Shown here: one piece after another, positions 1-64,000 of the stretch | How the letters are laid out: each line of letters starts with the position of its first letter | How positions within the stretch are numbered: the stretch's first letter is position 1 | Virus record (IMG/VR): IMGVR_UViG_3300021426_000001 | DNA: 64,000 bases | Reading direction: 5' to 3' (one strand) | Source of the DNA: a virus | Lineage: Duplodnaviria; Caudoviricetes | The notes under the pieces: model-generated | Seen by the model: only the letters and a program-made list of their open reading frames with translations | Told to the model about the DNA's origin: nothing | Databases searched by the model: none | Made by a program: the position numbers and the translations under genes

Positions 1-439
1 TCAGTGTGAGTGACTTGTACGTGTTCCACATAGAGAGCTTGTCTGAGTCTCCGTGACCCGTGAAGATCTTCTTTATCGTCATCGGTGAGTAGAGATAGAG
101 CGGCTTCTCCATGCGCCAGAGGCTCTGACGGATCCAGCCCTCGAACTCAGCAAGGTCGAATACTAGGCCTACAGCGCCGGTCTTGCCGTATGCGTAGTCT
201 TCTGCCGCTACCATGTCAGCGTTTCTCGCGAAGGCGAGAATTCTCTCCTGCATGAACTCGTACTTGTCATATTTATCCAAAAAGCCGTCCTTGTTGTACC
301 AGATCGAGTGCTCGGACGCATACTTCTTAGTGGTGGTGAAAGTGAGCCAGTCAGTGTCGATGATGTTCAGCCTATCATCTAGTGTCATCATCACGCAGCC
401 CGTGTGGGTCACTGACATGTCCAGTCCAACTATCTTCAT
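1..439 (-). CDS. RuvC-like Holliday junction resolvase (runs off the window edge; missing from ORF track)
   Basis: Manual translation from ATG 439: MKIVGLDMSVTHTG...AAEDYAYG...VFDLAEFEGWIRQ...YSPMTIKKIFTGHGDSDKLSMW, i.e. the RuvC GxD, ExY, LAE and P-x-x-IKK-x-x-TG-x-G-x-x-DK motifs. Confidence 0.8.
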   Translation of the reverse strand, partial: MKIVGLDMSVTHTGCVMMTLDDRLNIIDTDWLTFTTTKKYASEHSIWYNKDGFLDKYDKYEFMQERILAFARNADMVAAEDYAYGKTGAVGLVFDLAEFEGWIRQSLWRMEKPLYLYSPMTIKKIFTGHGDSDKLSMWNTYKSLTL

Positions 440-794
440 CAGTTAGTTCCTTCATTCTTTCGAGCGTTGCTCTTAGTCTGTCTAAAATAGAAAAATCTTC
501 GCCGTTGGTGATTTGCCACAGCCAGTGAACGACCTTGTGGCTCATCTCCGTCAGCAGCATGAAGTCGTCATCCTTGGAGAATGCTCCATACTGCTCGGCT
601 CTGAGATTCATGTGATGGCAGGTTAGTCTGTCGTCGTGTGTGAGCTCCCTGCAAGTTAGCTCATCTATCAGTCCCCTCGCCTTGATCAGTCTCTGCTTCA
701 GATCTTGCCACTCACGCGTGTGACGCAGCTTGAACTTTCGCTTCTGATCGATCTTCTTGTGGGACGGACGGTCATCAGAACGTCCAGACTCCAT
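375..794 (-). CDS. HNH-family endonuclease (degenerate Cys pattern)
   Basis: REWQDLKQRLIKARG...LTCHHMN...FMLLTEMSHKVVHW resembles an HNH core; start at 794 inferred (ORF track starts at 830). Confidence 0.6.
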   Translation of the reverse strand: MESGRSDDRPSHKKIDQKRKFKLRHTREWQDLKQRLIKARGLIDELTCRELTHDDRLTCHHMNLRAEQYGAFSKDDDFMLLTEMSHKVVHWLWQITNGEDFSILDRLRATLERMKELTDEDSWTGHVSDPHGLRDDDTR

Positions 795-1857
795 CGTCCT
801 CTTCTGGAAATATTGTCTGCGGGACTTCAACGAGTTCCTCCCTTTTGTTCATGTCTACCTTGAGATTGTCTAGGTCAATCTCTGGCTGGATAGTCGCGTA
901 GACGGCCCAGTAGAGAGCCGATACGAGGTCATCGTGCGAGTTAGAGGACGCCTTGAACACGTTCGGGCTCACTTCGATGAAGGTAGTGAGCTCCTTCAGT
1001 GTAGCCGAGTCGTGCAGAATGAGAGCGTCTCTGTTGACTTCACGCTGGAGAAGAAGACAAGCTTCGAGCTTGTTCGACTTGTTAGCGTTGGTGCCAATTC
1101 CGTGAGGATCGGTGTTGATTATGTTCTGGCAGTCCATCGTGTACCAGAGTTCTTCTGCTACCTTTCCGCCAGGACCGTTGTTTTCGATGATTATGAGTGC
1201 GTTGTTGTACCACTCGGACAGATCCTTGATTATCTGGCTGAACTTGCCGTAGGTCGTTCTGTCGTCGTGGAACGTGCAGACTTGTTCGAACTTGTCCTTT
1301 GATACTACCTTCAGGATCTGAATGGCCGAGAAGTCGAGACCAGAGCCGGTAGCCGTGTCGACTCCCATCACGTAGACGGCGCCAGGGATAGGCTCTTCCC
1401 AGATCGAGACCATGTACCCGTACTTGAATGACTTTGGCTCAGACGGGAACAGCTTGCCCAGCTTATCGAGTTCGATGAGGGTCGTTGAAGATCCCATGAA
1501 TTCGCAGTTGTGGTGGATCTGGTCACTTTCGCCGTTCTCGTCCACTGTGCTGTAGAGATGGCCTCTCACAGAGTATGGACCGTAGAAGTCACCCTCGGTC
1601 TCCTTTATCTCGATTATCTCGCTGCCGCATATCTCGTCGCCGACCTGAAGTGACTCGACAGCGACCTGCCAGTTGTCCCTCATGAAGATGTGGCCCTCGG
1701 AGTAAGAGACTTCGCGGCCGTCTTTTAGCTTAATCTTGTAACCCTTTGACTTCTTGTGGATGAGGCCCCAGAACGGCTCATATCTGCCGTCTGGACCCAT
1801 TATCTCGAAGCCTGAGTTGTTCTTTTCGATGCTTATTGCTGCTTTTGAGTCTGCCAT
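775..1857 (-). CDS. terL: Terminase large subunit C-terminal (nuclease) half, fused to the C-fragment of an atypically split intein
   Basis: First ~117 aa are Hint-like, with no N-terminal Cys/Ser block A, block B-like SEGH, and end ...IHHN|CEFMGSS; then gp17 nuclease motifs YVMGVD, IIIENNGPG, HDDLVSAL; no ATPase domain. Confidence 0.9.
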   Translation of the reverse strand: MADSKAAISIEKNNSGFEIMGPDGRYEPFWGLIHKKSKGYKIKLKDGREVSYSEGHIFMRDNWQVAVESLQVGDEICGSEIIEIKETEGDFYGPYSVRGHLYSTVDENGESDQIHHNCEFMGSSTTLIELDKLGKLFPSEPKSFKYGYMVSIWEEPIPGAVYVMGVDTATGSGLDFSAIQILKVVSKDKFEQVCTFHDDRTTYGKFSQIIKDLSEWYNNALIIIENNGPGGKVAEELWYTMDCQNIINTDPHGIGTNANKSNKLEACLLLQREVNRDALILHDSATLKELTTFIEVSPNVFKASSNSHDDLVSALYWAVYATIQPEIDLDNLKVDMNKREELVEVPQTIFPEEDDGVWTF

Positions 1858-1983
1858 ATCGTCTTTTTTGCTCGTTTTGAGCAGTTTATGAAGTATTTAT
1901 GCTGCAAAATTCAAAAAGGGACACGCGCATCTGTGCATGGTACCCCCTATTTTTGCTGTTTTTTGGAAAGGTGTATAAATAGA

Positions 1984-3393
1984 CTATTTGGCCTCGTTGA
2001 CGGCCTTCGACATCTTAGTCTCGTCTGCTGGATGCGCTGCGTCAGTAGCGACCCTGAGCTTTATCTCCAAGTCACTGCCCTTTCTGAACATCCACTCTAT
2101 CGTGTGAATGACGCACTTTCCGCTGTCTACCATAGATTCACGGCTCATAGAGCTGTAGTCGACGTCCAGAACGTCTCCTATGCGCAAATCTTGGTCTCCA
2201 AAGCATGGCAGCTGCTTGCCAGCGTTCAGTTTTATCGTGTGTCGGTTGGCGAAGAACTCGGATCTGAGTATGCTGTTGATGGTCGGACAGAGCTCCCAGC
2301 CCGGGTGAAGATTCATGTTCGTGTAGCCGTTGAAGTGTCGATAGCGAGTGACTTCCGAGTCACGTCCGTCTGCCGCTAGCTCACCGCTACAGAACTGCTT
2401 GTAAGCGAGCGTGTGAGTCAGATGATAGAAGCCATCGAACTCCAAGTCGTCTGAGTCATATAGTATGGACTCCAGCATCGGGTCAAATACCTCTACCTTC
2501 GCAGTGTTTCCAGCGACATCGGCAGTCCAGCCGCTGTTGTTCTTCTGCATCTCCTCGATGAGAATGTAGCAGTTGTTCGAGTACTTGTCCTTCAGCTCGT
2601 CCACAGTCATCTTCTGTACATCACGCTGGAAGAGGTCGTTGAAGATCACGTGCTTGACCTTCTCTTTGAGCTTCCTATTCACGTCTGTCTCGAAGAAGTA
2701 AGGTACGCCGTTCTCAAGGTTTTGACGCATTCCGTAGAAGCGGGCCTCACAGTTCTTGTTGATCCAGAACATACCGAAGTCGTTCTCGCTAACGTAGCTG
2801 TGATTGACCACGAAAGTGATGAAGTCGTCGGCGTTCATGTTGGGGTTGAACCAGAGCTGGTCATCAGACGGCTCCACGTTCGTAGACAGCTTACCCAAGC
2901 CTATCTGTCCAGCGACTGATCCGAGCACATCAGTTGACTTAGAAGATGAGCCAGGCGATGTCTCTGGGTACTTCGGAATGCAGTTGAACATGCCGAGCGC
3001 ATCGCTCACGAAAGTGACTACGTACTCAGTTCTGCCGTCACCAGCCTTCTTGGTCTTGGATCCGACTATTCTGAAGCGTCCCTTGCTCACATTGTTCTTG
3101 GTGGACTCGTCGCTCTGAGTGTATTCGAAGCCGATCCACAGCGTTCTGCCCGAGTAGAAGCGGTTTATCTCGCGTGAGGATCCGTAGTCGTAGAAAGTGA
3201 ACTCGCCGACTGGCAGCTTGAGAAACATTGACTCTATGAGCTTGAAAGATCCGATGTTGGGCAGCTCTACCTGAAACGCCCTCTCAGTTCCATACTCGTC
3301 TAGCCAGATGCGCATATTCATTCTCGCATTCTGGCTCAGATTTGCTTCTTTCGCTCTTGAGAGTATCTGTGCAGTTGAAAGCTGGTCAGACAT
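1984..3393 (-). CDS. Baseplate hub / gp27-like structural protein
   Basis: IESMF...GEFTFYD N-terminus and IGDVLDVDYS...SGKCVIHTIEWMF C-terminus are typical of hub/late-control-D proteins; structural gene context; start at 3393 inferred. Confidence 0.55.
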   Translation of the reverse strand: MSDQLSTAQILSRAKEANLSQNARMNMRIWLDEYGTERAFQVELPNIGSFKLIESMFLKLPVGEFTFYDYGSSREINRFYSGRTLWIGFEYTQSDESTKNNVSKGRFRIVGSKTKKAGDGRTEYVVTFVSDALGMFNCIPKYPETSPGSSSKSTDVLGSVAGQIGLGKLSTNVEPSDDQLWFNPNMNADDFITFVVNHSYVSENDFGMFWINKNCEARFYGMRQNLENGVPYFFETDVNRKLKEKVKHVIFNDLFQRDVQKMTVDELKDKYSNNCYILIEEMQKNNSGWTADVAGNTAKVEVFDPMLESILYDSDDLEFDGFYHLTHTLAYKQFCSGELAADGRDSEVTRYRHFNGYTNMNLHPGWELCPTINSILRSEFFANRHTIKLNAGKQLPCFGDQDLRIGDVLDVDYSSMSRESMVDSGKCVIHTIEWMFRKGSDLEIKLRVATDAAHPADETKMSKAVNEAK

Positions 3394-3395
3394 CG

Positions 3396-4316
3396 CTACC
3401 TCAGTGTCACTTTGATGCCATGCTCTCCCTCGCGCCATGCGTTGATGGACATCTTGGAGATTATGTCGTATGCCTCGTATAGGTCTTGCGGGGCGTTGAA
3501 CATTCTGAACTCGTCGTCGTTCACTATCAGGAGATAGTCATTCTTCTCTACCTTCATGTAGCAGTAGAGGTGCATGGCTGCGACCGTCCTTATGAGCTGG
3601 CCCTTGTCGAAATAGAGCTTAGTAGCCGCTCTGCTGACGCCGTTGTCCTCCTTCCATAGATTCTGGAGGTACGTGAAGATCTTCATCGCCTTCTTCTCGT
3701 CCAGTCCTAGCGCCTTCTTGATCTTGTACGCGTTGTCCTGATTGAGCGCCCAGTCTTTCATGTCGTTGATCTGCAGCTCACGGCAGATGTCCCTCATTAG
3801 TCTCGCAGTCATCGGCTTGAAGGCCTTGTTCTGACCGTTTCCGAGCGGAGCGCCGACTCCCTTGACCTCTATCTTGCTGCCAGTGTCTAGATCCACCAAG
3901 TCGCCAACGCTGCTAGAGAATCCGATGTTCTTGAATGTAGCCGCGAACAAGAACTCGCCCTTTCCGATAGCTGGACGTGTCGTGGTGACTCCTAGGCACA
4001 TGGATATGTACTCCTTCTTCAGATCGTCTCTGAGCGGAGTCTTAGCTAGCAGAGCAGTTAGCTTATCTGCCATCTTTCCGGGCTTCATAGTAGACTTGAA
4101 GAGATCGGCCCTGAACTCGTCTGGATCGATCAATAGCGTCTTCTCTATAATGCTCACGTAGTCGCTGACAAGCTCGTTGTGCTTGCCGAGCTTTCTGTCT
4201 GTCCAGAACTCCCTCGCGATAGCCTTGATCTTCGGCTCCTTCGCTAGGTTCGTGATCTTCTGGGCTGTGCCGTTGTCGACTTTAACTGTCTGTCCGTTTA
4301 GATTTATGTTTGGCAT
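3396..4316 (-). CDS. PD-(D/E)XK nuclease-like phage protein
   Basis: GKGEF...VGDL...KIEVKG motif; ATG 4316 follows late promoter 4337-4344. Confidence 0.5.
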   Translation of the reverse strand: MPNINLNGQTVKVDNGTAQKITNLAKEPKIKAIAREFWTDRKLGKHNELVSDYVSIIEKTLLIDPDEFRADLFKSTMKPGKMADKLTALLAKTPLRDDLKKEYISMCLGVTTTRPAIGKGEFLFAATFKNIGFSSSVGDLVDLDTGSKIEVKGVGAPLGNGQNKAFKPMTARLMRDICRELQINDMKDWALNQDNAYKIKKALGLDEKKAMKIFTYLQNLWKEDNGVSRAATKLYFDKGQLIRTVAAMHLYCYMKVEKNDYLLIVNDDEFRMFNAPQDLYEAYDIISKMSINAWREGEHGIKVTLR

Positions 4317-4400
4317 ATTCAGGCTCTTATACTCAGTATTTATAGCTGCAAAGAGACCGCTGAAGGTCATCCAGCGGTCCTCATTTTATCATTACGATTT

Positions 4401-7076
4401 TTAGTCGTTAGCTTTCCACTGCGGCTCGAACGCTCTGTAGCAGAAGCGGTCGTCCACTAGGTTAGCGAGACATGTTTGTCCGTATCTATCCCAAGCGTTC
4501 CAAGATACTGGTGTGTCAGACTCTCCAGCCCATAGATCAGGATTGATTCTGATGACTGGCTTGCCGTCAGCGCCATACTCCCAGTACATGTGCTTGAGTA
4601 GCTTGTACAGCTTGAAGAGGTTGATTCTTCCCATGTTCTCGAATGCGTGCTTAGAGTAGTTCTCGTCAGTTCTTCCCTTGAGGAATCCGAGGTTGATAGC
4701 CTCTGAGCCGTAGTCGACTGTTCTTCCCTTCACGTCCTGCAGAGTCAGCTCAGTCTCCTTGATCCAGTGCGGCTCTCTGTCATTGGAGTCACCGTCAGTC
4801 CAGATTACGGGATCCTTTGGATGAACGAGCGTGAACTCGAAGCCGTTGTACTTGAACTCTGGAATCTCAGTAGATGCTGGTCTGTAAGAGCCTACGACGA
4901 TCTGCTTCGTCTGACCCTCCTGATAGTACTCCTGGTTGTTCAAGCCCATGAGGATAGTCGGACCGTTATTTCCAGCGCTGTGATATGCGTTCGTCTGACG
5001 GATGTCGTTTCTCAGTCCCTTACCGACATAGAACACGTCATGCTCATCGCATAGAGTCGTCTCAGCGGTTGGAGGCTCCCATGTAGCTCTCTCACGCTTC
5101 GTGTATATGTGGCAGTTTCTGCCAAATATGAAGCAGTCATCGACCTCGATGAGTCCTCCGTCGTTGTCACTGCCCTCGATGGTGTTGAGATCTTCTGAGT
5201 TCGATCCAGTGCCGAAGATACGGCAGTTCTTAGCGTTTTTGGCAGTGAATAGACCACCGATGAAGATGTTGTTCTTGCCGTTCGTGAGCGTAGACCAGTG
5301 GTCTGTGTAGACTCCATCGATCTGAGACTTGACGCGCCAGCCATTGATTCCGAGCATCACATCGTTGTCGCCGTTCTCGATTCCAGTTCTGTTACAGCCG
5401 ATCAGAACTGATCTAGCTTGCTCTTCCGTGTTGAAGGAGTCAGTTCCGTTTCCAGTGTTGTCGATCTTCACGTAGTTAGAGTTGAGGATCATGGTGAGCG
5501 GATTGTTCTTTCCACGCTCGCCGTGCTTACCCTTTACTCTCTGGAACACTTCCACGTCCTGAGAGTTTGCGATGAGGGCGTTGTAGCGGTATAGATCACG
5601 GTTCTTGCCGTTGGTCAGGTCATCATCCTTTCCAAGATGTCTAGTGTAGCACTTGACTCGGCTAGAGTTCATGATGAGGTTGTTGCCTCTAGAGATCACG
5701 TCTGCCGTGTTCAGGTTAGTGCCATCACCGCAAGCCAGTGACTTGTGCGTGAAGAGATTGTTGCCATTAGCGAAGCAAGCGCTGTTAGCCGCCCAGTTCG
5801 CTAGATCATACTCGCTTCCACCCTCTAGATACTTCGAGAAGTCAGTCTCCTGGAAGATGTGCGGTCTGTGGTTGGCCGTGTAGATAGAAGCGTCTGTGAA
5901 CAGCCAGTCGCTGAAGAAGTCACATCCTGGCTTAGTCTTCGAGATCCAGTTGACGTCATATACTGATCCAGAGCTGCATGCCCAGTTCTCGTTGTTCGTT
6001 CCCTGAGCCATGAAGTAGCTCTCTACTACTCCGTCGAGCGATCCGTGGACGTATCCTGCAGTGTCTCTCTCGAAGCCCACCTTTCCGAGCATGAACTGAG
6101 GTGTTCTGTACTCGTTCACAGCAGATGCGTTAGTGAGAATTGTGAGTCTCGCTGGAGATCCGAAGTCTACGTTGTGGTCCCACTCGTCCTCTTGCACATC
6201 GTTCGTGAAGAAGAGGCGTGACTTGAAGTCAATGGTCTCTTCGTTGTAGTTCGGATATGCAGACGAAGCATAGATTCCCTCGTCGTACTTGTAGAGTGGA
6301 TTGTCACGCTCTGCGATGTCGTGTCCGCTGATGACGTATGATGAAGTGGTGAGAAGATTGTCGTTCACCACGTGCATCGTTCCAGCGAACTTCTGCCAGT
6401 TCTCATAAGCGCGTGAATCTTCTACTGCTTCAGTTATATCATGAACGCCAGTGACCTGAATAGCGATCTTCAGCGTGAACTTAGTCTTGTTGTTGCTAGA
6501 AGATGAAGGATTCAGGCCAGGTCTTTGATCGCTGGTGAAGCCAACGATTCCGATAGGAACTGAGCGCTCGATCTTTCCCTGCTGAGTCTCTGAGTAGAAG
6601 TCAGTGTTGTAGGCCTGTCCATAGAGAACGATAGCGTCAACATCGAATTCTCCCTGAATTCTGTCGCCGAACATCGTGTCATAGAGAGGAATCTCGATGA
6701 CGCAGGATCCGCGTTCTAGCTCTCCGTCGTACGATAGCTTGATCTCCTCAGCTGCCTCTACGACGAGTCCCTGGAACATGTGACTGCCAGGATCGGTGAC
6801 AGCGCTGTTGTACTTAGTGTCATTGCTGCGGACGTATCCGTCGTTGACGATGTAGCTTATGTCCCTGTAGAGGACAGTTCCGCCCTGCTTAACCACCTCA
6901 TCTAGCGTAAACGACTCATTACCCAGTAGCTTGTTTGCTATCCAGTTCTTTCTGGTTTTATCCTTTGGAAGTGAGATCAAAGCGAAGCCGTTGAACTGCA
7001 AAGATAGACCGCGAGACTGGTTAGCGCTCACGTCTGGATCTGCTAGGAGGGCGAACCTATACTGGTATGTTGCCAT
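4401..7076 (-). CDS. Large tail/baseplate fibre-like protein
   Basis: 891 aa, N/G/S-rich beta-helix-like C-terminal part (NNIFIGG, NCRIFG, DCFIFG); structural gene cluster. Confidence 0.45.
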   Translation of the reverse strand: MATYQYRFALLADPDVSANQSRGLSLQFNGFALISLPKDKTRKNWIANKLLGNESFTLDEVVKQGGTVLYRDISYIVNDGYVRSNDTKYNSAVTDPGSHMFQGLVVEAAEEIKLSYDGELERGSCVIEIPLYDTMFGDRIQGEFDVDAIVLYGQAYNTDFYSETQQGKIERSVPIGIVGFTSDQRPGLNPSSSSNNKTKFTLKIAIQVTGVHDITEAVEDSRAYENWQKFAGTMHVVNDNLLTTSSYVISGHDIAERDNPLYKYDEGIYASSAYPNYNEETIDFKSRLFFTNDVQEDEWDHNVDFGSPARLTILTNASAVNEYRTPQFMLGKVGFERDTAGYVHGSLDGVVESYFMAQGTNNENWACSSGSVYDVNWISKTKPGCDFFSDWLFTDASIYTANHRPHIFQETDFSKYLEGGSEYDLANWAANSACFANGNNLFTHKSLACGDGTNLNTADVISRGNNLIMNSSRVKCYTRHLGKDDDLTNGKNRDLYRYNALIANSQDVEVFQRVKGKHGERGKNNPLTMILNSNYVKIDNTGNGTDSFNTEEQARSVLIGCNRTGIENGDNDVMLGINGWRVKSQIDGVYTDHWSTLTNGKNNIFIGGLFTAKNAKNCRIFGTGSNSEDLNTIEGSDNDGGLIEVDDCFIFGRNCHIYTKRERATWEPPTAETTLCDEHDVFYVGKGLRNDIRQTNAYHSAGNNGPTILMGLNNQEYYQEGQTKQIVVGSYRPASTEIPEFKYNGFEFTLVHPKDPVIWTDGDSNDREPHWIKETELTLQDVKGRTVDYGSEAINLGFLKGRTDENYSKHAFENMGRINLFKLYKLLKHMYWEYGADGKPVIRINPDLWAGESDTPVSWNAWDRYGQTCLANLVDDRFCYRAFEPQWKAND

Positions 7077-7094
7077 CAGTTCTCCTGAAAATGT

Positions 7095-7454
7095 TTAGTG
7101 CTGCTTGCTGAGCTCAGTCTGGAACACTGGCATCACGATTCCCGTCTGGTCCTCGATCTGGTTGAAGGACTGACAAGAGCCCTGCGGCTCTTCGAGAGTG
7201 TGGTGGTGATTTCCAGCGATGATCTTGCCGTCAATGATCAGGTGCATGTGACCGTCGATTCCAGCCTTGTCCGTGTGGCCTAGGTTTGAATACTTGTCCA
7301 TGTAGTAGTGATGACGGTGCGGATCCACCTCGCACTTCTCTGTGTTAGGGATAGCGTCAGAGGTAGAACCAAACACGACGCTGCCTGGGAATTCTCTAGG
7401 TCCAAGAGATCCGAGAACCTGCTCAACTAGATAATCATTCAATTTCTTGCTCAT
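7095..7454 (-). CDS. Small His-rich (HxH repeat) late protein
   Basis: HRHH, GHT, GHMH and HHH motifs; late promoter 7459-7466; N-terminal LNDYLVE. Confidence 0.55.
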   Translation of the reverse strand: MSKKLNDYLVEQVLGSLGPREFPGSVVFGSTSDAIPNTEKCEVDPHRHHYYMDKYSNLGHTDKAGIDGHMHLIIDGKIIAGNHHHTLEEPQGSCQSFNQIEDQTGIVMPVFQTELSKQH

Positions 7455-7461
7455 AGTTTAT

Positions 7462-8142
7462 TTATACCTCCCTCAAAGGCGTCATTCTCTGATATGTTAT
7501 CGTCGCGTCTATCGTTCTGATAGTCTCATTGCCCTCGTTAGTGTTCTGCTCGGCGCCAAGCTTTGAGACATAGCAGAACTCGTACTTGTATGCCTGAACC
7601 GTCGCAGCCTCGGCTACCTTGTCAGCGCCGTCTGTCGGATCATACTGGTTCACTCGCTCGACATCGTATACTCTCACTATCATGTCGAAATAGAAGCATG
7701 GAGGCAGCGTTGGACGAGTGTTTCCGTCCGTCTGGTAGTCTAGGCCGTCTGCCTGCATAAGCTGCTCCAGAATGAATCTAATGTCCCTCTTGATGTTGTC
7801 ATTGAAGGTGAGCGTTATGCTGTGCGCTTGGTCATATCGGCTGGAGTAAGTCTTGTAGTAGCCAGGATAGAAGATGTTGAATGTGCCCGCTGGCTCTGGG
7901 TGCTTGATGGGGATCTTAGCTACTGCCTTTCCGAGCTTGTTCATCCACTCTTCTCTGCCGAACCTTCCAGTAGAGTTTAGCTTGTCCACGACATCCTGAA
8001 GAAGCTTTGGTGGATCGCCCTGAATCTCTACTCGGTTCTCCTGAATATCCAAGTCCTCGGAGAGAATGAACTCTACCGTGAAAGCCCAGTTCGGCTCTGG
8101 CTTGACATCGAAGAACGGATTTTTGAAGATGTTGTACATCAC
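7462..8142 (-). CDS. Tail tube (gp19/gp54)-fold protein
   Basis: WAFTVEF...SITLTFND...YKYEFCYVSKLG...IDATITYQ tube-fold pattern. Confidence 0.6.
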   Translation of the reverse strand: MMYNIFKNPFFDVKPEPNWAFTVEFILSEDLDIQENRVEIQGDPPKLLQDVVDKLNSTGRFGREEWMNKLGKAVAKIPIKHPEPAGTFNIFYPGYYKTYSSRYDQAHSITLTFNDNIKRDIRFILEQLMQADGLDYQTDGNTRPTLPPCFYFDMIVRVYDVERVNQYDPTDGADKVAEAATVQAYKYEFCYVSKLGAEQNTNEGNETIRTIDATITYQRMTPLREV

Positions 8143-8696
8143 TCCTCCACTGGGTGGACATCGAAGTTGTCATAGGCCACGTTAGCAGTGAGACGATAGA
8201 TCTCTGAGCTAGAGGCGTCAAGGTCTGTCCATCCGACATCCTTCACGTTGCAGTTGTAGAGAGTGTAGACGAGTCCGCTCTCGAACTTCTGATCTCTGAC
8301 GATCAGCTCGATCTTATCGAACTTCTTGTTGAACTCTACGTGCTTGTAGCGCTGATCCTCGTCCATGAATGCGTTTCCGATAGGGACGCCGAGGAATTGA
8401 ATGAGCTGCATGTTCTGCTTTGCGTTGCAGCGCATGTAGAACTCGACTGGAATCTCTCCTCCGCGATCTGAGTTGATCACGTCCCTGCGGTATGTGCCGA
8501 AATACCAGCGCTTAGCGAGTACGTTCGACTGCTTTGGCGTTCCAGACCTGAACGGATAGAACTGATTTGACTCAGAGGCCGCGTATCTGAACGTGAAGCC
8601 AGTGCTGTCGTAGAATACGACTGAGAACAGGTCCGTTCTCATCGGATCTGCGAATGTGTCTAGCTCGCTCGTAAAGATGTTGTATTGCTCTTCCAT
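8139..8696 (-). CDS. Tail tube-fold protein
   Basis: DPMRTDLFSVVF...YTLYNCNVKDVGWTDLDASSSEIYRLTANVAYD. Confidence 0.65.
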   Translation of the reverse strand: MEEQYNIFTSELDTFADPMRTDLFSVVFYDSTGFTFRYAASESNQFYPFRSGTPKQSNVLAKRWYFGTYRRDVINSDRGGEIPVEFYMRCNAKQNMQLIQFLGVPIGNAFMDEDQRYKHVEFNKKFDKIELIVRDQKFESGLVYTLYNCNVKDVGWTDLDASSSEIYRLTANVAYDNFDVHPVEE

Positions 8697-8704
8697 CGGT
8701 TCTC

Positions 8705-9346
8705 CTAATTCTCAGGGTTCGGGTCAATAGAGTATTTCATGAACGAGAATGATGCGCTCGGCTGAATGAATCCAGCGCTCTCGTAGTCAAGCTTGTATGC
8801 GTAGTCGTAGTCAACGAGACGACAGCTCCTGAAGATGTGTGTCAGGACCTTCTTGTGCAGGTTGTTGTCCCAGATGTGAACGCGAATCTCGTCAATGTAG
8901 CGATACGGATTGTAGCTCATTCTGGACTTGTCCACGTCCTCGTCGTAGAAGTTCTTCGCAAGGCAGTACTTGAGAAACTTCATCGCATACTGTCTCTCTG
9001 TCTCGTGGAACTTGATCTGGAACGGATTTGGCTTGTCCTTGTTCGGTACATAGATGACTCTGGTCGTGTTGCAGTACTTGAGATCGACCTCTCCTGGCTT
9101 ATAGGTCGGAGGCGTGAATCCTGTGCAGTTCTTGAAGGTGAAGAGTCTGTGCTTGTAGTTGGCGTCATCTACGCTCGTCTTTATTCCGTAAGCGGTCACG
9201 TCCTGCGGAGTGAAGTACTTGTTCAGGTTGGTGTCCCTCTCCCTCTGCCAAGACGGCTCACGGTCAGAGATCTCGACGCTGTAGGCATCGGACATCTTGA
9301 ATGACTTAGTGACCAAGTAGTCTTTTATGGAGAATTCTGGATCCAT
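8705..9346 (-). CDS. Tail tube-fold protein
   Basis: FQIKFHET...IRVHIWD...HIFRSCRLVDYDYAYKLDYES...ASFSF. Confidence 0.55.
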   Translation of the reverse strand: MDPEFSIKDYLVTKSFKMSDAYSVEISDREPSWQRERDTNLNKYFTPQDVTAYGIKTSVDDANYKHRLFTFKNCTGFTPPTYKPGEVDLKYCNTTRVIYVPNKDKPNPFQIKFHETERQYAMKFLKYCLAKNFYDEDVDKSRMSYNPYRYIDEIRVHIWDNNLHKKVLTHIFRSCRLVDYDYAYKLDYESAGFIQPSASFSFMKYSIDPNPEN

Positions 9347-9350
9347 CCTC

Positions 9351-9671
9351 TTAGCTCTTTATCCTTCTGTACTTGAACGCGTTGTTGATCTTGTCGATCG
9401 GAATGTACTTGAGAACGACATCTGGCATCAGATCGTGCCACGGATCTGAGATTCCGTTGAGCCACATCACGAACCACCAGAGCTCGTCAGTGCCATAGAG
9501 ACGGTAGCTGACGAGATCTGGTCTGCAATACTCCTGATCCCTCACAGTCGTCCAGCTGTAGACCTTCGCCTCATCTAGCTCTGGAAAGTCGATGCTGCCC
9601 ATGTCTACTTCTTTCACATCGTCTATGATGTTCTTCTGGAATAGAGTCTCTCTGTTGTAAATTCCGGCCAT
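9351..9671 (-). CDS. Baseplate wedge gp53-like (LysM-like)
   Basis: RPDLVSYRLYGTDELWWFVMWLNGISDP signature. Confidence 0.85.
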   Translation of the reverse strand: MAGIYNRETLFQKNIIDDVKEVDMGSIDFPELDEAKVYSWTTVRDQEYCRPDLVSYRLYGTDELWWFVMWLNGISDPWHDLMPDVVLKYIPIDKINNAFKYRRIKS

Positions 9672-9676
9672 ATATT

Positions 9677-11233
9677 CTATTTATCCTCGGTGAGGGCTTT
9701 GAGCTTCGCCGTCTCAGTTTCGATTCTCTGTCTTGACTCCTTCAGGAGACGGTCGTAGTAGTCCTGATTCTCGTTGAACGTCTTCATCGCGTGCATCTTG
9801 TCGCCAGTGTAGCCGCCCATCTTGTACTTTCTAGCGTCAAGGAGCTTCTGAGACTTTATCTCACGCTGTACTTCTTCCTGCTCTCTGATTATCTTCTGAG
9901 CTGCCTGAATCTTAGCAGCCCTCTCGTCCATGTGCTGAGCTTTCTTTCCGTCCTTGCGCTCCTCGTACCACTGATCTGTGCTCTGAGTGTCGTTCATCTC
10001 GACTGCGCCAGCGTCTCTGAAGTTCTCACGAACCGTCTCGTTCTCCCACTTGACTAGAGATTCCACGTCGCGGTCGAACGCTCTCTTCTTATCCATTATC
10101 TGAGGTACGAGATCCCATTGAGGAAGATCATAGCTGGTCTTTCCTCCCTCCTCGACGACTGCTTGCTGAGCAGCTATCACTTGATTCTTCACGGTCTTCT
10201 CATCAGCAGTCAGATCGATTCCATACTTCTGGAACTCCTTTACTTTGTGCTTCTCGACGAGCGCATCGACTTCTGGCTGGAGAACAGCCTCTACAGCCTC
10301 TTCTCGCTCCCTAGCAGTGACATAGTCGCCGTTCGACAGCATTCCGTTCTTGTCTGCCTCTTTTCTGGCCTCGGCCACAGCAGTCTCGCGCTCTTCTTTG
10401 GCTTTTCTCTTCTCTTCGTCGAGAACTTTGTGAGCGAAGTCGACAGCTGCCTTGTCATCGAATACATCGTCAGAGAGGACCCTCTTGTCTGTCTCTGTGT
10501 CTCTCTTCCACTCGCTCGTAGAGTCCGGTCCCTTGCTGTTCGGAAGCTGGAGATCTGATTGTCTCGGCTCCTGATCCAGTGAGTTGAGCTTGATCTTGTT
10601 CTTGCTCGCGTACTCGTTGCTGATGTCGTTGAAGACGATTGTCGTGCCCCATTCGACGCAGTCTTCTGAGCTGTAGTCGAACTCTACCTCGTCTAGCTTC
10701 TCTGCGAAGCAGTCCTTGAAGTAGTATTGAGCGACGACATCAGCGTCGAAGTTCTGAGTGCCGCTTATGACTTCTTCCCCAGCAGCGTTCCTTCCGAAAG
10801 TCACGGCAGTGTCGACATTGTTGGTCACTCTCGGATCGAGAATCTCTACCAAGAATATGACATCCTGGCTGAAGTCTGAATACTTCGGCGCATACTTGTT
10901 TCCGTCTGCGGCCTCGATCTTGTCCTCACGGTTGTCGTAGGTTCTGCGGAATATCTTCAACAGCTGCTTGTAGACAGAGAGATTCTTGTCGTCATAGAAC
11001 TTGACATTGAAGCTTCCTGAGTTGCGGTAGCGTGTCGGAACGTGGAAGTTCATTCCTCCGAAGTGGACCTGAAATGTCATCACTTCCATGTCTGGCAGCT
11101 GCACCTCTTTCACAGCCTGTCTGAGCTTCAGAATCTCCTGCGGAGGATCTCCGATGAACACAGTCAAGCGGTACGCCCACGGAAGTCCGGGCATATCGTC
11201 GTAGAAGTCATTGTGAAAGATGTTGTACTGCAT
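9677..11233 (-). CDS. Tail tube-fold domain plus charged helical C-terminal extension
   Basis: VKEVQLPDM...SGSFNVKFYD...YYFKDCF...FDYSSEDCVEWGTTIVF, then ~300 aa E/K-rich helical region. Confidence 0.6.
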   Translation of the reverse strand: MQYNIFHNDFYDDMPGLPWAYRLTVFIGDPPQEILKLRQAVKEVQLPDMEVMTFQVHFGGMNFHVPTRYRNSGSFNVKFYDDKNLSVYKQLLKIFRRTYDNREDKIEAADGNKYAPKYSDFSQDVIFLVEILDPRVTNNVDTAVTFGRNAAGEEVISGTQNFDADVVAQYYFKDCFAEKLDEVEFDYSSEDCVEWGTTIVFNDISNEYASKNKIKLNSLDQEPRQSDLQLPNSKGPDSTSEWKRDTETDKRVLSDDVFDDKAAVDFAHKVLDEEKRKAKEERETAVAEARKEADKNGMLSNGDYVTAREREEAVEAVLQPEVDALVEKHKVKEFQKYGIDLTADEKTVKNQVIAAQQAVVEEGGKTSYDLPQWDLVPQIMDKKRAFDRDVESLVKWENETVRENFRDAGAVEMNDTQSTDQWYEERKDGKKAQHMDERAAKIQAAQKIIREQEEVQREIKSQKLLDARKYKMGGYTGDKMHAMKTFNENQDYYDRLLKESRQRIETETAKLKALTEDK

Positions 11234-12709
11234 TTACTTCTTCCCGTTGAGAATGTTCTTGTAGCTGTCGTTTATCTCTTCTGCCTGACGATCTTCTCTG
11301 GTCTGGTTCAGTCTCACCTTCATGTCTGCCTTAGTCTCGTTTCCGCTAGGCAGGAAGCTTGATCTCTTGCTTCTCTCCTCATCAGTCATTCTCATCACGT
11401 GGACCTCGTCCACCTTGTGAGTCAGAGCGAGACCAGACATGCTGTTCTGTCTCGTGTCGGATGTAGTGTACCAGCCTCTCTTCTTGTCATATAGGACAGT
11501 GACTACGTGACCGGCTTCCTTGTCGGACGAGTCATAGTCGATGATGATCTTGTCGCCCTCACGTATCTTTCCGCTGTTCGCCAGACTCGTGATGTATGAG
11601 TTGACGTCACTGACGTTGCTAACTTTTCTGGACTCTGTCTCTTTGAATCCAGCAGCTTCCCACTCGTCTCGGCTCGAAGAGGCAGTCGGCGCTTTGACTC
11701 TCGTATTTCCGCTCACGATAGCTTCAAGGACAGACACTCCACGCTGGCAGTAGCCGTTGCTCAGCTTTCCGAATACTCCCATGTCAACGAGCGCATCAGA
11801 TACCTCCGAGTAGTCATTCACGTTCACTCCCTGCTCTCTCAGAACTTGACGAAGATGATCAATCTCTCTATCGTTTCCTGCTAACGTAGCTACTCTTACC
11901 AAGCTGTTCTTTCCAAGACGCTCAGACTCCGCTCGTAGCGCAGAGTTGCTGCTCACGTTATCAGTAGTGAATTGATGATGTATGTCAGTGTTAGCGTTCT
12001 GCTTTCCGTCAGGACCTAGCTCTGCGTTGCTTCCATACTTCTCTCTGTATGGATCCATGATGGCTGCGATTCTGTTGCCGACCTCTTCTGTGTTGAGCAT
12101 CGCTGGATCTGGCTCTTTGTCATGCAGCTGCATCTCTGCTGCTGCGTTCACTGGAGAATTCAGATTTCCGTGACTGTACTCGGCAGTCAGAGAGTTGAAA
12201 GTGACCTTCGTCTTCAGTAGCGTCACATCACTAGTTCTGATGAACTCAGGCAGTCCGATCTCCTTAGTCTTCAGCGCATACTCGTGCGAGAATATCTCTC
12301 TCTTCTTGATTCCGAACGTGTTTCTCTGGTCGTAGATCGCTACCCTCACGTAGAGATCTGCCTGGCCCCAGAAGAGCATCGTAGTAGCCTTCCATCTCCC
12401 CTGATTCAGGTAGTGGTAGAAGAGCTTAGTTATCTCCATCTCGTCCGTCTCGAAGAAGTCGAACTCGATGTCCTTCTTGCCCGTAGCCCAGAACGGAAAC
12501 GTTACGAAGAATGAGCCGTAAGACATCACATCTGCTGACTCAGACTCCATTCTTGGAAGATTCAGGCTGACGACAGAGTAGTTGAGCTTCTTGATCACTC
12601 TATCGTTCAGAACCTTGTCTCCCTCCCTCGCGTAGAACTCGCAAGAGAACAAGAACGCGCCGAGCGGTCTCATGTGAATGTCATCTTGATGTCCGTCTAT
12701 TCTAGCCAT
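11234..12709 (-). CDS. Tube-fold domain fused to a CHAP/NlpC-type peptidoglycan amidase
   Basis: N-terminal VVSLNLP...IEFDFFET; C-terminal GYCQRGVS...GDKIII...AGHVVTV...WYTTSDTRQ (Cys/His dyad). Confidence 0.6.
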   Translation of the reverse strand: MARIDGHQDDIHMRPLGAFLFSCEFYAREGDKVLNDRVIKKLNYSVVSLNLPRMESESADVMSYGSFFVTFPFWATGKKDIEFDFFETDEMEITKLFYHYLNQGRWKATTMLFWGQADLYVRVAIYDQRNTFGIKKREIFSHEYALKTKEIGLPEFIRTSDVTLLKTKVTFNSLTAEYSHGNLNSPVNAAAEMQLHDKEPDPAMLNTEEVGNRIAAIMDPYREKYGSNAELGPDGKQNANTDIHHQFTTDNVSSNSALRAESERLGKNSLVRVATLAGNDREIDHLRQVLREQGVNVNDYSEVSDALVDMGVFGKLSNGYCQRGVSVLEAIVSGNTRVKAPTASSSRDEWEAAGFKETESRKVSNVSDVNSYITSLANSGKIREGDKIIIDYDSSDKEAGHVVTVLYDKKRGWYTTSDTRQNSMSGLALTHKVDEVHVMRMTDEERSKRSSFLPSGNETKADMKVRLNQTREDRQAEEINDSYKNILNGKK

Positions 12710-15047
12710 TCTGACTCTCCGGATCGTAAGGCGTCTGTGATGCTGCCATATCCTTGAACTCTGTGTATGATAGCGGCTTGCAGTAGTTCTTCACTAGACG
12801 AGAGAATGCGAAGCCGTAGCCGATCGTTCCAGCGGATGCTAGAATGTTTGTGTTGAACTTGCTCATCTGGACTGCGTTCTCCCTAGTGTTCTTGCACTTT
12901 ACGAAGACCCTGTCGCCCTCTAGGATGATTCCAGACGCCTCTAGATCAACTTCTATCATCTGTGTCTCGCCACTGAGGAAAGCGATCTTTAGCGGGACGC
13001 TGTCGTAAGTCTTCAACATGTCAGCGTAGCGAGAGAAGTAGAAGCCGCAGTTCTCTGGAATCGGCCACTCTTTAGTAGAATCTGAGTCGTGACCGACTAT
13101 CGTCTTTGACGGGTACATAGGGAGCGGAAGATATAGCTCACCGCACGTAGCTACCATCGGTTCTGGTCTGTAGCTGCTATTTCCCCAGTCGCACTCGAAG
13201 TAGATCTTCTCGTCTTTTACGTCTTTCTCCTCGCGTGAGAGGTCTATGTGAGTGAGCTTGATCTCGCCTCCGCCATCAACGTCGTCAACGATGTTCACTT
13301 CCGAGAGAACTCTGTTCACTGGAAGAATAGACTTGACTGCTACCATAGCGAAGTCAGAAAGTTCGCGTATGTCACGGTTCGAGTATCTGTCAGCGTTGAG
13401 GATCAGGGCCAAGTGAGCGGTTAGACGGTAGTCTGGCTTCGCTTTGTCCTCATAGACCATCTGTCCATCAGGTCCCTCCCAAAGCGGCTCTATTTCCGCG
13501 TCTATGCCCAAAACGCGATATAGCAGCTCAAATGATCTCTTCGTTCCCTTCCAGCGGTCGATGTACGGAAGTATCATGAAGTATCTGCGATAGATCGACT
13601 CAACGAGGTCACGAGTGTTCATGTTATTGTTCTGAGCGTACTTCTGAATAACCTTAGCTGCCCTCTCTACCTGCTCGTAAGTGAAAGCGAGCTCGGATCC
13701 GTGTTCTTCTGCGAATCTCGGCAAAAGCTCCATCTCGCACTCGTCTGGATTCTTGAACTGAGAGATTCTGTGAATCTTCTCAAGGATTCCGATACGGCAG
13801 TCTCCAGACATCGGCGTGTACATCGTGTTCAGCTCACGTTCGAGCAGCTTGCACAGACCGTAGATCTCTTCGTTCTTCAGGACGCTAGGGATGAACGGAT
13901 CTACGTTCAGCTTTCTCTTGTTGCTGTCGCACTCGACTATGAATCTTCCGAGTTCTCCCTCTGTGTAAGTGAGTGATCTGATCTCAGTAGCGAGGTCAGG
14001 ATCCATCATCACTACGATCTCCTCCTTATCGGATAGATAGCATTTTACCTCTCCAAGTGTGCCATCAAGATATGCGTAAGCCTTCACGTAGCCAGAGCTG
14101 TCGATTCCGTCAACTTGCTGCGTATAGACTCTTTCGTCTGGACCATCAGTATCACCTGAGAGATAGCCGACAGAGCCGTCTAGGAGTCCGATTTTCGCCT
14201 TGAATCCGTATTCAGCGAGTGTCTCGTTCGGATCATAGACGCTGATGGTTGTCTTGCCTATCGTGTCCCTGTCTACGAAGAGGTTGGCTGGATTAGTGTC
14301 AACGAAGTCTAGCTTGAGACGCTGAACGTCTTCGAGCATCTCATCCTTAGTCGCCTTGTAGAGGGTGAATGCACGCTCAAGCTCCTCATCGAGCTCATTT
14401 CCCGCGATGTCGTAGAACTTGTACCCCAAGACGATGTAGTCGAACTGATCAGTGCAGCTCAGTAGGACTTCTTTCACCTCATCATAAGTCGGATCGATCT
14501 CGATCGTAACCCTGAACATCGTAGAGTCAACGCTTGACTGCTCGAACTCTACAGAGACTCCAGACATGACGGTATGCTCGCCAGTCTTTCTGCTAAGCTT
14601 TGCGATAGTGTGACCGTTGGCAGTAATCTCATAGGCGCCGTTGTCGATTCCAGAGTCGTCTTGGAGAATCATCTCCAGCTGCCATGTTCCACGGGTCTCG
14701 TAGTCATAATTTCCGTGTCTGCCCGAGTGTCCGTGTTCCTCAGTACGGAAGGAAGTGAATACTCCAGTGTAAGATCGCAGAACTGGCTTTGTGTAGTCGA
14801 TGACGACATTCTTCTGCGTAGAGATTAGCTTCTGATCTCCGACTACGTTTCCGTCGAAGTAGATAGTGCCTGGAAGATCCTTTGCTAGAGGCGCCAAGTC
14901 GTTCTGATACGGCTGTCTTCTGTACGCATCGGTCGGACCGTCGCGATGATTCTCGCTGCCGAACAGCCAAGTCACTCTGTCAGGATTTATAGCGTCAAAG
15001 AGACGTAGAGAATCAGCCCCAAATTCTTTAAACACTTCGATCTTCAT
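12702..15047 (-). CDS. Baseplate wedge protein (gp7/P2 gpI-like)
   Basis: LLPRFAEEHG...YIDRWKGTKRSFELLYRVLG...KSILPVN; ATG 15047 follows late promoter 15055-15062. Confidence 0.65.
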   Translation of the reverse strand: MKIEVFKEFGADSLRLFDAINPDRVTWLFGSENHRDGPTDAYRRQPYQNDLAPLAKDLPGTIYFDGNVVGDQKLISTQKNVVIDYTKPVLRSYTGVFTSFRTEEHGHSGRHGNYDYETRGTWQLEMILQDDSGIDNGAYEITANGHTIAKLSRKTGEHTVMSGVSVEFEQSSVDSTMFRVTIEIDPTYDEVKEVLLSCTDQFDYIVLGYKFYDIAGNELDEELERAFTLYKATKDEMLEDVQRLKLDFVDTNPANLFVDRDTIGKTTISVYDPNETLAEYGFKAKIGLLDGSVGYLSGDTDGPDERVYTQQVDGIDSSGYVKAYAYLDGTLGEVKCYLSDKEEIVVMMDPDLATEIRSLTYTEGELGRFIVECDSNKRKLNVDPFIPSVLKNEEIYGLCKLLERELNTMYTPMSGDCRIGILEKIHRISQFKNPDECEMELLPRFAEEHGSELAFTYEQVERAAKVIQKYAQNNNMNTRDLVESIYRRYFMILPYIDRWKGTKRSFELLYRVLGIDAEIEPLWEGPDGQMVYEDKAKPDYRLTAHLALILNADRYSNRDIRELSDFAMVAVKSILPVNRVLSEVNIVDDVDGGGEIKLTHIDLSREEKDVKDEKIYFECDWGNSSYRPEPMVATCGELYLPLPMYPSKTIVGHDSDSTKEWPIPENCGFYFSRYADMLKTYDSVPLKIAFLSGETQMIEVDLEASGIILEGDRVFVKCKNTRENAVQMSKFNTNILASAGTIGYGFAFSRLVKNYCKPLSYTEFKDMAASQTPYDPESQNG

Positions 15048-15149
15048 ATCAAAGTATTTATAGTCTACGCGAAAGGCGCCCGCGAAGAGCGCCATTCCTA
15101 ACATTTTTCTAGATCCTAACGATTGGAAATGTTAGCTTTCAGAAAAATG

Positions 15150-16124
15150 TTAACATTCATTCATGCCGTCGATGTAGAGCGAGCAGTCTGGCTGATAGTA
15201 GAAGATCTCGCTTCCCTCAGCTGCTACGTGAGCCTGGTTGCCGAGACAGCAGACCCAAGCCTTCTGTGGAAGATAGATCTCGTGCCACTTCCCGTCTTCT
15301 GTCAGCATGTGTCCGACCTCTCTTCCAGCGTCGAACATCTCGTGGTCTGGGTTTGTCACTTCGCAGATGTACTCGATGAATCCGTAAGGTCCGTGCCATG
15401 TGAACGCCTGCATCTTTGCTATTGGCGGGAACATCTGATCTACCTGTTTGAAGATGCTTAGATCCTCTACCTTAGATAGCGATACGATTAGCTTGACGAG
15501 GAAGTCTACCTGTGAGCCCTGAATGTCGCCCTCCAACATGCAGTCTCCCATGCCTCCGAGCTCGACCGTGAATCCGACATTACCCTGCTTGATAGTTCTC
15601 GACTTTAGAGTTCCCTGAGGACCGTCGCGAAGAATGTATGCGATCCTGTTCTCGATACACCACTTCACGTAAGCCTTCGCGTACGGACCGTTGTCGATCA
15701 GGACGCAGTTGTGGATAGATGGAGAATTATGGACATCAAGGACGATGTCCATTTCGTTCGCAAGGCACATCACCTTGCTTCTAGCGAGATCCATGTCGTC
15801 GACTTTTTCCTCAGTAGGGAATGCGCGATTGAGATTTCTGTCTTCTGGGAGAGCTGAAGGATCCTTGAAGTCTGTATATTCTCTCGTGCCAGCAACGAGT
15901 CCAGGAGCGTTTGCGCCCATGTATAGATCAAGTGAACCGTTGATTAGATTCTCGTTCTTGATGCGAGAGTACGCTTCGTAAGATGCGAGAACTGCTAGCT
16001 GCTCGTCTCCGTGAACACCAGAAACCATGAGGATGTTGTAGCCCTCATAGTTCTTGTAATTGAACGAAAACGGTCTCGGAGTCTTTGACTCCAGCAAGTA
16101 GTCATAAGTTGTTGGGATTGCCAT
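15150..16124 (-). CDS. Succinylglutamate desuccinylase/aspartoacylase-family (M14) metalloenzyme
   Basis: SGVHGDE, RNLNRAFP, VLDVH and TVELG motifs. Confidence 0.85.
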   Translation of the reverse strand: MAIPTTYDYLLESKTPRPFSFNYKNYEGYNILMVSGVHGDEQLAVLASYEAYSRIKNENLINGSLDLYMGANAPGLVAGTREYTDFKDPSALPEDRNLNRAFPTEEKVDDMDLARSKVMCLANEMDIVLDVHNSPSIHNCVLIDNGPYAKAYVKWCIENRIAYILRDGPQGTLKSRTIKQGNVGFTVELGGMGDCMLEGDIQGSQVDFLVKLIVSLSKVEDLSIFKQVDQMFPPIAKMQAFTWHGPYGFIEYICEVTNPDHEMFDAGREVGHMLTEDGKWHEIYLPQKAWVCCLGNQAHVAAEGSEIFYYQPDCSLYIDGMNEC

Positions 16125-16159
16125 TGGTATACCTCAGTTAGAATATACCAAATTTATAG

Positions 16160-16630
16160 CTACTGCAGCTTTCGCTTGTCTGCCCTGTAGAATCCGTCAT
16201 GAAGAAGACGATGAATCACGCCCTTTGCGATGATCGGCGTGCAGCCACGATCCACCATGTAGTCATAGAGTTCTCTGGCTCTGTCAGTGTCCTCGTCCAC
16301 GAACACGTCCACAAACACTTTCTTAGTGCCCAGAATGCGCACAGCAGCAGTGAGCGTGCAAGCCTCATCGACGTTGGAGGTCGGAATCATCTGAACTCCA
16401 GCGATGTAGAGCAGCTTGTGAGCCATCACGTGCTCACGAACAGTGAGAAACACCTTGTTCCACGGACGGCCAGCTAGCTCGTGGTCGTCGATCATGTACT
16501 TTGGGATGATGTGATGCTCTTCTCGGTATTTGATCTTCTTGTACTCAGGCTTGGCGCGGGCGATTCCCTTGCGGATCAGTTCCCAGTACCAGTGGAGAGC
16601 TTGCCGTTTCCGGAATTTGGAATATTCCAT
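16160..16630 (-). CDS. HNH homing-endonuclease-like protein
   Basis: EEHHIIPKY...NKVFLTVREHVMAHKLLY. Confidence 0.75.
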   Translation of the reverse strand: MEYSKFRKRQALHWYWELIRKGIARAKPEYKKIKYREEHHIIPKYMIDDHELAGRPWNKVFLTVREHVMAHKLLYIAGVQMIPTSNVDEACTLTAAVRILGTKKVFVDVFVDEDTDRARELYDYMVDRGCTPIIAKGVIHRLLHDGFYRADKRKLQ

Positions 16631-16941
16631 CAGTTGTCGTAGCCCTCCTTCCTTGCCAAGTAAGCGAAGTGAGTCTTAGTGCAGCGGTCCCAGTCATTGA
16701 TGAACTCGAGCATCATTTCAACCATCTTGCGAACGACGGCGTCCGCGTTAGCAGACCAGCCCTTCGCGTAGCACATCTCTTTGTCGACATCGACATCGAT
16801 GAGCTTGAGAGCAGTGGAGGTCTTGACCATCTTGACCTTGATCGGACAGACATCGCCCTTGTTCAGGAGGAATTGTTCGCCGTTCTTGAGGTTCTTGATC
16901 TTGTTGCACATGCGGATGATTTGGCTTTCGGTGTAGTTCAT
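16630..16941 (-). CDS. Hypothetical early protein
   Basis: Directly downstream of early promoter 16969-17000, with RBS AAGGA. Confidence 0.7.
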   Translation of the reverse strand: MNYTESQIIRMCNKIKNLKNGEQFLLNKGDVCPIKVKMVKTSTALKLIDVDVDKEMCYAKGWSANADAVVRKMVEMMLEFINDWDRCTKTHFAYLARKEGYDN

Positions 16942-16968
16942 AGCTAGGTCCTTTTCTTTTACATAGTC

Positions 16969-17000
16969 AATATAGGTATTTCAGTCCTCTTTGTAAACCC
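16969..17000 (-). promoter_or_regulatory. Early (sigma70-like) promoter GGGTTTACA-N17-TATATT
   Basis: Same motif and 17-bp spacing at six sites in the window. Confidence 0.85.
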
Positions 17001-17016
17001 ATAAGTTTGGATTTTC

Positions 17017-17024
17017 TATAAATA
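17017..17024 (+). promoter_or_regulatory. T4-type late promoter TATAAATA
   Basis: Exact gp55 consensus ahead of the gp26-like gene. Confidence 0.8.
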
Positions 17025-17049
17025 TTTTAGCAACTCGAAGGAGAGTATC

Positions 17050-17802
17050 ATGCACTCAATCCGTGATGAACAAAAACCAACTCAGAAAGGTCCAAAGCTA
17101 ATTCCAATCGACAAGAATCTTCTGCCGTCAAGAGGCCGATACTACAAGTCCGACCTCTTCTGCAGGAAGCTCACAGCCATCGAGACGAAAGATCTCTCGA
17201 AGCTCAAGACGAACACTGTCAACAGTGTCTTCAATCAGGTTCTCAGCGGCGCAATCAGCGGCATCGATGTAGAAGACATCATGCTGAACGACAGACTCTG
17301 GCTCATCTACTATCTCAGATCGATCACTTACGACGACATTCCGTTCAAGGTGTTCGGCACTTGTCCGATCTGCGGCGATTCAGGGTGGTTCGAGTACAAG
17401 CTCAAGGATCTGGACGTGACATACGCAAACGAAGATCTAGAGCGTGACCTCGAATTGACGAACGGCGACAAAGTGACTCTGTCTTTCCCGACCATCGGAG
17501 ACGAGCTAGAGATCGCTAGAACGAAGGCAGACCCGAACCTGATGGAGAACATTGACGTAGACGTGATGACTGTCGCATCTCACATCAGATCGATCAACGG
17601 CGAGCCAGTGTCAATCTACGAAGCTTACGTGTACTTCTCTCGTGGAAATGGATCCGCGAAGGACTACAGCCGTCTGCTCACTCATCTTCGCAAATACGCC
17701 TTTGGCGCAAGTCCAAAGGGCGCATTCAAGTGCAGAAAGTGTAAGCAGAATCTTCTAATCGACATTCCGCTCGGAAGTGATTTCTTCCTTCCAGAGATCT
17801 AG
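17050..17802 (+). CDS. Baseplate hub assembly protein gp26-like
   Basis: LPSRGRYY...DRLWLIYYLRSITY...CPIC...FPT...CRKC...FF. Confidence 0.8.
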   Translation: MHSIRDEQKPTQKGPKLIPIDKNLLPSRGRYYKSDLFCRKLTAIETKDLSKLKTNTVNSVFNQVLSGAISGIDVEDIMLNDRLWLIYYLRSITYDDIPFKVFGTCPICGDSGWFEYKLKDLDVTYANEDLERDLELTNGDKVTLSFPTIGDELEIARTKADPNLMENIDVDVMTVASHIRSINGEPVSIYEAYVYFSRGNGSAKDYSRLLTHLRKYAFGASPKGAFKCRKCKQNLLIDIPLGSDFFLPEI

Positions 17803-18458
17803 CGTCGACCAGCAGTGCTTACAGCTTGTCTCAGAGGCTCGAGGACATAAGATCCGTCGGGCCTCTTTCTCTGAATGGAGATTCCGAACTGCTCGTATTC
17901 GAAAGTCGTAGAGAACGTTACAACGTCTGCTACGCCGAACTCAAGATGAAGTGATCCGAGTCCAGTGAGGAAGCAGCGGTAGAACGACATGACGGCAGTC
18001 GGCATCTTTCCGGTGTTGTCTAGCGCATAGACGTCGAGACGGTCAATGCAGTTGTCCCTAAGGAGTCCAGGCTTTCCAGGCTCACGTTGTCTCGCTGGAA
18101 TTCCGTATAGCGTTCCGTTGGCCCACGAGTCGAAGAGGAAGAAGTTGAGGAAGTTCTCGTCAAGGATCCACTCGACCGTCATTGTGTTCTTGTCTCTAGC
18201 GCCGACTGGATTCGGGTGCTTCTGCTCCTCATGCTGCCAGTTGGACTTTAGCATCGGAATGTTCTTGTTCGGGACTTCCAAGTTCTTCACGTTCGCGTTG
18301 AACACGTTCAGATTGACTTCGCTGTCTGGAATGTTGCTAAGGTTCGGGAAGTTGCTGATGTTCAGCTGGAATTTGTTCTTGGTGAAGCTGTTGGTCTCGC
18401 CCTTGTTGAAGGTCTCAGCCATCACGTCGCCCTGAGTCGTTCTGTCATTCTCAATCAT
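17799..18458 (-). CDS. Tail completion/tube terminator gp3-like
   Basis: NKFQLNISNFP...MTVEWILDENFLNF...W...LGSLHLEF...FSTTFEY. Confidence 0.7.
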   Translation of the reverse strand: MIENDRTTQGDVMAETFNKGETNSFTKNKFQLNISNFPNLSNIPDSEVNLNVFNANVKNLEVPNKNIPMLKSNWQHEEQKHPNPVGARDKNTMTVEWILDENFLNFFLFDSWANGTLYGIPARQREPGKPGLLRDNCIDRLDVYALDNTGKMPTAVMSFYRCFLTGLGSLHLEFGVADVVTFSTTFEYEQFGISIQRKRPDGSYVLEPLRQAVSTAGRR

Positions 18459-19173
18459 ATTTCATGCTCCCGTATATGTAGCCCTCTGCTATTCCGGGCT
18501 CTGGATTTCCCTGTATCTTCATTGATCCCTGATAGTGTCTCCACAGGAATCCGTTGCGTGTAGCTGCCTCTTTGACAGCTTTTCCGAGATGGTCGTATAG
18601 AGTTATCGGATCAGTCAGCTTCAGAGCGTCTATCTTCTCGAAGAACTTATTTCCAGCAGCCTTCCAGTCATCAAGGACTTTCTTCGGCGTCAGGACGTTT
18701 CCCCTCGATAGATAGAAGCTGCCGTTAGCGAACATCGTCTTGAACTCGTATGGGAACGGAGTCGAAGCTTGATCTGGAGCTTCTTCATCAGGAGCTGGTA
18801 TAAGCGGCGCAATCGTCAGTATGCAGCGCGTAAATCCTAGCCCTATGAGATAGAACAGCTGCTCCCAGAAAGCGCCAACAGCTGCCTGCGAGAGCTTCGC
18901 ACAAGCGTCATACTCTTCAGGAAGGACAGTGCCTGGCACAAATGTAACGATGGCTCCGCATCTAGCGCCCGTGTTCGGAGGAACGAGATATGGGGCTGGA
19001 GCAGCTGGAGGGAACTCTAGAGTCCCGCTGAATCCGAACTGCTTTCGTCCCAGGTTGCTCGTGAGTGTGCCCAAGATGTACTGATTGACAGCCCATACCA
19101 TCTTGAGCCTCGTGAACTCGTACTCTGGCTTTGGATCCGCGAACGCCGTCTTGAACAGTGTGCCGAAGTCCAT
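18451..19173 (-). CDS. Hypothetical structural protein
   Basis: ORF coupled to its neighbours in the operon. Confidence 0.55.
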   Translation of the reverse strand: MDFGTLFKTAFADPKPEYEFTRLKMVWAVNQYILGTLTSNLGRKQFGFSGTLEFPPAAPAPYLVPPNTGARCGAIVTFVPGTVLPEEYDACAKLSQAAVGAFWEQLFYLIGLGFTRCILTIAPLIPAPDEEAPDQASTPFPYEFKTMFANGSFYLSRGNVLTPKKVLDDWKAAGNKFFEKIDALKLTDPITLYDHLGKAVKEAATRNGFLWRHYQGSMKIQGNPEPGIAEGYIYGSMKYD

Positions 19174-19683
19174 TTACTCTTCCTGTGTCACCTTGATCTT
19201 TCTGGTGTTGACCTTGCGCTTAGCGATGTTGATGCTGAGAAGTCCGTTCTTGACGCTTGACTTGAGGGTGTCGAGATCGTAGACCTTCGGATCGATGAGC
19301 GTGCCGTATTCAAGAGTCTCTGGATTAGCTACCTTGACGATCAGCTTTCTCTCCTTCGGATTGAAGATGTCTGGATTGATCTTCACCTTGAGATAGCCCT
19401 GATCAGAGAGTTCGATGTCCACGTCTTCGCTAGTCTTGCCCGGAATCTGAATCTCGTAAGTCTTGCTTCCGTCTTTCTCTTCCCAGATCGTTGCACCCTC
19501 GCATGCAGACGGAATGCACTCGCTGAGAGGCTTAGCTTCTGGGATCTGTTGATGATTGAGATCCATCTTCGCTTGCTGCTGCTCGTTGTCGTAGTCCATC
19601 GCGGTCTTAGTCGGAAGGCGGTTGAGCGCACTCTCGAGCTGATCTGCCAAGCCGTTCATTCCGTATGCTGTCTTCTGTTCCAT
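19174..19683 (-). CDS. Small heat shock protein (Hsp20/alpha-crystallin)
   Basis: YEIQIPGKTSEDVDIEL...SSVKNGLLSINIAK. Confidence 0.85.
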   Translation of the reverse strand: MEQKTAYGMNGLADQLESALNRLPTKTAMDYDNEQQQAKMDLNHQQIPEAKPLSECIPSACEGATIWEEKDGSKTYEIQIPGKTSEDVDIELSDQGYLKVKINPDIFNPKERKLIVKVANPETLEYGTLIDPKVYDLDTLKSSVKNGLLSINIAKRKVNTRKIKVTQEE

Positions 19684-19706
19684 AGTTCATTCTCCATTAG
19701 TTAAAC

Positions 19707-19735
19707 AAAAAAAGAAGCGCCCGTGAGAGCGCTTC
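19707..19735 (-). terminator. Intrinsic terminator-like hairpin in the hsp20 leader
   Basis: GAAGCGC/GCGCTTC stem followed by T7 on the minus strand. Confidence 0.6.
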
Positions 19736-19793
19736 GTCCTCTCGTTCGTAAGATATTTATACGAAGAGAGCATGGCAACAAAGCCTAAGAGGC

Positions 19794-20024
19794 CTAGGTG
19801 TATTCTGAGGTTCTTCCGCCGCAGAGCTCATAGTTCGGAGTGACTCCGAAATGGTCTTTGAGCAGCTGGCCAGCAGCAGAGCAGAAGATGAACTTGCGAA
19901 GCTTGAAGCCCCAGTAGTGGAGCGACTGGAGTTCGTGGCGTTCCATCCCCTGGATCGTTTCACGGGCTTCGCGGTATGACTTCTGTTCTACGATAGACTT
20001 GATCATCTGATCGGTCATACCCAC
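19794..20024 (-). CDS. Hypothetical protein
   Basis: ORF in the early operon. Confidence 0.55.
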   Translation of the reverse strand: MGMTDQMIKSIVEQKSYREARETIQGMERHELQSLHYWGFKLRKFIFCSAAGQLLKDHFGVTPNYELCGGRTSEYT

Positions 20025-20030
20025 CTCCCC

Positions 20031-20504
20031 TTAGTCTCGCGGACGGATGTTGTCCGGATAGAAGTAGGAGATGCGAATGTCTTCCATTCGGCAGTAGAAT
20101 CGAGTGAGCCAGTAGTAGAGCTCAGATTCCGGAACCCACTTGAACTTGACATACTTCGGGATCTTCATGTTGCTGCCCTTGTCGTAGCGAGTGAGCTCGC
20201 AGACGGCCATGCTGGCAGGGAATTCATGATCCACTACCACTTCGGTGCGGTAGTTGACCTTGTCGTCATCGAGAATCTGCTTGTATTCAAGCTTGTTCTT
20301 CGCGACTGAGTCGATGTCCAGTCCACCGGTGAGACCGGCGAAGAGTTCCTTCACGGCAGAGATCGGGTCGTTGCCCGTCATGAGGTCGTTCGGGAGGGTC
20401 CAAGAGTTGTGACCATCAGTCTTAGTGGTGGTCGGGAGAGCAATGAGCACTTTGCCATTGCAGGAGATCTTGAGGTTATAACGTGCGATTGCCATCGTTA
20501 TCAT
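20031..20504 (-). CDS. Degenerate Nudix-fold protein
   Basis: KVLIAL...WTLP...PISAVKELFAGLTG...FKWV; catalytic REUXEE box is eroded. Confidence 0.45.
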   Translation of the reverse strand: MITMAIARYNLKISCNGKVLIALPTTTKTDGHNSWTLPNDLMTGNDPISAVKELFAGLTGGLDIDSVAKNKLEYKQILDDDKVNYRTEVVVDHEFPASMAVCELTRYDKGSNMKIPKYVKFKWVPESELYYWLTRFYCRMEDIRISYFYPDNIRPRD

Positions 20505-20572
20505 TCCTTAAGTTGCGAACCAAGAAGAAGCGCCAAGTGAAGTTAGGCGCCTCCTCGCAGTTCTGGTGAGAG

Positions 20573-21088
20573 TTAGATGATGGTCTTTCCATCGACCTTC
20601 ATCGAGATGATGTTGTCGATGTCGATGGAGACCGGTACCAAGCCGTTGGCTTCTTCGTTGAGATGACGAGCGGGCTTGAGGTACTGAGCGAAGGATTCTT
20701 TGTCATCCCACTTCTTGCCATCGAGGAGGAAGTGAGAGCGGGACTTGTGATCCTTGTCCGTGTAGATGCGGAGGCAGATCTTACCCGTTTCAGAGTTCTG
20801 GGCGAGGATTCCTTCATATCCCTCTACCCAGTGGTAATTGCTGTTGCGTTCGCGTTTGACTTCCTTCTCGTGACCAGCGTTCTTGGCGTAGAGTTCCTTG
20901 AAGTCGTAACCGTTACCGGCGTAAGAGTCGAACTCGGTGATCTTGACCATCTTGTCAAGATCGAGACCCTCATTGAGGAGAGCTTCCTTGGTGCAAGCGG
21001 ATTTGCGGAACGGATGACCAGCCTTAGCAGTGGTGATCTGGATGTTGTGGCGGCCAAAGAGAGCGGAGAAGAGTTCGTTGTTGATCAT
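20573..21088 (-). CDS. Hypothetical early protein
   Basis: First gene after early promoter 21131-21163. Confidence 0.7.
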   Translation of the reverse strand: MINNELFSALFGRHNIQITTAKAGHPFRKSACTKEALLNEGLDLDKMVKITEFDSYAGNGYDFKELYAKNAGHEKEVKRERNSNYHWVEGYEGILAQNSETGKICLRIYTDKDHKSRSHFLLDGKKWDDKESFAQYLKPARHLNEEANGLVPVSIDIDNIISMKVDGKTII

Positions 21089-21130
21089 TTTTGATGTCCC
21101 GGTTAGGAGGTTAATTTTGATTACGATTGT

Positions 21131-21163
21131 AATATAGGTATTTTCGCTCCGCTTGTAAACCCC
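21131..21163 (-). promoter_or_regulatory. Early promoter GGGTTTACA-N17-TATATT
   Basis: Consensus match with 17-bp spacer. Confidence 0.85.
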
Positions 21164-21660
21164 TAAATCAAAAATTTTTTCATTTTTTCTGTTTTTTCTT
21201 GTTCTGGCTCAGTTCCGAAGATCTTCGAGCGCAATCTATTTAGTCTGCTACAGAACTCTTGGGTAGTGAGAACCGTCTCGCCCTCCTTGCGCTTTCCGAC
21301 AGAGTGGGTGAAGACAGCGTTGCCTGCAGCCTTTAGCGCCTTGCGGAAGCCCGGATTCTCTCCGAGAGCGTCATAGGCTCGATCTAAGAGCCGCTGATAG
21401 AATACGCTGCGGCGGTCGTAAGACTTGCCCTGCCAGTACAGCTTCTGTCTCTTCTTCCAGTCGTTGCGCTCGCGTCCAGCTCGCTTTGCAGCTATTCCTA
21501 TCAGGGAGCAGATGTGCTTCTGCATTTCTGGATTCTTGCACTTCAAGGATTGCAGAAAGCCCTCCATAGAAGCGCATCTGACCCCATCAAGGTAAAACTC
21601 ATGCGCTGCGAAATTGCTCAGCGCACAGCTCGGATATTCATTCTGACTTCCAATGTCCAT
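21163..21660 (-). CDS. NADAR-family / T4 gp30.3-like protein
   Basis: LSNFAAHEFYLDGVRCASMEGFLQSLK...LYWQG...VLTTQEFCSRL. Confidence 0.85.
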   Translation of the reverse strand: MDIGSQNEYPSCALSNFAAHEFYLDGVRCASMEGFLQSLKCKNPEMQKHICSLIGIAAKRAGRERNDWKKRQKLYWQGKSYDRRSVFYQRLLDRAYDALGENPGFRKALKAAGNAVFTHSVGKRKEGETVLTTQEFCSRLNRLRSKIFGTEPEQEKTEKMKKFLI

Positions 21661-21672
21661 GAGTAGAATATA

Positions 21673-22476
21673 CTATTTCTTGACGTACTCAAGGAACTCA
21701 TCTGTTCCGATCAACTCAGCGCCGAACAGCTTCTCACGGATCAAGTCAGTGAGATCGTAGCACTTGATCGTCTTCATCTTGCCCTTTCCAGGGATCTGGA
21801 AGAGTCTTAACTCTCCGATCTTCAGGTCCGTGTACTTCTCCACGATGTACTTGTACAGGCTAAGCTGAAGGCTGTACTCAGAGACGTTAGTGTTCGGGTA
21901 TGCGCTGAACGGATCCTTCATCATCTGAGATCCGCCGCTGACTGAGAACTGCTTAGAAGTCTTCCAGTCCAGAATGTCTACCGTATCAGTGCGCTTGTTG
22001 TAGGCGACGAAGTCGATCGTTCCTGCGAGTCCTAGAGCTGGATCGTTGACGATGATCTCGTTAGCTATCGGAACATAGACGTTCTTCATCTTGTCGTATA
22101 GCTCCTGACAGATCTTGCTGCGATACTCGAAGTCTTCCCTCATTCCCTGATAGCGGTCGATCTCTTTCCAGTCTGGCTGGTTTTCGTCTCCCTTCCAGAG
22201 GTGCTCCATAACAGCGTGAACCTCGGTTCCGAGACGGCGTGCATAAGCGCCCTTGAACTCCCAGCTGTCTAGAACATCCTTCACGTTCAGTCCGTTTCTC
22301 ATAGCGTAGTCTAGCGCCTTGCGGTTCTTGTCAAACGGAATCGAGTACTTGCCGACGAAGGTAGTGACGGAAGTGTAGCTTGTCTGATTGCTGTCGTAGT
22401 AGATGTGCGGACCAGGGTCTATCCTGATGTCGTTGAACTTCTTCAGCTCACTCTTTGCGAACTCTACAATCTCCAT
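21673..22476 (-). CDS. PD-(D/E)XK exonuclease
   Basis: SVTT, GTEVH, AGTIDF, ILDWKTS and YSLQLSLY motifs. Confidence 0.85.
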   Translation of the reverse strand: MEIVEFAKSELKKFNDIRIDPGPHIYYDSNQTSYTSVTTFVGKYSIPFDKNRKALDYAMRNGLNVKDVLDSWEFKGAYARRLGTEVHAVMEHLWKGDENQPDWKEIDRYQGMREDFEYRSKICQELYDKMKNVYVPIANEIIVNDPALGLAGTIDFVAYNKRTDTVDILDWKTSKQFSVSGGSQMMKDPFSAYPNTNVSEYSLQLSLYKYIVEKYTDLKIGELRLFQIPGKGKMKTIKCYDLTDLIREKLFGAELIGTDEFLEYVKK

Positions 22477-22868
22477 ATAAGTTCCCTCTTGCCTGAGATT
22501 CTTCTTAGAACCTCTTTGTCACTCAGCGATGGATCAAGCTGCTTGACGTTGTTGTAGTTGATGTGTCTCGTAACCTCGTCTGTGAAGTCCAGTCCGAGCT
22601 TCTTGTATGCTTGCGCCGCGATCTTGTTCGCGTTCAGTTCGATCTCCCTTGTGTCGCCGTAGAGAGTCATGAGCATCCTCTGAACTCTGTGCGAGAGCTC
22701 ATGGAGGATCTTGAACTTGTCCAAGAATCTGGTCTCCTTCTCGAAGTTGAGCGTGATTTTGTCTGTCTGCGGGTCGTATGAGCAGACCTTGCCGTACTCG
22801 GCTTGCTGCATGTCGAACTTGCGATACTCGGCGATGACCCTATTTGCTAAATCGTCTAGTGAATTCAT
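22464..22868 (-). CDS. Small HExxH metallopeptidase-like protein
   Basis: LHELSH...IELNAN. Confidence 0.55.
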   Translation of the reverse strand: MNSLDDLANRVIAEYRKFDMQQAEYGKVCSYDPQTDKITLNFEKETRFLDKFKILHELSHRVQRMLMTLYGDTREIELNANKIAAQAYKKLGLDFTDEVTRHINYNNVKQLDPSLSDKEVLRRISGKRELIWRL

Positions 22869-23250
22869 GATTAGTTATTGCCCCGTCTCTAGTGGAGTAC
22901 TTGAAGTGTATTGCGAGGATGTGCGGATCGTCTGTCTGACCGAGTCCGCCGGTTGATCGGTCAATTGTTATGTTGAGGAGGTCTTCCATCTGCTGGAATA
23001 CCTTGTTTCTGATCTCGTCTTGGTTCACGTTCTTGGAGAACAGGATCTTGTAGAGCGGGCTGCCAAAGGCGAGGTTGAACAGCCTCTCTCCTGGAATAGT
23101 CAAGAGGTAGTTCTCTAGAGCCTGATCCATAGCGTGAGTACCCTTGCACTCGTAAGCATCAGGTTCGTTGTAGAGAGTCAGGTCGTAGTAGCCCGCTTCG
23201 ACTGTGTCGCCCACTCTCTTGAAGTCTGGAGAAGCTGTAATGTCTAGCAT
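22840..23250 (-). CDS. Baseplate wedge gp25-like
   Basis: QALENYLLTIPGERLFNLAFGS. Confidence 0.85.
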   Translation of the reverse strand: MLDITASPDFKRVGDTVEAGYYDLTLYNEPDAYECKGTHAMDQALENYLLTIPGERLFNLAFGSPLYKILFSKNVNQDEIRNKVFQQMEDLLNITIDRSTGGLGQTDDPHILAIHFKYSTRDGAITNHEFTRRFSK

Positions 23251-23265
23251 AGTTTATTTATCAAG

Positions 23266-23294
23266 AAAAAAGCCCGGCTGTGGTTAAGCCGGGC
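23266..23294 (-). terminator. Intrinsic terminator after tail sheath
   Basis: GCCCGGCT/AGCCGGGC stem plus T6. Confidence 0.8.
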
Positions 23295-23321
23295 GTGCGG
23301 AGGTTCATAAGCGAGATGGTA

Positions 23322-26300
23322 TTAGATTCTGGTCGTTGACTCCACCGGAGTGATCGACTGAGACTGTCTGTTGAGGATCAAAGTTACCTCGATTCTCTCG
23401 ATAGACTCAGTAGGAACGAAGCTGATGTTCACGTAGACCAAGTGAGTGTTCGTCGGATCTGGAATGACCTTCACGTCCTTGTCGAGAATTCCCTGACCTG
23501 ACATAATTCTGCCGAGGAATGCATCTACTGCCGTCTTCATCGCAGATCTGTTGGTCGTAGTGTTCTTCTGGTAGAGGAACGGAATGAGCTTCGTCTCGAG
23601 GTGCTTCTCGATGTAGTTGCAGAGCTTTCTGACATCGACACGGTTGAGAGCAGACTCCTTCTTGAGCATCGTCTTCTGACCCATGATTGCGTCGCCGTAG
23701 CCTGGGAAGTTGAGCGTGCTGTTGATGTGAATGTCGTAGAGCTGGCCGTACTCGTCATCGTCGAGACGTGTCATCGGACGATCAGAGTAAGCGATCCTTC
23801 CGTTTGTGACGCCTGCAGGTGCCATCCACGGCTTGTCGAAGTTGTCTACATAGCAGCATGCGGTAGCAGCAGCCACGGATCTCGGTAGCATAACGTATGT
23901 GCTCGTGAACGGATCGAAGTAGCGGTCGTAGTCGTCGTAAGCTGCGACATAAGAGCCATCACTGTAAGCAAATGTCTTACCCTCAGACAGCTTGAGACGG
24001 ATCGTCTTAGCTTCCTTAGAAGTTGCCTGGATGATTCCTAGGTCAAGCTTTCTAGAGATAGCGATCTGAGCGATTCTATCCTGCATTGCCTTGTACTTCT
24101 GCTTTCCAGAGAACGTCTCGATCGGCTCCACGTTGAACAGGTAGTCGAAGTAAGCCTTCTTTCTGTTCTTGTAGAGATCGAGAGCCTTCGTCTTCTCCTT
24201 CACGTTGTTAAGCTCAGAGTTTGTACCGCCAGTGAGCTGGTAGATGGAGAATGTCTGCTCTGGCATGCAGTACTCGCCCTTGTAGTTGACGGACTGCTCG
24301 ACAGACTTCTTTGAGACATAGATGAACTTAGACTTGCCGTTGATCACGTACGGTGCCCAGAGGCTGTTTCCGTTCTCGTCCTTTGCGTTCGGATCGTTTG
24401 ACACGAGCCATGACTCGACTGGAGACTGCATTAGAGCGTCCAGACCGAAGCCCCAGACTGCCTGAGTCTTAGAAGGTGCCTTCACGTAGACATTGATCTT
24501 GTAGACCTTCTTCCAAGTGAGGTTCTCCTTGTTACTCTTGTAGTCAAGACCTGCAGCGTCAACCTTGTCCTCGTCGTCATAGCGGTAGAGCCATGAGAAT
24601 CCGTTTTGTCCGTAGAGTGCTGGAATCTGAGCAGCAGCTGGCGTGATGATAGAGACTCCGACATCGTTTCCGAACTCGCCAGGACCGATAGCGCCGATGA
24701 TGAGCTGGTTAGTCTTGTTGGACTGGTACATCTCGATGTCGCCGTTGCCCGGCTCTGCGTCCGTCTCGCATCCAGGAGTGTAGCCGTCTTTCCAGATTCC
24801 AGTAGGATCTGAGAAGACTTCCGTAGAAGAGATAGCGATGAGCTTGTCGACTTCGTTGTCGCCGTCGAATTCAACCTGCCAAGGCTTCACGATGGATTCT
24901 GGATTCTCTGCTCCGTAGTGAGACTTGATCACTGGCTTCTTTGCGCCGTACTCAAGATACATAGCCCAAGTGTACTCATACTCGTTAGCAGCATGAACTC
25001 CAGTCTTGTAGAGGTCAGTGTCTACCACAGCGAGAACTTGGATCTGCTCAGTTCCATCTCCCTTAGCGAGAGTGTACTGGATGATTGCATAGTTTCCGTT
25101 TGAGATGTCTGCGACTTCAAGACCGTAGTCAGAAGCAACATCTCTGAGAAGAGCCTTCTGCTCAGTCGTTGTGCACTTGCTGCAAAGCGTTATCGTTACA
25201 GCGCCCTTCGTGATGACGTACTTGCTGTCAGCAGTTCCGTACTCAGTGAACTGAAGTCCCTTGACATCGTGTCTGCCGTTATCCCAGTCAGTCTTCGTGA
25301 TGACGAACGTCTTCGTGAGACCGTCATCCCAGTCAACTAGGTTCACCTGATAGACATCGAAGACTCCGTCAGTCGGAGTCGGCTTCAGATCCGTGACCTT
25401 GCTTACTGTGTTAGAGATGATGGTCTGGAGGCTCGTGGTCTCAGTAGTGATCTGTGTAGAATACAGGATCAAGTCAATTGATCTGTTGTTCAGCGATACG
25501 CTAGCAGGAATGTGAACGACCGTCTCGTAGTACTTAGTATCAGCGTTGCCAACGGTCTTCGTGATCGGAGTAGAGTTGAGATTCTGGAACCAGTAGAAGT
25601 CAGTCGTCTTAGAAGTCGTGGTCTTCTTGTTGATCGACTTGCTGTAGTCTGTGGTTGATACAGAGAAGAGTGCTGGATCGAGGTGAATTCCTGAAGCAGC
25701 ATCATCTGTCCAGACCTTACCAGCCTTTCCAGCGACAGACTCCAAAGAGCCACCAGAACGATCGCGGTAAACGTAGATCTCCTGGATCGGATTTCCGTTG
25801 AACTTTCTGTAGATGTCGTCGATCATGACGCTCTTAGACTTTCCGTGGTATGCGAAAGCGCTCTCATCTCCAGCCTTCTCATACGCTTCGAAACCGTCAT
25901 CAACTGCCTTGTTCGGATCGTAGTCATTCTTCGTCATGACCTGAATGAGTCTCAGATTGTTCAAGAGCTCGTTGTCAACGAAGCTGATCTTCTGAATACC
26001 GGTCATCGTCGTGATCGTCTGACCCTCGTGTTCTGGATCAGGAATTGATCTTGTGCCACCGATAATGTTCTTGTCGACTGAATCCGTGAACGGGAACTGA
26101 ATCTGAGCGTAGCCTTCATCACCCTGCGTAGCTCTCACGACGAGAAGCTGTGTAGCGCCGCCCTGTTCGAAGTAGACTTGAGCAGCGAAGTGACCATACT
26201 GGTTTGGATTGTCTGGAGTGCCGAAGAACTCGTGGAACTTGTCGATCGTTGTGCAGAGAACACGCTGGTTCGGAACGCCACGGTTAGCGTTTATCACAAT

Positions 26301-26396
26301 AGCGCCGATGCCGTCTCCAGGTTCAGCATTCGGTCTTACTGTGTTGTCGATTTCTTTGAAACCGATGCCAGGGACGTTGTAAGCCGTATTAGCCAT
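23322..26396 (-). CDS. Tail sheath protein (gp18-like) with large central insertion
   Basis: PGIGFKEID, PGEFGN, PWMAPAG, GQKT...ALNRVDVRKL, FVPTESIERI; late promoter 26448-26455. Confidence 0.95.
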   Translation of the reverse strand: MANTAYNVPGIGFKEIDNTVRPNAEPGDGIGAIVINANRGVPNQRVLCTTIDKFHEFFGTPDNPNQYGHFAAQVYFEQGGATQLLVVRATQGDEGYAQIQFPFTDSVDKNIIGGTRSIPDPEHEGQTITTMTGIQKISFVDNELLNNLRLIQVMTKNDYDPNKAVDDGFEAYEKAGDESAFAYHGKSKSVMIDDIYRKFNGNPIQEIYVYRDRSGGSLESVAGKAGKVWTDDAASGIHLDPALFSVSTTDYSKSINKKTTTSKTTDFYWFQNLNSTPITKTVGNADTKYYETVVHIPASVSLNNRSIDLILYSTQITTETTSLQTIISNTVSKVTDLKPTPTDGVFDVYQVNLVDWDDGLTKTFVITKTDWDNGRHDVKGLQFTEYGTADSKYVITKGAVTITLCSKCTTTEQKALLRDVASDYGLEVADISNGNYAIIQYTLAKGDGTEQIQVLAVVDTDLYKTGVHAANEYEYTWAMYLEYGAKKPVIKSHYGAENPESIVKPWQVEFDGDNEVDKLIAISSTEVFSDPTGIWKDGYTPGCETDAEPGNGDIEMYQSNKTNQLIIGAIGPGEFGNDVGVSIITPAAAQIPALYGQNGFSWLYRYDDEDKVDAAGLDYKSNKENLTWKKVYKINVYVKAPSKTQAVWGFGLDALMQSPVESWLVSNDPNAKDENGNSLWAPYVINGKSKFIYVSKKSVEQSVNYKGEYCMPEQTFSIYQLTGGTNSELNNVKEKTKALDLYKNRKKAYFDYLFNVEPIETFSGKQKYKAMQDRIAQIAISRKLDLGIIQATSKEAKTIRLKLSEGKTFAYSDGSYVAAYDDYDRYFDPFTSTYVMLPRSVAAATACCYVDNFDKPWMAPAGVTNGRIAYSDRPMTRLDDDEYGQLYDIHINSTLNFPGYGDAIMGQKTMLKKESALNRVDVRKLCNYIEKHLETKLIPFLYQKNTTTNRSAMKTAVDAFLGRIMSGQGILDKDVKVIPDPTNTHLVYVNISFVPTESIERIEVTLILNRQSQSITPVESTTRI

Positions 26397-26482
26397 GCTT
26401 AAAATCTCCTTAAATTTCGACGGGTACAACCCGTCTCTCGTTTAGATTATTTATACCGAGTTGTCAAGGAGATTAGTTGAGT

Positions 26483-27976
26483 TTAGATCGGGTAAAGTTG
26501 AGATTTCTGAGTGAATTCCTGCTCTTGGTAGTACTTCGCTCTCTCGACCCAGTGGTCGTAGAGGTAGTTCGAGTGAACTTTGCCCCTCTTTGACTTCCAT
26601 CTCATGTCGTCCACGATGTCGAAAATCACGATTCTGCTCTTCTCAGGGTGCTTTCTCAGACCTCTTCCGAGAGACTGAAGAACCTTGATCTTGGACTTAG
26701 AGTTCGAATACAGGACGATCTCGTGGATCTTCTTGATGTTGACGCCAGTTGACATGGTGCCGAAAGTAGCCACGATGATGAGTCCGTCCGACTCTTCTGC
26801 CGAGACACGGATGAACTCTCGCTCGGCAGACTTGACTGATCCAGTGATCTTCGTGATTCTTCTGTTTGGAGCGATCTTCTTCAAGTATTCCACAGTTGCG
26901 TCTACGTGATCTACGTGATTGCAGAGAATGAGCATGTTGTGGTTCTGAGGCATAGCGCCGAGGATCTTGTCAAGAATCGTCTTGCGGTTCTCGTACTCCT
27001 CCACCATTCTCACTTCCTCAGGGAACGTTCTCTCCTGATTAGAGAGAATGAAGTCCATCGGGTACTGGAGGAAGATGTTTGCGATGATTATCTTGGTCAA
27101 GAAGCCTCTCTCGATCAGCTCCTTTGAAGTGATTTTGTATAGCGTCTTTCCAAGAACTGACTTGCAGGTCCACTGATCGCACTTAGATGTCGGAAGAGTT
27201 CCGGTCGTTCCGATCTTGAACTCTGCCCTCATGCAGAACTTGAGGTAGTCCGAGATCTTCACGCCTCTTGCTCCATGGCACTCGTCAACGACGACTGCTT
27301 GCTGCTTCATGAAGAAGTCAACATCCTCTTTCTTTAGGGACTGCCAAGTGGTGATCAGAATCGGCACATTGAAGGTCGGAACGTGATCCTTGTCCTGGAG
27401 CTCGCACCACTTATCGATGTCAGTCCAGCCATAGTCCTTGAAGTCCTCGTACATCTGAGTGACGAGCATGATTGACGGAACGATCAAGAGCATGTGCTTG
27501 AACTGCTTCTCCATCATCAAATTTCTCAGGAAGAGGTAGATCATGAGCGACTTTCCAGAGGAGGTGCAGCACTCGAGGATGCCCTTCTTGTTGTTCAGGG
27601 CAGCGAAAGTGGCTTCAGCCTGATAGTCGCGGACCTGATACTTAGAGCCAGCGAGGATCTGCTTGCAGTTGGAGTCGAACTTCTCTCGGGACAGCCACGG
27701 CTTTGGATCTCTCTCGAAGTCCACGAACTCTAGCGAGTGGTTGTGAGTCTTGGCGAATCTAGCGAGCTCGTCAACGAGTCCTATCGGCAGCATCATGTTG
27801 GCTGTCTTGAAAAAGTGCGTGAAGCCGTCCCATGCATGGCACTTGTATCTCGGGTGGAACTCGTATCCCTCCGGATGAACAGCGAAGGAGGCATCCAGCT
27901 CGTATAGAATGTCTCCGTCATTTGCGCTTAGATGGAAGTAGCTCTCGTTAACCTTTCTCGCTATGATCTTTCCCAT
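26483..27976 (-). CDS. uvsW: UvsW SF2 helicase
   Basis: WDG, RDYQ, TSSGKS, DECH, GTTGT, STGVNI and QSLGRGLR motifs; late promoter 28004-28011. Confidence 0.95.
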   Translation of the reverse strand: MGKIIARKVNESYFHLSANDGDILYELDASFAVHPEGYEFHPRYKCHAWDGFTHFFKTANMMLPIGLVDELARFAKTHNHSLEFVDFERDPKPWLSREKFDSNCKQILAGSKYQVRDYQAEATFAALNNKKGILECCTSSGKSLMIYLFLRNLMMEKQFKHMLLIVPSIMLVTQMYEDFKDYGWTDIDKWCELQDKDHVPTFNVPILITTWQSLKKEDVDFFMKQQAVVVDECHGARGVKISDYLKFCMRAEFKIGTTGTLPTSKCDQWTCKSVLGKTLYKITSKELIERGFLTKIIIANIFLQYPMDFILSNQERTFPEEVRMVEEYENRKTILDKILGAMPQNHNMLILCNHVDHVDATVEYLKKIAPNRRITKITGSVKSAEREFIRVSAEESDGLIIVATFGTMSTGVNIKKIHEIVLYSNSKSKIKVLQSLGRGLRKHPEKSRIVIFDIVDDMRWKSKRGKVHSNYLYDHWVERAKYYQEQEFTQKSQLYPI

Positions 27977-28014
27977 AGTTCAAATCTCCTCTTGAGTTCA
28001 CGCTATTTATAGCG

Positions 28015-31000
28015 CTATCTCAAGAACTTCCTCTTCGCCTTCGTCATCTTGTACTCGATGTAGTCCTTGCGAGAAGCAGACCAGCCGATGACCTCGAACA
28101 GAGCGTGGAACACGGACATGAAGAACTTCTCGAAGGTGGTGTCGTAGTCGACTGTGAAGATGTCGTCGAACTCCTTTGGCCATGTCTCGAAACCGATGAC
28201 TTCGAATCCGTACTTGTTGTTCGGATAGACGAAGAGATACTTCGCCTTCGAGCCTCTCTGGAGCGGATCTATCGGGAACTTGTTCTTCGCGGCGATGTAG
28301 TTGTGGTAGATGGCGATCTTGCAAGCCTGATGGGTGCCTGACGGAATGTTCAGTCCGTTCTGCACATACCAGTCCATTTCGTGGTCGAGGTATTTTCTCA
28401 CGTCTCCGACAGAGCGTGAAGCTGAGATGTCGTCCAGCTTGGCGTCCCTGAAGACAGAGTATGCATCTTGTATCTTGCGGATCGTCTCTTCCTTTGATGC
28501 GCCGAGAAGCACATCTGCTGTGATAGACACTGCCTTGTCCTGGCAGAACGGCGGGAACTCAGCCTTCTTGAGAACGAGGCCCTGAATCTTCAAGTGCTTG
28601 TGAGGGTCCTCTTCGTATCCGAAGAACTTTCCGTCCTTGTCGACGACTGAGCCGAGATAGAGCTTCTTGCCGTAAGAGATGAAGTTCGAGAACATGTTCT
28701 CACGGGTGAAGATGATTCGGTTAGTCATCTTGTTCTTCTCAGCCTTCATGTCTAGAATGACCTTCCAGAACCAGTTCATCTGCTTCTCCATGCAGTAGAA
28801 CCACTCCATGTCGTCCATGTACGGGAATAGTCCGATCTTGTGCTCGTCGAAGCAGTAGTAGTTGGAGTCCGTGTCCACCTGAACGACGACAGAGGCACGA
28901 TCTACGAAGCTAATCGGCTTCTCGATGACGTTCACGCAGTCGATTGCGTTTCCGTCAACCGTTGCGCCGCGAGCTAGGTCAAATCCAGTGACGGTCTGTC
29001 CCTCTGCGTTGGTGAAGCGTGCGCCGCCGTCAACGACTGAGATCTTCATCTTCATCGCAGTGTCGTTCAGAACGACCTCGATTGTCTCGTCGAGCTTGAA
29101 GAGATGGCACTCGCCCTTGTAGACCACGTTCACGAGCTTCTCAGTAGTGATCTTCTTGATAGGCTTGAGCGGCTCATGCTTGGTGAGGTCGTTGATGTAG
29201 AGGTCGATTGCAGCGCCATTTATCGTGTTCTTGGCGGTTATGTCGACGGCCTTGAGTTTACCCTGATCAGTCTCGACTTCGTCCTCCTGCTTGTACCATT
29301 TGCCGTTTATTCGGATGACTGGGAAGAACTTCATCGAGTCGCGAAGGATCTGCTCAGAGCGGTAGTATTTGTCCGTGTTGTCCTTGAGGTAGCGGATAGT
29401 GACACGAGCGCAGCGAGTGATCGAGCGAGCGCAGTCGATGTTGAAGAGGTGGAAGTTCTTGTACAGGCAAGCGCCGTATAGAGAGTTGATGAGCTTCTTA
29501 CGGGTTAGCTGAAGAGTGCGGTAGCGGTCAGCTGCGACAAGATCTCCCTTCTTCTCAGCGTCCTGCATGAGCAGCTTGAACTTGAGACGTTCGTCGAAGA
29601 TCTTTGACACGACAGACGGAAGAATTGCGTCGTCTGTGCGAAGGAATCCAACTCCGTTGACTTCTGAGCGGATAACGCGACCAGAGGCGATGTCCTCGGC
29701 GGTAGGCTTGATTACTCTCGTCTCAGGCGAGATGTTGTACATGATGATGTGGTTCGGGTAAGAAGAAGTGATGTCGCCCGACATGTTGTGCTGATAGCGG
29801 CCCGGATCTGCGTAGCAGTAGCCAGCCTTCACAGCGTATGGCTCGAACGAAGTCGGAGACTCGGGAGTGCAGTTCTGATACTCAATTATTCCGTTTCCGA
29901 GATCCTTCTTGAAGTAGCCCTCGTCGTGCCACCAGTCGGCTGGCTTCTCGTACATGTCGTTGTAGACCTGATCCTGCGCGTGAAGGAATCGCATGATGTA
30001 GCCGTCATGGGCAGAGGTCATCGCGAACACGTTGTCAAGGCATATCAGAGCTTCATTTGCGTAAGCGATCGTGGTCGGCCATAGACGCTTCTTAGCCTCG
30101 ATCTTGACCATCAGACGGACGTCCTGGACGTTATACTCGACGTAGGTCGTGTAGTCTTTGATGTAGTGCTCAGAGAGACCGTAGTCAAGCTTGACCTTTC
30201 CCTCTTTAACTTCCTTCTGACCGATGTAGTCGAGCTTCCAAGACGGAGAGTTCTTCACGAAGCCGATGAACTTGTACAGCTCCAGATAGTCCATCATGTA
30301 GAGGCCGGGAGAGCTGTAGTGGTAGCCCGTGATGATTCCGTTGTCGTCTGTGATTGGACGCTTCTGGACTGGCATCTTCAACGGCGACAGGAGACGAGTG
30401 AAGTCTCTCTTCTCGCCATGCTCTGCCTGAAGTCTGCGCATTCTGTTGATGATGTAGCTGTCATCGAACTTCTCTGAGTTCCAGCCAGTTAGCACGTCGA
30501 AGTGCTGCTGCCAGAACCAGATGTAGAAGTCCTTCATCATGTCGATCTCATTCTCGAACCATTTGTAGTTCGTGACTTCTGGAGAGTTGCCATTGTACGG
30601 CTCAAGACCCCAAGTGTAGGTCTGGTCGGTGACGGTGCTGTACACAGTGATCAGGTTGATGGGGTAGTTGGCGTCTTCTGGGTTCGGGAACTCTTGGTTG
30701 ATGAAGCAGCTGTCGTAGTAGCGCTTCCACTTGTTCTCTACGATGTCGAAAGCCTCGTACTTCTTCGTGTTTCCACGGTGCTCGAAGTCATAGATTGAGA
30801 TCGTCTCTTCATTCTCGGTGCCGAGAGGACGAACACGAATCTTCGTCTTCATCGGATAGCGTCTGGAGGTCTGTGTTTCAATATCGTAGAAGGCGATGCG
30901 GTAGTCCTTGTACTCTTCGTAGGTCAGCTCGGCCTTGTCATACTTCTCGTGGATGAACTTGACTGGCGCCTTCAGGTCCGACTCCGCCAAGCGCATCTTT

Positions 31001-31212
31001 TTCTTTAGGACCTTGTATGTCGCAAAGTCTTCCTTCGTATTGCACACCATCTGCTTCATCGGAACACCGAAGCAGTCACGGATCTTCGACTTCTTGTCTG
31101 GATCAGGCATGAAATACTTGAACACATAAGGGTACTTCTTGTACTCTAGGGAGCCCACCTCTCGCTCATAGATGGTGTTCGACTCTCTGTCATAAAACAC
31201 GTTCTTATACAT
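28015..31212 (-). CDS. Family B DNA polymerase (gp43-like) with two insertions
   Basis: ExoI DIET, ExoII GWNSEKFD, ExoIII YNVQD, motif A DITSSYP, motif B KKLINSLYG, motif C DTDS, and KKLY. Confidence 0.95.
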   Translation of the reverse strand: MYKNVFYDRESNTIYEREVGSLEYKKYPYVFKYFMPDPDKKSKIRDCFGVPMKQMVCNTKEDFATYKVLKKKMRLAESDLKAPVKFIHEKYDKAELTYEEYKDYRIAFYDIETQTSRRYPMKTKIRVRPLGTENEETISIYDFEHRGNTKKYEAFDIVENKWKRYYDSCFINQEFPNPEDANYPINLITVYSTVTDQTYTWGLEPYNGNSPEVTNYKWFENEIDMMKDFYIWFWQQHFDVLTGWNSEKFDDSYIINRMRRLQAEHGEKRDFTRLLSPLKMPVQKRPITDDNGIITGYHYSSPGLYMMDYLELYKFIGFVKNSPSWKLDYIGQKEVKEGKVKLDYGLSEHYIKDYTTYVEYNVQDVRLMVKIEAKKRLWPTTIAYANEALICLDNVFAMTSAHDGYIMRFLHAQDQVYNDMYEKPADWWHDEGYFKKDLGNGIIEYQNCTPESPTSFEPYAVKAGYCYADPGRYQHNMSGDITSSYPNHIIMYNISPETRVIKPTAEDIASGRVIRSEVNGVGFLRTDDAILPSVVSKIFDERLKFKLLMQDAEKKGDLVAADRYRTLQLTRKKLINSLYGACLYKNFHLFNIDCARSITRCARVTIRYLKDNTDKYYRSEQILRDSMKFFPVIRINGKWYKQEDEVETDQGKLKAVDITAKNTINGAAIDLYINDLTKHEPLKPIKKITTEKLVNVVYKGECHLFKLDETIEVVLNDTAMKMKISVVDGGARFTNAEGQTVTGFDLARGATVDGNAIDCVNVIEKPISFVDRASVVVQVDTDSNYYCFDEHKIGLFPYMDDMEWFYCMEKQMNWFWKVILDMKAEKNKMTNRIIFTRENMFSNFISYGKKLYLGSVVDKDGKFFGYEEDPHKHLKIQGLVLKKAEFPPFCQDKAVSITADVLLGASKEETIRKIQDAYSVFRDAKLDDISASRSVGDVRKYLDHEMDWYVQNGLNIPSGTHQACKIAIYHNYIAAKNKFPIDPLQRGSKAKYLFVYPNNKYGFEVIGFETWPKEFDDIFTVDYDTTFEKFFMSVFHALFEVIGWSASRKDYIEYKMTKAKRKFLR

Positions 31213-31255
31213 ATTTTCTCGCTAGTTTTCGAGTTAAATATAGAACTTGCACAAG

Positions 31256-31281
31256 AAAGGCCGTTTCGTCTCGAAACGGCC
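31256..31281 (-). terminator. Terminator hairpin
   Basis: GGCCGTTTCG/CGAAACGGCC 10-bp stem followed by TTTCTT on the minus strand. Confidence 0.7.
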
Positions 31282-31304
31282 AATTTGAATTCTCTTGAGA
31301 GGTT

Positions 31305-31679
31305 TTAGACGTCTTTTACGAGTTTAGCTCCAAGGAAAGTGAAGTCGCAACAGCTAGGCGTGTTTTTGTCCTGCTTTCCAGTCTCAGCATATCGAATTAC
31401 AGCGTCTCTTAGCTCATCGATCGAAGTAAAGCCCTCGTCCTCGTAGCAGGATAGCATCTCATCATCGTCACCAGCTGCGTGTATAGCTTCCATAGCTTTC
31501 CAGTAAGCTTCAGCTGGAGTCTTTGCTGCGGAGTATGGTACCTCCTCTGTGCTCTCGGAATAGCCCTCGTCAGGATCCTCGTATCTTACGACCCAATACG
31601 GTTCGCTGGAGTTCTCTTTGACGATCTTGTAACCTGTGCTCTCCAGCAGTCTTCTCGCTTTCGAAAATTTCATTTTCAT
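31305..31679 (-). CDS. Late protein, probable head-internal protein
   Basis: Late promoter 31708-31715; N-terminal RRLLESTGYKIVKE motif shared with 58994..59410. Confidence 0.6.
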   Translation of the reverse strand: MKMKFSKARRLLESTGYKIVKENSSEPYWVVRYEDPDEGYSESTEEVPYSAAKTPAEAYWKAMEAIHAAGDDDEMLSCYEDEGFTSIDELRDAVIRYAETGKQDKNTPSCCDFTFLGAKLVKDV

Positions 31680-31716
31680 TTTGGAATTCTCCTATTTCCT
31701 TATAGCTTATTTATAC

Positions 31717-31746
31717 AAAAAGCTGACTGGGTTACAGTCAGCTTTC
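31717..31746. terminator. Bidirectional-type terminator
   Basis: AAAGCTGACTG/CAGTCAGCTTT stem. Confidence 0.7.
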
Positions 31747-31784
31747 TATATGAGTAGTCGATCAAAGAAACGGTGAGCTTCTTA

Positions 31785-32009
31785 TTAGATGCCCATATCC
31801 TTGATGAACTGGCGGAACTTCACGACTTCGTCAAGAGCGCCCTTTGCGTAAGCCTTCTCTTGTGCGAGTGCGGAGCCCTGGAGTCCCTCAGGGATCTTGT
31901 AGTTCTTGACTTCCTCGATCTCGATGTCGAGTCTCTGCTTGAGCTTTCTCACGGCCTGGATGATGAAGTCATTGCTGTCGATAGTTGCGTCTGTAGAGTT
32001 TGTGATCAT
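31785..32009 (-). CDS. Hypothetical protein
   Basis: RBS AAGGAG; GATAAATA at 32048-32055. Confidence 0.6.
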   Translation of the reverse strand: MITNSTDATIDSNDFIIQAVRKLKQRLDIEIEEVKNYKIPEGLQGSALAQEKAYAKGALDEVVKFRQFIKDMGI

Positions 32010-32086
32010 ATATGATGTTTCTCCTTGTAGAGTTTTAGAAATTTAGATATTTATCTGGATTTGGAAGTTCTCTGTAGTCAACTTCT

Positions 32087-32299
32087 CTAGTCGCAGAGGA
32101 GCTGCGGGCCTGAGGACTCCTTCAAGTAGTAAGTGACTTCCTCGCCAACGCTCTCGATCTTCTCGATCTCGAGGTTCATCGAAGAGAGCTTGTCCTGAAG
32201 TTTAGACGGGTTGATGATGTCGGCCTCACTGAGCGGTGCTGCGCCCTGATTTCTGACTCTTCCCGAAATTACGAATCGTGTCATAAATTGATTCTCCAT
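32087..32299 (-). CDS. Hypothetical protein
   Basis: GATAAATA at 32310-32317 upstream. Confidence 0.6.
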   Translation of the reverse strand: MENQFMTRFVISGRVRNQGAAPLSEADIINPSKLQDKLSSMNLEIEKIESVGEEVTYYLKESSGPQLLCD

Positions 32300-32419
32300 T
32301 TTTATTGTATATTTATCACATAGAACTAAGCTAAATCAGCTTTTGTAAAGATCTTTTTACATAAATCTTCGCAAAACGTTGAGAATTTAGAAGCTCGATT
32401 CAGTATATATATTTGGATC

Positions 32420-32516
32420 AAAAGATCAACTACTACTGGTCGAGAACAGGAGTTTTCAGATCCGCAAGGATCCAAAGATGACTTTCCGAGGTAGTAGGCG
32501 GGAAGTCATCTTTTTT
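32420..32516 (+). ncRNA. Putative ~95-nt small RNA ending in a strong terminator
   Basis: GATCC-GCAA-GGATC GNRA hairpin (32459-32472); 15-bp terminator stem 32474-32513 with T-tract; 5' CTACTACT is complementary to loop GGTAGTAG. Confidence 0.5.
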
Positions 32517-32545
32517 GTTTATCCAAGTTTACAAAACAAAACTGG

Positions 32546-32553
32546 TATAAATA
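32546..32553 (+). promoter_or_regulatory. Late promoter TATAAATA with no credible downstream gene
   Basis: Exact consensus followed by ~860 nt without a credible CDS. Confidence 0.7.
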
Positions 32554-32555
32554 AA

Positions 32556-33220
32556 GCAACCGCAAAAGATTATTAGATTTTGAATTAGATTAGAACTGAA
32601 TAGAACTGAATAAGACGATTTTTGAAGAAGAGCTTAAAAGCACTTGAAGTCACAATAAAGGTCACAATGTCGAGGAGTTCGCTCCAAAAGCATTTCGCAG
32701 GGCTCTTGCTAAACAGAACTGCGATTCTATGCAGGACACATAGTCTTAATAATTTTAGCCGCACAGAGAGAAAGGGCCGAGAGGCATCTGCAGGCTGTGC
32801 GCTGCTGGGGTGGACAGCTGGTCACCCGATGAAAAGTCACTCATCAATGGCCGATCTTGGTCAGAGGCAGCATGAATCCGGGCCGACGAACGAAGTCTAA
32901 GTTCACGGTCTAAATAGCTGAGAAGACGAACGAGATAAAGATCCAGGTGGATCTACGCGATCTCGTTCACATAGCCGTCGCGGCATTTTCGAGATGTAGC
33001 TGGTGTACAGGGCGACCGCATCATAAGCTCGAGAAGTAAGTCCCTAGTAAAGTCGATAGAGCGAGAGGCACACTGAAGATAGCAGGAGGCCCGAAAGGGA
33101 CGCAGGACTGTGATTCTTTGGGAGTCAGAAGTTCAGGAGATTGCTAGTTCCCCGTTTTACGGGCTAGTTGTCTCCTGAGCTCCTGGCTCCTGAAGAATCA
33201 CAGGAGACTTTCTCTCTCCC
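32556..33220 (+). ncRNA. Putative large structured non-coding RNA (~660 nt), family unrecognised
   Basis: Nested stems with + strand G-U wobbles, UUCG/GAGA/GAAA tetraloops, four-way junction 32801-32871, 96-nt hairpin 33108-33203, and 10-bp long-range pair 32765-32774/33208-33217. Confidence 0.7.
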
Positions 33221-33258
33221 AAAATGTCATCATGTCAACACAAAGTCATATCAAATTG

Positions 33259-33348
33259 GCTGTTCATAAGCTGTTCATAAGCTGTTAATAGATTGTTAAT
33301 AGATTGTTCATAAGCTGTTAATAAAATGTTAATAGATTGTTCATAAAA
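33259..33348. repeat. Eight tandem 11-bp units, each with a DnaA-box-like 9-mer TGTT(C/A)ATA(A/G)
   Basis: Units start at 33261, 33272, 33283, 33294, 33305, 33316, 33327 and 33338. Confidence 0.9.
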
Positions 33349-33415
33349 ATGAGGACCGTCTTCGTTAGAAGACGGATGAGCGAAGCGAATGGATGATAGC
33401 TGTGATAAATAGACT

Positions 33416-33733
33416 ATGAGACGAGACTTCACTCCTTATCTTCAACTCATTCTAGAGGGCAACGCTTCTGTTCCCTCGTCGCTCGTGCACGAGACTTCTG
33501 ATGTCCATCGTGAGACTCAATCTCAAGTTGAGATAGTCACTCAGAGAAAGCTGACTCCGCAAGAGAAGTTCCTTTCGATGAAGACAGTGAAGCGAGAGCC
33601 GTTGAAGTCTCCGACGATCACAGTAGCGACTTTCGAGTGGACTATGGACATTCCTCTCAGTCAGCTCCGTGAAGTAGCAGCGAGAGCTAACAGAGAGATG
33701 AGAGAAGCTATAAGAGAGCTGAGAAAATCTTGA
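33416..33733 (+). CDS. Hypothetical late protein
   Basis: GATAAATA at 33404-33411; N-terminal YLQLILE. Confidence 0.55.
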   Translation: MRRDFTPYLQLILEGNASVPSSLVHETSDVHRETQSQVEIVTQRKLTPQEKFLSMKTVKREPLKSPTITVATFEWTMDIPLSQLREVAARANREMREAIRELRKS

Positions 33734-33749
33734 TTTTTAGGGATTTTTA

Positions 33750-33781
33750 GGGTTTACAAGAGAAACCGAAATTCCTATATT
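33750..33781 (+). promoter_or_regulatory. Early promoter
   Basis: GGGTTTACA-N17-TATATT. Confidence 0.85.
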
Positions 33782-33823
33782 GATAGCGTAAAACAAATCA
33801 ACCTTCAACAAGGACCTATCAAT

Positions 33824-34123
33824 ATGAAGATCAAGACTTTCCAATTCCTTCTCTCCAACTTCTGCGGCAACGACCTCCACACTAACGGCTGCTTCAAAGA
33901 GAGCAAATACAAAGCTAATCAGAATACTCCGTACAGCAGCGAGAAGCAGATCGACCGAAAGCTGAATCGCTGGATCGAGAAGAACAATCCGATCATTCAC
34001 GACATCAAGATCACTACTTACACGATCGACCGCCACAACAACGGCGGAGACGACACTGTGGCTGCTATCTACACGATCACTTACGATCTTCCGGCTGGCG
34101 CAGAAGTCAAGGAGGAAGCATAA
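33824..34123 (+). CDS. Hypothetical early protein
   Basis: RBS AAGGA after early promoter. Confidence 0.7.
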   Translation: MKIKTFQFLLSNFCGNDLHTNGCFKESKYKANQNTPYSSEKQIDRKLNRWIEKNNPIIHDIKITTYTIDRHNNGGDDTVAAIYTITYDLPAGAEVKEEA

Positions 34124-34614
34124 TGAGTGTAAATGAGGGAATCATCTACGGAATCATCCTCAGCTTGATCCTCGTATGCATTGGAGGCGGGCTTCACAAG
34201 CTTGACGATCTCTACAACGACAGAGCTGCTCAGAAAGCTTCTCAGGTCATTCCAGAAGATCTGCGAAAGCTCCAGAAGCAAGAAGAGTCGCTCGGCGTCA
34301 CTCAGTGCAAGAAGATGCCTCGGGTGAGCAACCTAGAAGAGTCATGGGCGTGCACTGCTGAGCTGCCAGACGGAACTGTCAAGAAGATACTCTTCGATCA
34401 GTCCACTTTCGACGGAAGAGCGTGCTCAGTCACTATCGTCAAGCCCGACGAGTCTATCGAGAAGCGCGCATACAGCGGAGACGGTCTCCACGTGAAGCGA
34501 AAGACCGTCATCGAGGATGTCAAGACTCGAAAGAAGACCAAGGGAGAGACCGTGGAAGAGCTAGATCCATCAACGTGCCTGTACTTCTTCCAGCAAGTCA
34601 AGCTCGCTATGTGA
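34123..34614 (+). CDS. Membrane-anchored hypothetical protein
   Basis: N-terminal hydrophobic helix GIIYGIILSLILVCIGG. Confidence 0.65.
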   Translation: MSVNEGIIYGIILSLILVCIGGGLHKLDDLYNDRAAQKASQVIPEDLRKLQKQEESLGVTQCKKMPRVSNLEESWACTAELPDGTVKKILFDQSTFDGRACSVTIVKPDESIEKRAYSGDGLHVKRKTVIEDVKTRKKTKGETVEELDPSTCLYFFQQVKLAM

Positions 34615-34620
34615 TCCCTG

Positions 34621-35310
34621 CTATGTTACTTGGAAGAATCCCTGAGGATCGAACTTCACTTCGTACTTAGTGCAGGGCATCAGAGACTCGAAGTCAATGA
34701 ATCCGATCGGGTAGATGGTCTCTACCCCTTCGTGTTGTTTCTGTACTCCAATCAAGCATCCGTTAGCGACAGACAGAGAAGATCCAGAGTACGTGATGTT
34801 CTCGGCTCTGACTCCAGGAGCATCTCCGTTCAGGAAGGTTAGCGGCACATGGTACATGTCGTACTCGGCTTCGTCGAAGTTTCTCTTGAACGGCATGTAG
34901 CCTCTCAGAGCTTCGACTGGATTCTCAGAAGGCTCTCTGTTGCTGTTCAGCTCGGCGTTGTAGTTCGCCTTCTTCACGAACGAGTCTATGTAAGTAGACT
35001 TGCTTAGATTCTCTTTCATCGGAATGTTGAAGACTTCCTCGTATGTCTTGTCCGTCTCGTTGTACAGTCCGTTCGAGTCACAGACCCACGGCCTAGCGTC
35101 CATTCTCGATGACGGGTATGTGAACTTAGAGTCGGATACGAACAGGCCAGAGACGCCCTCTAGGCCGATTCCAGGGAAGTCGTCTGACGGCTTGAAAGTG
35201 TCCCAGTCTCCAGAGGTCGTGAGGTACGCGTGAAGATCATCGTACGTGTCCGACTTTCCCTCTCGGCTGAAGAGATAGTCTATGAACTGCGGATATGCTT
35301 TGTATTTCAC
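34621..35310 (-). CDS. Virion/tail-associated protein
   Basis: C-terminal IYPIGFIDF...VKFDPQGFFQV; in an operon with the large adhesin. Confidence 0.5.
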   Translation of the reverse strand: MKYKAYPQFIDYLFSREGKSDTYDDLHAYLTTSGDWDTFKPSDDFPGIGLEGVSGLFVSDSKFTYPSSRMDARPWVCDSNGLYNETDKTYEEVFNIPMKENLSKSTYIDSFVKKANYNAELNSNREPSENPVEALRGYMPFKRNFDEAEYDMYHVPLTFLNGDAPGVRAENITYSGSSLSVANGCLIGVQKQHEGVETIYPIGFIDFESLMPCTKYEVKFDPQGFFQVT

Positions 35311-35319
35311 TTGTTCCTC

Positions 35320-38300
35320 CTAGTCTGCGTCGATCTCGGCGAGAAGTCCGTAAGCGGAAGTCGCATCCTTCGGACCGAAGTCGTGTCTCTCAGGGAACTC
35401 CCAGATGTAGCAGCCAGAGTCGATGTCTCTTCCGTACCCAGCGTCAAGCATACAGACTAGATCGTTGTTCTTCTTATCTACAAGGAGCATTCCTCGATAG
35501 TCGTCTCCCTTGACTGCTATGCCCTCGTCGAACCATGCGCCTGGCTTAGAGTTGTCGTCTCTTCTGTTCATGAGCTGGATGAGAGCCCACTCGGACGGCA
35601 TGTAGCCGAGACGGACGCATCCGCCGTCGTTCATGCACTCGTCTGCGCCCTTCATAGCGTACTTCAGGAACTCTATTCCGTCAGACTGCTTGTCGATCTG
35701 GTGGATCCAGAGACCTCTTGTCTCCTTCTCTCTCACGTTAGCGTACATCACGTGGAATGAGAGCTCGTGGTTGTCAGTCGGACCCATGTCGTAGTCCCAC
35801 GTGAAGTAGCGGTCATGGATTCCGTCTTCGATTCTTCTCATGTAGAAGTATAGCATCCAAGTGTTGAAGTCTGTCGGCATGTTCGACACCTGAACGTCCT
35901 GATGTAAGTTTATCGGTGAGGAGATTATTGACTTGTACAGCTTCGTGAATGCGAAGTTCGGAGATCCGTCTAGGAGCTGCTGGTAGATGTCGTAGTAGTC
36001 AGAGTTCGGAGAGTCACATGTCGGAGACATGTGAAGATCTATCTGACCGACAGAGACAGCTCCCGTGCTCTTCACCAACTTGAGTCCGTCAACCCTGATC
36101 AGGTGCGTCGGGAAGAGATGGTAGCTCTTGTTCATGTTGTTTCTGATGCTGTTCTCTCCAGCGACAGAGCCGAAGCTGTAGAGCTCATCAGTGCTGATCG
36201 TGTACTTCTGGTCTCCCTCTACCTGAGTCGGATTCATCGGAGACATCGGAGTCGTCTCGTTCCAGATCGGCCAGTGTCTTCTATCGAGCCAGTTTCTCGT
36301 GAGACCGAACATCTTCAGATCATCCCAAGCCTTGTCTGCGAGAGATGTCACGTTGTGCATGATGTTGATAGCTTCTGGATAGTTCGAAGACTGGAACGGC
36401 ACATACTGTGAGTCAGACTGTGTGATTCCAGATCTCTTCATGAAGAAGTTGTTGTAGTCGAGGACGTTAGATATGTTAGCCCACTCGATGAACGGCTTGA
36501 AGATTCTTGAGTTGACTTTGTCGAACTCAGCTTCGAATCCGTCCCATAGCTCGATGTTTCTGAATCTCGTGACTTGAGCGTCTTGCTGAAGAAGCATCAG
36601 ACCGTTAGTGTTGCAATCCTCTCGCTCGAATCCAGGGAACGGGCTTGTGCCGATCTCGTTCTGGTGATACTCGTAGACTGGAGCGACGAGTGCGAACTTG
36701 CTAGCGATTCCGATGACGCGATCGTTAGCGTCTTCGCTTCCGTAGTAGTCTGGAGAAGCGTTAGTCAGACGGTTGATGAAGTCAGCAGCGCTCTTTGTCA
36801 TAGAAGCTCTCACGTTCATGATGCTTCCACACTCAGCCTTGTTGAACGTTCCGGTAGCTTCTGACTCTGGCTTTTGGGTTCCGTCACTGCGAAGTCCAGA
36901 CTCGAAGTTTCCGTACTCGATGAAGCGCTCTGAGTGGTTGATCATGCCAGCTACTGCGCCGATGTTGTAGATAGACTTGAGCTGGAATCCTATCTGAGTT
37001 CCGTTCGTCTCGTTCACGTCGTAAGCGGGAATCAACGGCCAGAACTTCACGTGGCGCTTGTTGTACTTCATTCCCTCGACTCCACTGAACTGATTTGCTA
37101 GATCGTGAGTGAAGGTCTCCACGTTCAAGTCATTCTCCATGCTCGTCTCTTCTACGGCAGAGATCGGGAGATAGATTCTGCTGATCGGGACTCTGAGCAG
37201 CACATGGATCATCTTGTGGCTCTTATCTTCTTCTTGAGGTCCAAAGATAGTTATGTCAACGAACATGTCGTCCAGATTTCCGACAGCTCTCTTTCCGTCA
37301 CCTGTCGCGGTGTTGTTATGAGCGATATGGTTTATCTTTCCAGTGCCGTCCTCGTTCTTGGTCACGAGATAACACGGATCACCGTCTCTCTCAGTGTAGT
37401 ATATTCCAGACTTGCTTACGTCTGTGTTCTGGAAGAATCCGACCTTAGTAGCTCCGTTCTGTGTTCTGCCAGCTAGAGGAATTCTGATCTTCTCGATTCT
37501 AGCGCTCCACTGCTCGCCGAGAATGAGGTTCAACTTCTCTTCGCCGCTCATTCCCTCCATCTGCTGGGCTTCCTCTTCCGTCACCATAGACTCTAGCGTC
37601 TTCGTGCTTCCGAGGATTCCAGCGACGATGGATTCAGCCTTGTCATCGAGATCTAGATCAGATGGAGCAGCTCTCAACGGTGTAACTTCGATGAGACTTC
37701 TCTTGACGCCGAACTGATCCTGCGTCAGTCTATTGTTGTCAGTCTGCATCACGGCATCCCACATCATATCTTCTCTGATCGAGCAGAACATGTTCGGATT
37801 GTTTGCGTGATCATTTATGATGTCCGTAGTGAGGAATCCGAATGAGTCGTTGCTCACTGGATTCTTTGCTGCAGGGCCGTCTTCTCCAGCAGCGTAAGTT
37901 CCAGGAGGCATGTACCAGCAGAAGTCTGGACCGTTGCTTGGAGAGCTGAACAGGTTCTTTGGTGCATTTGTCTCATTCGGACCGGTAGCAGACGGGATGA
38001 CGAACTTGCTATTGTAGTCTGACGGGAGCCAGCTCTCAGAGCGGTTGCAAGTTCCGAAAGGACCGCCATTCTCTTGGTTGAACGGACTCTCGTAGCCCGG
38101 ATAGATGACGTTTGGATCAAAGGCAGAGTTCGACAGCATGTCGCAGCCGAGAGCTACCTTGGCGTTCATTATGTTTCTAGCGAATCCGATAGCGTTCTGT
38201 CTCGTTGATCCGTGTGCGCTGTTGTTGAAGACCTCGCCGTACTCTAGAGCGTCAGCGAGGCTTATGTCATTGAGGCCACCTGGATTGTCTCTCTCGTCGA

Positions 38301-40872
38301 GAGTCTTTGCAGCGTCTCCGAGATAGTTCAAGTCGAGGTGCTTGACTCTGAAGCTTATCGTGCTAAGATCTTCAAGAACAGCAGCGCTAGCATCGTTTGC
38401 GATGCTCCACAGCGGAACGGCTACGTTAGATTTCCACTTGTCGTTCCAGTTGTTGAATACCTTGATCTCTCCCTGGTTCGGGCACTCGACTCCATCAAGC
38501 TCTGGTCTACTGATCTTGTAAGTCATGCGGAACAGGTTAGTTCCGCCGTCATCGATCAGACTCTGCTCAGCTTCAGCACGTTCCTCTTCAGTGTATGGAG
38601 CGTTGCTAAGATCAGCCGATGGAGGACCGAATGTCAGCTTAGCGTTCTTGATCTCGATTGGAATGTCGCTACCGATGCTGCTGCGAGTAGCAGAGTCGTT
38701 CACTCTGAAGTTGCAGTTCTCGAACGCTGAATCTGAGTAGTCATTGTCGTAGCTGTTGAAAGTCCAGTGAGTTCCAAATCTGTTCTTGTCATCGTCGAAG
38801 TAGCAGTTTCCGTTGACGCCAGAGCAGATGAAGCTCTTGAAGTCGTAGAATCTCGGTGAGACTCTGACACAGTCAGCAGAGCATCCAGAATATACCTTCA
38901 TGTCACGGCTTAAGTCAGAGAAGCCGTTAGCGTTCTGGTAGTAGTCGTAGTTGTAGCCGAACACGTTCACGAGGTTGTGGTAGTCGTCTCCGTACTCTGG
39001 CGTGTGCTGATAGTCCCTCGTGTAGTTTCTGTACATGTTCTGGCAGCCCGAGTCGGCTGAAGAGTTCATGTCGTTCTCTACGATGTCAAGGACCGTAGTG
39101 ACTCCGTTGATTTCGCCGCAGTTCTGCTTTCCGCATACTCCGCCGATGAATCCGACGAACGTGTCGCTTGACTCCTTGATGTGGTGACGGCAGTCGATGA
39201 ATCTTATCGTTCCGAAGTTGTTTCCGACGATCGGAGAGCAGTAGTATGCGATTCTTGCTCCAGGATTCATTCTCTGGTGCGGAGTGACCTTCTCGTTTCC
39301 ACGCTTTATGAACATCACGACTGTGTCAAGGATCTGCTGGGCTATGTAAGAGCCGTGGTCGAAGTCCTTGTTCATCATGTGATTGTCGTCGCTTCCGAGA
39401 AGCTTAGCGATCGAGTAAGTCCCCTTCTCGTCGTACGTCTTCCAAGATCCGAGATTGTCGATCGTGTTGCAGAGGACTCTGTCAAGGAAGAGCTGAGTGA
39501 ACTCGGTAGTGATCAACGGAGATCTGAAACCTCTCACTACGTTCACCGGTGAGTTCACAGACACGTTGCCCATGTACTGAAGATAGCCGTCTCCACCGTA
39601 CCACCCATCAGCGCTCGGAATAGACTTGGTCATTCTCACGCTGCTCTGATCCAGCACATCAGAGACTGAGCACTTCGGCTCAGAATACATCTTCAGGCCC
39701 TGTCTGTGCATCTGAAGAAGTCCTCCGAGCAGACTGTAGCCCATAGCTTCGTTGCAGTGAGCTAGCACGAGGCTCGGAAGATCCTCAAGATTGTAGATGT
39801 CCAATTGACAGTTCGTGAACCTTGAGCTTCCCACGTCGTCGAACAATGAGTCGACGCCCTCGTTGAAGTAGCCGACGTACGGGATGATGTTGTAGATTGA
39901 GTTGATGCAGAACTTGTTCGGGAAGAATCCGTTGTAAGCGCTGTTCGTGTTCGTAGAGTCGCCCTGAGTGTACTCGTACTTGTTTCCGACAGTGTATACC
40001 TCTGGGCAGAATCCGTCGAATCTCATCTCTCCAGAAGTGATGATGTTCTCGACTGTTCCGTAGTTCGTTCCCACAAGAGCGCCAACGACTACGTCTGAGC
40101 AGTCATGGACCATCTTCTCTAGCGAGATCTTCTGCTGGTTTGAGAACAGAATATTCTCGACAATTCCGTTTCTCACGACACCTCTCGGACCGAGATATCC
40201 GATGAGACCGTTAGAGTTGTTCTTGCAGATGAACTTCTTGTTGATCAGCTTGTGGCAGTTCATGTCGAACACTCCCTGGAAGGGTCTCTCAGGGTTAGTG
40301 CAGATCATGGACTCTAGCGTGTCAGTGTCATTCCAGTTTCCGATGTCGTCTCCGAGAACTACCTTCAGCTTGTTGTTGAAGTTGTTCTCGTCGTTTGTTC
40401 TCTTCGCGATCCAATTCAGGTGAGACTTCTTAGTCACGTAGTAGAATCCGGAGTTCGTGTTCTCCAGATCTTCTGTAGCCTGGATGTCGCCTGAGTCGGT
40501 GTTCCAGAGATACGTAGCGAGCGTTCCAGATGTCGCAGAAACGTCTGAGTAATAGACATGAAGGAACTTCTCCCAGTTGTCTGGGTTCACGAAGATCGGC
40601 TTGTCGCTGAGATCGTCTGGCTCGTAAGCGCTGTACTCGACTCCGAATGAGCTGTACTCGAATAGGCAGTTCTTTAGAGGCTTGATGCCCTGAACGTTCT
40701 CGGAGTATGTGTTGAAGTCCTCTAGATTTCTGTACTGCTCTAGAGCGATCTCTGTGTTGTCGTAGTTGTCGAAGAATGTCGAGTTGACTGGGATGCCGCT
40801 GCACTCGAATGACACCGGCACTTGGCCATTCAACATCTTCTCTTTGAATGAATTGAAGAATACTTCTCGCAT
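35320..40872 (-). CDS. 1850-aa GLUG-motif fibre/adhesin-like protein
   Basis: PFQGVFDMNCHKL...GLIGYLG...VGALVGTNYGTVENI, FIGGVCG and NIGAVAG GLUG-type repeats. Confidence 0.6.
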   Translation of the reverse strand: MREVFFNSFKEKMLNGQVPVSFECSGIPVNSTFFDNYDNTEIALEQYRNLEDFNTYSENVQGIKPLKNCLFEYSSFGVEYSAYEPDDLSDKPIFVNPDNWEKFLHVYYSDVSATSGTLATYLWNTDSGDIQATEDLENTNSGFYYVTKKSHLNWIAKRTNDENNFNNKLKVVLGDDIGNWNDTDTLESMICTNPERPFQGVFDMNCHKLINKKFICKNNSNGLIGYLGPRGVVRNGIVENILFSNQQKISLEKMVHDCSDVVVGALVGTNYGTVENIITSGEMRFDGFCPEVYTVGNKYEYTQGDSTNTNSAYNGFFPNKFCINSIYNIIPYVGYFNEGVDSLFDDVGSSRFTNCQLDIYNLEDLPSLVLAHCNEAMGYSLLGGLLQMHRQGLKMYSEPKCSVSDVLDQSSVRMTKSIPSADGWYGGDGYLQYMGNVSVNSPVNVVRGFRSPLITTEFTQLFLDRVLCNTIDNLGSWKTYDEKGTYSIAKLLGSDDNHMMNKDFDHGSYIAQQILDTVVMFIKRGNEKVTPHQRMNPGARIAYYCSPIVGNNFGTIRFIDCRHHIKESSDTFVGFIGGVCGKQNCGEINGVTTVLDIVENDMNSSADSGCQNMYRNYTRDYQHTPEYGDDYHNLVNVFGYNYDYYQNANGFSDLSRDMKVYSGCSADCVRVSPRFYDFKSFICSGVNGNCYFDDDKNRFGTHWTFNSYDNDYSDSAFENCNFRVNDSATRSSIGSDIPIEIKNAKLTFGPPSADLSNAPYTEEERAEAEQSLIDDGGTNLFRMTYKISRPELDGVECPNQGEIKVFNNWNDKWKSNVAVPLWSIANDASAAVLEDLSTISFRVKHLDLNYLGDAAKTLDERDNPGGLNDISLADALEYGEVFNNSAHGSTRQNAIGFARNIMNAKVALGCDMLSNSAFDPNVIYPGYESPFNQENGGPFGTCNRSESWLPSDYNSKFVIPSATGPNETNAPKNLFSSPSNGPDFCWYMPPGTYAAGEDGPAAKNPVSNDSFGFLTTDIINDHANNPNMFCSIREDMMWDAVMQTDNNRLTQDQFGVKRSLIEVTPLRAAPSDLDLDDKAESIVAGILGSTKTLESMVTEEEAQQMEGMSGEEKLNLILGEQWSARIEKIRIPLAGRTQNGATKVGFFQNTDVSKSGIYYTERDGDPCYLVTKNEDGTGKINHIAHNNTATGDGKRAVGNLDDMFVDITIFGPQEEDKSHKMIHVLLRVPISRIYLPISAVEETSMENDLNVETFTHDLANQFSGVEGMKYNKRHVKFWPLIPAYDVNETNGTQIGFQLKSIYNIGAVAGMINHSERFIEYGNFESGLRSDGTQKPESEATGTFNKAECGSIMNVRASMTKSAADFINRLTNASPDYYGSEDANDRVIGIASKFALVAPVYEYHQNEIGTSPFPGFEREDCNTNGLMLLQQDAQVTRFRNIELWDGFEAEFDKVNSRIFKPFIEWANISNVLDYNNFFMKRSGITQSDSQYVPFQSSNYPEAINIMHNVTSLADKAWDDLKMFGLTRNWLDRRHWPIWNETTPMSPMNPTQVEGDQKYTISTDELYSFGSVAGENSIRNNMNKSYHLFPTHLIRVDGLKLVKSTGAVSVGQIDLHMSPTCDSPNSDYYDIYQQLLDGSPNFAFTKLYKSIISSPINLHQDVQVSNMPTDFNTWMLYFYMRRIEDGIHDRYFTWDYDMGPTDNHELSFHVMYANVREKETRGLWIHQIDKQSDGIEFLKYAMKGADECMNDGGCVRLGYMPSEWALIQLMNRRDDNSKPGAWFDEGIAVKGDDYRGMLLVDKKNNDLVCMLDAGYGRDIDSGCYIWEFPERHDFGPKDATSAYGLLAEIDAD

Positions 40873-40889
40873 GTATTATTTACACGCGA

Positions 40890-42713
40890 TCACTTCCACT
40901 TCTTAGCAGTGTCAAGGAGACCGTTCTGATCGTCTCTTCCGATGACGGTTCCAGTAGACAGCATGAACTTCAATCGAGCGCCATCGCTTCTGTCTATGCT
41001 GTTCACTGGAGGAATCTTCTCTGGGTTCAGGGTCGACTCCTCGACGGACGAGATAGCAGTCGGAGACTCTTCGTCGATCGTGAACTTCTTGTAAGCGCAG
41101 CCGTAGTCTCCGTTCACCATCCACTCGTCGAATCCGTAGTCGTCGTGCTTCTCGAACATCGTCTCGACGATCTCGTCCCAGTTCTGAATGTCGTCTGTGG
41201 AGATGTCGTAAGCGCCATCCATAGAAGTGTCTTCTGATAGCAGATGCTTACTTCTGTGCTCGTCCAAGTTTCCAGTGCTCCAGCGCATCCAGTACGCCAT
41301 CCAGAGCTGATCGTCGTTTCCTCTGAAGAAGCACGGATGACCGAGATTTCTGTGGATCCAGCAGTTGTGGTCACGATAGTCGTGAGCGACGTATGAGTAA
41401 GGACGGTTGATCAGCTGGAATGACTGATCTGCGTACGACTTGATCTTGGCAGAGTCGCGTGAGAGAGGAATGTACATTCCCCAGTTCTCCATGTAGTGCC
41501 ACTGGCCCCAGTGATGGCTGTCGTGGTTGTCTACGCCCAGCGTCTGCTTCTTGTTGATTGGAGAGCGCTGCGTTAGGAAGTCGAACGCCCACGGATCGAA
41601 CATGAAAGTCTCAATGATCAGCTCACGAGCCATCTGGCGGAGATAGTATGTCTGGTTTTCGATCTCTTCTGGAGACTCGAAGATAGCGAGCAGCTTATTC
41701 AAGGTTCCTCTCTTGTCTGACCAGCCGCTAGCCTTCCACTCTTCGCACACTGCTCTCCATTGAGCTTGATGCTCTTCAGTCAACGGATATGTGAGGAAGT
41801 AGTTTCCGAGATAGTCGCGTCCGTTCACATTTGGATAATCAGATTTTCTCCTGTAGCCATCTAGGAACTGCTTGTCCAAGTACGCGATGTAATATCCCTC
41901 AGACAGCTTCTTGCAGTAGCGGTCGTATGTCTCTACAAGGTGCTTGACTGGTGTCCATGATCTTGTGTAGCCGTTCCACATGTACAAGCTGATGCCAGCT
42001 CTAGGCATCATGATCTCTGCTGGATCAGAAGTGCACATCTCTATCATAGCCTCAGCGTTCAGGTCAGCTTCTCTGCTCTGAGATGCGCCAGTGATGATGT
42101 TGTAGAGAAGGAATGGCAGAGAGACTTCTCTGTAGTTCTCTACGAGAGATCCAGCGCCGACGATATAAGTGATAGCCATCGGAAGCGCCATAGCTGGTAT
42201 GAATAGCGAAGATACGACGTCGACTGGAATCTTCCACCATGAGCTCCAGCCCTCGCGTGAGATGTGCTCGATAGCTTCAGTTAGTCCGCCTGTCAGGAAA
42301 GCGACGCATGCGCGTGCCCAGCCAGGAAGTGTCTGGTAAGTGTGAGAGTATGTCGGAGTGTATGAGCTGATCTTGAAGTAGCACCAGTTAGACAAGCTGT
42401 TGACCCAGAAGTAGTTCGGGACGTTGTCCTTGTCAGCGGCTTCGCTCTTGCTGTCTTCTGTAGCTTTCTTGTACTTCTCGATCTCTTCGAGACTGAGAAT
42501 CGTGTTGCAGTCTCTGCCGAGATCCTTGACGGTCTTCTTCTGAGTTCCATAGTAGTACTCGTACGGTGACTGCCAGCCGTACTTCGACTTCGCTTCTTCG
42601 CGAATAGAGTCCATTCCCTTCTCGAGGTCGAGATAGGACAGCTCGACTTTGATCTCGGTGGACTCTTTCTCGTTCTGGCTGCTGCGGTTTTTGAATCTGA
42701 ATAGGTCTAGCAT
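40890..42713 (-). CDS. Hypothetical protein with hydrophobic segments
   Basis: 607-aa ORF; hydrophobic stretch VVSSLFIPAMALPMAITYIVG. Confidence 0.55.
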   Translation of the reverse strand: MLDLFRFKNRSSQNEKESTEIKVELSYLDLEKGMDSIREEAKSKYGWQSPYEYYYGTQKKTVKDLGRDCNTILSLEEIEKYKKATEDSKSEAADKDNVPNYFWVNSLSNWCYFKISSYTPTYSHTYQTLPGWARACVAFLTGGLTEAIEHISREGWSSWWKIPVDVVSSLFIPAMALPMAITYIVGAGSLVENYREVSLPFLLYNIITGASQSREADLNAEAMIEMCTSDPAEIMMPRAGISLYMWNGYTRSWTPVKHLVETYDRYCKKLSEGYYIAYLDKQFLDGYRRKSDYPNVNGRDYLGNYFLTYPLTEEHQAQWRAVCEEWKASGWSDKRGTLNKLLAIFESPEEIENQTYYLRQMARELIIETFMFDPWAFDFLTQRSPINKKQTLGVDNHDSHHWGQWHYMENWGMYIPLSRDSAKIKSYADQSFQLINRPYSYVAHDYRDHNCWIHRNLGHPCFFRGNDDQLWMAYWMRWSTGNLDEHRSKHLLSEDTSMDGAYDISTDDIQNWDEIVETMFEKHDDYGFDEWMVNGDYGCAYKKFTIDEESPTAISSVEESTLNPEKIPPVNSIDRSDGARLKFMLSTGTVIGRDDQNGLLDTAKKWK

Positions 42714-42754
42714 TCTACATACTTCCGATATATTTCTATTTATTTCGATTTTCT

Positions 42755-42786
42755 GGATTTACGAATTGATGAGAAAATCCTATATT
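42755..42786 (+). promoter_or_regulatory. Early promoter (variant TTTACG)
   Basis: GGATTTACG-N17-TATATT. Confidence 0.75.
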
Positions 42787-42818
42787 GACTGTGTAAACTT
42801 AAACAAGGGACTTATCAA

Positions 42819-43145
42819 ATGAAATTCAAGATTCTCGGCAGCAATATGATGAGCGGCACAGGCTCAGTAAATTCCCTCATCGACTACGTAAAAGGCAAGA
42901 AGTTCGACAAAATAACGAAATTCGACTATCAGGGCGACACTGATCATATTGAATTCACCAAGGATCGCATCAAGTTCACTGATCAAGACAGAAGCATGAA
43001 GTTCGGCTGGTTCTTTGAAGAACTCTGGGTATTCGAAAACGGAAAAGAATTTACTGCTTACGGCAACTGCGAGAACGCAGAATACGTAAAGCAGATCAAG
43101 ACAAATCTCAAGAAGGCAGCAAAAAATAAATCTAGAAAATCTTAA
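42819..43145 (+). CDS. Hypothetical early protein
   Basis: Follows early promoter. Confidence 0.7.
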   Translation: MKFKILGSNMMSGTGSVNSLIDYVKGKKFDKITKFDYQGDTDHIEFTKDRIKFTDQDRSMKFGWFFEELWVFENGKEFTAYGNCENAEYVKQIKTNLKKAAKNKSRKS

Positions 43146-43151
43146 AAATCT

Positions 43152-43183
43152 GGGTTTACAAGCTGTTTGGATTTTCTTATATT
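43152..43183 (+). promoter_or_regulatory. Early promoter
   Basis: GGGTTTACA-N17-TATATT. Confidence 0.85.
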
Positions 43184-43222
43184 TTACTCGTAAAACAAAA
43201 CAACTCTAACAAAGGACTTACA

Positions 43223-43684
43223 ATGAAACCGGAAGAATTCAAGAAAATTTGGAACAATCTCATGGAAAATGGCCTTCCAGTCAAGAAGGAAACGAGAACC
43301 GAACTTCATCTCGAAAGCGGTCTCAAGGGCTACCTCACAGACGGTGGCGCTATCATGACTCTTGAATTCCCGAACGGTCGAATCATGGAATGCTTCACTC
43401 TTCTCGGCAAGGATGTCACAGTAGAACGCCGTCCAGCCAAGAACAAGGTCACGGCTAAGGAAGTCAAGGAAGCCATGAAGAAGGCTAAGCTCGAAGAGAT
43501 GAACAAGCGTGGCGATCTCGTCATTCCGAAGGAATACCGCGAACTCGTCGAAAAGGCGCTCAAGATCGCAGAGATCGCACTCAACGAGAACAAGCAAGCT
43601 ACTTGGATCATAAACATGGCTCAGGGCAAGAACAAGGCAAAGCAGATCCACTGGCTCCTCAAGAACGTCGCTAAGGTTGGCTAA
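43223..43684 (+). CDS. Hypothetical early protein
   Basis: RBS AAGGA after early promoter. Confidence 0.7.
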   Translation: MKPEEFKKIWNNLMENGLPVKKETRTELHLESGLKGYLTDGGAIMTLEFPNGRIMECFTLLGKDVTVERRPAKNKVTAKEVKEAMKKAKLEEMNKRGDLVIPKEYRELVEKALKIAEIALNENKQATWIINMAQGKNKAKQIHWLLKNVAKVG

Positions 43685-43685
43685 T

Positions 43686-43826
43686 ATGAAGCAAGAACAG
43701 AACAAGCTGAAGAATCCGAGAGACTGGCAGCCGAAAGACTGGGCCGAGCGCATGGGAAAGAAGATGGGAATCCGTCAACAGGACATCAAGCTCTTCAAGA
43801 TGTCGCTTCTGCGAGGAATGAGATAA
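43686..43826 (+). CDS. 46-aa hypothetical protein (not in ORF track)
   Basis: MKQEQNKLKNPRDWQPKDWAERMGKKMG...; fills the gap and is coupled by a TAATG overlap. Confidence 0.6.
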   Translation: MKQEQNKLKNPRDWQPKDWAERMGKKMGIRQQDIKLFKMSLLRGMR

Positions 43827-44221
43827 TGAACATCTTCAGAAAGATAACAGAAGCTTTTGACGGAACCGCTTACATCGAGAAGCTCGCCAAGCGTCTCGAT
43901 GAGCTCAACATCCCGTACGAACTAACCTCCGTCTTCAAGATTCATGACCAGTTCGACAAGATGACCTTTCCGTGGACGACTGCTGACGTGATCTGCAACT
44001 ACGGATCTTACGGCCACGAGAATGGCGAATACGAAGTCATGGGACGAGATCTACAGACAGTAGAAGAAGCTGCTTGGGATGAAGTAACAGGTCACATCAA
44101 CCTCGAAGACATGGTCAAGCGCATTCAGACCGCCTACAATCGCACCTTCGACGAGAAGAAGGAAGAGAAGCGCAAGACCGTCAACGAATACTTCAAGAAG
44201 AGGAAAGAATATGGAGTTTAG
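43826..44221 (+). CDS. Hypothetical early protein
   Basis: Operon member. Confidence 0.65.
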   Translation: MNIFRKITEAFDGTAYIEKLAKRLDELNIPYELTSVFKIHDQFDKMTFPWTTADVICNYGSYGHENGEYEVMGRDLQTVEEAAWDEVTGHINLEDMVKRIQTAYNRTFDEKKEEKRKTVNEYFKKRKEYGV

Positions 44222-44552
44222 CAAGGCTTACGACTACTTCGAGAAGATGGGCTTCGAGTTCAAGTTCGACGAAGCTACTCCAGCTTGGGCATGGTCGAAC
44301 TGCCATGTGCTCTGGAAGGGCGTCGAGTTCGGAGTCATGTACCAAGACAACATGAGGCTGAGCGATGGCAACGACATGCTCTATCAGTACTCCTACAGAT
44401 ACAGCTTCTATCCCGACAAGGAGATCTACGATCTGGTAGACAAGTTCATCAAGAACGCTAGAGAGATTCCCGCTAAGCGCGTCATCGAAACCAAGAGAGA
44501 TCGCGCTAACCAAGTCCGTGACTACTTCGCCAGAAAGCGTGCTGCCGAGTAG
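44211..44552 (+). CDS. Hypothetical early protein
   Basis: Operon member. Confidence 0.65.
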   Translation: MEFSKAYDYFEKMGFEFKFDEATPAWAWSNCHVLWKGVEFGVMYQDNMRLSDGNDMLYQYSYRYSFYPDKEIYDLVDKFIKNAREIPAKRVIETKRDRANQVRDYFARKRAAE

Positions 44553-44579
44553 CTTGGTAGCTGGTAGTATAAATAAAAC

Positions 44580-44921
44580 ATGGACAGATTCTATGAGTTT
44601 CTAATCAACGAGGGCATGCACCGAAAGAAGATGATCCGCGACGGAAAGGTCGTGGTCAAGTGGGTAACAGACAAGCCTGGAGTGACTGAGATTCAATATG
44701 ATCAGTTCGGGAATCCTCACGAAGAGCGTATTCCAGCCGAGAAGATCAAGGCGATGAAGGACGCTGCGAGAAAGAACAAGAGCAAGCGTGAGGGAGCTAT
44801 GGCTCAGCGTGAGGTGCACAAAGCGATGAGCATGAATAAGAGACGCCACGATCCCGATCTGAAGCACTACGACAAAGAGTTTCCAGACGTAAACAGCGAA
44901 CACGACCAGTCAACACTATAG
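44580..44921 (+). CDS. Prohead core protein gp68-like
   Basis: FYEFLINEG leader, KKMIRDGKVVVK, basic AARKNKSKR...SMNKRR; late promoter 44568-44575. Confidence 0.55.
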   Translation: MDRFYEFLINEGMHRKKMIRDGKVVVKWVTDKPGVTEIQYDQFGNPHEERIPAEKIKAMKDAARKNKSKREGAMAQREVHKAMSMNKRRHDPDLKHYDKEFPDVNSEHDQSTL

Positions 44922-44930
44922 GGGGACGAT

Positions 44931-45086
44931 ATGGATCACAAAGAATTCATGGAGAAGCAGGTGCATGACATTGAAGTCGCAAAATACTACGAGGGAATCC
45001 GCATAGGAAGAGACCCTGGTCAGGAGTTCGTCAAGAAGTGGATTCTCGACAACGCAGCAGAATACCGAAAAGAAAACGACAAGTGA
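44931..45086 (+). CDS. 51-aa hypothetical protein (not in ORF track)
   Basis: MDHKEFMEKQVHDIEVAKYYEGIRIGRDPGQEFVKKWILDNAAEYR; RBS GGGGG. Confidence 0.65.
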   Translation: MDHKEFMEKQVHDIEVAKYYEGIRIGRDPGQEFVKKWILDNAAEYRKENDK

Positions 45087-46049
45087 TCACTTGAAGATCT
45101 TTCTGTCGCTGTACAAGTGAAGACGAGAGGAGTTCATCCTCTGGTCTATTTTGCATTTTATGGTGAACTTCATCTTCTCTCCGAGAGTGTCTTGATCGAG
45201 CTCGTAGCTCCAGTTCTCTACTCCCACGATGAAGTAAGTGTCAAGGACGCCAGCTCTGAGAACGTCCAGTCTGTGCAGAGGCTCGTTGAACTTCGTTCTT
45301 CCGTAAGTCATTCTCTGCTTGTCGTTCCATCCTCTGACTAGAACTTCGTCTGCTACTGTCGTGACTGCGTTAGCGAAGTCTTCAATCGTGTCCAAGAAGC
45401 TGCTCTCTTCTTTCTCTTTCTCGCTGCCTCCGAACATTATTCTTCCGCCGTCTTCTAGTGCTTTCTTTCCGATTGGAACGATGCTTCCGAGACCGGTCAT
45501 AGCCTGGTCAACCGATCTGTCGATCAAGTGAGTGAACTTGTCTACCGTCTCCACAGTCGCGTACTTAGTCAGGTAGTCGATCACGGCTTTCTGAGAAGAT
45601 GGAGGGCATGACGGATCGAACAGCTCTAACGGTCTCTTCCAGGCGTCGAAGACAAGCTCGAAACCCTCACTCTGGAAGTCTTTCGCTGTGTAGACTTTCT
45701 TCGTGTAGTTTCCAGAGAGCTGAACGTTCAGATTAGCGCCGACTGCTCCACCTAGAGCGTTAGCGATAGATCCTCTTCCCGTGAAAGTGTTCTGAAGAAG
45801 ATCTGTGAGTGACTTCTGAGGACCCTCTGCCGTCTCAGTCGTGAACGAGAGAGTCGGAATATTCTCATTGTCAAGGATTCCGCAAATTGACGTAGACTTT
45901 CCGCCGTCGTTCGTAGTCAGAACGAACCAGTTGTTTCCATAGAGGTTCTCCGAGAAGCCGTTGAACATCGCGTTCTGCGATGCCGTGAAGGCTATCTCTG
46001 GCGATCCATCGCCGTCTAGCTTGATATTCTCGTTCTTAGCTTCGCTCAT
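45087..46049 (-). CDS. Baseplate/tube-cap-like structural protein
   Basis: Structural operon; architecture similar to 46046..47020. Confidence 0.45.
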   Translation of the reverse strand: MSEAKNENIKLDGDGSPEIAFTASQNAMFNGFSENLYGNNWFVLTTNDGGKSTSICGILDNENIPTLSFTTETAEGPQKSLTDLLQNTFTGRGSIANALGGAVGANLNVQLSGNYTKKVYTAKDFQSEGFELVFDAWKRPLELFDPSCPPSSQKAVIDYLTKYATVETVDKFTHLIDRSVDQAMTGLGSIVPIGKKALEDGGRIMFGGSEKEKEESSFLDTIEDFANAVTTVADEVLVRGWNDKQRMTYGRTKFNEPLHRLDVLRAGVLDTYFIVGVENWSYELDQDTLGEKMKFTIKCKIDQRMNSSRLHLYSDRKIFK

Positions 46050-47020
46050 TCTCTGTACTCGTACTTGAACATATCTATCATCTGAGACGGAGAGACTTTA
46101 GTGACGCTCTCTAGACTCATCTCGATCTTGCAATACTCTGGACATGCGCCGACTCTCTTTCCGTTGCCGTCTATGATTCTCACGATGTGTGGCGAGAACT
46201 TGAAAGTGAGCTTCTTGATGTAGAAGTCGACATACATAGACGGCTTTCTGGAGTCTATGAACTTTGCACCGTTCGGATCAGTCACGCTAATGCAGAACGT
46301 GTGTCCCAGACGCTGTCCGACTCCCATGACTCCAGCAGCTACTTTCTCCAGGCCGTCTAGACCCTTCTTAGCAGACCCGTTGAAGTCTGAGAAGACTCCG
46401 ACTGCTGCGCTTCCGACATCCTTGATTCCGCCGAGAATGAGCTTTCCGTTGTCTTCTTCAAGATTCTTCTTCATGGCCGCGATGTTGTCTTTGACGATTC
46501 CAGTGCTGAACGCAGTAGATGGCATCATGGCTGTCTTTCCGAGATTCATCCAGTCCCACATCGAGCTGAGCTTCTCGTCGTGATAGGTGATCGCGGGATA
46601 CATGTTGTCTCTGTCGTATCTCAGACCCTCTACGTGAGCTCCGACAGAAGACTTAGGAATTGTCGGATAGGCTAGAATCTCGAAGTCGAATTTGATGTAT
46701 GCGTCTGAGAGCTGTGCTGCGAGCTGCGTCCACTTGTCTGTCAAGATCGGCGGCTTGTAGTACTGACCACCCAGCATCTGGACGATCTTTCCTGGAACGC
46801 TCTCGTCTCCTCCAGCGATTGTCTTGATCTTGTCTGTGATCCACTGAGAGTTGCTCTTGTCCCAGTCGCCCCAGTCGGTAGCGTAGCTTACTTTCGGAAA
46901 CTCCTTGATGTAGCCAGACATGTTCACGCATGTCTCTTTAGCCTCGTCACTCAGAGGATAGATTGTGAGAACGCCCTGCTTAGCGTTTTGACCACCCCAA
47001 AGCTCTATCTCTTGGCTCAT
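46046..47020 (-). CDS. Baseplate tail-tube cap (gp48-like) candidate
   Basis: YIKKLTFKFSP...CPEYCKIEMSLES C-terminus. Confidence 0.45.
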   Translation of the reverse strand: MSQEIELWGGQNAKQGVLTIYPLSDEAKETCVNMSGYIKEFPKVSYATDWGDWDKSNSQWITDKIKTIAGGDESVPGKIVQMLGGQYYKPPILTDKWTQLAAQLSDAYIKFDFEILAYPTIPKSSVGAHVEGLRYDRDNMYPAITYHDEKLSSMWDWMNLGKTAMMPSTAFSTGIVKDNIAAMKKNLEEDNGKLILGGIKDVGSAAVGVFSDFNGSAKKGLDGLEKVAAGVMGVGQRLGHTFCISVTDPNGAKFIDSRKPSMYVDFYIKKLTFKFSPHIVRIIDGNGKRVGACPEYCKIEMSLESVTKVSPSQMIDMFKYEYRE

Positions 47021-47023
47021 CTA

Positions 47024-48400
47024 TTAGTCTCCCGAAGTAACTGCTGGAACTTCTTCTCTGCTCTGCTCTTTCGGAGTTCTGCTTCTCCACTCTACAGTGA
47101 ATGTTCCGAACTCCTTTCCTATCGCCTCTAGTGCGACTCTCATCTTGACTGCTTCGTCAAGTATCAGCTTGACCGTCGTGTCGCTAAGCTCGCTGTTTAT
47201 CGTGTCATTGCTGCTCGTTACTCGTCTGATGTCGTTCTCGGCTGGTGTCTCCCTTAGCATAGCGACTGCTTCAGTGAGCTTTCTCATGTTGCTGTCTAGC
47301 ATCTTCACTAGAGCGTCCTGACCAGCTACGAGAGGACGAACTGCTGCGCTGAAAGCGTCCATGTCAGTCTCTCTGCGAGCGCCGTCAGAAGATCTCTGGT
47401 TCATGATCTGGACTTTCATCGTCGAGCTCAAAATCTCGACGACCTTCTTCTGGAACTCTGGGTTCGTCTCGATCTTGATCTTGCTCAGATCGGCTGCAGG
47501 AATCTTGAGTCTGTCTATGCTAGCGCGAATGCTGTCTGCTCCAGACTCGACTGCACGGATCAGAGCTTCGTTGTCTGATCCGATTGAGATTCCTGCGACA
47601 GCTGCCTTGACTTCTCTCACTGCACTGACTATCTCCGTCTCTCCGCTAGCGATTCTGCTCAGAGTAGAGCTAGCGGCTCTTAGATCCCTCTGCATTCCGA
47701 GAATCTGAGGGTCTGCCTCTTGTCTAGGTGTCGTCTGCTGCGATGATGGCTTGTTTCCGAAGATGAGTCCCTTGACTCCTCCGGATGCGACATCTCTTAC
47801 GCTGTGAGACACGTCGACGATGGCGTCTATGCCCTTTCCGATGATCTTGTAGAGACCGTATAGCACGACGGCTAGACCACCCACGATAGGGATAGCGAGA
47901 GCGACTCCGACTTGAGTCGGGCTAGACCACGCTTTCAGGAAGTCTGCTGCGCTGTCGCAGAGGAGTCCGATCTTCTTCTCTAGGTCTCTCGGAATGACAG
48001 ACTGAGCGTTCATTCCAGCGATGGGCGTGTTCTGGACTCTCGGCGCCTCTACTGCCGTTCTCTCGTTCTCTCTAGCGATCGTGATGTCGTTCGCGTCACC
48101 CTTGACTATTGCGTCTTTCAGCTGCTGCAGGCCGTAAGTCATCTGGACCGTGTGATTTCTCATGTTGGTCACGATGGCGCTTCCGTAGAGATTCACCGAG
48201 CTGTGAAGGAGCATGATCTGTGGCGAGATCTCAGACTCCATGATGGTCAGAGTGTCAGAGATTCTGTCAAGAAGCATTCCGTTTCTGCGGATGTCGTGGC
48301 CGAGCTTGAACTGCAAGTTCTCCTCAGCGGCCCAGACGAGATCGCCGACTTGGCGCATCTCATCTCTAAGTTCACTCAACTTCTTGGTCTGATCGTCCAT
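47024..48400 (-). CDS. Helical tape-measure-like protein with one hydrophobic segment
   Basis: Ala/Ser-rich helical composition, VGVALAIPIVGGLAVVLYGL; late promoter 48420-48427. Confidence 0.45.
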   Translation of the reverse strand: MDDQTKKLSELRDEMRQVGDLVWAAEENLQFKLGHDIRRNGMLLDRISDTLTIMESEISPQIMLLHSSVNLYGSAIVTNMRNHTVQMTYGLQQLKDAIVKGDANDITIARENERTAVEAPRVQNTPIAGMNAQSVIPRDLEKKIGLLCDSAADFLKAWSSPTQVGVALAIPIVGGLAVVLYGLYKIIGKGIDAIVDVSHSVRDVASGGVKGLIFGNKPSSQQTTPRQEADPQILGMQRDLRAASSTLSRIASGETEIVSAVREVKAAVAGISIGSDNEALIRAVESGADSIRASIDRLKIPAADLSKIKIETNPEFQKKVVEILSSTMKVQIMNQRSSDGARRETDMDAFSAAVRPLVAGQDALVKMLDSNMRKLTEAVAMLRETPAENDIRRVTSSNDTINSELSDTTVKLILDEAVKMRVALEAIGKEFGTFTVEWRSRTPKEQSREEVPAVTSGD

Positions 48401-48433
48401 ATTTCACCACTTTACACGTTATTTATAGCGCAT

Positions 48434-48524
48434 TAGAGACGGTTTTAAAGCGCTTTAAGTATACAGCCGTGTGTTACCTTGGCCTTCTTAAAAAGCGCTT
48501 TAAAACGTCACGTATTCGTCTCTA
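48434..48524. repeat. Nested inverted repeat with two AAAGCGCTTT palindromes
   Basis: GTTTTAAAGCGCTTT (48442-48456) / AAAGCGCTTTAAAAC (48492-48506); outer TAGAGACG/CGTCTCTA. Confidence 0.85.
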
Positions 48525-48535
48525 GCGAAGCTTCC

Positions 48536-49789
48536 TCAGTCAGCGATCTCGGTATCATGTTTCATGAACCAGTGCGTATCTACTCGCTCATTGTTGCTGT
48601 TCAGATAGTCTTTTCTGCCAGAAGCAGTGTAGTCGTCCTCTGTGAGCTTCGAGAAGTCGTAGCGCTCGGTCATGCTGCCCTCCCAAGATCTAGCGGCGCT
48701 GTCGTAAGTTCCAGACTGCTCCATGTAGTTTCCTGAGATTCCGATGATCGACTTGTAGCGGTCTGCCTCTTCGCTCTCAACTGCGCTCGTGAACTTCCAG
48801 ATTCCCTGATCCTTCTGAGCCAGCTCGAAGTAAGCATTGTAGTTCTCGGCTGGCGTCCATACGCTGACTCCAGGAGCGAGCTCTTCCTTTCTCTGAATGA
48901 TTCCAGCGTCCTTGATCGGAAGGTCTGCGCTGTCTGCGATGTAGAACTCTGGCTTGTCTGGATCCTTAGAGCCAGAGAATGTGTTGACAATCTGCTGGGT
49001 CTTGTAGACGGCGATAGACGGGTTGAGGGTGACGATGATCTGGTCGATGATTGCGCCGTACTCGATCTTGGTGTAGAGCCAGCCCTCTATCGTGAAGTGG
49101 AACTTAGCCTCTACTTCTCGCTTGTCCTGCTCTCCCATGTCTTCAGGCATCGAAGTGTCGACAGAGTCTAGCTTCATCTTTATGCTTCTTCGGATGTTCA
49201 TGAACCAGAACTCTTTGATGAAGAGGAACGCGTCTGGATTGAATCGTGTGCATATCTGCTCGATCATCTGGAGGAGATCAGACATCTTCTCAGCTTTCGC
49301 AGTCAGAGTGAATCCGAAGTTGTACGGAACTGGCTTAGTGTCTGACCAGAGAAGCTGAGCCTGACCCTCTTCGATTCCTCTGTCCATCATGTAGTTCTCG
49401 TAGAAAGTTCTGCAAGCCATTGATGATGCAGCTCTAGTCGCGTCATACTGGAACGACGTGATCTGGTAGTACATGTTCGGGAGAGGAATGTAGTAAGTCT
49501 TTCCAGACTCCTGCTCTTTGCGGAAGTCGTGGGACTTAGCTCTCGGACCGAACTTTATCGGGACTTGAATTCTCTTTCTCGGATAGCCCTTCTCGTCGTA
49601 TCTGATCACGTACAGGTCATTGAAGAAGTTAGTGAAAGCTACCATTATCGCTCTCAGAGTGTCGGCGAAGTAGTAGCCTATCGGGTACCCGAGGTCTCCT
49701 CTGTCATCGATCGTCGCTTTCCACCAGCCGTGCTCATCCGGTCTGTAGCCAGGCGTCTTCCAGTTGCTCTCTGCCATAGATTCTCCCAT
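48536..49789 (-). CDS. Tail sheath stabiliser/terminator gp15-like
   Basis: YYFADTLRAIMVAFTNFFNDL...VPIKFGP...LP...PVPYNFGFTL...QMIEQICTRFNP. Confidence 0.9.
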   Translation of the reverse strand: MGESMAESNWKTPGYRPDEHGWWKATIDDRGDLGYPIGYYFADTLRAIMVAFTNFFNDLYVIRYDEKGYPRKRIQVPIKFGPRAKSHDFRKEQESGKTYYIPLPNMYYQITSFQYDATRAASSMACRTFYENYMMDRGIEEGQAQLLWSDTKPVPYNFGFTLTAKAEKMSDLLQMIEQICTRFNPDAFLFIKEFWFMNIRRSIKMKLDSVDTSMPEDMGEQDKREVEAKFHFTIEGWLYTKIEYGAIIDQIIVTLNPSIAVYKTQQIVNTFSGSKDPDKPEFYIADSADLPIKDAGIIQRKEELAPGVSVWTPAENYNAYFELAQKDQGIWKFTSAVESEEADRYKSIIGISGNYMEQSGTYDSAARSWEGSMTERYDFSKLTEDDYTASGRKDYLNSNNERVDTHWFMKHDTEIAD

Positions 49790-49817
49790 CGCTATATATT
49801 ATCTATAGAGGAACTTT

Positions 49818-50687
49818 ATGTCTGAGATCAACTACTGGAGAATTCCGTACACGCAGCTGCCGTCACTCGGCGAGAGATATCCGCAGGGAAGCTCTATAAA
49901 ATTCAGATGCATGACTGTGAACGATCTGAAGTACATGGCGTCACTCAAAGATGAGAACGCAGACGAGATGGTCACTGACATCCTGGAGAGATGCTTGAAG
50001 CTAGACGGCGTCAGGTTCGACCAGCTTCTCAGAATGGACAGGCTCACAATGCTGTTCTTCATCAGAACGAACACGTTCTTGCTCTCGAACGGATTTCAGA
50101 CAGAGTTCGACTGTCCGCACTGCGGGTCTAGAGAGCGCCAAGAGTTCAAGATGTCGGATCTCAAAGTAAAGAAGATCACAGAGTCTACGATTCACGACGT
50201 AGACATGGTAGACGAGCTCGGAATATGCGTCTCTGGAGAGTACAAGACCTTCGCTGACAGAGTCTATCACTCTCCAGATCCTCTCATCGATCTGATCCTC
50301 AACAACACGGATCTGGCTCACTGGCAGGACATGACGGTAGAGCAGTGGACTGACTGGATCTACAATCTTCCAGCCGACAAAGTGGCTAAGCTCAAGAGAG
50401 CAGCTAACGACGCTAGATGCGGAGTTCTCGGATACGTAGATCTGAAGTGCAGCAAGTGCCGAAAGACGCTGAGAGTCGGCGTGGACATCTCAGACAAGAG
50501 TCTCTTCAACAAAGCGAAGCTGTCTGTCCTGATCCGCAACAAGATCCAGATAAGCAAGTACTGCGGCGTCCAGATAACGGATGACACGCCATACAACGAA
50601 GTTGAGCTGACTATCGCCATCGTGAACGAGCTGTCAGAGGCAGAGGCTAGAAGCATGAAAGAATCTAAGAACGGAGCTAAGAAGTAA
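49818..50687 (+). CDS. Second gp26-like baseplate hub protein
   Basis: LPSLGERYP...DRLTMLFFIRTNTF...CPHC...CSKC. Confidence 0.75.
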   Translation: MSEINYWRIPYTQLPSLGERYPQGSSIKFRCMTVNDLKYMASLKDENADEMVTDILERCLKLDGVRFDQLLRMDRLTMLFFIRTNTFLLSNGFQTEFDCPHCGSRERQEFKMSDLKVKKITESTIHDVDMVDELGICVSGEYKTFADRVYHSPDPLIDLILNNTDLAHWQDMTVEQWTDWIYNLPADKVAKLKRAANDARCGVLGYVDLKCSKCRKTLRVGVDISDKSLFNKAKLSVLIRNKIQISKYCGVQITDDTPYNEVELTIAIVNELSEAEARSMKESKNGAKK

Positions 50688-51496
50688 TGGACCAGACGCT
50701 ATCAAAGATTTTCGGTGGACTCGAAGATGACGGAATGGGCGGACTGAACACCGTCAACCACGACGATAAGAAGTTCAAAGAGACATGGACTGGAAAGGTC
50801 GTAGACAACAAGGATCCGTTCCGAATGGGCCGAGTGAAGATCAGGATCTTCGGAAGATATGACGGAGTGGACGACGCAGCTCTTCCGTGGGCTATGCCAG
50901 AGTGCGCATATCTAGGATCTTCAACTGCCAACCTAGTCATTCCGACTGAGGACGCTATAGTTCGTGGCTACTTCGAGAACGGCGATCCGTATAAGCCAAT
51001 CTACACTGGAATGATCACTCAGATGAATCCAGTAGAAGCAGCAGTCAAGGCTTTCACTGGACTCGCTAGTCCAGGAGAGACTATTCTGGATGAAGCTACG
51101 AACGATCTAGACTATCCGAACGTGATGGTTCTGGGAAAGACTGATGACGGCGAAGCAGTCATAGTAAACAGATCAAACGGCCAGATCAAGATAAATCACA
51201 GATCTGGCCTGAAGATTCAGATCGACCCTAACGGCAGCATCACGGTCGAGCAGTCGATGTCTAAGAAGATCACCAATCCGCTTCCAGCGAAGATGGACGT
51301 GACTATCGAGGGAGACACTAATCTAACAGCTAACGGAGACGTAAATCTCACCGCTAAGATGAACGTCAACATCAACGGAGTGACTGGAGACGTGAATCTC
51401 GGAAGAAACGGACTCAAGCAGCTGATCTGCGCTCATCCAGTATGCTTCGTCACTGGCGCTCCGACTAACGGTGGAAACACTAACGTGAAGGCTTAG
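50687..51496 (+). CDS. gp5-like baseplate spike (OB fold plus beta-helix, no lysozyme)
   Basis: GKVVDNKDPFRMGRVKIRIFG...LPWAMP; C-terminal CAHPVCFVTGAP. Confidence 0.9.
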   Translation: MDQTLSKIFGGLEDDGMGGLNTVNHDDKKFKETWTGKVVDNKDPFRMGRVKIRIFGRYDGVDDAALPWAMPECAYLGSSTANLVIPTEDAIVRGYFENGDPYKPIYTGMITQMNPVEAAVKAFTGLASPGETILDEATNDLDYPNVMVLGKTDDGEAVIVNRSNGQIKINHRSGLKIQIDPNGSITVEQSMSKKITNPLPAKMDVTIEGDTNLTANGDVNLTAKMNVNINGVTGDVNLGRNGLKQLICAHPVCFVTGAPTNGGNTNVKA

Positions 51497-52062
51497 ACCT
51501 TTCCAGCTTCTCTGTCAATCTTAGCGTGCTTGAATCCGAGGTCTATTGCTTGCTTCACGGTGATGACATCGCCTAGCTTCAAGCCTAGCTCGTTCTTTCC
51601 GTCTGCGCTCAGAGTAGACGGCTTCAACGGTTCACCTGGATGGAACGTGAACATGCACTCGCCGTAGCCGTCATCTCCAGTTATCAGAATCGTATATGCG
51701 CACTTCATCATGTCGCCGTTGAAAGGCTTGATGCTGAGCGACAGCTTTCCGGTTCCCTTCGGATCGATCAGGTAGCACTTCATGTCTTCTGGAAGCACTT
51801 CGAGCGAAACCATCCCGACCCAGCCGTTGAGATGCTGATCGTGAGTGATAAACGCGTGGCAGCCAGCAGCGATGTTCTCGTGATAGTATGGCTCCCACAT
51901 AGCGTGCATGAGCGCCCACTCCAAGTCGCGAACGTCCGAGTAGTCATAGCAGCTGCCCTTTCCGAAGAGAAGACGCTGCTCAAGGCACTTCTTGAAGTAT
52001 TCTGGATCGTGCTCCTTAGTTCTCAGAATGCACGCTCTTACGTGTTCAGTCGTAGATTTCAT
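51493..52062 (-). CDS. Hypothetical protein
   Basis: Operon member downstream of uvsY; FTFHPGEP. Confidence 0.65.
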   Translation of the reverse strand: MKSTTEHVRACILRTKEHDPEYFKKCLEQRLLFGKGSCYDYSDVRDLEWALMHAMWEPYYHENIAAGCHAFITHDQHLNGWVGMVSLEVLPEDMKCYLIDPKGTGKLSLSIKPFNGDMMKCAYTILITGDDGYGECMFTFHPGEPLKPSTLSADGKNELGLKLGDVITVKQAIDLGFKHAKIDREAGKV

Positions 52063-52073
52063 TGCTTAGTCTC

Positions 52074-52484
52074 CTAGAAGTTAGTCGAGATGATCTCTTT
52101 CCACTTCAGCCAGTTGTTGATTGTGAACGACAGCGATGTCACGTTCTTCAGCGTCTCTTCGAGCCAGCCCATGTAGTACCGCTGCTCGATCAGCGCCTTG
52201 TTGATCTTCGCAACGGCTTCGTCAAGGTAGCACTGCTCGTCAAGTTCTTTCGACGTGTATGCGAAACCATCGCCCTTCATCTTGTTCTTCGCCTTCGCTT
52301 TAGACTCTTCGAGCTTGTCTTCGAGCGTAGCGACGACGGCGACTTGCTGGCGGTAAGCGTCAATGTACTTCTGCTTGATGCCTGGAATCTTCATGTTGAA
52401 TTCCATCAAGTCGTCGTGGTTCTCTGGAAGTACTGTGTCTTCCTGCGCCATCTTCTGATACAGCAAAAAGTCTTCTTTTTTCAT
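52074..52484 (-). CDS. uvsY: UvsY recombination mediator
   Basis: KIPGIKQKY...WLEETLKNVTSLSFTINNWLKWKE; size ~136 aa. Confidence 0.75.
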   Translation of the reverse strand: MKKEDFLLYQKMAQEDTVLPENHDDLMEFNMKIPGIKQKYIDAYRQQVAVVATLEDKLEESKAKAKNKMKGDGFAYTSKELDEQCYLDEAVAKINKALIEQRYYMGWLEETLKNVTSLSFTINNWLKWKEIISTNF

Positions 52485-52645
52485 TACGACTCCTCCAGCC
52501 ACTTCATGAACTGGTCACGATCAGTCACAATATCTCCATCTATCTCTTCGAGGAGCTTCTTCGCCGAGTACTTGCGACCCTCCGAACGGAGTTCGCCATA
52601 CTTTTCGATTTTCTCCATAATCGATTTTTTCTTGTTAGAGTCCAT
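52484..52645 (-). CDS. 53-aa early hypothetical protein (not in ORF track)
   Basis: MDSNKKKSIMEKIEKYGELRSEGRK...; follows early promoter with RBS GAGG; TAATG coupling to uvsY. Confidence 0.6.
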   Translation of the reverse strand: MDSNKKKSIMEKIEKYGELRSEGRKYSAKKLLEEIDGDIVTDRDQFMKWLEES

Positions 52646-52668
52646 AAGGAACCTCTCTTGTTATGCAC

Positions 52669-52700
52669 AATATAGGAATTTACTCTCATTTTGTAAACCC
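52669..52700 (-). promoter_or_regulatory. Early promoter
   Basis: GGGTTTACA-N17-TATATT. Confidence 0.85.
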
Positions 52701-52751
52701 CTATCACTCGAAATCCTCAAAAGCGCCAAAATTGTATATTTAACCCGAAAT

Positions 52752-54518
52752 ATGTACGTGAAATTCAAGAAAATCAGATTCCGCAACTTCATGTCCTACG
52801 GCAACGGCTGGACGGAAGTGAACTTCGGATCAAAGCTGACCATCATCAACGCAGTGAACGGATCGGGCAAGTCGTCCATCGTGGACGCTATCTCTTTCGT
52901 TCTCTTCGGAAAGCCGTATAGAGAGATCAACATCAAGAGCCTCGTGAATCTCATCAACAAGCGCCATGCCGAAGTGGAGATCGACTTCGACATCGGCAGC
53001 GACTCATATCACATGATGAGAGGGCTGCAGCCGTCAAAGTTCGAGATGACCAAGAACGGCGAGACGGTTGATCTGCTGTCCTCGAAGAAGCTAAATCAGG
53101 TAGAGATCGACAAGATTCTCGGCGTAAAGTATCTTCTCTTCAAGAACGTGATGTGCATTGGCGCAATCTCAAATGTGCCGTTCTTCAACATGAGCGTCCC
53201 TGACAGACGCGAGCTACTGGAGACCATCTTCGGACTCTCGAACATTGCAGAGATGCTGAAGGACGTGAAGCTGAGAAACAGCAACAACAAGTCGGCGCTA
53301 GTGAGCAAGCGAGCTTCGAGAGATGCCGTCAAGACCTGCATCGAGAACACGAAGACCTTCATCGCTGACACGATCCAGAAGTCTAAGAAGTTCGAAGAGA
53401 ACCAAGCTGCAAGAATAGCTAAGATTCGAGAGCACATCGACGAGATCACTGACGAGATGATGAAGCACAAGATGAACGCTTCGAAGTGCCAAGCGAAGCT
53501 GGAGGAGCTGAAGCCCAAGTTCGACATCTTGGAGATCGACAGACTCAAGAAGTCGTTTGATCAGATGAATGAAGTCTTGGCTGTGAACCTCGCTAGATAC
53601 AAGGAGATCCGAGAGAAGCTGTCGAACCGAGACAAAGCCGTCTGTCCTATATGCGGAACGGACCTCTCAAGCGAAGAGGCTGTGAAGTATTTCGAGAAGC
53701 TTGAGAGGGAGTCCGCTAGCCTCTTGGAAGAGCGAAAGAGGGTGAACGCCGAGATGGAGGAAGCGACTGCCGCTTACAACGAGAACACGAACAACCTCAA
53801 CTTCTACACGAAGGTAGAGCAGAGAAAGCAGCAAGAGCTTGACGCCATGACTCCGCTAGAGAAGTCGATTCTCTTCAACGAGAAGCAGATCTACGACATC
53901 GAAAAAGAGACCAACGACTTCGACGTTACCGAGCACAACAAGAGTCTGGAATCCTACCAGAGCCAGGAGACGCAGCTGAACAAGGAGATCGATGAGCTAG
54001 AAGAGAAGATCGCAGTCGACATCGACTTGGCCTCTATTCTCTCAGATGACGGAATCAAGCGCTACTTCTTTGACGAGATCGTTCCGGTGCTCAACATCAA
54101 AGTGAACGAGTACATCAAGAAGTTCGGCTTGGATCACGAGATCGAGTTCGACAACGGACTCAACTACCAGATCCGTCGTGGTCAGCTCGAGATGGAGTAC
54201 AACGGCCTCTCGAACGGCGAGAAGACCAGAGTGAACGTCGCTATGATGCTCACCTTCTACGACATCGCAAAGCAGCTGTCCAACTGGAGCTGCTCTATAT
54301 TGTTCATGGACGAGATCTTCGACACTGGCATTGACGCAGACGGAATCAACTCGTTCCTTCAGGAGCTTCTCGGAATGCTAAATCGCGACGAGAAACTCGG
54401 CGTGTACTTAATTTCGCACAAGCTAAATGAATTAAATTTGAACAATATAGAGTATGATACGATGAAGGTCTACAAGAACGGACTCTTCAGCAAGATACAC
54501 ATGAAGGAAAGCAAATGA
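52752..54518 (+). CDS. gp46 (Rad50/SbcC-like) recombination ATPase
   Basis: FKKIRFRNFMSYG, NGSGKSS, CPIC zinc hook, LSNGEK, ILFMDE, ISH; true start MYVKF at 52752. Confidence 0.95.
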   Translation: MYVKFKKIRFRNFMSYGNGWTEVNFGSKLTIINAVNGSGKSSIVDAISFVLFGKPYREINIKSLVNLINKRHAEVEIDFDIGSDSYHMMRGLQPSKFEMTKNGETVDLLSSKKLNQVEIDKILGVKYLLFKNVMCIGAISNVPFFNMSVPDRRELLETIFGLSNIAEMLKDVKLRNSNNKSALVSKRASRDAVKTCIENTKTFIADTIQKSKKFEENQAARIAKIREHIDEITDEMMKHKMNASKCQAKLEELKPKFDILEIDRLKKSFDQMNEVLAVNLARYKEIREKLSNRDKAVCPICGTDLSSEEAVKYFEKLERESASLLEERKRVNAEMEEATAAYNENTNNLNFYTKVEQRKQQELDAMTPLEKSILFNEKQIYDIEKETNDFDVTEHNKSLESYQSQETQLNKEIDELEEKIAVDIDLASILSDDGIKRYFFDEIVPVLNIKVNEYIKKFGLDHEIEFDNGLNYQIRRGQLEMEYNGLSNGEKTRVNVAMMLTFYDIAKQLSNWSCSILFMDEIFDTGIDADGINSFLQELLGMLNRDEKLGVYLISHKLNELNLNNIEYDTMKVYKNGLFSKIHMKESK

Positions 54519-55597
54519 GAGTAGCGCTAACAGGAGACCTTCACTTCGGCGTGAAGGACAGCGACAAGACATTCCAGAACTCGCAGTTCGAGTTCATGGC
54601 GCAGATGGTGATGGAGTGCAAGGCAGAGAAGATCAGCGAGATCTTCATCCTAGGCGATCTGTTCGACACGAGACACAGTCTGAACGTGTTGACGCTCGAC
54701 CGAGTTATCGACTTCTTCCTTGACCACGAGGACGACGAGGTTACTTTCCACATTCTGCTAGGAAACCACGACCTCTACTACAAGAACTCGCTTCTCGTCA
54801 ACTCTCTGAAAGTTCTGCGGGGAATCCGCAACATCAGGATCTACGATCACCCTAAGCAAGTCGGAATCACTCACAGACCGATGGAAGATGGAAACAAGAT
54901 GGTCGTCTTCGACACGCTAGTCGTTCCGTGGGTGACGGACTACGAGCAGTTCAGAAACGAGGTCATCGGAAAATATCCAGAGACGAAGAGGATCTTCGGT
55001 CACTTCGATGTCATCGGCGCCAAGATGGACAACTTCCAGGTCTCTGAGAACGGCTTCGAGAAGGAGGAGCTTCTCAACTCTTGGCAGTATGTCTACTCTG
55101 GCCACTATCACCACCACTCGGAGACGGTAGTCGGAGACAAGAGACTGGTATACATCGGAAGTCCGTATCAGATCACGAGGGCTGAGATCGAGCCAAAGGG
55201 CTACTACATCCTTGACACAGACGACGAGTCACTCACCTTCAAGCGCAACACATGCTGCATCGAGTACAAGAAGCTGACATATCCGGAGTTCCCAGAGGAT
55301 CCAGATGACTTCATCACTGGCAACATCGTGGACGTGGAAATTTCGTGGGAAGACTCTAAGTACATGAACAAGGTGAACGAGTACCTTGAGAGAGTAGAGA
55401 GCTACAATCCAGCATACCCAGTCAACGCCATCTATCAGAAGAAGAAAGAAAACGCGTCAACCATGAAGATCGACGCGTCAAAGATAACGATCCTGTCGCT
55501 CGGCAAGAAATACATCGACGACAGTCAAGACATCAAGAACAAAGCTAAAGTCTACTCAGAGTTCAAGGATTTGTACTCGAAGTACTCGGTTCAGTAG
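54515..55597 (+). CDS. gp47 (Mre11/SbcD-like) nuclease
   Basis: GDLHFG, GDLFD, GNHD, GHF, SGHYH and YIGSPY motifs. Confidence 0.95.
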   Translation: MRVALTGDLHFGVKDSDKTFQNSQFEFMAQMVMECKAEKISEIFILGDLFDTRHSLNVLTLDRVIDFFLDHEDDEVTFHILLGNHDLYYKNSLLVNSLKVLRGIRNIRIYDHPKQVGITHRPMEDGNKMVVFDTLVVPWVTDYEQFRNEVIGKYPETKRIFGHFDVIGAKMDNFQVSENGFEKEELLNSWQYVYSGHYHHHSETVVGDKRLVYIGSPYQITRAEIEPKGYYILDTDDESLTFKRNTCCIEYKKLTYPEFPEDPDDFITGNIVDVEISWEDSKYMNKVNEYLERVESYNPAYPVNAIYQKKKENASTMKIDASKITILSLGKKYIDDSQDIKNKAKVYSEFKDLYSKYSVQ

Positions 55598-55697
55598 CTT
55601 CGCTCTTCTTACCTTTCCTCTTAGCGCTCGTCTCTTCGACGGGCGTTTCTTTTTGCTGTTCTGGCTTGCTGTATGGCGTTCTTACTCTGACTCCCAT
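55563..55697 (-). CDS. 44-aa basic hypothetical protein (not in ORF track)
   Basis: Strong RBS AAGGAG; MGVRVRTPYSKPEQQKE...; overlaps the gp47 3' end antisense. Confidence 0.45.
   Translation of the reverse strand: MGVRVRTPYSKPEQQKETPVEETSAKRKGKKSEATEPSTSSTNP
55625..55654 (+). terminator. Terminator after gp47
   Basis: CGCTCGTC/GACGGGCG stem plus T-tract. Confidence 0.7.
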
Positions 55698-55708
55698 AGT
55701 GTTTCTCC

Positions 55709-56083
55709 TTAGTTTATTTCAAGAGCGTCCTTGAGCTCTTTTGGCAAAAATTTGTCTAGCATCCTGATGGTCTTGAACTTCTGATCTTTGACGAGCTGCT
55801 TCACGCAGCTCCTGGCTTGCGTGATGAAGAACGGATCATTGACCATGCTCTTCGTGAACTCGTCGACTTCCTCGTCCGTCAGGTGCATGACTAGGTTCTG
55901 GTTCTTGTTTCTGTTGAGGGTTACGAGCTTCTTCAACGCGTAGAGATTGATCAGCTGGACCACCCACATCTTCGGCTTGTCCTCGGCGCAGAAATCCCAG
56001 ATCTTCGGCTCATCGACTTCATTGTCCATGTCCAGAAAGACATGAGGCTGTTCGAGAATCAGCTCTTCTACTATGTATCTCAT
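55709..56083 (-). CDS. Hypothetical late protein
   Basis: MRYIVEELILEQPH...; start inferred from TGATG coupling. Confidence 0.6.
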   Translation of the reverse strand: MRYIVEELILEQPHVFLDMDNEVDEPKIWDFCAEDKPKMWVVQLINLYALKKLVTLNRNKNQNLVMHLTDEEVDEFTKSMVNDPFFITQARSCVKQLVKDQKFKTIRMLDKFLPKELKDALEIN

Positions 56084-56595
56084 CAGTTCGATCCAGTCAA
56101 GCTGTTGTAGAATACGATGACAGCGGCGCACAGCTTGAGCGCGTCAAGGTCTCTGTCCTTATATAGCGTGATCTGAGCGAACGACTTTGGCGAGCAGTTG
56201 TCCCAGTTGTGCCAGTCGAACTTAGCATTTTGAACTGCTTGCATCACGTTCTTGCATGCGCCACGGATCTGAGACTCGAAGTCCTTGATCTGCTGGCCCA
56301 TAGTGTCATACTTCGTCACCTTCCCGCAGTCATTCTGGAACGCCTTGTGGATTCCCTCTATGACTGCCTTAGCGACATCTACCTGCGGTCTTATCGTATC
56401 TGCCAGGCTAGATCTGATGGATCCAGAAGCTGGCTGAGACTGTGGCGCTGGCGCTGTCTGCTGTTGAGGCGCTGGCGCTGGTGCGGGAGCTTGAGCAGGC
56501 TGTTGCTGCTGAGACTGCTGTGCTGGCGATGGCGCTGCTGGCGCATCTTCGTTCAGCTTATGTCTTCTTATTGCGAAGTCCTTGAAAGTCTTCAT
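56083..56595 (-). CDS. Probable head-internal protein
   Basis: MKTFKDF...LNEDA leader; P/A/Q-rich linker. Confidence 0.6.
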   Translation of the reverse strand: MKTFKDFAIRRHKLNEDAPAAPSPAQQSQQQQPAQAPAPAPAPQQQTAPAPQSQPASGSIRSSLADTIRPQVDVAKAVIEGIHKAFQNDCGKVTKYDTMGQQIKDFESQIRGACKNVMQAVQNAKFDWHNWDNCSPKSFAQITLYKDRDLDALKLCAAVIVFYNSLTGSN

Positions 56596-58898
56596 TGCTT
56601 TTCTCCGTTCTGCTCTGTATTCTGCTGTTGAGGCTGTTGTTGAGGCTGCTGTTGCTGCTGTGGCTCTTTCTTCTCTTCAGTCTGCGCCAGGTTGATGACA
56701 GAGAACGGAATTCCGTTCTCGCCGAAGATCTCCTTGGCGTCTTCTTGGTAGATCTTGGCTGGCTGTGCTGTCACTCGCTTAGCCTGCTCTAGTCTAGGAT
56801 CTACCGTCTTGATGAACTTCTCGATGTTCGTGAAGTCGCAGTCCTTGATCGTGAGGAACTGAGTCACGTTAGTCACGCTCTGGAGTGAAGCGATGATTCT
56901 GAATTCGCGATTGAGCTCGTCGCCGAATCCCTGAACCTTGCTTCTGAGGGCAGTCAGGCTCTTTCTAGCTACAGCAGTGACTTCTTGCAGCTTGAGATTC
57001 TTGATTCCCGTTATAGAGATGTTCATGCTCTTCAGACTGTTGAACTGAGCGTGAGCCTTGAGGGCTGAGATGTATCTCGTGTACTGATCGAGAATCTCGT
57101 CGAAGAACTGTGCGATAGCGTAGAACGTAGAGTATCTGCCGTCCTTGATCAGATCTCGCTTAAGATCGACGTTTCTCTGAATCATGCGTGAGAGAACAGG
57201 ATCCTTCTTTATCCAGTGCTCGACGCCGTGAGTGAGCTCGAAGACGAAGGTCGGCTTCTCTTGCTGAGTCTTCTGCTCTTCAGCTTCGAGAACCATAGAC
57301 TCTGACAGAGCCTGATCAATTTTCGCTGGATCGACTCGAACTCTAGCAGCGATCATCTTCTTCTGGCCGTCGTTCAGATCAGACCACTTGTCCTTCTGGA
57401 AGAAGTTGTGCATCGTCTTCTGTATGGTGCTCTTCTGCTCGTCTGTGAGCTCGGACTTCTGATCCTGAGACTTCGTCTCTTCCTGCTTCTGCTCAGGCTT
57501 CTTTTCTGGCTCCTTCTGCTCTTCGCCGTTCTTGATTGTGAACGGCTGGAACGAGAACTGACGGAACGCTTCCTGATGTCCGTAAGTGCCAGCGAAAGCT
57601 CTGAGAAGCAGATAGATGAGGAAGTTGTAGCGGAGAATCACGTTTGCGACTTTCTCCTGAATCTTCTCGTTCTCGTCTTGCTGCTTGACTGGCTCTTGCT
57701 GCTGTGGATTCTCGTCTTCTCCAGCGTCAGCTGCGCTATTCTGTTCGTTCTCTTCCTGCTTCGCACCTTCTGGGTCTGGCTCGATAGTAGCTTCGTTGAC
57801 GAGATCTCTAGAAGTGATGGACAGATTCAGTGCAGCGAGTCGTGATGCGAGATCCATAGACTCTTTTTGCTGTTCTTGCTGTGGCTGCTCTTTCTGCTCT
57901 TTAGGCTCTTCATTCGGTTGAACTCCGAGAACTTGGAGATCGTCTTCGAACTTCCAGCCCTTCATCACTGTTCTCTGAAGCTGCTGGACGCTCTGTGAGA
58001 ATGTCTTCTTGTTTGCAGCCTCTGACTCAGCGTTCATGTTGTCGAGATCGAGTCCGAGCTTCTTGTACTCGTCCTGAGCCTGCTTGTTCTCACGGACCTT
58101 TCTCATATTCTCTTTGATCTTCGGCCAAGCTGCCTTGCGGAAGTAAGAGTTCGGGTTGAGGAGCTCATGCAGTCCGAAGAAGAAGATCTTCAGCGGAGCT
58201 GTGAGAATGTTCGTAGTAGAGCCCATGACCGTGTCGTACGCCTTGTTCTTCGCATCGCCGACAGCGGTCTTGAGGGAGTCATAAGTGCCCTTGCCCCAGA
58301 ACTTTCCGCCCTCCTTTGAGCTGACGAACTGATCGATGGCGCCAGTCTCTTGAATCTTCTTCCAAGTCTTGTACTTCGTCTGAGCTGCCTCGGCTTCTCT
58401 CAGGACTGTGTCTCCGAGAGCGGCAGCTACGATCTTCTTCTGCTGATCCGAGAATTCGATGTTTCCGCCCTTCTGGATCTCTGCCTTAGCGTCTGACTCT
58501 GCCTTCTCTTGAATATTCTCTAGCTTTCCGAGAGCAGTGTTGTAGCCTGAAACTTCCTTCATCTGTCTAAGGAACTTGCTGTCGATGTTGACTTCTGATA
58601 GAGCTTTGTCAAGCTTCTCGTAGTCGATCTTGTTGTTGTCAGTTCTGTTGAGAAGCATCAAGCATCTGAGAGCTGCGTCATACTCGACCAGCTCGCCATA
58701 AGTCTCGAACTCCTCGACTCCAGAGAAAGCAGTCTGGAGATTCTCTTTGCTCGGCTTGCCGGGATTTACTTCCTTGAGCATATCGCCGACAGTGATCATG
58801 TGAAGCACGAAAGCCTGAAATCTTCTCTTGTAAGTGTTGTAGACGCAGTCCCTGTTCGAAAACGCTTCTACGATGTCTCTGCTAGTCCATTTAGCCAT
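56592..58898 (-). CDS. Large probable head-internal protein
   Basis: Late promoter 58924-58931; Q/E linkers flanking LVNEA and LSESMVLEA sites. Confidence 0.55.
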   Translation of the reverse strand: MAKWTSRDIVEAFSNRDCVYNTYKRRFQAFVLHMITVGDMLKEVNPGKPSKENLQTAFSGVEEFETYGELVEYDAALRCLMLLNRTDNNKIDYEKLDKALSEVNIDSKFLRQMKEVSGYNTALGKLENIQEKAESDAKAEIQKGGNIEFSDQQKKIVAAALGDTVLREAEAAQTKYKTWKKIQETGAIDQFVSSKEGGKFWGKGTYDSLKTAVGDAKNKAYDTVMGSTTNILTAPLKIFFFGLHELLNPNSYFRKAAWPKIKENMRKVRENKQAQDEYKKLGLDLDNMNAESEAANKKTFSQSVQQLQRTVMKGWKFEDDLQVLGVQPNEEPKEQKEQPQQEQQKESMDLASRLAALNLSITSRDLVNEATIEPDPEGAKQEENEQNSAADAGEDENPQQQEPVKQQDENEKIQEKVANVILRYNFLIYLLLRAFAGTYGHQEAFRQFSFQPFTIKNGEEQKEPEKKPEQKQEETKSQDQKSELTDEQKSTIQKTMHNFFQKDKWSDLNDGQKKMIAARVRVDPAKIDQALSESMVLEAEEQKTQQEKPTFVFELTHGVEHWIKKDPVLSRMIQRNVDLKRDLIKDGRYSTFYAIAQFFDEILDQYTRYISALKAHAQFNSLKSMNISITGIKNLKLQEVTAVARKSLTALRSKVQGFGDELNREFRIIASLQSVTNVTQFLTIKDCDFTNIEKFIKTVDPRLEQAKRVTAQPAKIYQEDAKEIFGENGIPFSVINLAQTEEKKEPQQQQQPQQQPQQQNTEQNGEKQ

Positions 58899-58993
58899 AC
58901 AACTTCCTTGCTGTGATACGATTTATTTATACACAAGAGAAACGCTGCTGAGAGACCCAGCAGCGCCCATTTATTTCACGGAGTAGACGGAAA

Positions 58994-59410
58994 TTAGTCT
59001 TCGTCCATCGAGCCGTAGACGTTCTCGTTGTCCATTGCGCTTACTACAGCAGCTGCCTGTTCAGCGTCAGCGGATCCGTCGTCTTCGTACTCGACCTTGT
59101 CGATGATGCTCTTGATGGCTTCGAGCTCGGCCTTCGTCACCTGAATGGTGAAGAGTTCGCCGTCATCTTCTGGAGTAGATCCTGCTGGAGTCTCAGCCGT
59201 TGCGCCTGCTTCTGGCGGAACTTGTGCTGGAGCGCCCTCGTCTTCCTTCAGAACCTTGTAGCCGTGAGCCTCGGCAACCTTGATTGCCTCCTGGATCATA
59301 GCTTCCTTGTCGTCCTGCTTAGCAGACTCGCCCACCACCTTGTAGCCGTGAGCCTCTGCCACCTTGATAGCTTCGTCGAGCTGTTCTTGAGTGATTTTAG
59401 AGTCCTTCAT
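58994..59410 (-). CDS. Acidic head-core-like protein with duplicated EAIKVAEAHGYKV motif
   Basis: Internal direct repeat; late promoter 59431-59438. Confidence 0.65.
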   Translation of the reverse strand: MKDSKITQEQLDEAIKVAEAHGYKVVGESAKQDDKEAMIQEAIKVAEAHGYKVLKEDEGAPAQVPPEAGATAETPAGSTPEDDGELFTIQVTKAELEAIKSIIDKVEYEDDGSADAEQAAAVVSAMDNENVYGSMDED

Positions 59411-59444
59411 GGTATTTCCTCTCTTTTTGTTATTTATAGAATTC

Positions 59445-59912
59445 TTACGATCTTCTTCCGTTCATTGCGATTCTCTTGATAGCGTCACGCAAGTCTTGGA
59501 CGATGATCTGTTCGTTCGCGACCAGCCCGTAAGCGCTCGCGAAGGTAGATTTAAGCTCTTTGGCCTTTCTCGTGATGGCGTCTCGCAGCTCTGGATCCTG
59601 TGGATAGATGAGAGCTTGTGCGATCTGCGTGTCGTCGAGATTAGCAGTTTTGCAATAATCGGTGTAGCCGACCACTATCTCGGAAGCGACTTCGCGAACC
59701 ATCGGCAAGATGACTGATGGATCTGCGAACTGCTCGTTGACAGAGTCAGTGTTCAACTCTTCATTCTGGCCGGGCGGAGTGTCATCCTGGATGATCAGCT
59801 TAGCGCCACAACACGGACAGACTGGATTGGAGAGATTCACTACGTAAGCGTTCTCTTCATCGTCCAGTCTCTCTAGAATTCTCAGAGCACCCTGTTGAGT
59901 TTCTGAAAGCAC
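59445..59912 (-). CDS. Hypothetical protein with CPCC motif
   Basis: Late operon member. Confidence 0.55.
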   Translation of the reverse strand: MLSETQQGALRILERLDDEENAYVVNLSNPVCPCCGAKLIIQDDTPPGQNEELNTDSVNEQFADPSVILPMVREVASEIVVGYTDYCKTANLDDTQIAQALIYPQDPELRDAITRKAKELKSTFASAYGLVANEQIIVQDLRDAIKRIAMNGRRS

Positions 59913-59915
59913 GAC

Positions 59916-60968
59916 TTATTCCTCGTCTTTCTTCTCTTCCGTATTCTTGTTCTCGTCAGACTTCTTGGAATCGTCGGACTTCTTCTCGTCCTTGTCCTTG
60001 TCATCCTTTCCAGTCTTCTTGTCGTCATCGCAGCATCCGCTCTTGCATCCGCCCTTGACTCCAGTTTCGACCTTAGCGTCCTTGTAGAGCTTCATGAAGG
60101 AGAGCTTCTCGTCTACCTTCTGCTCTTCGTTGACTGCTTGTGCTTCAGCTGGCTTGTACTCTTCACCGAGCAGCTCCTTCTTGAGAGCGAGCTTAGCCTC
60201 GTCGATCTTGTGACGGATCTTGGCCTTGATAGCAGTCTCTAGGATAGGATCGAGCTTGTAGAGCTTGCCTGACTCGACGATTCCGATGATAGAACCAGAT
60301 GTGCTGTTGAGCATCTTTCCGAACTTCTTGTTTGCGCGATAGTTCTCTGACTTGAGCTCGTCGCCCTCGGCAGACTCGTCGAGACGGGAAGTGTCGTCAT
60401 CGTCGTCCTGAGACTCGTTCGGCTTGTCTTCAGTGTTCGGCTCAGCTGCCTGCGCTGGCTGTTGCTGTTGCTGATCTCCACCCTGTGCTGGCGGCTGTTC
60501 GTCCTGACCTGCAGCAGCTGCATTGTCAAGATCGAGATCTAGGTTTGGCGGAGCGTTCTGAGCGCTCTGGTCTCCACCCTCTGAAGCTGGTGCCGGTTCT
60601 GCAGGTGCTGGCTCTGCTGGAGCAGGTTCTGCTGGTGCCGGTTCAGCCGGAGCTGGTTCTGCGGCTGGCTGCTGACCCATGTTCTCTACCTTGTCGGTGA
60701 GCTTCTGTAGTGCGACAGCCTGGTTGTTGATAAGATCCTTGAGACCGCTTAGAGTCTGGTTCAGATTCTCGATAGCGCTAGCTTCTTGGCTAGCCTGAGA
60801 GCTCTGCTGAGCGGATCCCGTGCCACCAAGAAGATCTGCGAAATCATCGTCGTCGCTAGGTGTCGTAGCTTCTGGAGCGCCTGCGATATTTTCGGCAGTA
60901 GCTGGCTTCTGAGCGATGTCAGAGAGGAAATCCTCGTTCACTGCAGCTTTTTGGTTCTTAATTGTCAT
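59916..60968 (-). CDS. Acidic low-complexity scaffold/core-like protein
   Basis: (PAEPA)n repeat; VNED, LDES and VNEE sites; late promoter 60999-61006. Confidence 0.55.
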   Translation of the reverse strand: MTIKNQKAAVNEDFLSDIAQKPATAENIAGAPEATTPSDDDDFADLLGGTGSAQQSSQASQEASAIENLNQTLSGLKDLINNQAVALQKLTDKVENMGQQPAAEPAPAEPAPAEPAPAEPAPAEPAPASEGGDQSAQNAPPNLDLDLDNAAAAGQDEQPPAQGGDQQQQQPAQAAEPNTEDKPNESQDDDDDTSRLDESAEGDELKSENYRANKKFGKMLNSTSGSIIGIVESGKLYKLDPILETAIKAKIRHKIDEAKLALKKELLGEEYKPAEAQAVNEEQKVDEKLSFMKLYKDAKVETGVKGGCKSGCCDDDKKTGKDDKDKDEKKSDDSKKSDENKNTEEKKDEE

Positions 60969-61006
60969 ATTTAACACCCTTCTAGTATTGCTTTAGATTA
61001 TTTATA

Positions 61007-61435
61007 CTAGAGTTCTGAGATGACAGTTTTCATCTCATCGGAGTTGACGAGAGAATCCCAGTCGTCTTTGATCTCTTTCCAGTCGTTGAAGGAGTGAATT
61101 CCGTATGTGAGCATGTTGCAGATGTCGTTGAGACGCCAGTCGATGACTTTCTTGCAGTCCTCGGTAGATGCGTCGCGGAAGCTGCAAAGGAACTCGCTCG
61201 GAGTGAAGCGCTTCTTGATCTCCTTGAACTGCTTCGGGTACTTAGCCACGATAGCGTCGATCTTCTTGAAGAGGGCCTTGAGAGACTCAGACTTCTTGAT
61301 GTCTTCGTCTGAGACGCCTCTGCTGCTCTTCAGCACGCCCCACATGTAGTAGAGCGGGTTAGTGTCTTCTTCCTTCTCGAAGACTGCTGACTCGTTCAGG
61401 AGAAATTCCTGAAGATTCTTGTATTCTTTTGCCAT
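61007..61435 (-). CDS. Probable head-internal protein
   Basis: YKNLQEFLLNESA leader resembles the T4 capsid-targeting sequence. Confidence 0.6.
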   Translation of the reverse strand: MAKEYKNLQEFLLNESAVFEKEEDTNPLYYMWGVLKSSRGVSDEDIKKSESLKALFKKIDAIVAKYPKQFKEIKKRFTPSEFLCSFRDASTEDCKKVIDWRLNDICNMLTYGIHSFNDWKEIKDDWDSLVNSDEMKTVISEL

Positions 61436-61450
61436 TCTTAGCTCCTGAAA

Positions 61451-62746
61451 TTAGAAATTGAAATAGATCGTTCCTGGCGCTTTATAGTCATCCAAGTTTC
61501 CTACGTTCATGTCTGGCGCATACTGCCATGTCTCGTGAGATCCGGATGCCCAGTAAGCGGAATTAGCGCTGACTGTCTCTGAAGCGCCCTCCCATAGAGC
61601 AGCAGACTGCTTCCAAGTGTTGTCCTCGTAAGCCCATGCAGCTGAGTTCGCGCTGACTATCATGGAAGCGCCGTTCCACAGATCTGCTGAGTCAGAGAGA
61701 TCTTGATAAGCAGAATTCCAGATGCTCGCTGAGTTGATGACTGCGCTGTAAGCTGAGTTCCAGTACTGAGCGCTGTTGATAATCACCTGGTAAGCTGAGT
61801 TCCAGTAAGCAGAGTCCGCGCTTACGATGTTTACCGTCGTGTTCCACTGGTTATAGTGGTTGTGAACTTCTTGTGTGTGCTTTTCCCAGAAAGCAGAGTT
61901 CTCTTTCACGGTCATCGAAGCGCCGTTCCAGAGATCGGCCGAGTCGTTCCAGCCGCTAACTGTAGCGGAGGTTACGTTGTAGACCCAGTCTTGCGTTCCT
62001 CTGAGCATAGCCCAGATCTTCTCAAGCTGTGGGAATACGCCTGCTGGTGCGAAACCGGAATTCTCTATGTAAGCAGAATTTACGTCGAAGAACAGATCGC
62101 CATACTTGTAGATCCAGTCATAGATCTCGTCGATGACGTTCATTCCGACCCAGTTTCTCTTAGCCGACTCTCCCCAATGTCCGCCATCGTAGAGGTCGTT
62201 TGCGGCTTTCGCCAAATCCTCTATGGTCTTTCTCATTGACGGAGAGAGACCTAGCGGAAGCTTTGCGCCATTTCCTGACAGAGAGTCGTCAGTCTGAACC
62301 TCGGTAAATGCGCTGTAAGTAGAGAGGAATGCGCTCGTAGCAGAGATGAAGTTCTGAACGTCTTGGAATGCGCCAGAGTCGTATCTCTGAGCCATGCTGT
62401 AAGCTGAGTCCCAGTAAGCTGAGTGTCCGCTAACGATCTCGGAAGCTGAGTTCCATAGATCGGCTGAGTCTTTCCAGCTCTCGTCGTGACCGTTGTTCCA
62501 AGCAGCAGAGTTAGCGCTGACAATGTCGTGGACGCCGTCCCAGCGATCCACTTCAGCAGAAGTTATGCACATGCAGGGATCTTGGTCCCCTGAGCAACAG
62601 TTCTCCCAGGGGTACACGCCGATCACTGGTTCAGTGTCGTTTCTCCACGGTCTAGGCCATGCGGGCCAGACGCCGTCTTCCCTGTGCTTAGGGTAGACTG
62701 ACGGCCAAGGTCCGCAGGGTCCATGTGGAAATTTCTTCTCGTCCAT
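61451..62746 (-). CDS. Trp-repeat fibrous protein (head/neck fibre candidate)
   Basis: 14-15 aa periodic W-N-S/G-A-(Y/S)...N/D-S-A-x-x-W repeats. Confidence 0.55.
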   Translation of the reverse strand: MDEKKFPHGPCGPWPSVYPKHREDGVWPAWPRPWRNDTEPVIGVYPWENCCSGDQDPCMCITSAEVDRWDGVHDIVSANSAAWNNGHDESWKDSADLWNSASEIVSGHSAYWDSAYSMAQRYDSGAFQDVQNFISATSAFLSTYSAFTEVQTDDSLSGNGAKLPLGLSPSMRKTIEDLAKAANDLYDGGHWGESAKRNWVGMNVIDEIYDWIYKYGDLFFDVNSAYIENSGFAPAGVFPQLEKIWAMLRGTQDWVYNVTSATVSGWNDSADLWNGASMTVKENSAFWEKHTQEVHNHYNQWNTTVNIVSADSAYWNSAYQVIINSAQYWNSAYSAVINSASIWNSAYQDLSDSADLWNGASMIVSANSAAWAYEDNTWKQSAALWEGASETVSANSAYWASGSHETWQYAPDMNVGNLDDYKAPGTIYFNF

Positions 62747-62767
62747 TCGTCAGCTCTCCAGCTCTAA

Positions 62768-63220
62768 TTACTTACCTGCAGTGTTTCTTGCGTTCTGGCA
62801 CTGGACGCCGAGATCGTGAATTGCAGTGCCGATCTTGATGATTCTCGGATCTGCGATCTTAGCGATGTTCTCCTTGAGCTTGTCGTAGATGTCCTTTCTG
62901 GTCGGGTAGTCACGCTCTTGAGTGAACCACTCTTCCTTCAGGTATGCGGTGAGCTCAGTCACGAGGTCCTGCTGGAAGCCGTCGAGAGCCTTCATACAGT
63001 CGTTGTCGCCAGCTGCCTTCTTGAAGTACTTCTCAATGAGCTGACCCATAGCGCTCTTTGTCTGCGGAGTGTTTGCTGGAGTCGTGTCACCAGAGATGTC
63101 TGAACCGCTGATGTTGCCCTTAGGCTCTTCTGGCATCTTGCCAGTGATCTCGTCCTCGAAGACTTCTGGATTGTAGTTAGCGTCCTCGTTTAGTTTCTGT
63201 CTGAATTGTGCGAAATCCAT
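62768..63220 (-). CDS. Probable head-internal protein
   Basis: MDFAQFRQKLNEDA leader; late promoter 63251-63258. Confidence 0.6.
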   Translation of the reverse strand: MDFAQFRQKLNEDANYNPEVFEDEITGKMPEEPKGNISGSDISGDTTPANTPQTKSAMGQLIEKYFKKAAGDNDCMKALDGFQQDLVTELTAYLKEEWFTQERDYPTRKDIYDKLKENIAKIADPRIIKIGTAIHDLGVQCQNARNTAGK

Positions 63221-63268
63221 AGATTTTACCTCTATTTTGATTGCTTAGTTTATTTATACTCTTTCTCT

Positions 63269-64000
63269 CTACCAGCCGTCAAATGGATCGAACGGATCCG
63301 ACTGGCGCTTCTGGTTGCATACGTGTGCTGGCTCATCGTTCGGCTGATAGCGCTGAATTCCGACGTCATCTCGCTTCACGAAGTCGTTGACAGCCAGGAT
63401 GTCGCAGGATGCTGAGACTTCTGAGGTCTTGTGCTCCATGTCGAACGACTCGGCTAGCGACGTGTAGTCAGCGATCGGCATCTTGTCGTCGTTCTGGTTC
63501 ATCACGTCCACGTCTTCGTGGTTGTTCTTCCAGATTCTCAGGGTGAAGTTGTAAGTGATCGGTGTTCCGAGGAACGCGGAGCCGTCTTTGAACTCTTTTA
63601 CGTTGATGACTTCGTAGTACTTGTCGCAGTACTTGAAGTACATTATGTCGCCGATCTTAGGCTTGTAGATCTCGTACTGGATCTTCGTGCGGTTGTAGTC
63701 ATACTGGCTAGCCTCGCTGAAGTGCGCGATTGTAGCCTGGACCTCGAAGACCTCTTCGTAGAGCATGCCCTGAAGCTGATACTGCTTCTGCAGGTTTGGA
63801 ATGTCTGGCGTGTAGATAGAGAGTCTGAATCTGCGAACTATGTTCTCTAGCGGATCCTCGCCGAGCAGACGGTCTCTCTTAGTCGAGATCTGCTTGATGT
63901 AGTAGTCGATCTCGAAGCCGTACATGTTGTAGGCCTCGGAAGTTAGGGAAGACATCAGTGCTGCTTCGTTAGCGTAGCACGAGTCCTTGTCAGTGCCGTC
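63269..64000 (-). CDS. Neck protein gp14-like (5' end beyond window)
   Basis: EAYNMYGFEIDYY...RLLGEDPL...PKIGDIMYF...YYEVINVK. Confidence 0.85.
   Translation of the reverse strand, partial: DGTDKDSCYANEAALMSSLTSEAYNMYGFEIDYYIKQISTKRDRLLGEDPLENIVRRFRLSIYTPDIPNLQKQYQLQGMLYEEVFEVQATIAHFSEASQYDYNRTKIQYEIYKPKIGDIMYFKYCDKYYEVINVKEFKDGSAFLGTPITYNFTLRIWKNNHEDVDVMNQNDDKMPIADYTSLAESFDMEHKTSEVSASCDILAVNDFVKRDDVGIQRYQPNDEPAHVCNQKRQSDPFDPFDGW

Follow-up and report, generated by a model that had tools for sequence, protein, structure and literature searches.

The island at positions 32,300 to 33,415 of the 64,000-nucleotide viral DNA analysed here (the window) probably belongs to a T4-like jumbo phage of the rumen and forms a self-contained cassette for non-coding RNAs, bordered at its 3′ edge by an unrelated repeat array. 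The cassette encodes two RNAs, a new small one and a large one that is a divergent member of a phage RNA family, and the array is separate from it. A sequence-only reading of the same DNA had listed a small RNA with a terminator, a late-type promoter, an RNA of ~660 nt and a phased repeat array as parts of a single origin or DnaA trap. Each element that it named was found where it had been placed, and all of them exceed chance expectation; the parts therefore stand, but the single system is not supported. Small RNA, large RNA and array are found together only in the window's own lineage.

The island and its flanks

Divergent start codons, at 32299 on the minus strand and 33416 on the plus strand, bound the island, which is the sole ORF-poor stretch of more than 1 kb in the 64-kb window. 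The start of polB (31212) lies 1.09 kb away, in agreement with the earlier description of a gene-free island near the polymerase gene. Each end carries one exact copy of an extended −10-like motif, TGTGATAAATA, facing its own gene: the minus-strand copy (32310–32320) lies just upstream of an operon comprising w70, w74, w124 and polB, and the plus-strand copy (33401–33411) lies 5 nt before the ATG of a 105-aa ORF. There are two exact copies in the window, against 0.38 expected, and the pair constitutes the 17-nt inverted repeat I3. Both copies may act as promoters and, given the spacing between motif and ATG, the mRNA of the 105-aa ORF would be leaderless or nearly so. No match to the island was returned by blastn against INPHARED phages, and none in Pfam, PHROGs or the ESM Atlas to the small flanking ORFs (w70, w74, w124, w105, w99, w163 and w229) or to the 1850-aa protein. 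There is no tRNA gene within the window.

The small upstream RNA

Promoter P1 (32344–32415, plus strand), identified by a promoter scan, combines a palindrome, TGTAAA-N6-TTTACA (32344–32361), with TTTAGA (32386–32391) and TATATT/TATATTTG (32408–32415); the scan reports a sigma-70-like promoter, TTTAGA-16-TATATT, at 32386–32413. The palindrome and a TATATATAT block are kept upstream of the RNA at loci L005, L042, L070 (both copies) and L006. Scanning for the palindrome gave 108 matches, mostly in unrelated A+T-rich sequence, and no new lineage. From this early or host-type promoter a small RNA or leader of about 100 nt would be transcribed (32420–32519, plus strand, with predicted ends), in which hairpins are joined by a loop–loop contact and an intrinsic terminator would end the transcript.

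The hairpins include GATCC-GCAA-GGATC (32459–32472), and the contact is one of 7 nt, between CTACTAC (32430–32436) and the terminator loop GTAGTAG (32491–32497). The terminator (32474–32519 overall) has a 15-bp stem, 32474–32488 with 32499–32513, followed by the T-run TTTTTT; the promoter and terminator scan missed it because the loop limit of the tool is 8 nt. The small RNA folds with a z-score of −4.95, and its architecture is common to four lineages, with 22 pairs, 7 of which show compensatory changes. The terminator stem covaries across these lineages, and contigs from RNA libraries show a variant of it with compensatory changes, so that the terminator-ended small RNA proposed earlier is well founded. 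All four lineages keep a loop complement of 6–7 nt, with different letters but at a similar position, which is 22 in the window and 28 in the other three; when the upstream sequence is shuffled, a complement of this length arises in 25–73 of 2000 trials per lineage.

The small RNA may tentatively be read not as an independent gene but as a cis-acting leader or attenuator, in which the loop–loop contact would set how much early transcription from P1 reads past the terminator and on into the large RNA. In the four lineages it invariably immediately precedes the large RNA on the same strand, the terminator loop itself takes part in the covarying contact, and in the RNA libraries of two studies contigs span the terminator hairpin together with the large RNA, although overlapping separate transcripts can merge in contigs. 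Against such a role, two cassette copies (L070 copy 2 and L006) have P1 alone, without the small RNA, and the large RNA has a promoter of its own. A small RNA with a covarying tertiary contact to its own terminator loop offers a simple system for studying structure-controlled termination.

The large RNA

This second promoter, P2 (32527–32553, plus strand), comprises a GTTTACAA box (32527–32534) and a T4-late-type TATAAATA (32546–32553). The latter has 16 occurrences in the window where 0.34 would be expected, which upholds the late promoter of the earlier description; judged from coordinates, most copies lie shortly upstream of same-strand ORF starts, and the copy at 32546–32553 has no ORF behind it. 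The GTTTACAAAA box of P2 resembles a box that precedes the RNA in AT-rich relatives. Situated 30 nt beyond the small RNA, P2 would give rise to a structured RNA of ~660 nt (32559–33220, plus strand), whose start is placed from P2 and whose end from the closing hairpin.

Positions 32559–32759 are a lineage-specific 5′ extension, and 32760–33220 are homologous to a phage RNA family; the 3′ two-thirds of the transcript would thus be a divergent, expanded copy of an RNA of rumen and gut T4-like phages. The fold of 32745–33225 reaches −194.9 kcal/mol on the plus strand, with z = −6.1 against −3.65 on the minus strand; the folded RNA of ~660 nt described earlier is real. The 3′ domain is closed by a long imperfect hairpin (33108–33203, plus strand) with 40-nt arms that are 80% complementary; it is present in both MFE and centroid folds and stands in place of the long 3′ hairpin of L005, L006 and L070. 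The large RNA aligns along its length with L070 copy 2, and the alignment of the 1.1-kb island has a mean column identity of 73%.

Contigs from RNA libraries of four studies cover 32499–33140, although such contigs give no strand, ends or level and may reflect DNA carry-over. In X17 the contig of the large RNA is the deepest on an 8-kb stretch (109.6, followed by the w74 contig at 105.2 and others at 6–37), per-contig depth being a poor measure. No RNA-library contigs cover the array or the small RNA's 5′ half; since short RNAs and tandem repeats assemble poorly, these contig-free parts are not interpretable.

An extended cow-rumen-2 family

The core of the large RNA (32934–33048, plus strand) matches the Rfam family RF02947, cow-rumen-2, at all of its model positions (1–106 of 106) with 58.9 bits and an E-value of 6.6e-10. 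This score is below the 66-bit gathering score, and Rfam in gathering mode lists no family anywhere in the window; relatives L005 (88.1 bits), L006 (72.9), G001 (98.2) and L009 (107.7) all pass. In the alignment of the window to the model all helices are present, a few non-canonical pairs are flagged, and the conserved blocks AGCCG, GAUGUAGC, ACAGG, UAAGC and GUAAGUCC are kept. Compared with L070 on the MFE fold of the window, a count that is informative only in the well-aligned core, 16 pairs are unchanged, 5 show compensatory changes, 2 are changed on one side and 3 are broken. The homology can be traced through L070 copy 2, which carries the core pattern and scores 56.7 bits against a model of the family's 5′ domain.

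Pattern scans yielded 25 viral and 45 metagenome loci, 36 of them distinct at <97% identity. The distinct relatives, ~35 in number, come from T4-like phages of the rumen and gut. The covariation that the sequence-only reading had proposed to look for in homologous loci is present: across 32 sequences, RNAalifold finds 44 pairs, 24 with compensatory changes and many outside the Rfam model. A long-range helix that it also proposed, TAGCC/GGCTT, was replaced by a covarying local helix. The 5′-domain model (R1), an outer helix and an inner hairpin with the loop CAAYYCAATG, is paired in 96.2% of cells compared with 71% in shuffles, with changes on both sides in 16 of 21 pairs; its covariation score is 0.637 against 0.173 (0/500 shuffles), and slid controls reach at most 0.138. 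R1 matches 54 family members, including L070 copy 2, and has no match at E ≤ 1 in the window or in the near-identical strain L060. The window retains a remnant of this domain at 32760–32801 (plus strand), where the outer helix CGCACAG (32760–32766) with CTGTGCG (32795–32801) was read by eye from the L070 alignment and the conserved inner hairpin is missing. The window copy has lost the inner 5′ hairpin, and it has gained large insertions; a scan of IMG/VR for insertions of the window type found nothing. Without a 5′ hairpin that is near-invariant elsewhere, this copy may differ in its working from other family members, or be less effective.

The cow-rumen-2 motif was described by Weinberg et al. 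2017 (PMC5737381), and its structure was revised in Rfam 15 (PMC11701678). Apart from the complete alignment in the window, the kinship is seen in the scores of the relatives (73–108 bits) and in their sources, which are all rumen or gut metagenomes. The catalogued motif differs in being 106 nt long and listed without a context; in the present family it forms the middle of an RNA of ~300 nt or longer (~660 in the window), with a strongly covarying 5′ domain and promoters of its own, and the window copy departs from it further by its sub-threshold score, its missing inner hairpin and its insertions. The existing entry is consequently only the centre of a much larger RNA in rumen and gut T4-like phages, including jumbo and ~400-kb phages. 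In this extended form, which often closes a tRNA array or adjoins the gene of a CCA-adding enzyme, the RNA joins ROOL and GOLLD among large phage RNAs and provides a full-length target for structural and functional work.

Genomic contexts and possible role of the large RNA

The family occupies varied positions. In one clade it stands last in arrays of as many as 25 tRNA genes; in G001, a relative that is 98% complete, it adjoins the gene of a CCA-adding enzyme (PF01743), ~140 kb from polB; in AT-rich phages it lies upstream of a T4 baseplate-like gene; and in close relatives it is found in two different slots near polB, one phage having both. In the first three of these contexts the RNA stands without such a repeat array. 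The L005 copy is followed by CTCATG motifs that its close relatives L042 and L070 copy 1 do not share.

Most likely, the large RNA would be a trans-acting folded RNA of the late phase of infection, as has been proposed for ROOL and GOLLD. A link to tRNA or translation is given a chance of about one in three; it is drawn from the gene neighbourhood in some clades only. ROOL (RF03087) and GOLLD (RF01998) (PMC5737381), for which cryo-EM structures exist (PMC12286853), are likewise large, ornate non-coding RNAs of phages and often lie beside tRNA genes, but the typical member of the present family is shorter, at ~300 nt. Neither RF03087 nor RF01998 has a match at E ≤ 10 in the window island or in a typical family member. 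As a lead only, Miller and colleagues, in their 2003 review of the T4 genome, reportedly describe two stable non-coding RNAs, C and D, that close the tRNA gene cluster, which would be a position 3′ of tRNA genes like that in the L026/L039/L046 clade; these RNAs are reportedly much smaller, and they are set beside the family by position, not by sequence.

The repeat array

Eight tandem 11-bp units of CTGTTCATAAG and TTGTTAATAGA types occupy 33261–33347, a region with 25% G+C in a genome of 50%; its distance from P2 is ~700 nt and from P1 ~850 nt. The units, TGTTMATARR, are spaced at exactly 11 nt from 33261 to 33338 (n = 8); the pattern has 9 matches in the window against 0.5 expected (0/100 shuffles), and TRF gives a period of 11 with 8.0 copies. 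No other non-coding tandem array occurs in the window. The eight phased repeats noted previously are real. They would represent a single-copy array of putative binding sites for a phage protein.

Among relatives the array is variable. L060 has 11 units instead of 8, and L070 and L053 carry five copies of ACATGAGCGTC at the same relative position, the array of L070 being G+C-rich. The complete relative G004 has a single similar array, with four phased TTGTT.A units after the CCA-enzyme gene and ~116 kb from the RNA and polB, and G001 shows a weak two-unit trace at the far end of its CCA gene. Within the DNA examined around the RNA, the array is absent from L005-type loci, from L006 and from all AT-rich loci.

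The label ‘DnaA-like’ is the weak point of the earlier description, and it is very improbable that the repeats trap or recruit host DnaA. By inspection, the four TGTTCATAA units are one position off the DnaA box TGTGNATAA, which speaks for the idea, and the TGTTAATAG and TGTTAATAA units are further off. The 9-mers TTATNCACA and TGTGNATAA have three matches in the whole window and none in 32300–33415; no repeat unit matches either of them, and the island is devoid of an exact DnaA box. Where the DnaA consensus has G, all eight units have T (by inspection), and a differing base that is identical in 8/8 units means that the array has its own consensus. Moreover, the related phage L070 has the unrelated repeat ACATGAGCGTC at the same place. 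The suggested combination of a non-coding RNA with a DnaA-titration module is likewise not supported, as the units are not DnaA boxes.

A search of nearby ORFs in Pfam, PHROGs and the ESM Atlas found no candidate for an array-binding protein. The RNA site of T4 RegA contains UUGUUA, like the repeat units, and w124 occupies the position that regA has in T4. RegA was nevertheless dropped as a repeat binder, w124 having no similarity to it; PF01818 gave no match in the complete relatives, though the positive control of the same search also gave none.

Relation to replication origins

That the RNA cassette and the array together form a replication origin is not supported. The RNA-primed or RNA-regulated origin suggested previously is not supported, the RNA family being found in other loci without the array. 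The GC skew of the window and of G004 mainly follows transcription direction and has no turning point here. It is very unlikely that transcription of the long RNA continues into the repeats, where an R-loop would prime or license replication, in the manner of T4 oriF and oriG or of ColE1 RNA II. Like those origins, the locus has a promoter-driven transcript upstream of an A+T-rich stretch; the order of promoter, long RNA and repeats is kept in the one other lineage of the window type, the early-type P1 lies upstream, RNA-library contigs run from the small-RNA terminator hairpin into the large RNA, and T4 does use origins made of a promoter and an unwinding element (PMC3016281). The transcripts of the known origins, however, need no such conserved fold and have their origin elements within ~100 bp, whereas the RNA of the window belongs to a conserved, intricately folded family that occurs in many contexts away from such repeats. 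As this RNA is found at the ends of tRNA arrays, beside a CCA-enzyme gene and ~140 kb from polB, it is not an origin-specific primer. Furthermore, the proximal promoter is late-type, whereas in T4 the R-loop origins depend on early or middle promoters and are silenced in the late phase (PMC3016281); between the RNA body and the first repeat lie ~40 nt and a closing hairpin of 40 bp; and the repeats of L070 are G+C-rich and therefore not an unwinding element. We give equally little credence to a new T4-type origin in which P1 read-through, set by the loop–loop contact, would supply a primer or open the duplex at A+T-rich iterons; if true, it would physically couple a conserved structured RNA to replication initiation in a jumbo phage.

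A separate and still doubtful possibility, though a better one than an R-loop, is that the array alone is a single-copy cis-acting DNA site of the oriE-iteron kind, bound by a phage protein and independent of the RNA, serving as origin, packaging or partition site. The closest analogue of the repeats is the iterons of T4 oriE, which are 12-nt repeats of unproven role (PMC3016281). Both arrays belong to phages of the T4 type and are built of short direct repeats at even spacing, both lie close to an early-type promoter and to a point where transcription changes direction, and in both the role is unproven; the window array differs in its period of 11 instead of 12, in being non-syntenic among relatives and polymorphic in copy number, and in having no recognised repEA- or repEB-like genes nearby. 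A site of this kind is favoured by the uniqueness of the array in the window, matched by the single similar one in the complete G004, by its A+T-richness, by its place where transcription diverges, with polB 2 kb and a helicase gene ~5 kb away, and by the different repeat of the same period at the same place in L070, as expected if site and binding protein co-evolve. It is opposed by the distant location of the array in G004, its absence from L005-type, L006 and AT-rich loci within the DNA examined, the change from 8 to 11 units between near-identical strains and the lack of a candidate binding protein; the GC skew is uninformative, and the role of the T4 iterons themselves is unproven.

One observation runs against regarding the island as a cassette only, namely a single-copy A+T-rich array next to promoters at divergent transcription and near replication genes. 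T4 origins resemble such an A+T-rich single-copy site in their promoters, divergent transcription and replication genes (PMC3016281). With this array, short repeats at even spacing close to replication genes have a second example, one outside T4, and its natural variants in sequence, copy number and position could help to settle the role of iterons.

Elements beyond the array

The G+C-rich hairpin CCGTCTTC-GTTA-GAAGACGG (33356–33375) is present as described earlier, but it reads as a terminator on the opposite strand: a scan finds it terminator-like on the minus strand, with the tail TCCTCATTTT, and it would end transcription arriving from the other side. L060 has a compensatory change from C–G to T–A in its stem, and in L070 this place is taken by a hairpin with another sequence, which follows the stop codon of a convergent gene by ~45 nt. 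Right after the hairpin lies a conserved 13-mer, TGAGCGAAGCGAA (33377–33389), which is absent from the 77 other loci compared and identical in the window, L060, L053 and L070.

The phage and its intergenic island

This T4-like jumbo phage of the rumen has a contractile tail. Its window genes include those for a tail sheath, tail tube, sheath stabiliser, SbcC-like nuclease and helicase, its polymerase is 76-77% identical to polymerases on ~245 kb IMG/VR contigs from rumen samples, and the island stretch occurs in DNA runs of gut metagenomes, of sheep and bovine origin. The island (32300-33415) lies between a leftward operon (-), made up of a 70-aa ORF (start 32299), 74-aa and 124-aa ORFs and the family-B DNA polymerase gene polB (28015-31212), and a rightward 105-aa ORF starting at 33416. 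It is the only ORF-poor stretch above 1 kb in the window, as the sequence-only reading had noted of a gene-free region near the polymerase gene.

The motif TATAAATA occurs 16 times in the window against 0.34 expected, and behaves as a T4-late-type promoter because most copies, as read from coordinates, are a short way upstream of same-strand ORF starts. The copy at 32546-32553 (+), the late promoter predicted within the island, precedes the large RNA and has no ORF downstream; other sites include 7459-7466, 26448-26455, 28004-28011 and 31708-31715 (all -) and 44568-44575 (+). This distribution points to the use of T4-type late promoters by the phage, its helicase and tail sheath genes included.

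An identical 11-mer, TGTGATAAATA, is found at 32310-32320 (-) and 33401-33411 (+), facing outward immediately before both divergent genes. The two copies look like an extended -10, and their position would make the rightward gene leaderless or nearly so. Three rightward ORFs (105, 99 and 163 aa; 33416-34614) are missing at the matching position in the relative loci L070, L005 and L006, and in G004, a complete 243-kb relative, a homologue of the 99-aa ORF with 63% identity lies about 164 kb away; the three ORFs look like a small set of movable genes. The 99-aa ORF is preceded by a promoter-like TTTACA-17-TATATT (33753-33781), with GATTTTTAGG twice in tandem immediately upstream (33732-33751). 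Unrelated to the island, a period-15 tandem repeat of five copies (60586-60662; unit GCTGGTGCCGGTTCT) lies within a minus-strand ORF, where one possible frame would give Ala-Gly-Ala-Gly-Ser.

A large RNA around the cow-rumen-2 motif

The large RNA is a member of a known motif and is far larger than catalogued. The folding proposed for this ~660-nt RNA is borne out at 32745-33225, which folds beyond its shuffles with z = -6.1 on the plus strand versus -3.65 on the minus strand. Within it, 32934-33048 matches the entire 106-nt Rfam model cow-rumen-2 with 58.9 bits (E 6.6e-10), a match obtained only at permissive thresholds, the gathering score being 66. Two polymerase-linked relatives pass that score, with the RNA opposite the polB strand as in the window, and no other Rfam family, including ROOL, GOLLD and RNase P, was matched. 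A pattern derived from the core retrieved 25 viral and 45 metagenome loci, 36 of them distinct (<97% identity); one match, L058, was judged false from its coding-like alignment.

Conserved sequence reaches well past the 106-nt model. The RNA of A+T-rich phages is ~300 nt long and starts ~10 nt after a promoter GTTTACAAAA-N14-TAnnTTTG, a form of the Bacteroidetes type. RNAalifold predicted 44 pairs from 32 sequences, 24 of them with compensatory changes. A covariance model was also built for the 5' domain, no part of which overlaps the Rfam model, and it recovers 54 members. In the alignment of this domain 96.2% of cells are paired versus 71% in shuffles, and 16 of the 21 pairs have changed on both sides. 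Covariation across homologous loci had been suggested as a check, and here the 5' domain scores 0.637 against 0.173 when shuffled (0 of 500), slid partners giving at most 0.138. A literature search found no description of a larger RNA around cow-rumen-2; its true size, its phage host range and its tRNA linkage are new.

Metatranscriptome contigs from four studies span 32499-33140. In one RNA library, X17, the contig over the large RNA is the deepest on an 8-kb stretch (109.6, with 105.2 for the contig of the 74-aa ORF and 6-37 for the others), contig depth being a poor measure and DNA carry-over being possible in RNA libraries.

Some phages carry two diverged copies, as does L070 (8685-9027 and 10174-10620, 1.5 kb apart). 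Two are also present on one contig of 415,750 bp (L030/L032) and on each of the contigs of 173-191 kb (L082, L083, L085 and L086; JAFQXD010000042.1 and JAFRFB010000097.1), these accessions being filed under Methanobrevibacter MAGs. One copy's 5' domain on the latter scores 94.2 bits, equal to the IMG/VR phage copy L009; the contigs are probably phage genomes mis-binned with the archaeon, or else a hint of the host.

The window's copy of the large RNA

The 5'-domain model finds no match at E <= 1 in the window or in the near-identical contig L060. Comparison was made with an intermediate relative, copy 2 of L070 (same sequence as L053). The outer helix is retained with changed letters (CGCACAG/CTGTGCG in the window against CCGGCGA/TCGTCGG in L070), and the window has lost the inner hairpin, whose loop CAAYYCAATG is conserved. 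Both share an insertion of ~130 nt (32800-32930), three hairpins of which change on both sides by eye (e.g. GGGTG...CACCC versus GGGCG...CGCCC), and a 5' extension of ~200 nt. Since the outer helix is kept and the insertion hairpins and extension are shared, the window's copy, a divergent variant, looks remodelled and not decayed. Within the extension TAGAACTGAA is repeated 2.2 times (32591-32612), and RNA-library contigs of related strains have a 22-nt deletion at 32581, just 5' of this repeat.

The small RNA

A promoter scan placed a sigma-70-like promoter at 32386-32413 (+), within the promoter P1. It is followed by ~100 nt of hairpins ending in a 15-bp stem and T-run (fold z = -4.95), in agreement with the terminator-ended small RNA first read from the sequence. 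The window, L005, L042 and L070 copy 1 have a common architecture, namely P1 with a conserved palindrome TGTAAA-N6-TTTACA, a first hairpin, a short-loop hairpin and the terminator; the small RNA is absent from L070 copy 2 and L006. Seven of its 22 predicted pairs show compensatory changes across the four lineages. In addition, an upstream segment is complementary to the terminator loop over 7 nt, and this complementarity is kept in all four at a similar position with differing letters (CTACTAC/GTAGTAG, GTCCAAG/CTTGGAC, GTACAAG/CTTGTAC and GGACAG/CTGTCC); complements of equal length arose in 25-73 of 2000 shuffles of the upstream sequence, per lineage. This small RNA, with its covarying contact to the terminator loop, is undescribed. 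Two metatranscriptome contigs join a variant of its terminator hairpin, with compensatory changes in the stem, to the large RNA; the small RNA may be a leader gating read-through into the large RNA or a separate RNA.

The phased repeat array and its hairpin

Eight units TGTTMATARR stand at exact 11-nt spacing at 33261-33338 (9 window matches versus 0.5 expected). They form the window's sole non-coding tandem array, with 25% G+C, and the hairpin reported after them is present at 33356-33375. L060 has 11 units versus eight in the window, and in its hairpin stem a C-G pair is replaced by T-A, a compensatory change. At the equivalent relative place L070/L053 carries five units, likewise 11 nt long but unrelated in sequence (ACATGAGCGTC), followed by a hairpin of other sequence and an identical 13-mer, TGAGCGAAGCGAA; in L070 this module adjoins a homologue of the window's 229-aa ORF, a convergent gene, at that gene's 3' end. 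A scan tool called the window hairpin a minus-strand terminator, and it is most simply read as one that stops transcription arriving from the right.

The only such array in G004, four phased TTGTT.A 11-mers (G004:C1:119938-119978, locus L092), sits about 116 kb away from that phage's RNA, directly behind the stop codon of the CCA-adding enzyme gene and ahead of a terminator hairpin. A weak two-unit trace occurs at the far end of the CCA gene in G001, a polymerase relative whose genome is 98% complete, and no such array was found in the DNA examined around the other RNA-bearing loci.

Genomic settings and the origin reading

The RNAs are real, and the proposed system is a juxtaposition observed only in the window's lineage; the initial observation is confirmed and its interpretation partly supported. 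In one clade the large RNA is the final gene of arrays with up to 25 tRNA genes, ~65 nt after tRNA-Gly(UCC) on the same strand. In G001 about 140 kb separate it from polB; its neighbour there is a PF01743 CCA-adding enzyme gene, and no repeat array lies 3' of the RNA. In A+T-rich T4-like phages the gene that it precedes is T4 baseplate-like, and regA comes two genes later. Close relatives use two slots, the interval between the 74-aa ORF and polB (L005) or the divergent junction (window, L006), and L070 has one copy in each. These varied settings and slots indicate an independent, movable transcription unit. The large RNA has no fixed link to an origin, and the idea that it primes replication at the adjoining array, drawn from their order in the window, is very unlikely given its places at tRNA-array ends, beside the CCA-adding enzyme gene and before the baseplate-like gene.

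The sequence-only reading had also taken the array for DnaA-like boxes, possibly titrating DnaA. The eight units and their phasing stand, but none is a DnaA box, which leaves that reading with practically no credence. The array alone might still be an origin, packaging or partition site, a possibility that we hold only tentatively. Its nearest precedent lies at T4 oriE, where 12-nt repeats stand clustered and evenly spaced; according to a review of T4 replication (PMC3016281), similar ones are kept in syntenic regions of T4 relatives, and their role was never established. The period is 11 in the window as against 12 in T4. The polymorphic phased array, itself new, is comparable to the T4 iterons.

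Follow-up and report, generated by a model that had tools for sequence, protein, structure and literature searches.

The RNA locus and its setting in the phage genome

The window, that is, the whole stretch of 64,000 nucleotides analyzed here (IMG/VR record IMGVR_UViG_3300021426_000001), is a densely coding phage genome, whose genes include those for a tail sheath and a family B DNA polymerase (PolB) (Table 1). The polymerase shares 27 to 28% identity with the polymerase (gp43 in T4 naming) of T4-like cyanomyoviruses, and polymerases 76 to 77% identical to it were found on IMG/VR contigs of 63 to 248 kb. The phage that carries the locus is a ruminant-gut myovirus, large and T4-like. A blastn search of 50,697 cultured phage records matched neither the gap described below nor a typical member of the RNA family that it contains.

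Between divergent gene blocks lies a 1.1-kb ORF-poor gap (32300-33415), which holds the RNA locus. The only sizeable ORF of the RNA region (32622-32900) is interrupted by a 1-nt insertion after position 32752 in L104, a 96%-identical copy of the window RNA locus, and in three RNA runs; because this insertion breaks the ORF, the region is regarded as non-coding. An array of seven 11-nt repeat units starts 30 nt past the window RNA. The L104 version has three extra units, an analogous array of a different unit lies downstream of L126b, the nearest diverged homologue, and the window's own unit is also found in L147, after a different RNA subtype.

Table 1. Features of the RNA locus and of neighboring genes, with positions in the window
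Feature	Position	Strand	Basis or remarks
Tail sheath gene (PHROG 23)	23322-26429	-	
Family B DNA polymerase gene (PolB)	28015-31212	-	
Sigma-70-like promoter (TTTAGA, 16-nt spacer, TATATT)	32386-32413	+	Consensus scan
Leader hairpins, including a terminator-like one (32474-32513) followed by a T run	32421-32516	+	Inverted repeat
T4-type late promoter TATAAATA	32546-32553	+	Motif match
A-rich leader with short repeats	32556-32660	+	Strain-variable; weak similarity to L126b
5′ accessory domain	32667-32745	+	Common to L126b only; conserved block and consensus pairs
Accessory-domain hairpin GGAG-UUCG-CUCC	32674-32685	+	Compensatory change in variant strain
Accessory-domain helix CGCAG/CUGCG	32696-32700 with 32719-32723	+	
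P1 helix and reduced P2	32757-32803	+	P1 is AGC + GCACAG / CUGUGC + GCU
Junction domain, three hairpins, closed by GCUG/CAGC	32804-32871	+	Folds, L126b comparison
Hairpin GGGCCG/CGGUCU, inner stem GAAC/GUUC	32880-32911	+	L126b comparison
Core, diverged cow-rumen-2 element	32928-33048	+	RF02947 and nhmmer; first hairpin 32928-32968
Linker	33049-33107	+	Conserved AAAGUCGA at 33050-33057; hairpin CCC-GAAA-GGG at 33090-33099
96-nt 3′ hairpin	33108-33203	+	Fold, repeat search, nine homologues
3′ strand CUUUCUCUCU of 10-bp long-range helix	33208-33217	+	100% complementary to 32765-32774; in MFE fold
Promoter of next ORFs	33753-33781		Consensus scan

The preliminary description of this locus had listed a series of pairings, and sequence inspection found all of them where it had placed them. 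The minimum free energy (MFE) fold of the + strand of 32556-33220 reaches -234.7 kcal/mol, compared with -194.9 ± 6.9 kcal/mol for dinucleotide shuffles (z -5.78), and recovers GGAG-UUCG-CUCC, the junction domain (32801-32871), the GAACGAGAU/AUCUCGUUC pairing, the long hairpin, and the closing helix. A repeat search also returned the two 40-nt arms of the long hairpin (33108-33147 and 33164-33203), with 80% complementarity. The - strand fold of the same region has -200.5 kcal/mol (z -2.2). Since the + fold is better than the - fold, the + strand is favored, which bears out the strand preference proposed from the G-U wobbles. Evidence for the + strand reading comes from the folding energy, the G-U pairs, the direction in which the promoter points, and the orientation shared with tRNA arrays; at one P1 position of the family described below, U-G is the commonest pair (26 of 36 sequences).

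The cow-rumen-2 core and the wider RNA family

A sensitive Rfam search of 1.4 kb around the RNA (32200-33600) found cow-rumen-2 (RF02947) at 32934-33048, along positions 1 to 106 of the 106-nt model, with 58.9 bits and an E value of 5e-10. This score lies under the curated gathering cut-off of the model, 66 bits, and a search of the whole window at Rfam curated thresholds gave no match. The preliminary description, which had placed the RNA in no recognized family and had named an Rfam match as the finding that removes novelty, is therefore corrected on this point, and full novelty is lost. As seen in the alignment to RF02947, the conserved blocks AUAGCCG, GAUGUAGC, UACAGG..GACCG, UAAGC, and GUAAGUCC are all present in the window, and the helices of the model are kept, with a few non-canonical pairs marked. 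An nhmmer profile built from 42 cluster representatives, the window excluded, matched 32941-33050 with an E value of 7.6e-16, and this family profile found a single copy within the window.

Two loci syntenic with the window around PolB, L009 and L010, carry RF02947 copies above the threshold (88 and 73 bits), located upstream of PolB and, as in the window, divergent from it. L126b, as the nearest diverged homologue, scores 74.4 bits against RF02947, also above the cut-off; over 32801-33056 (260 nt) it has 71.5% identity with the window, and the flanking domains are common to both as well. Among the window, L126b, and L104, 76 consensus pairs are found, 11 of them changed on both sides. Because of the syntenic copies, the window-free profile, and the intermediate copy L126b, the resemblance of the core to cow-rumen-2 reflects homology and not chance. 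The center of the window RNA (115 nt) is a diverged, sub-threshold copy of cow-rumen-2. The novelty that is left lies in approximately four fifths of the structured RNA, which no catalogued model covers.

Other Rfam families gave only weak, microRNA- or snoRNA-type chance matches in 32200-33600 up to an E value of 10, and none of the ROOL, GOLLD, RNase P, tmRNA, SRP, and 6S models was among these matches. In 18 homologous loci, searched at E up to 0.1 or 0.001, the matches besides cow-rumen-2 were tRNAs, a single group I intron below threshold, and weak hits at chance level. ARAGORN found no tmRNA or tRNA in the window. The AGUAC..GACC segment presumably resembles the ribosomal sarcin-ricin loop; a mimic of that loop was rejected, as the segment lacks the GAGA tetraloop and has a different register.

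A degenerate core pattern yielded a homologue set of 40 viral, 100 metagenome, and 15 MAG contigs. Most of the metagenome contigs belong to JGI assemblies with Ga numbers that turn up again among IMG/VR rumen contigs, and many of the MAG contigs come from goat and sheep gut. The host labels of the MAGs conflict (Bacilli, Prevotella, Methanobrevibacter, Succinivibrionaceae, and others). Clustering at 93% identity gave 46 clusters, three of which (L062, L125, and L129) are chance pattern matches, leaving 43 true ones.

Across this family, conservation in register extends outside the 106-nt core. Helix P1 and hairpin P2 make up the 5′ domain, which lies 152 to 230 nt upstream of the core; 39 of 43 clusters have the P2 loop CAAYYCAAUG. 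In an alignment of 37 sequences, P1/P2 is 88% paired, and nine of the ten P1 pairs are changed on both sides. Covariation scores 0.40, compared with 0.13 for shuffles (none of 500 reaches 0.40) and at most 0.11 with slid partners. On the 3′ side, a hairpin with the apex CCU-N-AGGCU is followed by GUCUC, with a spacing of 86 to 164 nt from the core to GGCU. This layout, from P1 through the core to the 3′ hairpin, therefore gives typical members a length of about 300 to 340 nt. In 28 of 39 clusters, the 70 nt upstream of P1 contain a -10-like box (TATAWT), and most members begin with P1, which follows their own promoter-like box by about 20 nt, and have no 5′ accessory domain. The center of these RNAs that RF02947 covers makes up only about one third of a typical member and, in the window RNA, one fifth to one sixth. 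A pseudoknot between GGAR at the P1/P2 junction and UUCC in the 3′ hairpin loop was considered and rejected, as several clusters have AACC or UACC without compensation.

Copies of the RNA occur in varied surroundings. Fourteen of 158 copies, all of one lineage, lie directly 3′ of a phage tRNA array and share its strand (co-orientation in 14 of 14), and the others occupy at least eight different gene contexts. A universal neighboring protein partner was rejected, as no protein recurs among lineages in the flanking ORFs of 46 clusters. One contig of 415 kb carries four copies. At the PolB-syntenic loci, the order is PolB, a first RNA site (a), the homologue of ORF 32087, a second RNA site (b), the repeat array, and the homologue of ORF 34621; the window has an RNA at site b only, L009 at site a only, L126 at both, and L005 to L008 at neither. 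Judged by these arrangements, the RNA behaves as a mobile accessory gene, with zero to two copies here among phages with 76%-identical polymerases.

Architecture and transcription of the window RNA

The first approximately 100 nt (32556-32660) had been described as part of a domain closed by a helix; they behave instead as a variable, repeat-rich leader, which in variant RNA contigs has a 22-nt deletion at 32581 plus other small indels and which probably lies outside the conserved fold. The AU-rich helix proposed to close that domain (32566-32575/32747-32756) is present in the sequence, but natural changes in it are uncompensated. It is disrupted by U32750>C and by the 1-nt insertion after 32752, in L104 and three RNA runs, and U32750>C comes without a change at its partner A32672 among the differences listed.

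From the accessory domain onward, natural variation mostly agrees with the pairings first listed. In the GGAG/CUCC hairpin, variant RNA contigs combine A32676>C with T32683>G, a compensatory change, and A32699>G in such contigs yields a G-U pair in CGCAG/CUGCG. P1 pairs 32757-32766 with 32795-32803, and four of its pairs are changed on both sides relative to L126b, a comparison that supports the GCACAG/CUGUGC helix and lengthens it by AGC/GCU. P2 has shrunk to GCC-GAGA-GGC (32776-32785), without the conserved loop of the family; by sequence comparison, P1 and this reduced P2 are the homologue of the 5′ domain of the family. The four-way junction is supported by a compensatory U-A to C-G change in GGGUGG/CCACCC and by G-U/G-C exchanges relative to L126b, where the inner stem of the following hairpin, GAAC/GUUC, is likewise replaced by GAGC/GCUC. 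The first hairpin of the core, supported by both the RF02947 alignment and L126b, is larger in the window than in RF02947. In the linker, GUCGA is found at this position across the family, and CCC-GAAA-GGG appears solely in the window's own fold.

The 96-nt hairpin also stands: nine homologues form hairpins at this place, six to seven of them of 67 to 92 nt, with different stem sequences. In their alignment, 84% of cells pair, compared with at most 53% with slid partners, and 12 pairs are changed on both sides. Its apex contains GGAGA (33136-33140), GGCU (33162-33165), and GUCUCC (33170-33175). By this comparison, the hairpin is a lengthened form of the 3′ hairpin of the family, with a conserved apex and a lineage-specific outer stem. 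The predicted long-range helix overlaps P1 by 2 nt; it would close the RNA and probably mark its 3′ boundary.

Accessory and junction domains of the window type have homologues in L104 and L126b only, and a pattern specific to the window junction domain was found in no viral contig. Because L126b is the only diverged carrier, the covariation in these domains rests on two lineages. Overall, the conserved fold comprises about 560 nt (32667-33217) behind the variable leader, and the window RNA has a length of about 560 to 660 nt. What had been proposed at the outset, a non-coding, highly structured + strand phage RNA behind a late promoter, is thus supported, and the RNA is large and ornate as well.

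As had been noted, TATAAATA, the T4 late-promoter motif, faces the RNA. The window contains 16 copies of it, compared with 0.34 expected, mostly just 5′ of ORF starts and on the matching strand, and L029 has it ahead of its RNA as well. For 14 of 43 clusters, the TATAAATA of the next gene lies within 160 nt after the RNA. Hairpins analogous to the leader hairpins of the window were found upstream of the RNA in L029, L015, and L126a. No + strand terminator was found after the window RNA.

Six metatranscriptome runs hold part of the stretch, and four of them, from four studies (X15 to X18), were aligned to 31300-34700. Their RNA contigs jointly cover 32447-33140, although the libraries may carry over DNA and the contigs are strandless. 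In X15, whose sample may be the one that yielded the window, contigs cover 32499-32675 and 32704-33099 at 100% identity, and in X16, they cover 32447-32580 and 32630-32975. A single 699-nt contig of X17 spans 32511-33140 at a depth of 110, its neighbors being three contigs at depths of 6 to 31 and one, at 31764-31983, at 105; in X18, a 631-nt contig spans 32511-33081. The X17 and X18 contigs start at 32511, with loose ends of 62 to 75 nt reaching further upstream, to about 32436. All four runs lack contigs over 32254-32446, and three of them lack contigs over 33141-33700, which is no more than a weak hint of silence. None of the contigs of the four runs crosses the whole long hairpin or reaches 33208-33217; their ends in or before this hairpin fit either an assembly break at the inverted repeat or processing. 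These results indicate that the RNA is transcribed in the ruminant gut.

The preliminary description had placed the start of the RNA after TATAAATA. The promoter is there, but RNA contigs begin earlier, between 32447 and 32511, and the terminator-like hairpin is crossed by contigs of X16 (32447-32580) and X15 (32499-32675), so that it is read through at least in part. Since contigs start 5′ of TATAAATA and cross this hairpin, some transcripts probably begin at the sigma-70-like promoter, which is the probable early start of transcripts reading into the RNA.

Interpretation and comparison with known phage RNAs

Taken together, we consider it very likely that the gap holds a stable, structured, non-coding + strand phage RNA, namely, a diverged and expanded member of the cow-rumen-2 type. 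In most phages, the family is a compact RNA of 300 to 340 nt, in which the 5′ P1/P2 domain is followed by variable hairpins, then by the cow-rumen-2 core and the 3′ hairpin. The window lineage has retained P1, the core, and the 3′ hairpin and gained the 5′ accessory domain, the three-hairpin junction, and an extension of the 3′ hairpin to 96 nt. Motifs and RNA contigs suggest that transcription starts at the sigma-70-like promoter (32386-32413), reading past a leaky terminator hairpin, and also at the late promoter TATAAATA (32546), which would contribute late expression.

Regarding function, near-invariant internal loops inside freely covarying helices point to a partner-binding or active center. 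The RNA might work in trans, as an accessory RNA of infection, in which the near-invariant loop nucleotides of the core (AGCCGCC, GAUGUAGC, UACAGGAUGACCG, UAAGC, and GUAAGUCC) would bind a conserved partner and the freely varying peripheral helices would serve as a scaffold. The putative partner would most plausibly be a tRNA or another component of the translation machinery, or else a phage protein. These specifics, namely, the action in trans, the partner site in the core loops, the peripheral scaffold, and the class of partner, are put forward as tentative, and we regard them as possible rather than likely.

Other readings of the locus were weighed against a single expanded RNA. The transcript could be cut into separate RNAs, with a cow-rumen-2-type RNA at approximately 32757-33217 and with 32667-32745 and 32421-32516 as independent RNAs or debris. 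That most members start at P1, without the accessory domain, would agree with this, as would the strain variability of the leader, whose tie helix to the body is disrupted in variants, and the split contigs of low-depth runs, such as the two of X15; however, contig breaks at a depth of 2 to 4 say little, single contigs in two studies run from 32511 to 33081 and 33140, and L126b also has the accessory domain directly 5′ of P1, so that we hold such cutting to be unlikely. Rather improbable, too, is a cis-acting leader, that is, a processive antiterminator or a regulatory 5′ region of downstream genes on the same strand. Many lineages do place the RNA between co-directional genes with no terminator after it, the window RNA likewise has none behind it on the + strand, and the late promoter of the next gene follows closely in the 14 clusters mentioned above. 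Nevertheless, the downstream genes vary over at least eight contexts with none universal, the tRNA-array lineage has its next gene on the opposite strand, a promoter of their own (33753-33781) serves the next ORFs of the window, and the RNA contig of X17 is about 10 times deeper than the contigs downstream, contig depth being a weak measure.

R-loop-type origin or primer RNAs are known from T4 oriE and ColE1, and the locus, lying between divergent transcription units near PolB, might be a replication origin whose transcript works with the 11-bp iteron array. The seven units 30 nt past the RNA, the three more in L104, the analogous array after L126b, and the window's unit after another RNA subtype in L147 all speak for this idea, to which we nonetheless give very little weight: most members occupy other genomic positions, where no tandem repeats were visible in the downstream sequence inspected, up to four copies occur per genome, and strongly conserved internal loops within covarying helices are unexpected for a mere primer transcript. 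It is extremely improbable that the RNA is a too-diverged member of ROOL, GOLLD, RNase P RNA, tmRNA, SRP RNA, or 6S RNA. Size, phage origin, rumen habitat, and occasional linkage to tRNA arrays recall ROOL and GOLLD, and short look-alikes of conserved RNase P blocks can be seen by eye, but, weak chance hits aside, only cow-rumen-2 matches the window region up to an E value of 10, and the 18 further loci, apart from tRNAs, give the same picture. RNase P RNA in particular was rejected, as the look-alike blocks sit in helices and in an order at odds with the P4 helix, and no match to a model was found.

A bolder idea, which we hold with considerable reserve and deem improbable in its full extent, is that cow-rumen-2-type RNAs are a third large ornate phage RNA class beside ROOL and GOLLD. 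The invariant core would then be an active or partner-binding center, acting for instance on tRNA or the ribosome at takeover, and the lineage-specific peripheral domains (approximately 560 to 800 nt in the window) would drive a higher-order assembly made of RNA only.

Under the preferred reading, a 106-nt motif of unrecorded origin becomes the conserved center of a 300- to 340-nt RNA of uncultured ruminant-gut phages, which one phage lineage has expanded to about 560 to 660 nt and for which RNA contigs exist in ruminant metatranscriptomes of four independent studies. For Rfam, this provides a basis for a corrected, longer cow-rumen-2 model, and for structural biology, it offers defined constructs of both a compact and an expanded form. 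RNAs of bacteria and phages that are both large and intricately folded are rare. The small number on record, namely, ribosomal RNA, RNase P, group I and II introns, OLE, ROOL, and GOLLD, have each revealed unusual biochemistry or architecture, and the present RNA adds a new case to the question of large phage RNAs near tRNA arrays.

Cow-rumen-2 was one of 224 candidate RNAs in the work of Weinberg et al. (2017; PMC5737381) and is also contained in Rfam 15 (PMC11701678). Neither the main text of PMC5737381 nor PMC11701678 mentions a P1/P2 domain or 3′ hairpin, an origin in phages, expression, or an expanded form. The window RNA aligns with all 106 positions of the model, keeping its blocks and helices, and ruminant gut metagenomes are the habitat common to both; its PolB-syntenic homologues pass the RF02947 cut-off, whereas the window does not.

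The likeness to ROOL and GOLLD that had been suggested for the window RNA holds ecologically (phage-borne, from the rumen, with tRNA linkage) but does not extend to a match with either Rfam model. ROOL (RF03087) is about 580 nt long and forms a homo-octameric nanocage (bioRxiv 10.1101/2024.12.08.627333). Like the window RNA, it is large and ornate, was first found in cow rumen data, and is borne by phages or prophages; it differs in showing no sequence or structure match to the window RNA and in having another conserved core, and the tRNA genes that are often near ROOL accompany the cow-rumen-2-type RNA in one lineage only. GOLLD (RF01998) exceeds 800 nt and forms a homo-14-mer nanocage, whereas the window RNA is smaller. 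GOLLD is also phage-borne, often beside tRNA arrays, with one universally conserved region and a 5′ region that shows less conservation; a parallel may be seen in the conserved core and 3′ hairpin and the variable 5′ part of the cow-rumen-2-type RNA, although the RF01998 model has no match in the window RNA. By analogy, the cow-rumen-2-type RNA may thus be grouped with ROOL and GOLLD by ecology only, as a phage-borne, multicopy, and patchily distributed RNA that sometimes stands at the end of a tRNA array. The 3′ end of the T4 tRNA cluster encodes the stable RNAs C and D, which are small, co-transcribed, and of unknown function, and the 14 cow-rumen-2-type copies at the 3′ end of tRNA arrays resemble them in this position.

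Transcribed and repeated elements flanking the structured RNA

Upstream of the structured RNA, the window harbors a small leader RNA whose 3' end, a terminator-like hairpin plus T run, is crossed by RNA contigs all the same. A similar hairpin and T run was observed upstream of the RNA in loci L029, L015, and L126a, the last being one of two RNA copies on contig L126. Deep RNA contigs also cover a second segment, with depths of 105 and 7.4 in the metatranscriptome runs X17 and X18, respectively, comparable to those of the ncRNA itself. The loose ends of these contigs resemble terminator hairpins, and the segment overlaps two small ORFs, at 31785-32009 (-) and 31773-32015 (+). Its position corresponds to the site of the "RNA a" copy in L126 and L009; no cow-rumen-2 signal was present at window positions 31764-32012.

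Downstream of the RNA, a direct-repeat array is composed of the units CTGTTCATAAG and ATTGTTAATAG, with three more units in L104, a 96%-identical copy. The RNA of L126b, the nearest diverged homologue, is followed by an analogous array of a different unit, ACATGAGCGTC, in about four copies, and the window's own unit also lies downstream of the RNA in L147, a locus with a different RNA subtype. The array looks like a set of iterons or regulator-binding sites linked to the RNA locus. The hairpin at 33349-33378 carries compensatory C-to-T and G-to-A changes in L104.

Features of the window by position
Feature	Window position	Remarks
TATAAATA sites (six of 16)	7459, 26448, 28004, 31708, 32546, 44568	
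Segment with deep RNA contigs	31764-32012	X17, X18
Small leader RNA, rich in hairpins	32421-32516	Behind sigma-70-like promoter 32386-32413
Direct-repeat array, seven 11-nt units	33243-33352	Begins 30 nt past the RNA
Hairpin GACCGTCTTC..GAAGACGGA	33349-33378	Scores as terminator on - strand (stem, then T run)

Paralogues and the 3' domain of compact members

Two diverged RNA paralogues (78.8 and 74.4 bits against cow-rumen-2) were identified at L126:8385-10700, located 1.5 kb apart on the same contig with two small - strand ORFs between them. The first has its own conserved 150-nt 5' extension, common to L029 and L015, with compensatory changes among the three. In compact family members, the motif UUAYRCCAAAAG is duplicated in the same sense, with one copy on each side of the 3' hairpin (e.g., L018:2498-2600). 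In RNAs of the L029 type, the 5' strand of the hairpin could pair with the upstream copy in place of the downstream one, suggesting two alternative folds.

Separately, a group I intron match below threshold (39 bits versus a cut-off of 50; E 1.8e-6) was observed at L062:5854-6109 (-), on a contig retrieved by the search pattern through chance alone.

Late-promoter motif

The motif TATAAATA occurs 16 times in the window, versus 0.34 expected, mostly immediately 5' of ORF starts and with matching strand; it represents a T4-type late-promoter system. The polymerase of this phage is only 27-28% identical to those of cultured T4-like phages.
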